Positions 1 to 29,510 of a stretch of DNA of 29,510 bases are shown piece by piece (position 1 is the first letter of the stretch; the number at the start of each line of letters is the position of its first letter). The stretch lies in NCBI GenBank assembly GCA_000388065.2, contig KB932207.1; one strand, 5' to 3'. The DNA is from Fonticula alba ATCC 38817 (Eukaryota > Protista > Nucleariida). Both the position numbers and the translations under genes were made by a program. The notes under the pieces were generated by a model. That model was not told the DNA's origin. It saw only the letters and a list, made by a program, of their open reading frames with translations, and did no database searches.

Positions 1-700
1 CCCCCCGGGCCCCCTTTTCACCCGGCCGCCGGGCGTCCGCCAGCCCGGCGCGACACGGAACATGTCAAAGGCTGCGAGAACTGCCCCCTCGGACCCTCTC
101 TCTCTCTCTCTCTCGCTCTCGGCCCTGTTCGGCCTCGCGCCCGTGCTCGCGCCCGTGTCTGCCCTCAACCTTGCTGTGGCCCCGGCCCCAGCCCCGGCGC
201 TGGCCCGCCCCCGGGGCCGCTCCCCCGAGGCGCGGCGCCGCTTCCCGACCCGGTGCGACGTCCCCCCGCGACCCCGCCCATGCTGGCCTAATCACACACC
301 GGTGTCCAGCCCCTGCGGGGGACATGGTGCCCATTTGCGCCAACTGGATCATCCGCCCCGGAGAATCACATGCCGGCCAGGACAAATGCCGCTCGCAGCC
401 CTCGGGAAGGTGCCACCGGATGCGTGTTTTGGTAGCTTCTTTTGAGCCGGGCATCTGCCCTCCCCGACCCCCGGGGGGGGGGGGAGGAGCGAGAGAAAGA
501 CAACACCACTGCCTCGAGCCTCCCTCCCCCGCCTCCTCCTCCTCCGCTCCTGTGGTCTCCGGCGCCCCGCCACCCTGCCGCCTTTGCCTCTGCCCTCCCT
601 CCTCGCCTCCTGCTCCTTCCAGCCGGCCCCTCGCCCTTGCGTGCTCTCCCCTCCTTCGCCCGCCTCCCCCCCCCTCCCTCCCCCCCTCCCTCCGCACCCG

Positions 701-2863
701 ATGTCCGGCTACCAGCCCAACCAGCACGGCAGCTGGGCGCCCGAGTATGCCGGTGGCCAGACCCCCGGCGCCGGCGGTGGCCCCGGTGCATCGGACATCT
801 ACACCAACCCGGCCTACTTGCAAATGCTCCCGGCCCAGCAGGCGCAGCAGTTCCAACAAACGCTGATGCTCGTTCAGCAACAGCACCCGGAGCTGGCCCC
901 GCAGCAGCAGCAGCAGCTTGCCATGCAGTACCTGCAATTGCAGCTGCAGCAGGCCCAGCAGCAGGCGGCCCTCAACCAAATGCGCCAGCAGGGCGCCGGC
1001 CAGCCGGGCGCACAGCTCACCCAGCAGCAGCAGCAGCAGCTCTACATGATGCAGCAGTACCAGCAGCAGCAGCAGCTGTATGTGATGCAGCAGCAGGCGG
1101 CCCAGGCCCAGCAGGCCCAGGCGGCCCAGGCGGCCCAGGCCCAGCAGCTGCAGCATTTGCAACTGCTCCAGCAGCAGCAGGCCCAGCAGCAGCAGCAGCA
1201 GCAGCAGGCCCAGCTCCAGCAGGCCCAGGCCCAAGCCCAGGCCCAGGCCCAGGCCCAACTCCAGCATGCCCAGCTCCAGCAGGCCCAGGCCCAAGCCCAA
1301 GCACAGTTCCAGCAGCAGCAGGCCCAGCTCCAGCAGGCACAGGCCCAGCTCCAGCAGCAGCAGGCCCAGGCGGCCCAGGCGGCTGCCCAGCTCCAGGGCA
1401 AATCCCCCGGTGCCGGCGGCGGGCCCGCCACCGGCAAGCCCCCCCTGGCGCCGGCCCGCGATTCGAAGGTCTCACAGGACGCAGGGTCCCAGGTACATGG
1501 GCCCGGCCTGTCGGTGACACGTCCGCCTCCCGTCCGCCTGTCACTGACCCGCTCACACTTGCTCCGCTTGCTCTGCCTCTCTCTCTCTCTCTGCCTCTCC
1601 CTCCCCGGCAGAACCCCACCGTGTCGTCTCTCCTGTCTTCGCTATTTGACCGGTGCGCTTGTGACCCCACGCATCTCGTGCTGCCTTCGCTTGTCCCCCT
1701 CCTCACACTCGCCGCCGGGTGCCGCCCCGCCCCCATGCCACGCACGGAACCAGGGCCGACGGGGTTCTGGCCATCACCATTGCCGACCGCGAGGGCGTCA
1801 TCTTTGCCAAGGGTCCGTTCTTTCTTGCCCCCCCCCCNNNNNNNNNNNNNNNNNNNNNNNNNNNNNNNNNNNNNNNNNNNNNNNNNNNNNNNNNNNNNNN
1901 NNNNNNNNNNNNNNNNNNNNNNNNNNNNNNNNNNNNNNNNNNNNNNNNNNNNNNNNNNNNNNNNNNNNNNNNNNNNNNNNNNNNNNNNNNNNNNNNNNNN
2001 NNNNNNNNNNNNNNNNNNNNNNNNNNNNNNNNNNNNNNNNNNNNNNNNNNNNNNNNNNNNNNNNNNNNNNNNNCCGCCCCCCCTTCCACTGCCCAGCCAC
2101 CGACCCCCGGCAAACGAACTCCTCGAAAAATACGCTGGCCGTGGACCCGGCGACCGCCTCCTCGGCCCTGGCCACGGCGGCCGCCTCATCGGCCGAGTAC
2201 ATCCATCGCCTGCCGGCCAAGATCGCCGGGACTTGCTCCTGGCTGTTTGCATTCACGCGCTCCCCGCGGCCACCGCCGTCGGCCATGGACCCGGCGCAGC
2301 TGGGCGCCACGGCCCAGCCGCCGGAGATCCCCTCGGCCGGGGGGGATTTCTCGCCGGCCGGCCATTCGACAGCCGCTGTGGCCGCGGCCGAGGTGGACCT
2401 CGGGGCCGATCGGGCCGGGCCCTGGGGCGGCATGCAAATTGCCCAGCGCGTCGTGCAGCCCCCCCGGCCGGCGGCCCCGCCGGTCGGCGCCACTCCGGCC
2501 GGCTTGGCCGCCGAGAAGCCCGGACCCGGCAGCAGCCCCAGCTCCGGCGCCGGGGCCACTTCCGGCTCCTCCCGGCCGCCGCTCTTCGTGGTGACCGTCA
2601 TCGCGGCCCAGTGGGCCAACATGGGCATCATTGTGGATTTGGTGGACACCGCGGTGGTGCCGCTCGTCAGCGACCGGGAGTTCCAGACCGCCGCCCAGGC
2701 TGCCGCCCAGGGCCGGTCTCCGTATGGGGCCGGCGCCGGCGGCGTGCCGATGCAGCCGATGGGCCAGGCCCTCGGGCATCCGCACCACCAGCACCCGCAC
2801 CATCACCACTTGCACCATCACCACCACCACCACCACCAGGGCCAGATGATGCCACCCCGGTGA
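701..2863 (+). CDS. LAMTOR3: LAMTOR3/MP1-like (Ragulator roadblock) protein with N-terminal Gln/Ala-rich region and C-terminal His tract; 4 exons, about 552 aa
   Basis: Exons 701-1492, 1612-1652, 1754-1812 and 2097-2863 join in phase through GT-AG introns. Spliced product reads NPTVSSLLSSLFDR-ADGVLAITIADREGVIFAK...PPLFVVTVIAAQWANMGIIVDLVDTAVVPL, matching recalled LAMTOR3 (VEGLHAIVVSDRDGVPVIKV...LPLVVSFIASSSANTGLIVSLEKELAPL). Intron 3 spans an N gap. Confidence 0.75.
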   Translation: MSGYQPNQHGSWAPEYAGGQTPGAGGGPGASDIYTNPAYLQMLPAQQAQQFQQTLMLVQQQHPELAPQQQQQLAMQYLQLQLQQAQQQAALNQMRQQGAGQPGAQLTQQQQQQLYMMQQYQQQQQLYVMQQQAAQAQQAQAAQAAQAQQLQHLQLLQQQQAQQQQQQQQAQLQQAQAQAQAQAQAQLQHAQLQQAQAQAQAQFQQQQAQLQQAQAQLQQQQAQAAQAAAQLQGKSPGAGGGPATGKPPLAPARDSKVSQDAGSQVHGPGLSVTRPPPVRLSLTRSHLLRLLCLSLSLCLSLPGRTPPCRLSCLRYLTGALVTPRISCCLRLSPSSHSPPGAAPPPCHARNQGRRGSGHHHCRPRGRHLCQGSVLSCPPPXXXXXXXXXXXXXXXXXXXXXXXXXXXXXXXXXXXXXXXXXXXXXXXXXXXXXXXXXXXXXXXXXXXXXXXXXXXXXXXRPPFHCPATDPRQTNSSKNTLAVDPATASSALATAAASSAEYIHRLPAKIAGTCSWLFAFTRSPRPPPSAMDPAQLGATAQPPEIPSAGGDFSPAGHSTAAVAAAEVDLGADRAGPWGGMQIAQRVVQPPRPAAPPVGATPAGLAAEKPGPGSSPSSGAGATSGSSRPPLFVVTVIAAQWANMGIIVDLVDTAVVPLVSDREFQTAAQAAAQGRSPYGAGAGGVPMQPMGQALGHPHHQHPHHHHLHHHHHHHHQGQMMPPR
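892..1400 (+). repeat. Coding CAG/CAG-GCC low-complexity repeat (polyQ and QA)
   Basis: Runs of cagcagcag and (caggcc)n encode QQQQ and AQAQAQ in exon 1 of the first gene. Confidence 0.95.
1838..2073. other. Assembly gap (N run) inside intron 3 of the LAMTOR3-like gene
   Basis: N run flanked by C tracts. The flanking exons join in phase without any gap exon. Confidence 0.95.
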
Positions 2864-3481
2864 GGAGTGCACCCGGCGCTGGCGTAAACGCCTGGCCATT
2901 TGGCTGCCTGCTCTGCTCCCCCCCCCCCCCCCCTCGCTCGCCTGCCTGTCTGGCCCCCCTCCTTGCCCTCGGTGACTGGTGCCAGCCTGGTGCCAGGTCC
3001 CACCTCCCGCCCCTTGGGAGGCAGGAAAACAATAACAACGCCCCACCGCCCAGCAGGGATACACACATCAGCTTCTGCCTCTCTCTCTCTCTCTCTCTCT
3101 CTCTTGCGAGGATCCACATGCCCATGGGCGGACAGACCACCGGGGAGAATGCGCGTGTATTGCATTTTTGGTTGCCATTTTTTGCCTCCTCGCCCAGTGG
3201 CCTGTGTCTTGCCGGGCTCCACCTCTCGGACCCGTGCCGAGACTTCGCCATGGGGGGCGGGGGGCGGGGGGGGGGTACAGGGCTCCGCCTTTTCTATGTG
3301 CATGTGCGCAAGCAGATCGCGCTGGGGGCGAACGGCCGACCCGCCGGTGGCCCGGACTTGGAGGGCACACCGAGGACGGTTGAAGACACCGGCCGAGTGA
3401 GGCGCACGCACCGAGGAGGAGACATGGGCCCTTTGAGAGGGGGGGGGGAGGGGGGAGCCAACACAAAAGGGGACTGCCCGC

Positions 3482-5621
3482 TCAGCGGAACCAGAGAGCA
3501 TATCCAAGGCCCACGGCGCCGAGGAGGACCGCGCGCCAGGCATTGGCCCGGGCGGGGACGGGCGACACCCACCGACGGAGGTTGTCGGTGATCGGCTGGT
3601 AGAAGGGGCCGGTGAAGGGCTTCGACCCGCCGGGCGGCATGTCGTCGCGGTCGGCGCTCTGCCGGGGGGCGGCCTTGGCCTGCTTGGCGAAGAACTCCGC
3701 ATCAATGTCATCGGTCTTCTGGGCCACGTCCCAGCATTCGTCCCAGGCCTGCTGGACATGGGCATACCAGGCCTCCAGGCGCCGGCGCTCCATGGTCTTC
3801 TCCTCATCGCCACTGGCCATGGGCGGCTCGAAGGCCGGGTCAGCGAAGGGGGTCGGGTCCAGGACCGGGCCGTAGTGCACGGTGATCTGCGAGCCCGGGT
3901 GGAAGGTGAGGGCCTTCTCGTTGAAGAGCTGCAATCGGCCGGGGGAAGGCGGGAAAAGTCAGTGTCCATTGAACGATTGAGCGTGGGGGGCGGGGGGGAG
4001 GGGGTAAGTGTGTGTGTGTGTGTGTGTAAGTGCAAATGCAAGTGCAAATGCAAATGCAAATGCAAATGCAAATGCAAATGCAGATGCGAGTGACAGCACA
4101 TGTGCCGATCCACCGGTGGACAGGAACGCCGGAGGGCATGCATGTGCGCAGAGATGTGCGGACGTACACGATCCTTGCCAATGGCAATGACCACCTGGCA
4201 AGGGGCGCCCAGGCGGAAGGCCGACTCCAGCAGGCCACGCTTCAGCGGCAGCGAGTGGTTGCGCAGGTTACGGGTGCCCTCGGGGTAGACGATGATGCCG
4301 GACTCCGGGTGCAGGTCCCAGTTGGCCTTGACATGGTTGGTCAGCCAGTTCCGGTCGATTCCCGGGCGGCGGTTGAACAGGATGATGGAGCCTGGGCCGA
4401 TGGGTCAGCGGGTCGAGGGGTCAGCAAACACCGAGGAAGGGAATGCCCGGCGCGGCACAATCTCAGTGACACACGCACCAGCCAGGTAGCTGTAAAGAAT
4501 CGGCGTGGGGACACCCAGGATGACCCCGTAGCGCGAGATATAGGTACCGCCGGCGGTCAACAGCGAGTCCAGGGTGAAGTCGGCCCACGAGCGGTGGTTG
4601 CAGAGATAGAAGCAGGGCTTCTTCTTGTCGGTGTAGAGGCTGTTGCTGGTGGGCGTGCGGCGGAGGACAGGCTGCGCGCGAGGGAGCAGCAGGGCGNNNN
4701 NNNNNNNNNNNNNNNNNNNNNNNNNNNNNNNNNNNNNNNNNNNNNNNNNNNNNNNNNNNNNNNNNNNNNNNNNNNNNNNNNNNNNNNNNNNNNNNNNNNN
4801 NNNNNNNNNNNNNNNNNNNNNNNNNNNNNNNNNNNNNNNNNNNNNNNNNNNNNNNNNNNNNNNNNNNNNNNNNNNNNNNNNNNNNNNNNNNNNNNNNNNN
4901 NNNNNNNNNNNNNNNNNNNNNNNNNNNNNNNNNNNNNNNNNNNNNNNNNNNNNNNNNNNNNNNNNNNNNNNNNNNNNNNNNNNNNNNNNNNNNNNNNNNN
5001 NNNNNNNNNNNNNNNNNNNNNNNNNNNNNNNNNNNNNNNNNNNNNNNNNNNNNNNNNNNNNNNNNNNNNNNNNNNNNNNNNNNNNNNNNNNNNNNNNNNN
5101 NNNNNNNNNNNNNNNNNNNNNNNNNNNNNNNNNNNNNNNNNNNNNNNNNNNNNNNNNNNNNNNNNNNNNNNGCAGCAGGGATCGGCCGCAGGGGAGGAGG
5201 AGCATACCCGCATGGACTGGGCTCGGGAGCAGTTGACGCGGGCTGAAAAAGTCCGCCCGCTTTCACGGGCCAGCCGTTACCCACACCAATCTGCGCCCCC
5301 CAGCCCCCGGGCCCCCCTCCCCTTCGGCACAGGGCACACGCGCCTGCATGCGCGCACACCCACATTCACACAGATGCAAACACGCCACCCGCTTGCCCGG
5401 CCCTGCCCTCCTGGCCCACTCTCGAAAGGGTCGTGCGATCTCCCGGCCCAGGGCGGAGGCGGCGAGCGTGGGGCAGAGGACCGGCTCCGGGCCCCGGGGC
5501 CGAAGAGGAGACGGGGTAGCCACGAGCTGGCGTCCCCGCGCGCGCCCGGAGAGGGTCCCACACGCGCCGCAGCAGGGGCCGGGCCGGATGAAATCGCCCC
5601 AAAAATATCGAGCGATGGCAT
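3482..5621 (-). CDS. Lysophospholipid/1-acylglycerol-3-phosphate acyltransferase family (LPLAT, PlsC-like); 5' end uncertain
   Basis: Supported exons 4671-4479, 4391-4168 and 3928-3482 join in phase. Motifs: NHRSWAD (HxxxxD) and IIVYPEGTRN. C-terminal hydrophobic tail WRAVLLGAVGLGYALWFR. The start lies beyond the gap: candidate ATGs at 5213 (ATG CGG then GTATGC donor) or 5621. Confidence 0.85.
4008..4086. repeat. Intronic compound microsatellite (GT)n followed by (TGCAAA)n
   Basis: gtgtgt... then about 9 imperfect tgcaaa/tgcaag units inside acyltransferase intron 3929-4167. Confidence 0.95.
4697..5171. other. Assembly gap (N run) inside the acyltransferase gene
   Basis: N run; may hide an exon. 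Confidence 0.95.
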
Positions 5622-5832
5622 CCCGGGTCCGTTGGCATATGCGCCTTCCCCGCGGTCGAGCCAGCGCCCCTTCAGGAACCCCGGCAGCAGCCGGACCGCC
5701 GGGGGGAGGGGGGGGGACAGAAAAAGCCACAGATCCCGTCTCGGTCGGCCCTCCCCCTCTTGCGCCCCGTTGTCCCCCGCCCCCTCTCCCTCCCCCCTCC
5801 CCCCCCCCGCCCGTCTGTGCCTCAGCAGCGCC

Positions 5833-8262
5833 ATGTCCTCCGACTTATATAGCCGGCGAAAAAGGCTGGGCGAAGGTGCGCCCCTCGCTCGCCCTCGCGG
5901 GCCCGCTCGTGGCTGTGCTCTTCTCACCGTCCCGCTCCCGCTCCCCTGCCCGCGACAGGCGCCCATGGTGTCGTCTTCAGTGGAATTCACAAAGCCTCAG
6001 GCAAGAAGGTGGCCCTCAAAATCCTGAGTCTCTACTCGGACGCTTCGGCCGGGCTGGATTCATCCAACAACTCCAGCCTCGAAGGGCATACGGACTCCGG
6101 GTCCAAAAGTGCCCCGGCGCCTGGGATCGAGGTGCGTCCGTGCCTCGGGTTGCTGTCCCTCGGCCGGAGCCCTTCATGGTCTTTCGCTGCTGACCTGCGC
6201 CTTTCCATCCACAGGGTCTCCCGGTGACCGCCGTGCGGGAGATCTCCCTCCTTCGTTTGCTCAAACACCCGAACATCATTAAGTGCGCCAGGCACGCCCA
6301 ACGGCCCCCCGCCCCCTGCCCGCCTCCCCGGCTGACCGTCAGCCATTTTGCCCCTCCCCCGTTCGCGCCCTGCCCTTCCCTCCCCCTCCTCCCTGCTTGG
6401 GGCTGCCGCTCAGTCTGCTGGATGTCCATCTCAGTCGCTCGGACTTGGTCATCGTCCTGGAGTATGCGGATTTGGATCTCCGGCAATATCTCAATCAATT
6501 TGGGCCGCGTGGCCTGAAGCCGGACCTCTTCAAGGTATGACGCATGGTCTTGGTCCGTCGCGCGCGCCTGCCCGCTCGCCCTGACCCGGCTCCCTTCCCT
6601 TCCGCCTCTTGACCTCGGCCCGGCGTGGCTCACGCCCGGCTGAGTGCAGCACTTCTCCAAGCAGCTACTGCATGCTCTTGCATACTGCCATGAGCACCGC
6701 GTCATCCACCGCGACGTCAAGCCCCAGAACATCCTCATCTCCAGTGTGCGCCGCTCTTCGTCGTCACCTTTTCCCCGCCCACCTTCCACATCCCCCCTCC
6801 TATGTGTGTGTGTGTGTGTGTGTGTGACTGCGCCTGTATGCCTCTATTAATGTGCGATTGGCCCACTGTCCCGTGGATCTCCGGCCCGCCGCATGCACCC
6901 CAGGACAATAACATCAAACTCGCGGACTTTGGCCTGGCCCGGATCATCGGCCATCCGGTCCGGAGTTATGCCTTTGAGGTCCGCCCGCCGGCTTGCCCTT
7001 CTTTCGCTGAGCCCCCCCCCCCCCATGTCTCACCCTGGCCGATCCCCCCGCCGCCCCCCCCCGTGCCCCCCCCCCCCCCCCCGCACACGCACACAGGTGG
7101 CCACCCTGTGGTATCGTGCACCGGAGCTTCTGCTGGCACGCTTTCCGCTGAATATCCAACGCCTCTTCCAGGATGGCGGCCTTCGGGCCCACGATGAAAG
7201 AACCATGTCCCGGTCGAGTCGGTCCAATCGTGTCATGCGCGCGGCCAAGCTGGCCGCCGCTCAGGCCGCCGCGGTCGGGGGCTCCTGTGCCATCGACATC
7301 TGGAGTGTCGGCTGCGTGCTGGCCGAGATGGCAACCGGGCGCGTGCTCTTCGGGCCCTACCTCCATGGCGAGGGGGACATCTCCAGCGAGTATCCCTACC
7401 AGCGGCCTCGCGGCCGGCGAGACCCGGCGGCGGCCGGTGGCGCAGGCCCTGACGCCCGCATTGTCCGGCCATACACGATTCCCGCCCCGCCAGCGGGCGT
7501 GGTGGCCTTCTCGGCCGAGTATGTGCAGCTTACACGCATCGTTGAGATGCTGGGGCCGCTGCCGCGCCTGGTGCGTCACTCCTTTCCCCATCCTCGGCCA
7601 GCGACCACATGGCTGACACTGCCCCGGTCCCTTCGCCCGGCCGTTCCCCCGGCCACCTTCATCCCTTTGATGACGGCCGGCCAAAAGCGCAATCCCGATG
7701 ATCCGGAAACGCCGGCCATTCCCGCCGCCACCGAGGAGCAGCCACTCGCTTCGGCCGGCGGCATTGGCGACATTCCCCCCCAACACTCGGCCCCGAGCGC
7801 GGCCTTGGGCTTGGGGGCGCGCGCGTCCCGCGTCAACTTCGGCTCGGCCACTCTCATCCCCGATGCCGGCGAGGGGGCAGACGCGCCGAGCCCACTGGCG
7901 ACCAACAACGCGCCGCGACCCGGCCGCGGCCCGCGCACCCCCACCCCTGGCTCCCGTGGCTTCCTCATTGCGGTCCTGCAGCTGGCTCTGCCGAACCTGG
8001 ATGCCCCGGGGATTCGACTCCTTTCGGTGCGTTGAAATGCCGCCCCGTGTGGGCGGGGGCGGCCGGGGGGTGGGAATGTGCCTGCCCCCCCCCCCCCCCC
8101 CCCCCCCCCCTCCCCTCGTCGCCGGCGTGCAGGCCCTGAGTGCGCTGGCCGCGGGCGCGATCGAAGACTGACCACGTGACCATACAGCGATTGCTGGCCC
8201 TCAATCCCAACGAGCGTCCGGATGCCTCGCAGGCCCTGACCCACCCCTTCTTCAAGACGTAG
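5833..8262 (+). CDS. Cyclin-dependent kinase-like (CMGC) Ser/Thr kinase with large insertions
   Basis: Spliced motifs: [70 protein letters not shown], and final exon [24 protein letters not shown]. First introns 5876-5958, 6132-6214, 6283-6413; TAG at 8260-8262. Confidence 0.93.
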
Positions 8263-8702
8263 GGGCCCCCTCGGCCAAAAGAGCCAGGGAGAGAGAGAGA
8301 GAGATAGATAAGGGCGCGTCCGAGGGTCGACCGGGAGAGAGTGAGATGGGGACCCCAGCTGGCCTGTGTGTGCCCGCCCCCCCCTCTCTTTTGTTGCCTG
8401 GCGTGCGAAGGGGCGAGCCGCTCGCGGGGCCGTCGGTGTACATGTGCATGTGTGCGCATGTGTGTATGTGTATCCTGGCAAATGCCGCAATATACCCCCC
8501 CATTTAATGGCCAAATATTCCGAGATCTTGTGGACTCTTTCCCCCGGGGGCTCAAAAAGGGGCAATCCCCGGCCCAGGCCACGACACCGAGCACACACAC
8601 ACACATCCATTCCCCCCTCTGTCTTTCCCTCTCTTTTTCTCTCTCCCTTTCCCGTCCCTTTCTCTCGGGCTTTTTCCCCGTGCATTTTGCTGGATTGGTG
8701 TG

Positions 8703-8942
8703 ATGAAGGCCGGCGGTAAGGCGCCCTTCTGGGCGAGCGACTTTTCCCAACGCGCTATCAGGTCGCCCCTGGCTGCCTTCCTGGCGGCCGGGACCCTGAC
8801 TTTCCTGCTCCTTCGTCAGATTCGTCTCGGTCGCCAAGACCGCGACCAGCGCCTCATGGCCACCATCTACCAGCGGGAGTCGCCGGTGCCGGCGGCCCCC
8901 GGTGCCCTTCCACCTCCTTCCGATATCCCGCCCAGCGAATAG
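8703..8942 (+). CDS. Small ORF (79 aa), putative single-pass membrane protein of unknown function
   Basis: ATG at 8703 after a pyrimidine tract like those upstream of other genes here. One hydrophobic segment (PLAAFLAAGTLTFLLL) followed by a basic stretch. No homology recognised. Confidence 0.45.
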   Translation: MKAGGKAPFWASDFSQRAIRSPLAAFLAAGTLTFLLLRQIRLGRQDRDQRLMATIYQRESPVPAAPGALPPPSDIPPSE

Positions 8943-9142
8943 GCCAGGCTGCGTTGCTCCCTGTCCTCGGACTTCCCCCCCCCCCCCCCCCCCCGCGCTG
9001 CCCGCACACCTATAGAAAGATTCGGTCGTGCAATAGAACCCGGGCGAGGGTGTGGACTTCTTTTCTTTGTCTTTTGGTGTCTTTCCCTTTCCCTGGCCCC
9101 TCCTCCGGGCGGAGGAGGCCCTGTGAGAGTCGGGTGCCGGGG

Positions 9143-11720
9143 CTACCGGGCCTGCCAGTCTCGCCGGACGCCGATATACTCGATGACCGGGACCGGCTGG
9201 CCGTCGGGCACCGGGTCCAAAAACAGGAGGCTAATGGCCACAACCTGTGCCATGCAGGCCCCCGGGCGGCTGTCTGCCGGCACCTCGGCGGGCTGGAGCG
9301 CACACAGGTCCACGCGAAAGAGGCCGCCATTCTGCTCGCCGTCCACCACGATGCCAGCATGGTGGCCGGTGCCCCTCTCACTGATCCACTCAATGTCGAC
9401 GTAGTACCGCGTGGCGATGCTGAAAACCGGGTCCCGGCAGGAAGACAATCGGAAGGCAATCGGAAGGGTGGTTGGTGAGGCAGGCGGGCAGGCGGGCAGG
9501 CGGGCAGGCGGGCAGGCTGATTGGCCGGAAGTGCCACTCATTTCAGTACCTATTCAGGGGGAAGAGGTGCCCCCCGGAGGCAATCTCCACCCCCGAGCCA
9601 AAGAGCCAGGCGGCATTGGGCCCGGGCCCACCATCCGGCCCATCACCGGGGGCCAGGATGCGGATGAAGTCCCCGGCGACCGGGCGCCTGGGCAGACGGA
9701 AGTAGCACTCGCGGGCGCGAGCCAGCACCGACGATGGGTCAGCATAGGCGCCGATGTCGCCGGTGCTGAAGGAGCTCTCCAGTCGGAAGCCCAGGCGCTG
9801 GAGCTCCGGGCGACAGGGCGAGTGTCGCGGTATGTCGGCCGAACGCGGGCCCATGTCCCGGCCGACCCGGACGCCGCGATGCCACCGGCCGTCCGGGGGG
9901 TAGGGGGCCGACTGCCGGCCGGCCGCCGGGTCGGTGGCCGCCAGCACGGTGAGCGGCTGGTCCGCCAGGAGGAGCAGCCGCTCCACCGGGCGAACAGTGC
10001 GCAGGCCGATCTCCAGCAGGGACTGGGCCAGGTACTCCACCACGGGCCAGTCTTCCAGGGGGTTGCCTCCGGGGACCCGGTGGGCCAGGGGATCTGGCTG
10101 GCGGTGGAGGCGGTTTAGATCGAGGAAAGACCTGGCCCCAGGTGGGACGCCCGGAAGTGGCGAAGCACCGGCACGGCAAAGGTCGGTCAGTAACGGCCCG
10201 CAGGCGCGACACATGGGCATGCTCACGGGCAAATGCGCACACGGCCAACAGCGGGAGGGTCAGACGCTCGCGCGTTCGCAGCAGGAGTGTATGTGGGCAG
10301 GGGGCAATGTCGCCCGGGGGGCAGAGGACCGGGGAGGTCGGCTGCTCGGCTTCCTGCCTCCGTCGCCCGGCCTGCTCGGCCCGGCTGAGAGCCATGGAAC
10401 GGCCGACCGGCAGGTAGAAGCGCCGGCCATGGCGAGTCCAGTCGGCCGCTCGGTCGAACAGATCGCCCGGCAGCTGGTGGAGGATCTGCCCTCGAGCCCC
10501 GGCGGAGGTGGGTGAAATGGTCAGGCCAGGGGGTTGCTTGCATTTGGGGCGGCATCGGCACAAGCCGGCCATACCGAGCTGTCGATGATGATGGCCAGGC
10601 AATTGGCAGCGTGGAAGACGGCCGCCTCATTGTCGGCCTGGAAGCATTCGTGCAGGTCGGCCATGCTCAAGACCGGCCGCGGGCAGAGGACCGGCCCGCA
10701 CTCGGGGGAGCTCGGCACCGCGGCCAGCAGGCGCCCCAGCGAGTGGGCCAGTTCCGCAGCCAGCGGCAGCCCGGCGGCGAGCCCGGCACCCGGGCGCACC
10801 GGAGACGGGGCCAGCACCAGGCGGAAGCCCACCGGCCGCGACCGGAAGGCCGGCCCGCCGACCGAGCTGCGCTGCCAGAGGGTTTCCACGCGCGACGGGG
10901 CCGGCCCGAGTGGGCCCGACCCGGGGGTGGCCTCGGTCCACTCTTCGGACACCTCGATCACCTGTGGCCCATGGAGCATGTCATCGGACAGCTCCATGCG
11001 AAGTCGCCAATCGGGCCGGGCCGCGGCGGCGGCGCCGCCGCCGCCGCCGGCTGCCGCCACCGGTGCCAAGTCCAGCAGGACATGAGTCTGAGGGCGGAAC
11101 TCCTGTTGCCAGGATGTCCACACGCGGACTTCGGCCGGCCGGAGCCCACTGCCGCCGGCCACACCGGCCGCCAGGGCCCCCAGGTCCGGCCATTCGGCCA
11201 GGCGCCTCAGGGCAATGTCCGTGTAGTGTGCGGCGGCCGCCCAGCCGGGGACCTGGTTCTGCAGGAAGTCCGGAGCCGGCGCCGGGACCAGGATCGGCTG
11301 GCTGGGGTCCGAGAAAAGCAGGACCCCCAGGGCGTCCGAACATCGGGCCACGGCGGCCGAGCACTGCGTTGACAGCGAGTGCAGGATGTAAGTCAGGTGT
11401 CGGGTTCCGGCCGAGGACACGGGCTCGACCGGCGCCCGGCCCGGCGGCGGGGCCTCCGGTGCCGAGACCCTCGGGGCTGGTGCCATGCCCGGCGGGCTGG
11501 GCATCGGCCTGCCCAATGGCGACCGACCGGCCCCTCGGAGTCGAAGTGCCGCCACAAAGGCCAAGATGGCCATCACACCGATGGTCAGCCGGAGCAACCG
11601 GCGATTGTTGCGCAGCCAAATGGACGTCCGGATGCGCAAGCGCCTGGCCGAGGGCCCACCATGGCCGGCATGGGCCCCGGGCAGGCCGGGCCCCGGGGGA
11701 AAGAGTCGCGCCCGGGGCAT
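9143..11720 (-). CDS. Type II membrane protein, divergent MGAT4/GnT-IV (GT54)-like with C-terminal lectin-like domain
   Basis: ATG at 11720 (aacaaaATG). TM anchor LLRLTIGVMAILAFVAAL, then a Pro-rich stem. Introns 10574-10486, 10240-10132 and 9549-9420 are all in phase. HLTYILHSL...LGVLLFSDP resembles MGAT4 YLIETLHSL...VIVVFIGET; YFRLPRRPVAGDFIRI...WLFGSG resembles FFWAITPIAGDYILF...YLFHSG. Confidence 0.6.
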
Positions 11721-12677
11721 TTTGTTGGCCGGGACCAGGCCGCCAGGGAGTCGGCGTCGAGCTGGGCAGGGAGGGAAATCCGCCAGGAAAGGCCGGGGCG
11801 ATCGTGCACAAGCGGGGAGGGCACAGAACGCGGCAGGGAGGGGGGGGGGGGGAGGCAGAGAGCTTGCCAAGGGCAGGGATGTCCAGCTGGAGGCCGGGCC
11901 AGGGGGAGGGGGGAGGGGACTGAGCCAAAAATTAACCCCCCACCCACAGACCCAGCGCCTGGCCGAAGGACAATGCTGCACCTGACGCCTGGCACAAGGT
12001 CAGGAATGCAGACCTCGCCTCCCCCCCCCTCTCTCTCTCTCCCGGGCCTTGGAGGTCTCAAACAAGTGCGGAGCCAACTGGCTCGCGGGGCGGTCCCGCT
12101 GGCGACAGCCAGAGGCCGTGGCCCAAAGTGAGGGCGCGCGCGCCACTCAAGGCCCGATCCGACCAATTCGACACCATGCTCTCGGTCCCTCCCGTCCCTC
12201 CCCCCCCCCCCCCCCCCCCCCCCTCTCTCTCTCCCTACCCCTCCTCGCGCATGATCTCTCCCCAAAGGTTCGAGCAAAGCAGTTGTGTCCGACGCGCGCG
12301 CGCCAGGCCGCGCTGGTTCTGGATGTTCTCCAGCCGGGTGTCTTCTCGATGGAGATGTATGCAAACAGGCGTGTATTCTCTCCAGAAGGGCGCAGATGCC
12401 AATCCTCGCGCTCAGGCGTTCAGGGGACCGGCCGAGGCGGTGGCCAAAATACCAACACCAGGAGGGCGGAGGGGGGACCGGGGGCGAGGGCAGGCGGCCA
12501 GTCGAGCCTGGCCTCCCCCCCCCCCCCCCCCCCCCCCCCCGCGCCCCCCGGGGAGGGGGACATAAAATAACACACCCCCGCTGGCAGATCGAAGGAGGGA
12601 AGAAAGGCACGCCAAGGGAAAATACCCGCGCAGACGGCACTTCAAAAGGCTTGTTGTGGGCTACATTGACACGTGAC

Positions 12678-14384
12678 CTACCCACGCCGCTTTACCGGCT
12701 CGGTCGGCACGCGCTTGTAAAATTGCTGCCGCATCCAGGCCACACTCTGGCGAACGGCCTCGTCGGAGATGGCGCGGACATCATCCAGGGTCCAGGGGGA
12801 GAGGACAGGGCTGGATTGGGAGGCCAGGTGTGCCGGGGGCATACTTATCACGGAGTACCCGTGCACCCCGGCCGGCGGGAGCTTGATGTTGATGATGTAG
12901 TCACAGGCGTGGAATTGCGGCGAGTAGGGCCGGTCGGTGCAAAAGAGGATCGGGTCGACGGACCCCGGCTTCTGGGCCTCGGTCTCGTTGAGCAGGTCCA
13001 TCGTCTGCTGGGCATACTTCATGACGGCCTCGTGGAAGGCGTACTTGACCGCGCGGCGGCTGTAGTCGCGCACGGCGGCCCGATTGTCGACGGACCTTTT
13101 GCTGGCTTGCACGATGACCCGGTAGCCGAAGGGGAGGTTCTTGAAGCCCGCTGGAGGAGGGAGGGCGGAAGGTGCGGGCAGCAGGGAGATCCGGGAGCGG
13201 AGGGGCGGGGGGGGGGGGGGGGGGATAGGTGAGTACACAGAAGGAGAGACAGCGAGAGAAAGAGAGAAAGAAGGGAAAAGACAGACAGACACAGGCAGAC
13301 ACAGGCAGACACAGGCAGACACAGAGAACAAAAGAAAAAAGGAACACAGGAACACAGTGCCCCGGCAGAGGAAGAGGCAGCACCCCGCAGCTCGGGGCAA
13401 AGACGTACGATCATGCCGGCGAAGGGGATCCCACGGCGCGGCAAGGATGGTGAAGCGCTCGCACTTGTGGATGACCTTGGAGTTGGACTTGGAATGCCCC
13501 TGCTTGATGGACTCAATGCGAGAGACCGGCTCGCTGGTTAGGCGCACCGGGTCGTGAATGCCGATGTAGTACTTGGGGAAGAGCTCGGCCAGGCGCTGAT
13601 GCAGGCGATTGGCTCGCCAGTTGGAGCTCAAGCGGGACGGATCCTGGGCCATCGACAGCCCGGCCACAGGGTTATCCTGGAGGAGGAGCTGTGAATTTTG
13701 ATATAAATTGTGCGTCGGCTCCAGCACCATTCGCCGGAGCTGATCCGCCGGGACCAGGCCCGCGGCTGACAGCAGCAGCGGCGAGATGCTTTTGGTGATG
13801 ACTTGCGACAAGCGCGGGTGCATTCGAGACAGGGGCGTGTGGTTGGAAATCTGCTGGGTGTAGTGCGGCCCCGACAGATGCCCATGCGAGGAGAAGTCCT
13901 CCTGAAGGCGCCCATCGCGCCTGGAGGCCGGCTGTGCGTATCGATGCCGATCGCCGCTTCGCGAGCGATTGTCACGCTGCCGCTCATACGACACGGCCGT
14001 CGGCAGCGAGGGGAGCCCCTGCAAATTGTCGCTAAAGCTCTGGATGAGCACGCGCTCGGTGCCCACCGGCTGATAGCGCTGCTTCTGGCCCAGTGCATCG
14101 CCAGGCATCGGGGATTTGTCACCCCGACGGGTGCGCAGACGCTCCGGCTCCGGCTCCGGCTCGCGGCGACGTGTGCCCGGGCGCTGGCCCTGCGGGACAC
14201 GATCGAAGGAGGCTGGCAGGCGCAAGGAACCCGTCGAGTTGCCCGGTGGCTTGGAGGCGCCATCGTTTGCCGCATTTCCGGATCTCGAGGAAAGCTGCCG
14301 CGCCGGGGTCCACTGGACGCTCAGCAGCCCAGGCCTCGAGGCCAGTCGATGAAGAGGGCCCCGTAGCGGGGGCGGACAAATCAT
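12678..14384 (-). CDS. rnpA: Putative mitochondrion-targeted protein with C-terminal bacterial-type RNase P protein (RnpA)-like domain
   Basis: ATG at 14384 opens an Arg/Ser/Leu-rich, acid-free N-terminus. One in-phase intron, 13408-13151 (GTACGT...CAG). C-terminal FPK...RLT...RFTILAAP...YRVIVQASKRSVDNRAAVRDYSRRAVKYAF...DYIINIK parallels E. coli RnpA FPRELRLLT...QITILG...[28 protein letters not shown]...DFVVVAK. Confidence 0.65.
   Translation of the reverse strand: MICPPPLRGPLHRLASRPGLLSVQWTPARQLSSRSGNAANDGASKPPGNSTGSLRLPASFDRVPQGQRPGTRRREPEPEPERLRTRRGDKSPMPGDALGQKQRYQPVGTERVLIQSFSDNLQGLPSLPTAVSYERQRDNRSRSGDRHRYAQPASRRDGRLQEDFSSHGHLSGPHYTQQISNHTPLSRMHPRLSQVITKSISPLLLSAAGLVPADQLRRMVLEPTHNLYQNSQLLLQDNPVAGLSMAQDPSRLSSNWRANRLHQRLAELFPKYYIGIHDPVRLTSEPVSRIESIKQGHSKSNSKVIHKCERFTILAAPWDPLRRHDRTSLPRAAGCCLFLCRGTVFLCSFFLLFSVSACVCLCLPVSVCLFPSFSLSLAVSPSVYSPIPPPPPPPLRSRISLLPAPSALPPPAGFKNLPFGYRVIVQASKRSVDNRAAVRDYSRRAVKYAFHEAVMKYAQQTMDLLNETEAQKPGSVDPILFCTDRPYSPQFHACDYIINIKLPPAGVHGYSVISMPPAHLASQSSPVLSPWTLDDVRAISDEAVRQSVAWMRQQFYKRVPTEPVKRRG
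13286..13322. repeat. Intronic decamer tandem repeat (ACAGGCAGAC) x3
   Basis: acaggcagac repeated three times in the intron of the RnpA-like gene. Confidence 0.9.
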
Positions 14385-15013
14385 GGCTTCGGCGAACGGC
14401 GAGAGGAGGACCCGGAGGAGAAGGAGGAGAGCGAGCGAGAGAGCGAGCTGCACGAAAGGAGAGCGGTCGAGGACCGAGGACCAAGAAGAGGAGAGGGGGG
14501 CGCTGCAGGCGGGGCGTCTGCCCTCCAAGCCCCCTCGTGCACGCTGATGAGCTGGCACAGGACACATGGCGAGCCACTCTTCGCCCCGTGCCCGCCGCCC
14601 GCCCGCCCGCCCCCCCTCCCGGGCCCTTCCAAGGGCCGGCACCACGACAGCCATGCTCCCGCGCCTCGGCAGCGACAGCCCATTTCCACCCGAGGCCCAG
14701 ACATGGAGACGAGCTGGAACATTCGTTGGCACTTGTCCATGCGGCCGTCGGCTCCCCATGCTGCCGGCCTCCTCTGCACCCCCTTGCCCCCCCCCCCCCC
14801 TCCGGCTGGACGATGCCCGGGTACGACCTGAGAAGAAGGGCCACCATGCCCGGGCCCGGGCGCATGCCCGGAGGGTCACAATTCCCTCCCTCCACCCCCC
14901 ACCCCCTGTCTCCTTCCCCGTCCTTTCTCTGGGGGCTGCCTCTTCTCCCTTCGCCCTCCCACACCCCCCCCCCTCCTCCCTTTACCTCTCCAATCCGAAC
15001 GCCAGTGCACATC
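14385..15013. promoter_or_regulatory. Putative bidirectional promoter between RnpA-like (-) and DDX47 (+)
   Basis: Head-to-head ATGs about 630 bp apart. Purine-rich + strand near 14400-14510 switches to pyrimidine-rich near 14880-14990, as expected for divergent 5' leaders. Confidence 0.5.
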
Positions 15014-17036
15014 ATGAGCGACTCCGAGGACGACTTCCGCGGCCACCTGTTGTCCGGCTCGGACGCCAGCCATTCGGACTCCGACTCCGATGCCGAGACC
15101 GTCGAGCAGAAGCCCGCCACCTTCGCCGACCTGGGTCTGAATGACATCCTCCTGCAGGGTATGTGAATGGTGGCCCGGCGCCCTCGACAAGCGGAGGCCC
15201 TTTGACGTGGGCTGCCTGTGGCGATTTCCTTTCGCGCAGATCGTTGACTCACTTGTCCCCCCTCCCCCCCTCCTGCTCCAACCCACTTGCCCACCTCCCC
15301 CTGGCTGCCTCTCGCCCCTGCTGCCACGCCACAGCCTGCGCTCAGGTTGGCTGGACCAAGCCCACGCCCATTCAGGTGGAGTCCATTCCCTCGGCCCTCA
15401 AGGGCCGCGATATCATCGGCCTGGCCAAGACCGGCTCCGGTAAGACCGGTGCCTTTGCTCTGCCCATCCTGTCGGCTCTCCTGAAGAAGCCGGTCCCCCT
15501 TTTCGCCCTGATTCTGGCGCCGACCCGGTGCGTTGGCTTTGGCCCCCCCCCCCCTGAAGAACGGGCCAGGCCCGCCGTCACTCCCACCCCACAGGCCCGC
15601 TGACCTGCCTTGTCCTCTTCCCCCCTTCCCCTCCTTCCCTCCCCCCCCCCTCCCTTGCTCTTGTGCGACGCCGGGCTGGCAGAGAGCTTGCCTTCCAGAT
15701 CCATGAGAATGTTGAGGCCCTCGGCGCGCCGATCGGCGTCCGGTCGGTGGCCATCGTCGGCGGTGTGGACATGATGAGCCAGTCGGTGTCACTCGCCAAG
15801 AAGCCGCACGTTGTGGTGGCCACCCCCGGTCGTCTGGTGGATCACCTGGAGAATACCAAGGGGTTCTCCCTGCGCACCACCGGCTTCCTGGTCCTTGATG
15901 AGGCCGATCGCCTGCTGAACAGCGAGTTCGAGGAGGAGGTCAACAAGATCATCAAGGTCATCAGCAAGGAGCGCCAGACGCTGCTCTTCTCGGCCACCAT
16001 GACCGACAAGGTGAACAAGCTCCAGCGCGCGGCTCTGCGTGATCCGGTCAAGGTGGAAGTGGCAACTAAGTACGCGTCCCCCCCCCCCCCTCCCCCCCCC
16101 CTTCTCTCCCCCTCCCTCCCCTTTCTCCCTCCCTCATCCCTGTGTCCTCTGCCTGCCGGTTGGAAACTTATCCCCCCTCCCCGTCCCCGCCCCCGTCCCT
16201 CGGTGTGAACTTCGGCTGGCCCGCCCCTTGGGCTTCCCCCACTGCAGGTTCTCCACTGCCGACAAGCTTCTCCAGTCGTATCTCTTCATCCCGGCCAAGT
16301 ACAAGGAGGTCTACCTGACCTACCTAATCAATGAGTTTGCCGGGCATGCGAGCATCATCTTCGTCAACCGCCAGCACTCGGCCCAGACCTTGGCCCTGAT
16401 GCTGCGGGCGCTTGGTTTCCCGGCCATCCCGCTGCATGGCGGCCTGTCGCAGCCCAAGCGCCTCGGCGCACTGAACCGCTTCAAGAGCGGCACCCGCAAC
16501 ATCCTCATCGCCACCGACGTGGCGGCCCGTGGTCTGGATATCCCCAGCGTGGACCTGGTCATCAATTATGACCTGCCCCAGAACAGCAAGGACTACGTCC
16601 ACCGGGTTGGCCGTACCGCCCGTGCCGGTCGCTCCGGCAAGTCCATCACCTTCGTCACCCAGTACGATGTCGAGGCCTTCCAGCGCATTGAGCAGCTCCT
16701 CGGCAAGCAGATGGATCTCTACTCCGGCTGCGAGGAGGCGCAGGTTCTCCTGCTGCTGGAGCGCGTCATGGAGGCCCAGCGTGTCGCGGCTCTCGTACGT
16801 TCACCGGTGTCTCCCTGCCTCCCCCGATGGGGGACTCTGCCCGACGCGCGATGACTGACCCATCCTCCCTACCATTTGCACACACACACACACACACACA
16901 GGAGTTCAAGGATAGTGGCGGCCTGAAGCGCCGTCGCTCCGATGAGGAGGATGGCGATGCCGCGCCCAAGAAGAAGGCCGGTCCTTCGGCCGGCAGGGGA
17001 GGGAAATCCTCCGGCCCCATGAAGAAGCGCCGCTAA
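15014..17036 (+). CDS. RRP3: DEAD-box RNA helicase DDX47/Rrp3 (18S rRNA processing)
   Basis: Q-motif [38 protein letters not shown] and [10 protein letters not shown]; [13 protein letters not shown] is typical of DDX47/Rrp3. Five GT-AG introns; basic C-terminus ends MKKRR* (TAA 17034-17036). Confidence 0.95.
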
Positions 17037-17504
17037 TGTGGGGCAATTGCCCTGGATCTTGGCGTCCAGCCACCTGGGACCCGCATTCCCGGCCCCCCTG
17101 CTTGCGCCTGCACTCGCCATCCTTTCTCTTCCTTTCCCCCCCCTCACCTGTAGAATATACCCCACTGTTTGGATCCCCCTCCCCCCCCCCCCCCCCCCCC
17201 CCCCGCGTCCCCGCCCCCCCCAGCCCTCCCGTGCTTCCGCCCCCTCACCGCTTCGCATGCAAGCCGAGGGAGGGGTGGGCAAGCTGTGTGTGGGAAAGTG
17301 GGCCCACAGAAAACACTATGTCTGTTGTATTCTTTTTTTGAAACGACGGGGAGGGGGCGCACCCAGAGAGGGAGAGAGGGAAAGAGAGGGGCACCAATCT
17401 GAAAGAAAAAAGAGGGGAGGGAGATCAATAGAGCCACCCACAAGATCGCACAAGGGAAAGAGGGAAAAGGCCATGGGGCAGGGGAGGGGGGACAAATGAC
17501 CTGC

Positions 17505-18778
17505 CTAACACCCACAGGAGCTGCCCTCGTCCGCCTCCTCAGCCTCATCGAACTGACTCTTGGAGACGGTATTCCCCTGAGTAGAGGGCGCGGCGGTCTG
17601 ATTGGACAGGGCCATCTTCTCGACGATCTGAGCGGGCATCCGATGGCAGGGGCAGGGTCAGCAACAGCAGGGAGAGGGGCGAGGGGGAGAACATCAGGAA
17701 GCAAGGGCTGGAGGGAAGTGTCGGGGACGTGTCGCACCTTCTCCACAAGGTGATCGAAAGCCTGGGCTACACCGACACGCGTGCGAGCACTGCTCTGAAC
17801 GAAGAGCGACCCGCGGCGCCGGGCCAGAGCCTGGCCCTCCTCGGTGGTGACTGCGCACTGGTCGAGCTGCAGGTGTATATGTGCGGGCGTGCGGGGAGGG
17901 GCGGGGCGGGGCGGGGCCGGGGGGGGGTACGGAGGATGAGGGGGAACGGAAATGGGCACGAACATCAGAACGAGAAAGCAAAAGGCAAGGAGCCGGATGG
18001 AAAGGAGAAAGAAAGATCGATGGGAGAAGGGGAGCCCTGTAAAGATCCAGGCTAGGAGGGGCGTACGCTGTCCAGTTTGTTGCCGACAATCATCGTAACG
18101 ACATTGGAGTTTTCCCCCGGGGGGCAGTGGTAGTCCAGCTCGTCGAACCAGCTGCTCAGATTGTCGAAGGACGACCGGTTGGTAATGTCGTAGACTGCAC
18201 GCACCGAGGGGAAGACAGAGAGAGAGAGAGAGAGGGGGGGGGAGAGGAGGGGGGATTAGAACCGGCGATGCACGACACGAGGAGAAGCCGAGCAGCACGA
18301 ACCGAGGATGACACCATGAGCGCCGCGATAGTACGAAGAGGAAAGGGTCCGGAAGCGGTCCTGCCCGGCGGTGTCCTGTACATGGGGCAAGTAATCCAGG
18401 AGACATGGTGAGAGGCGCGTCCAAGGGCACAGGCACAACGGTTGACGCGTGGGGGGGGGGGGGGGGGGGGGGGAATGAGCGCACCAAAATGAGCAGCTTG
18501 TAGCACTGGTCGTTGACAACCACATGGCGGACTTTGAAATCGACACCTGCCCAAGGAACGGGGAAGATGCTCACAGGTCAACACATGTGGCCCAGCAGGC
18601 CGGCAGCCGGCGCGCGCATGGAAGGCGAGCAACTAACACGAGGATGGTGCGTACCAACGGTGGCGAGCTCATCGCTACGGAACCGATCATCCACATAACG
18701 GTACATGAGGGACGTCTTGCCGGTCCCACTGTCGCCGATGAGCAGGATCTTGAGGGCGGTTGGGGCTGCGGCCGACAT
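17505..18778 (-). CDS. RAB18: Rab18-like small GTPase
   Basis: Spliced motifs: [53 protein letters not shown], and C-terminal CXC prenylation motif SSCGC*. True ATG is at 18778; the ORF-track start at 18787 is TTG. Confidence 0.85.
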
Positions 18779-20068
18779 CGCGGACAAATCCAGGGGAGCG
18801 AGGAGCGAAGCAGCAGCGAAACGCGCAGGGAGGGGAAGACGGGGAAGCGGCCGGGCGGGTGTGCGGGCGGGCGGGCGGGCGGGCGGGCGGGCGAGGGAAG
18901 CAAGGAGGAGCTAGGGAGGCGAAGCGGCGGACGGTGAAGGAGGGGGGGGGGGGGCAATGATGCGACGGATGACGAAGGATCACATCACGCGCCCCAAGCC
19001 CCTGGATGGGACCCGAAGAGTGGATCGGCACCAGCGAAAGACGGCGACCCCCCGAGCCCCCTCTCCTGCCCGCCCCCGGCCCCTTCCTTCGCGGCTGCGA
19101 CTGGGGACCACCACGGCGCCCTGCCGTCCGGGGCCACAAGGAAGGAAGTCAGTCAGATCTGCCCCTCCGTCTGTTGGGCGTCGTCGGTCATACTACGTTG
19201 TGTGATGTGTCCCCGGCTCGGGTGCTGTCGAGGAGGGCCGGCATGTGCCGATGCCTGACATCCAGGGGGCGGGGGGGTATCCCGCTTGCGACCTTCTCAT
19301 CTTGCAGGAGCGGCGCCGGGCGAGGGAGAACACACCTTATGCGTAAAATGCCCCCCCCCCCCCCAAGGGGCCCGGAGTTTTGTTTTTTCCGAGTCGCCCC
19401 GCCCCCGCCTCTCTCGCTTTCTCCCTCGGCGCGGCTCGGGCACCGCTGGTCCTGATACTTGGGCCGCCCCGTCCCCCTCTCCGGGGTTTGCCTTGCATTA
19501 CCGCTATCCGACGGTGTCCCCGGGCGTGGCTTCAGTCAGGCAGCGTGCAGCGATCCGCCCGCCCGGGGTTCTCCCCCAGGGGGGGCGCAAGAAAAAAAAC
19601 AGACGCCGAGAGACGCCCCAGCCCCCCGGGGGAGAGGGGGGGGGGGGGGGGGGGCACACGTCTGAACTCCAGGGGGGAGGGGGATCGCCGGGTGCGTGTG
19701 CGTCCATACCTGAACTCGTGCCCGGAGTTCAGGGGGGGGGGGGGGGGGGCACACAAAGGGGCATACACACTCCCCGCATTCCCAAGCGGGACGGACCAGC
19801 GAAGGCCGATGAAAAAGCGGACAACCTCTATTTTTCGGGAACAGCCCTGGCTCACGGGAGCCCGAACACAACGCCGCAGACCGAGGGGGCTGGCCGGGTC
19901 GAGGCGGCGCCGGGAAAGGCTGGCCGGCAAAAATACGCCCCGAGGCTCAAGAGCGAGGGAGACGTCCCACAAGAAGGGGACGCGGAGCGGGCGGAGCCGG
20001 GGCCGGGGCCGGGGAACAAATGCTACCGGTGACGGTGTTCAACGCAGGCCCATGTGTGTCATGTGATG

Positions 20069-20637
20069 TCAGTCCTTGTGATCCAGGCGCTCGCTCAGGT
20101 CACGCAGCTTTTCCTCGGCCTGTTTGCGCTCGGCCTCGGCCGCGGCGATGGCGGCCTCCACCCGGACAAGGCGCGTGGCCCGGGCAGCGCGTTCGCACTC
20201 CTGTTCCTTGGTCAGGGTCACCCGATCGGTGATGGGGTCATAGGCCTGAACCGCGTCCTGCGGGAACATCCCGCCCAGGAGGTGAACGATATCCTGGTTG
20301 GAGAGGCTGTCCCGCTCAGGGGGGAAAGGCTGAAGGAGGAGGGCACGCTCCGCGTGCAGCTCCGCCAACTGGCGATCCGCCTCGCTCAGTGCATCCCCAG
20401 CCTCCAGGGCGCCGCGCTCATCTCCCGTCAAGGACGACATGTCCTGGTCACGGAGGGCTTTCAGTTTCTGGAGAAGACGGCCCACCGTGGCCCGAGCGTC
20501 CGATGTCTTCATGACCGAGGCCAAACTTTCGGCCGGGTCGCGGCCCTGCACGCCGTCTGCATAGCCGGCGGAGAACTATGTCATCGTGGTCAGGAGGCGT
20601 CAGCGCGCCGGCAGTGATGAAGCGGGGAAAATAGATA

Positions 20638-20673
<36 letters not shown>

Positions 20674-21302
20674 CTACTTCGAGGTGACTCAGACGAGGCT
20701 CGGGCTCATGTCAGAAAGGGCCGAGGGGGACATACCTCGGTCAGAGTTTCGCGCAGAACCTGTGATAGGGGCTTCTTGTCGGGGGTCGGATCGTCGCGCA
20801 GGCTCTGGCGGAGGTCGTCCAGCTGCTGGGACAGCTTCACGCGCTCGGCTTCTCCAAGATGCTCGCCATCCTGGCGGAGCTTCTCCTCCAGCTGCGCGAC
20901 CTCGGCTTGGGCAAGTGCCTCGGTGACCGTCTTCGCGGGCTGCCGGACGATGGGCGTGATAGCTGATTGAATGGCGGGGGGGCCTAAGTGAGTGCGAGAG
21001 TACGGTCGCCAGGCAAAGGAGAGACAGAGAAGAAAGGGGGCAAAGAACGAGCGAGAGGGAGGATGTGCACAATCAGCGACAAAATAAACGCACAGATGAT
21101 TACCCGGCCAGATGGGTGCTCGAAGGAATGCCGCTTGAGGATCTCCTCCGCATTGAACGAATTTAAATAGGCCCTGAGCCCGAGGCGTATGCGGAACATG
21201 ATCCGACCCAACAGCTCGGGGTCCTGGGGATGAGGGGGGGGGGGGAGGTTGGCGCGTGGGCCAGGCGGGGTGCGATGTTAGCTCAACGAGACCAGCAGGC
21301 AA

Positions 21303-21344
<42 letters not shown>

Positions 21345-21512
21345 ACACGCGCGCGCGCGCGCAGGAGAAGGAGGAGAAGTTCAACGAACCCGTAGATCGG
21401 CCAGAGGGACAGTAGTGAGCGCATCCCAATCCTTCTTGGCCTCATACTTGACTTCGCGCGCGATTTTCCCCAAGTGTCGACTCGCCAGTCGCACGAGGCC
21501 CTTGAGCGACAT
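20069..21512 (-). CDS. Uncharacterised helical/coiled-coil protein, probably mitochondrial; EMB2735-like by recalled motifs
   Basis: Four exons join in phase: MSLKGLVRLASRHLGKIAREVKYEAKKDW...LADLR / DPELLGRIMFRIRLGLRAYLNSF...GRVII / ...LSQVLRETLTE / FSAGYADGVQ...LDHKD*. Amphipathic basic N-terminus; predicted coiled coil at the C-terminus. Confidence 0.7.
21303..21362. repeat. Intronic (CA)n plus (CG)n microsatellite
   Basis: acacacac... followed by gcgcgcgc in intron 1 of the 20069-21512 gene. Confidence 0.9.
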
Positions 21513-22030
21513 GAGGGCTGGTGGAGGAAGAGAGAACAACTACAAACCGACGGCAGCCAGGACAGTGGATCAGGCAACAGGCAGGGAGTGAGGGGATGCG
21601 GACAAGGAACGAGGGAAGCCATGGAAATGTGCGCCAGCTCGGGCGCCTGTTGAGCGCGACGGCACATCTTGAGCGTCTGGTACCCCTCCGCACGTTCGGC
21701 GTACATGTGTGTGGGCACATGCGTCCCTGCCCTCGGGGCGTGCCCACACACGCACGCCAGCCGGCCGGGCGAGCGGGGGGGGGGGGGGGGTCTTTCCACC
21801 GACGCCCGCCCGGCCTCCGATCAAACTTCCACCAAAAAAAAAAAAAAAGCCCGGGACACGCCCTGATGCCAAAATGCAGCATGGTCTATTCTAGTGTGAA
21901 AAAAGGCAGGGAGTTCAAAAAGATCATCTCGGAGCATGTGCGTTCGTTGGGAGTTGCCGGGCGGGCACGGCTGGCCGCAGCACCCGCATGCAGGTGCGAT
22001 CCCACCCGCACGTTCCCCCCCCTCCCCGCC

Positions 22031-23146
22031 CTACGAGGAGTGTGCGGCGACGGCGACGGGCGCCGCCGGGGGGATGGACGCCGCGGCGGATGTGGCGGCC
22101 GTGGCCGTGGCCACGGCCGTGGCCAGCGCGGCCGCCGCCGCCGCCGCCGCACTGGCATCCGCCGGACTGGTGCCTTCGGCGTTGCGCGCCATCCGCACGC
22201 TGCTGAGCGAGTCGCGGAACTGATCGACCGACTTGATGCGTGCCTTGCCTTCCAGGCCGGGCGGAGCGAAGACCTTGGTGCGGCGGTCCGGGCGCCGGGA
22301 CCCCTGCCACCGGGCACCGTTGCCCTTCAGGAAGTTCTTGTTACGATGGACGAAGGAAGACCCCGGGGCGTTTGGATCGTTCGAAATGCAGGCCACAGGG
22401 ATGTCCGAGTTCCAAATGTCATCGGGGATTTGCTGAGCCTCCAACGACCGGAAGAAGAGACCTGCATCCCTTGACATGGAGACATTCTTGACAAAGGCAT
22501 GGAAGTGACTCCGCAGGGCATCGGCCGGCGTGCGCTCGTGGATCTTTGGGGGGGGGGGCAATCGAGAGTCAGCCGGAAGAAAAAAGCGAGCGAGAGGGAG
22601 AGAGGGGGAGAGAGGGAGAGAGAGAGAGAGAGACGGGGGCATGGGGGAAGGACGGGGAAGAGGGTGTGGGAGAATGGACACACCCCGAAGAAGAGATCCC
22701 ACTGGCCGGTGAACGGCTGCGTAGATGTGGAAGGAGGGATGTTGGCACCGATGCTGGCGCCATCTAGGAAGGATTCCATCTGCACGGAGTACAACTTGAA
22801 TTGCAGGTTTGAATGGTCCTGCGCAACGAACTTGGCGGCCACCGGCTCCACCGGGCGCGAGCACCAGGACACCGATGCACTCGGCTTGCTGGAGGCGGCC
22901 ACCGCCTCTTGTAGGGCTGCCTGTCGCTCCGGCGACAGGGTTGGAGCACAATGGTGCAGCAACTTCTCCACCATCCGATGGGAGAGGCCATCCCCGGAGA
23001 ACTCGTCCGAGCGCTCGTCAGCCCCACCTCCAGCGGCAAGGATTTCCAGGTGCCCGGGGCGGATCTGAGAGTTGATCATCAGGGCCACAGACTACGCACA
23101 CCACCGAACCGGGAGGGAGGGGGGGCAGGGAGGAAAAGAAGAAAAA

Positions 23147-23212
<66 letters not shown>

Positions 23213-26200
23213 GCATTGTCAGGTCCCAGCGTGCGAAGCATGATCTGAGCAAACGCGCGACGGCCCCGAAAAGAGGACACGAAAGAACGACAAGACACAA
23301 AGACGCGGAAAAAAAAAACAAAGCCGAGAAGGCAACAAACGCACCTGCCCAGGGAAGTCGGCCGAAATGCGCTCCAACAACTGCTCGAAGATGGCCAGTC
23401 CACGGCGGAAAACCAAATCACCGAGGTCCGCATTCCCATAGAGCGCCTGCTCCATGTCCCGTAGGGGGATGAACTGGAAGCCGAAGGCCTCATCGGTGTT
23501 GTGGTATGCCACCATGACGCCCTCCATGCCACCGATGCGCACCTGCAGCGAGTACTTCATGAAGGCCGACCGGATCATGTCGTAATACTCCCGCTCGAAG
23601 GAGGACAATTGCCCGGACATCCGATGGAGCCGGTACTTGACATTGTTTTCGTAGTCCTTGACAAAGTTCCGAATGGCCAAAGTCGCTCGGGTCTTCAAGT
23701 CGAAGATGCGCTCCGGGTTCTCCGGGTCATGGCAATCTAACTGGGACCGGAGCAGCAGCGACCCGGCTCCGAAGTAATTATATGCCGAATGCACGTCGCT
23801 CGGATGTGGCGGCGCCAGATCCACAGGCGTGGTCCGGTCCTCCCGGGAGTCCAGGTCGACCGCGCTGTCGTGGGTCAGGTGCCAGTCGAGGAAATCCTCG
23901 AATTCCGGCGTCGTAGACGTGAGGAACTTCTCGAACACATGGCCCTGGTGAAAAAGCGATGTCAGAAGACGCCCATGGGCGGAGGAGAGAGAGAGAGAGG
24001 GCGGGAGGGCAGCATGAAGGGAGGAGGAGGCCGAGCGGAACAACGGCAAGGCCAACCGCTGGTTGGGCACATCTCAAAAATACACGCCAGCGCACCATGC
24101 GTGAGAGAATGCTTTCCGTAGACAGGATGGCCGACGAGTCGACCGCATAGACACCGGTCTCCTTGCGGACCAGGTTCACGAGCACCGGCTGCCGGGTGGC
24201 TCGGGTGAAGCGACGAGTCTGACAGCCAGCACATGCGCGTGTGGGGGGGGGGGGGGGGGGGGAGTACAATTCCATGAACAGCAGCCACCAAGCGGCAAAC
24301 GGGCAGGAGAGCATACACACAGGATGCATGTGAGAAAGGCACATTACGGGCGGTTGGGGGGGGGGGGAGGGCACCAAAAAGATGAATCAGCCTTTGCGCA
24401 CCTCCTGGCTGATGGACTTCGAGATGAGCGGCGGCGGGGTGATGAACCGGTTGCTGCTCATGGTGAAGTAGATGTGGCTGAGAGAGGCACTGACCGAGGA
24501 GGTGGACCCAATGAACCGGACACCCTGCTCCACGGCAAAGCGCTCCAGGGTCTTATCCTTGGAAGAGGGAGTAAAGGACAGCCCGGTCTTGAAGCCCTTC
24601 ATTTCAATCAGCTGGTTGAGCTTCATACGCCGCAGGGTTTCGGCCTTGACTTTCTCCAGGCTCCGAACCTCCGGTGGCAGGTGCATCGTCTTCGACTGGA
24701 AGTCTCGCACTACATGAACCCCTGGCTCATGGATGACATGGCTCAGTGCCGGGTTCAAGACTGGGATGTCGCCGCCCTTCGGCAGGTCCAGGTCTGGCAA
24801 TCCGAGGATCAGATGAGGGGAAGGAGGGATCAGTTGCCCTGGTGGACATGCGTCGGAGGTGGAGAGAGGAGGTGGGAGGAGAGGCGCCGAGAGACGCCGA
24901 GAAAGAGAGTGGGGAGAGAGAGAGAGGGCAGAGAGAGCGAGAGCGAGAGCGAAAGGAAAAAGGCACGAAAGATGCCGACGTACGGCCCATTTGGAACTTA
25001 TCGGCAGCCAGATACTGAAGACCATTCGAGGCAGCAAACATCTCTGCCACCCGGGCAACACGCGCACGGCCCGCATCATCGGCCAGGAGTTCGCGGACAT
25101 GCTCCTCGCCATCGAAGTATTTCACCACCTCGGGGGGGAGGTTATCCAGGCTGATGCTCTCGATGAAGGCCACAGAAGCGTCAATGAGGGCCGGGTCATT
25201 TTCCACCGTGGGAATGGCCTCCGAGGCAGTCAGAAGCTCGATGGCGCTACCCTCCGGCAGGAACCACGGCCCGGCAGAGGCCAATTCGCCGAGGGACTTC
25301 TTTTTCTTGTGTGGCCGGCCGGCATCCTCCTGGCGCGAAACCACAGCCGAGGACCATGCTGCCTGCGTGGTCCCCTGGTGGCCAAGCCCCATCCAGGGAG
25401 CCTGGGCTGGGACGCGCTTGAAGAGGACGCCCTCGCCTTCAATCGGAGCCGGAGCCGGAGCAGCAGCGCCCCCGGTCGAGACAGGAGCCGTGGCAGAGGA
25501 GGAGGATTTGGTCGAGGAGGAAGTATTAATGAAGGCATGTGTGCGGGGCGACTTCGGGGCCGATCCCGCACGCTGCGGCGCAGACTGGGCCCGGGCAGCG
25601 GACTCGTGCTTCTTGGGAGAGGGGGTTCCCGTGGAGGAGTTTGACTCCCTGGCGGCCGCGGAAACTGTGGCCTTGGTCACGGTGTCGGAACTGGTGCCCG
25701 ACTGGGGATTGGAAGGATTGCTGCGACTGCGGGACGCTTGGTGGGCCGGAGCCCCGGCCGGATGGTTATGCCGGGGACGACGCCGGAGAGTCGAATGGTG
25801 GGGATGCTTCGCACGGGAGGGATCCCGAGCCGGGGCATCCGGCTTGCCAGCGTTCGGGGCGTTGGAGTTAGCGACCGCCGAAACAGGCGACTTACCGACC
25901 GTCTGGGGCTCGGGCTTGCTCGCGGCTGAGTGGCTGCTCGAAACAGCGCCGGCAGTGTTTTTGTTGTTGCTGTTGCCGCTGCTGCTGCTGCTGGTGCTGC
26001 TGCTGGTGCTGCTGGTGCTGCTGCTGCTGGTGCTGCTGCTGCTGGTGCTGCTGTTGTTGTTGCTGCTGCTGGCACTGCTGCTGTTGTTGGTGCTGTCCTT
26101 CGCCTGGTTGCTCTTCGCCTGGTTGGTTTTGGCGTGGTTAGGGTGATGGGAGGGGGCTCCGGTCGAGGACCTGGCATGCTGACCATCGGAGCGACGTGGA

Positions 26201-26772
26201 TGCTGAGACTGCCGGGCAGGAGTGGAGCCCGAGGTATGGCGGGAGCGGTTCCCATGGGCATTGGTGCCGCTCGGTGCATTGCCAGCACCGGGATTTGATC
26301 CGGCAACGACACCGGATCCGGGCTCCGCACTGGAGCCAGCAGCGGCGGAAGTGCCACCAGCTGGCGAGGGATGCCGCTGCTTGTTGTGCCGCGTGTGATT
26401 TGGGCGATGCCTTGGCCTGCCAGTGTCCGGGCTACCGCCAGAGTCCGATCGTCCGGCGGGGCGATTGACCGGCTGGGATCGACGATCGTGGTGATGCTGC
26501 TGTGAGCCCTGGTGCGGCGTGCGGCGAGTGGCGCCGGCGGCCTGTGGCTCGACCTTGGCACTTTGCGGAAGCGAGCTGTAGAGCGCTCGGCCAGGACCGA
26601 ATCGGGTCAGCAGCGATTGATCTCCCATGGAGGCCCCAATCCGCGCCAGCACCGGCTGCACCAACCCGACTGGGGCTCCTGCCGGGGTGGACAGGCCTCC
26701 AGACAAGCCAAGATGGACATGCTGCAGCTGTGCCACTCGTGGCCGGGAGTATTGGAGGAAGGCGCGAAACAT
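22031..26772 (-). CDS. PET127: Pet127 mitochondrial 5'-3' exoribonuclease (PD-(D/E)xK fold) with long low-complexity N-terminal extension
   Basis: Family motifs FIGSTSS, GHVFEKFLT, LLRSQLDCHD, IFDLKTRA and SFEREYYDMIRSAFMKYSLQVRIGGMEGVMVAYHN. Presequence-like start MFRAFLQYSRPRV at 26772. Six exons checked in phase; TAG at 22033-22031. Confidence 0.92.
23147..23212. repeat. Intronic (GAT)n microsatellite, about 22 units
   Basis: Uninterrupted gatgatgat run inside a Pet127 intron. Confidence 0.95.
25935..26105 (-). repeat. Coding AGC/AAC repeat encoding a Ser/Asn/Thr tract in Pet127
   Basis: (gct)n/(gtt)n on the + strand encodes STNNSSSASSSNNNSSTSSS on the - strand. Confidence 0.85.
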
Positions 26773-27197
26773 TGCTACGCCCAGGGGGAGACCGAGAGAG
26801 AGAGACAGGGGGCGAGAGGTGGGGGGGGGAGGGGCGAGGGGGAAAGACGGAGAGCTCGCCGGGCGTCGAGAGGCCAGAGGACGGAGCAGAAGTGCTCAAC
26901 CAAACACACACGTCTCCCACTAAACAACGCGCTGGTGGGTGGGCCCACGCACGGGGGAGTGGAAAGGGTGAGGGAGAGATCCGGCAGCGAGTGGAAAGAG
27001 GGAGAGAGTGGGCGCGGGTGTGGGTGTGTAGGTCCGGCTGGTTGGGCAAAGGGGGTGACAAAGGCGGAGGGAGACGGAGCGGGGGCGGGTAGCAGGCATC
27101 CCATGTGTCACACGCCTGACGGTGGTGGCTCTTCACTCGATTGCCCTCGTGCTGGGAAACACCAGAGTCAGGGCTCACTGAGAGAAGGAACGGCAGG

Positions 27198-27198
<1 letters not shown>

Positions 27199-27254
<56 letters not shown>
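27199..27254. repeat. 56-nt G homopolymer (poly-C on the Pet127 sense strand)
   Basis: Counted directly; lies about 430 nt upstream of the Pet127 ATG. Confidence 0.9.
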
Positions 27255-27255
<1 letters not shown>

Positions 27256-27613
27256 AGGGACGGAAGAGGCGGACGGCGGGGGGGGGGGGTGGTGGCGGTG
27301 ACGAACTAGGAAGAGGGGGGGAGAGGCAGGGGCGGAGAGGGGAGGGGGGAGGGAGGGGGGGCGGAGGACGTGGGGATGGGGGGGGGGGACGGAATCTCCA
27401 GCATGGCCCTGCACCCCCACCACGCCCCTGGCCATCTACACACCTGGGGCAGCCCAAAAAATCATCACACACGCGCCCATGCCCGCGCCCATGCTCCGAA
27501 GGCATGTGCTTTTGGCCAGTCCCCGCCCAAAATCGAGCGGCCTAAACCAGAATAGGCAGTGTCGCACAAGCTTGTGAAACAGGAGGGAGGGCCAGGCCCA
27601 GAGGAAAGACAGC

Positions 27614-27647
<34 letters not shown>

Positions 27648-28067
27648 TGCACGCACGCACGCATGCACACACTCGCCCCCGGATTAGACGGGCGAGGGAA
27701 CACGAGGGCCACCCAAGACAACCGAGCGAAAAACCAAAGAACAGCACGGCAGATGAGAGGGATGCACGGAAAGGAATCGGCCCCGCACAGGCAAGCCACG
27801 GCGAGACGCATGGCAGCGGGCCGCCGTGGATGTCGTCCAGGAGTGCCAATCTATTGGGATCGACACGTGATATATTAACTTGATGATGGGTTAACCCTTG
27901 ACTCGATCGTGCATTGCGGGCGAAGAAGTCCCTGTTCGGCGTGTGTGTGTGTGTGTGCTACTTGAAGCAGGGGACACACACACACACACACACACACGCG
28001 CATGCATGCATGCAGCGTGCAAGCCATGTCTGACAAGCACCCGGACACAGGGCACCCGGCGGCAGGG

Positions 28068-28440
28068 TCAGCAGGCGACATCGCCTGCTCCCGGAGATCT
28101 CCCCTCGGCCTCGGACGCGGAACTGGGCAGGAGGAAGCTCTGGCTCCAGTCAGTCAACTTGTGCCTCTCCGGGATGTTGACCAGGTCGGTGTCGAAGCGC
28201 TCGATGAAGTGCTCGTCCAACAGACGGGGCTTGCCGCCAGCGGCGAAAGATCGATACTGCCACCGGATGTCAGGAACCCGGCAGCGAAGAGGGCAGATAC
28301 GAATTTGAGAGGAGAAACATGCTCGAGCAAAGGTACCTCGAATAGCAATGAGCTAAAGCACCAGCCCTGGAGCTTGCGCAGACAGGCGGCAAAAACACTA
28401 CTCTGGTAAATGCCAGAGCTTGGGGCATCATCACCACCAC

Positions 28441-28472
<32 letters not shown>

Positions 28473-29014
28473 GGCAAAGGGGACATTCATCAAACACGTC
28501 AGTGCACTGTCGTTCGGCGACCGAGGGGAACGGGCGCGTCGGGCAGCAAACCGAGACCCACTGACACACCTGCAGGTGACCAGGAGCGGATGGTTGCTCG
28601 AGTCCAAGGCCAGCTCCAGGGCTTCCTTCATGAGGCGCGTGCTCAAGTAGGATCCGGGACTGGAGTACCCGAGCCCGGAGGAAGAGGTGTCGTCGGTTTG
28701 GGACGAATACGATCCGAGGCGAAGGCACCGGAGTCCGATGGAATGCTGGGGCAGAGGGCAAGCTTGTCAGGATGAACTTGCATCAGTTTCGCGGGTTGGG
28801 AGGAGCCACAGCACCTGGGACGCACTACTTCGACGCCGTTTTCCATGAAAAATTCCGACAATGCCCGGGGAAGGGTGTCTGGTGAGAGGACGACCACCGT
28901 CTTTAATGAGAGAGGCTGGATAAAGGCAAGTTGGCTGGCGCCAAGAGAGCTTAGCGCGCAGCGGAAGATCCCCGGCTCCACAAGGGCGAAGTGCTCCGGC
29001 GGCAGCAACGACAT
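28068..29014 (-). CDS. Siw14/OCA-family atypical dual-specificity phosphatase, probable pseudophosphatase; 3' end uncertain
   Basis: MSLLPPEHFALVEPGIFRC...LSLKTVVVLS, MKEALELALDSSNHPLLVTC-SSGIYQS...CLRKLQGWCFSSLLFE-YRSFA...DEHFIERFD match the Y_phosphatase2 (Siw14/Oca) pattern. Three introns in phase. Confidence 0.85.
28426..28472. repeat. Intronic (CAT)n/(CAC)n microsatellite
   Basis: catcatcaccaccac followed by (cat)n inside an intron of the OCA-family gene. Confidence 0.9.
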
Positions 29015-29510
29015 GACGAAGCGTATGCGCAAATGCGTGTGCGTGGCCGAAGGGGTGGCCGAGAAGAGAGACGGAGAGGGAGAGGGAGAGGGGGGGGGAG
29101 GGGCGAATCGAGGCAAGCGGGGAAATAGAATAAGGTGTCTAGCCCAAGTGGCAATCCGGGTGGCGGAGTTGCCCCTGAAGAGCCTTTCATCGATCACCGA
29201 GGCATGCTCATCGTCCTTCGCCGTTCGGGCCCGCCCCGGCGCCAGCCTCACCTCCCGGCGTTGAGCCGGCCGGGTCGACGAAAAACCGCGCCCCGATCGG
29301 CAGCCAGGCCCAGAGGGGGGATGGCACGAAATTACGCAAACGAAGTCACATGTGCCGGCGAAATTCCAAGACCCGACGCTGGGGCAAGTGCACTCCGCTG
29401 GCATCTGCCTCCGCACTTGGTCGGGAGTGTGAAACTGCCCCTCCTTCCCCCCTCCCCTCAAGACACGCCCCTTTACACGACATGCTGGCCATCACAGGAA
29501 AGCCCGACGA

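Follow-up and report, generated by a model that had tools for sequence, protein, structure and literature searches.

The locus H696_04588 raises the question of whether Fonticula alba has a nuclear gene for an RNase P protein of the bacterial type (RnpA). Bacterial-type RnpA in eukaryotes is described as a highly punctate relic, reported from prasinophytes and the jakobid Andalucia (PMC7050145), and the literature searched describes no RnpA from a fungus or a nucleariid. This gene is read from the minus strand of a 29,510-nucleotide stretch of F. alba nuclear DNA (the window, as analysed in full) and is annotated as "hypothetical protein". An initial annotation of the window had proposed that its spliced product carries an RnpA-like domain behind a mitochondrial-type presequence. 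Throughout, the family in question is the bacterial RNase P protein RnpA, or C5 (Pfam PF00825), with PDB entries 1A6F, 1D6T, 1NZ0, 2LJP and 3Q1Q.

The coding sequence 14384-13409 joined to 13150-12678 (minus strand) gives a translation identical to residues 62-543 of the annotated H696_04588 protein. The intron between these segments, 13408-13151, is 258 nt long, reads GTACGT...CAG, sits in phase 1, has a pyrimidine content of 78% and is free of in-frame stops. The 13150 to 13409 joint is present in RNA contigs from three runs, which bears out the proposed nuclear, intron-containing gene, and the annotated protein uses the same junction (...RRHD/PGFKNL...). At the 5′ end, transcript contigs extend to 14544 and do not reach the annotated ATG at 14567. 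Because the contigs end at 14544 and no ATG occurs between that point and 14384, translation more likely starts at the ATG at 14384 than at the annotated one. H696_04588 is an expressed, once-spliced nuclear gene, and its product, most likely starting at ATG 14384, would be 482 aa long. Its features are as follows, with residues in the numbering of the annotated protein.

14385..14567, minus strand: annotated N-terminal extension, residues 1-61, a translated CT-rich leader that is probably 5′ UTR (contig ends and no ATG)
14265..14384, minus strand: likely start codon (14384-14382) and presequence-like first 40 residues (composition)
13596..14264, minus strand: low-complexity R/S/L/P/Q-rich linker of ~223 residues with no detectable family (composition, profile scans)
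13409..13595, minus strand: exon 1 part of the RnpA-like domain, residues 325-386 and the first base of codon 387
13151..13408, minus strand: spliceosomal intron, 258 nt, phase 1, in the beta2-beta3 loop (RNA contigs, annotated protein)
12864..13150, minus strand: exon 2 part of the RnpA-like domain, residues 387-482 (hmmsearch --max, hhalign, MAFFT)
13032..13124, minus strand: beta3 and RNR-like helix, residues 396-426 (profile score 9.6 bits)
12681..12863, minus strand: C-terminal tail, residues 483-543, with a predicted long helix aligned to RnpA alpha3
12678..12680, minus strand: stop codon TAG

The first 40 residues from ATG 14384 contain five R+K, no D+E, six S+T and 10 A+L. With its basic residues, its lack of acidic ones and its richness in S/A/L, the N-terminus is presequence-like, as claimed. 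Judged from this composition, it is probably a mitochondrial-type presequence, and the product probably resides in the mitochondrion. The linker that follows has no Pfam or NCBIfam match and scores at or below shuffled sequences against the RnpA profile. In the 482-aa form ~263 residues precede the RnpA-like domain, close to the ~270 extra N-terminal residues first reported.

After splicing, every motif named in the initial annotation is present and in order: FPK at 330, RLT at 342-344, FTILA at 372-376, YRVIVQASKR at 396-405, AAVRDYSRRAVKYAF at 411-425 and DYIINIK at 470-476. The exon 1 part of the domain holds FPK, RLT and predicted alpha1, beta1 and beta2 (FTILA), while beta3 (YRVIVQASKR) and beta4 (DYIINIK) lie in the exon 2 part, together with the RNR-like helix and an insertion of 27 residues. 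Bacterial RnpA shares this order, with an RL-turn, a hydrophobic strand and an R-V-x-V-x-x-S-K-[KR] strand, then the basic helix (A-x-V-R-x-x-x-[KR]-R-x-x-[RK]-x-x-F), the strand D-x-I-I-x-I-K and, last, a helix at the C-terminus. The bacterial residues kept in H696_04588 are R397, K404, A411, R414, R419 and D470, the last being the first residue of beta4.

Within the RNR-like helix, A411, R414, R418, R419 and K422 match the motif A-x-x-R-N-x-x-(K/R)-R-x-x-(R/K). The claimed fit with an N-to-D change covers these five positions, but the strict N-containing pattern is not matched, since the asparagine (N in 18/19 bacteria) is replaced by D415. Additionally, R58 corresponds to Y416, a position where two of the 19 bacteria have Y, and the Fonticula protein reads RDY for RNR. 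In beta3, R397 and K404 are kept and the K-to-R change at 405 is conservative, whereas the near-invariant glycine has become I399. Three insertions of ~6, ~12 and ~27 residues separate the domain from its bacterial counterparts, the intron lying inside one of them, and the domain core has a net charge of +8. Compared with bacterial RnpA (~115-150 aa), the 482-aa product has ~263 extra N-terminal and ~60 extra C-terminal residues, and its gene is nuclear, spliced and outside any rpmH-rnpA-yidD-yidC operon.

Unlike bacterial RnpA, H696_04588 falls below every curated HMM threshold. hmmscan at E ≤ 10 returned no PF00825 or NCBIfam rnpA match for the read-through sequence, for either exon, for the core or for the protein after splicing, so the profile check of the proposed family came back negative for the spliced protein. 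No Pfam family of any kind was above threshold in the full protein. An exhaustive phmmer search of 1.84 billion representatives found no real relative: of the three non-self matches, two proved on close inspection to be artefacts of tandem repeats, and the other is a bacterial secretion-signal protein of 2,255 aa, not a real relative either. Word-index searches returned the protein itself and nothing else, and phmmer against PDB sequences, where the RnpA entries are bacterial only, gave no match. In searches from the bacterial side, BLASTP against E. coli RnpA aligned in the wrong register and a locus search with E. coli RnpA reached Enterobacterales only. A bacterial RnpA alignment headed by the Fonticula segment as query drew at least 120 non-self matches, all bacterial among those listed.

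To score the domain directly, we built bacterial RnpA HMMs from 19 and 138 sequences; mislabelled chromosomes in a plasmid collection had yielded 18 diverse bacterial rnpA genes. Run with --max, a bacterial HMM gave the domain 6.0 bits, a score reached by 2/2000 and 2/3000 shuffles, and scores overall were only 5.3-9.6 bits. The top value belongs to residues 396-426 (reached by 4/3000 shuffles, so above ~99.8% of them), the only segment significant against bacterial RnpA profiles. Scores of segments containing beta3 and the RNR helix were reached by 0-8 of 3000 shuffles, and both HMMs placed these two elements in the correct register. A profile alignment with lenient gaps gave p = 0.002 for the whole domain, mainly from beta3 and the RNR helix, with the real sequence at 50.6 and the best of 72 natural six-frame decoys at 39.4. 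The exon 1 part alone gave p = 0.045, and the C-terminal tail (483-543), at p = 0.17, was not above chance.

Both hmmsearch --max and hhalign aligned residues 397-429 to RnpA beta3 and alpha2, while MAFFT placed D470-K476 on the conserved D-x-V-V-x-A-[RK] strand and the tail helix on alpha3. The register of the initial annotation, including beta4 (D470) and alpha3, was thus recovered independently by hhalign and MAFFT. As a match to RnpA, the hhalign result was not significant (P = 0.13-0.16, probability <1%). After MAFFT alignment 6/13 conserved columns match, a count reached by 56/300 shuffles (19%) and not significant. A second RNR-like string lies upstream at residues ~300-330 and was chosen by MAFFT once; an RnpA register built on it (residues 270-365) was rejected because its score was at chance level, reached by 706 and 206 of 3000 shuffles.

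Language-model neighbours of the domain were found in the ESM Atlas. PF00825 was carried by 86 of the 100 nearest clusters in a feature search with residues 310-543, 99 of the 100 nearest named clusters with residues 325-482 and 98 of 100 with residues 325-404, a query that excludes the RNR helix and whose top matches were bacterial N-terminal RnpA fragments. These scores are moderate (0.82-0.92) and the search is uncalibrated for parts of proteins. In the stored ESMFold model the best structural neighbour was always the same Zoopagomycota PF00825 cluster at TM 0.52-0.56, with the next best at 0.33-0.43. Longer queries extended the alignment from 64 residues to 113 and then 153, and residues 325-404 alone reached TM 0.55 to the fungal cluster. 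In one Atlas query the second structure neighbour was a DNA_gyraseB cluster; DNA_gyraseB and RnpA have a common S5-domain-2-like fold.

Without an alignment, the AlphaFold2 (AF2) model reached pLDDT 45 and had no meaningful fold match by Foldseek in PDB, AFDB, the Atlas or VIA-wide. Its element order is b-b-b-long helix-b-helix. When supplied with a bacterial RnpA alignment, AF2 gave pLDDT 57-81 in the core and top PDB matches to RnpA chains (TM by target 0.37-0.49), a result conditioned on the hypothesis and not counted as independent. The tail helix at ~507-530 (window 12791-12720) appears in both models. Structure prediction followed by fold search gave no match with unaided AF2 and pointed to a PF00825 cluster through the stored ESMFold model. 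The RnpA-like domain of the initial annotation draws on language-model and ESMFold neighbours and, weakly, on the targeted profile test, against negative results from PF00825, NCBIfam and hhalign. From this evidence, we regard the C-terminal domain as probably a very divergent RnpA homologue.

The same observations allow a rather unlikely alternative, in which H696_04588 is a fast-evolving, Fonticula-restricted protein with no RnpA ancestry. Its RNR-like helix and strands would then have arisen by chance in an alpha/beta domain rich in arginine, whose shared surface pattern the language-model neighbours would mirror. Chance resemblance would fit the lack of a curated profile match, the two very large sequence searches that brought up no homologue and the absence of a fold in unaided AF2, as well as the non-significant hhalign result and the chance-level count of conserved columns. 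Loose RNR patterns are also common in this GC-rich genome, with five occurrences in the 59,016 six-frame residues of the window. The second RNR-like string within the same protein, which MAFFT once preferred, indicates that such matches arise easily in R-rich sequence. Additionally, the case was picked out of many windows, and thus a p of ~0.002 is not decisive. Yet the extended pattern of beta3 plus RNR is unique in the window, and beta4 and alpha3 fall in register by MAFFT. Moreover, three Atlas queries, one of them without the RNR helix, reached the one family predicted beforehand, although Atlas clusters are named after thousands of different Pfam families, and the same fungal PF00825 structural neighbour recurred every time, over an aligned length of up to 153 residues.

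The nearest neighbours of H696_04588 are Atlas PF00825 clusters of fungal "hypothetical proteins" from Zoopagomycota (254 aa, with Pfam-positive members making up 82%) and Basidiomycota (286 aa, 18%), with feature scores of 0.88-0.90, TM 0.52-0.56 and at most 153 aligned residues, more than the bacterial RnpA core. These eukaryotic proteins, like that of Fonticula, exceed bacterial RnpA in length, but the N-terminal region of Fonticula is much longer. The likeness lies in features and predicted structure, and phmmer at E ≤ 0.001 gave no link between these clusters and the Fonticula protein. The domain probably groups with these PF00825-like hypothetical proteins of fungi.

H696_04588 also resembles the genes for organellar RnpA in Andalucia godoyi (PMC7050145) and in prasinophyte algae such as Ostreococcus: it is nuclear, has a leader of organellar type and encodes an RnpA-like domain that is highly diverged. 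The domain model for RnpA, COG0594, reportedly recognises the proteins of Andalucia and prasinophytes, which are partnered by an organelle-encoded rnpB (PMC7050145), and E. coli is complemented by the Ostreococcus protein (Lai et al. 2011, as cited in PMC7050145 and PMC4919922). Unlike these lineages, Fonticula belongs to Holomycota, a group without an RnpA in the literature searched. Rpm2 of S. cerevisiae and PRORP have the role proposed here, 5′ maturation of mitochondrial pre-tRNAs, with folds unrelated to RnpA. Pfam finds neither PPR nor NYN domains in H696_04588, which departs from the architecture of PRORP or Rpm2. Close Rpm2 homologues occur in Saccharomycetales only (PMC6097661), and PRORP is reported absent from fungi (PMC10941002).

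In the favoured reading, the protein joins a presequence of mitochondrial type, through a disordered linker of ~220 aa, to an RnpA-like domain of ~160-220 aa at its C-terminus, and would be imported into the mitochondrion. The basic face of beta3 and alpha2, with the RNR-like helix reading R-D-Y-S-R-R, may bind structured RNA, and the beta-sheet cleft may bind single-stranded 5′ leaders. The protein would then assist, as a cofactor, an RNA-based RNase P of the mitochondrion in cutting pre-tRNAs and tRNA-like punctuation elements. The initial annotation went further in suggesting that this ribonucleoprotein is of alphaproteobacterial style and that the extra sequence might compensate for a reduced rnpB. 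We only infer that H696_04588 is an RNase P subunit; given the homology, a cofactor role is somewhat favoured. As a whole, a mitochondrial RnpA homologue acting as cofactor of an RNA-based RNase P is the best explanation, which we hold tentatively, at slightly under an even chance.

An unlikely alternative keeps the RnpA fold but not the enzyme: a true relic that has taken on a new task in mitochondrial RNA binding or RNA maturation and needs no rnpB RNA, with leader or t-element binding, mRNA 5′ processing and ribosome assembly as candidate roles. The two most conserved functional positions are gone (RNR N to D415, beta3 G to I399), and the large N-terminal extension and several insertions point the same way. 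Basidiomycota have PF00825-like clusters although no rnpB has been identified in their mtDNAs (PMC3790967), and none is listed for the mtDNA of Nuclearia simplex in a review summary (PMC7194472); both points also weigh against the RNase P reading. On the other hand, R414, R418, R419 and K422 remain as the basic helix residues aligned to the RNR motif, and Andalucia RnpA is likewise highly diverged yet paired with an mtDNA-encoded rnpB (PMC7050145).

The few organellar-RnpA lineages of the initial annotation agree with the literature (PMC7050145) but not with the PF00825-labelled Zoopagomycota and Basidiomycota clusters in the ESM Atlas. Since such fungal clusters are already in databases, the lineage gap for eukaryotic RnpA is narrower than the literature suggests. 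It is possible, though doubtful, that Holomycota (nucleariids and fungi) as a whole retain alphaproteobacterial RnpA in the form of a nuclear-encoded descendant, targeted to the mitochondrion as an RNase P cofactor there. The Fonticula protein would then be an extreme form, with RDY for RNR, three insertions and a 260-aa extension, that serves a reduced rnpB or has outlived it. If the resemblance is chance, H696_04588 is just another Fonticula orphan. Fungal mitochondrial RNase P proteins are described as unknown beyond budding yeasts (PMC3790967), and the Holomycota reading, if true, would reveal which protein has long been missing from the fungal mitochondrial enzyme outside Saccharomycetales. 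If the Fonticula RnpA is real and tied to the PF00825-like proteins of zygomycete and basidiomycete fungi, the bacterial relic would reach across Holomycota, the fungal side of the tree. Such an RnpA would also supply a concrete candidate for the missing subunit where mitochondrial rnpB is bacteria-like, and the protein's job in rnpB-less lineages would become testable.

The window belongs to the nuclear genome of Fonticula alba (scaffold KB932207.1, assembly GCA_000388065.2), and the locus in which the initial annotation proposed an RnpA-like domain coincides with H696_04588 on the minus strand, annotated as a "hypothetical protein" of 543 aa (P0001, whose residue numbers are used here). The gene model comprises:

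13408-13151, minus strand: intron of 258 nt (GTACGT...CAG), phase 1, 78% pyrimidine, with no in-frame stop
14384-13409 joined to 13150-12678, minus strand: coding sequence, whose translation is exactly P0001 residues 62-543

The intron is identical to that of the annotated gene model, and 13150 is joined straight to 13409 in contigs from three RNA runs. RNA contigs do not cover the intron except for an 18-base poly-C piece from another contig. On the gene's strand, the intron contains a C run (13206-13224), matched by an unrelated high-depth contig, and the 3' flank contains a G run of about 26 (12515-12548); both homopolymer tracts were skipped as repeats during read placement. All of the motifs quoted in the initial annotation are found where it placed them. 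H696_04588 is expressed, is spliced and encodes the C-terminal domain described. Transcript contigs end at 14544 and the sequence from there to 14384 is free of ATG, so the annotated start at 14567 is probably too far upstream and the gene model probably starts at 14384. The 61 extra annotated residues (14385-14567, minus strand), among them a hydrophobic stretch rich in leucine, correspond to a translated CT-rich leader.

A DEAD-box helicase gene (PF00270 + PF00271; 15014-17036, plus strand) is divergent from H696_04588. Because the gap between its start and the 5' end of the H696_04588 transcript is only about 450-470 bp, the two genes may have a common promoter region. The downstream neighbor (9543-11720, minus strand) is a called gene of 659 aa with no Pfam family on record. 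Three genes upstream, at about 22031-26772 (minus strand), is a 1274-aa gene with a domain of Pet127 (PF08634), which functions in mitochondrial RNA 5' processing. The presence of two candidate mitochondrial RNA-processing genes, this one and H696_04588, within 10 kb is probably a coincidence.

The product from the ATG at 14384 is 482 residues long. Five of its first 40 residues are basic and none is acidic, and S, A and L are abundant; this composition looks like a mitochondrial presequence and agrees to that extent with the targeting originally proposed. The next ~220 residues are low-complexity, rich in R/S/L/P/Q and match no family. The C-terminal 220 residues (P0001 about 325-543) have an ordinary composition and are net basic.

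Curated profiles did not recover the predicted match to PF00825 (Ribonuclease_P, RnpA): neither Pfam nor NCBIfam returned it at a cutoff as loose as E ≤ 10, whichever form of the protein was scanned. Phmmer yielded nothing among PDB sequences, and an exhaustive phmmer search with residues 310-543 among 1.84 billion representatives found no relative, returning only the protein itself and three spurious matches, two of which are repeat artefacts and the third a large bacterial secretion-signal protein. Two word-index searches found only the protein itself. Aligned by hhalign to 18-19 diverse bacterial RnpA sequences, the domain gave P = 0.13-0.16, in the register originally proposed.

RnpA profiles of our own, based first on 19 diverse bacterial genes and then on 138 sequences, were run with all filters off. 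The whole domain scored 5.3-6.0 bits and a 50-residue segment with strand beta3 and the RNR-like helix (alpha2) scored 8.9-9.6 bits, scores equalled by only 0-8 of 3000 composition-preserving shuffles. The predicted register was reproduced, with R-V-I-V-Q-A-S-K-R ... A-A-V-R-D-Y-S-R-R-A-V-K-Y-A-F against R-v-G-l-s-V-s-K-k ... A-v-e-R-N-r-v-k-R-l-i-r-e-s-f. A lenient-gap profile alignment with cheap insertions gave p = 0.045 for the N-terminal part, p = 0.004 for beta3 and the helix, p = 0.17 for the C-terminal part and p = 0.002 overall (50.6 for the real sequence versus a maximum of 39.4 among 72 natural six-frame window decoys). Since the case was picked after many windows had been read, these values are no more than suggestive.

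Two residues near-invariant in the bacterial set are altered: isoleucine (I399) stands in place of the beta3 glycine, and aspartate (D415) in place of the RNR asparagine. After MAFFT alignment, 6 of 13 conserved columns were matched, as in 56 of 300 shuffles, and the six-frame translation of the window contains five instances of a loose RNR pattern. A second RNR-like string, G-L-S-M-A-Q-D ... W-R-A-N-R-L-H-Q-R-L-A-E-L-F (P0001 300-330; 13578-13670, minus strand), lies ~80 residues upstream and drew the bacterial RNR motif in one MAFFT alignment; as an RnpA register its profile score is at chance level, and the string may have arisen by chance or be left over from a duplication.

The strongest evidence for the RnpA reading comes from neighbors in the ESM Atlas. 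In searches on language-model features, PF00825 was on 86 of the 100 nearest clusters for residues 310-543, on 99 of 100 named clusters for residues 325-482 and on 98 of 100 for residues 325-404, at moderate scores (0.82-0.92) from three overlapping queries in a search uncalibrated for protein parts. The last query ends before the RNR helix, and its top matches are bacterial N-terminal RnpA fragments. While these features may respond to the surface pattern that prompted the initial annotation, the queries recovered the very family predicted beforehand, out of the thousands of Pfam families after which Atlas clusters are named. With the Atlas ESMFold model of this protein, the top structural neighbor was always one 254-aa Zoopagomycota cluster (82% of members PF00825-positive; TM 0.52-0.56, followed by neighbors at 0.33-0.43). 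With longer queries, this alignment extends from 64 to 113 and then 153 residues; since 153 residues exceed the length of bacterial RnpA, the modeled match seems to include lineage-specific additions.

Without an alignment, AF2 modeled the C-terminal region as strand-strand-strand-long helix-further strands-final helix at low confidence (pLDDT 45), and fold searches with this model returned only noise. Given an alignment of bacterial RnpA sequences, and thus conditioned on the RnpA hypothesis, AF2 reached pLDDT 57-81 over beta1-alpha2 and placed three insertions in loops, one at the intron position. The top PDB matches of this conditioned model were S. aureus, T. maritima and E. coli RnpA chains (TM by target 0.37-0.49), and several of its AFDB matches are "Ribonuclease P protein component" entries. 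All that this model establishes is that the domain sequence can be threaded onto the RnpA fold. Another AFDB cluster match, A0A7R9AGS1 ('Large ribosomal subunit protein bL34m (Fragment)', 180 aa, matching over residues 61-180), could represent an rpmH-rnpA read-through, or else a eukaryotic assembly contaminated with bacterial sequence.

The initial interpretation is thus supported in part: the Atlas, our own profiles and the lenient-gap alignment favor the RnpA reading, whereas the curated profiles, phmmer, hhalign and the column count do not. We consider an RnpA-like fold probable and RnpA homology fairly likely; a resemblance arising by chance is rather unlikely.

Bacterial RnpA binds structured RNA through a basic face and single-stranded 5' leaders through its sheet (PMC4919922). 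By analogy, the Fonticula protein would be imported into mitochondria, where its basic beta3/alpha2 face would bind structured RNA and its sheet single-stranded 5' leaders; the protein would then serve as a cofactor of an RNA-based mitochondrial RNase P. This function is plausible. PRORP is reported absent from fungi (PMC10941002), and Rpm2 is restricted to Saccharomycetales (PMC6097661). A repurposed RNA-binding protein with an RnpA fold, although unlikely, is a serious rival because a review summary does not list rnpB for Nuclearia simplex mtDNA (PMC7194472), because Basidiomycota have PF00825-like clusters while no mitochondrial rnpB is known from them (PMC3790967), and because both I399 and D415 replace key residues.

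Within the searchable literature, the only eukaryotes reported to have RnpA are prasinophytes and Andalucia, and the trait is described as ancestral and highly punctate (PMC7050145, PMC4919922); we found no mention there of a fungal or nucleariid RnpA. Beyond budding yeast, fungal mitochondrial RNase P is described as having no known proteins (PMC3790967). PF00825-labelled Zoopagomycota and Basidiomycota proteins are already in databases as Atlas clusters, and the lineage gap is thus partly a literature gap. Compared with known RnpA, the Fonticula protein falls under every curated threshold, has RDY for RNR and three insertions, and is longer by an extension of 260 residues and a tail of 60. 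If real, it would be an extreme variant of this PF00825-labelled fungal family.
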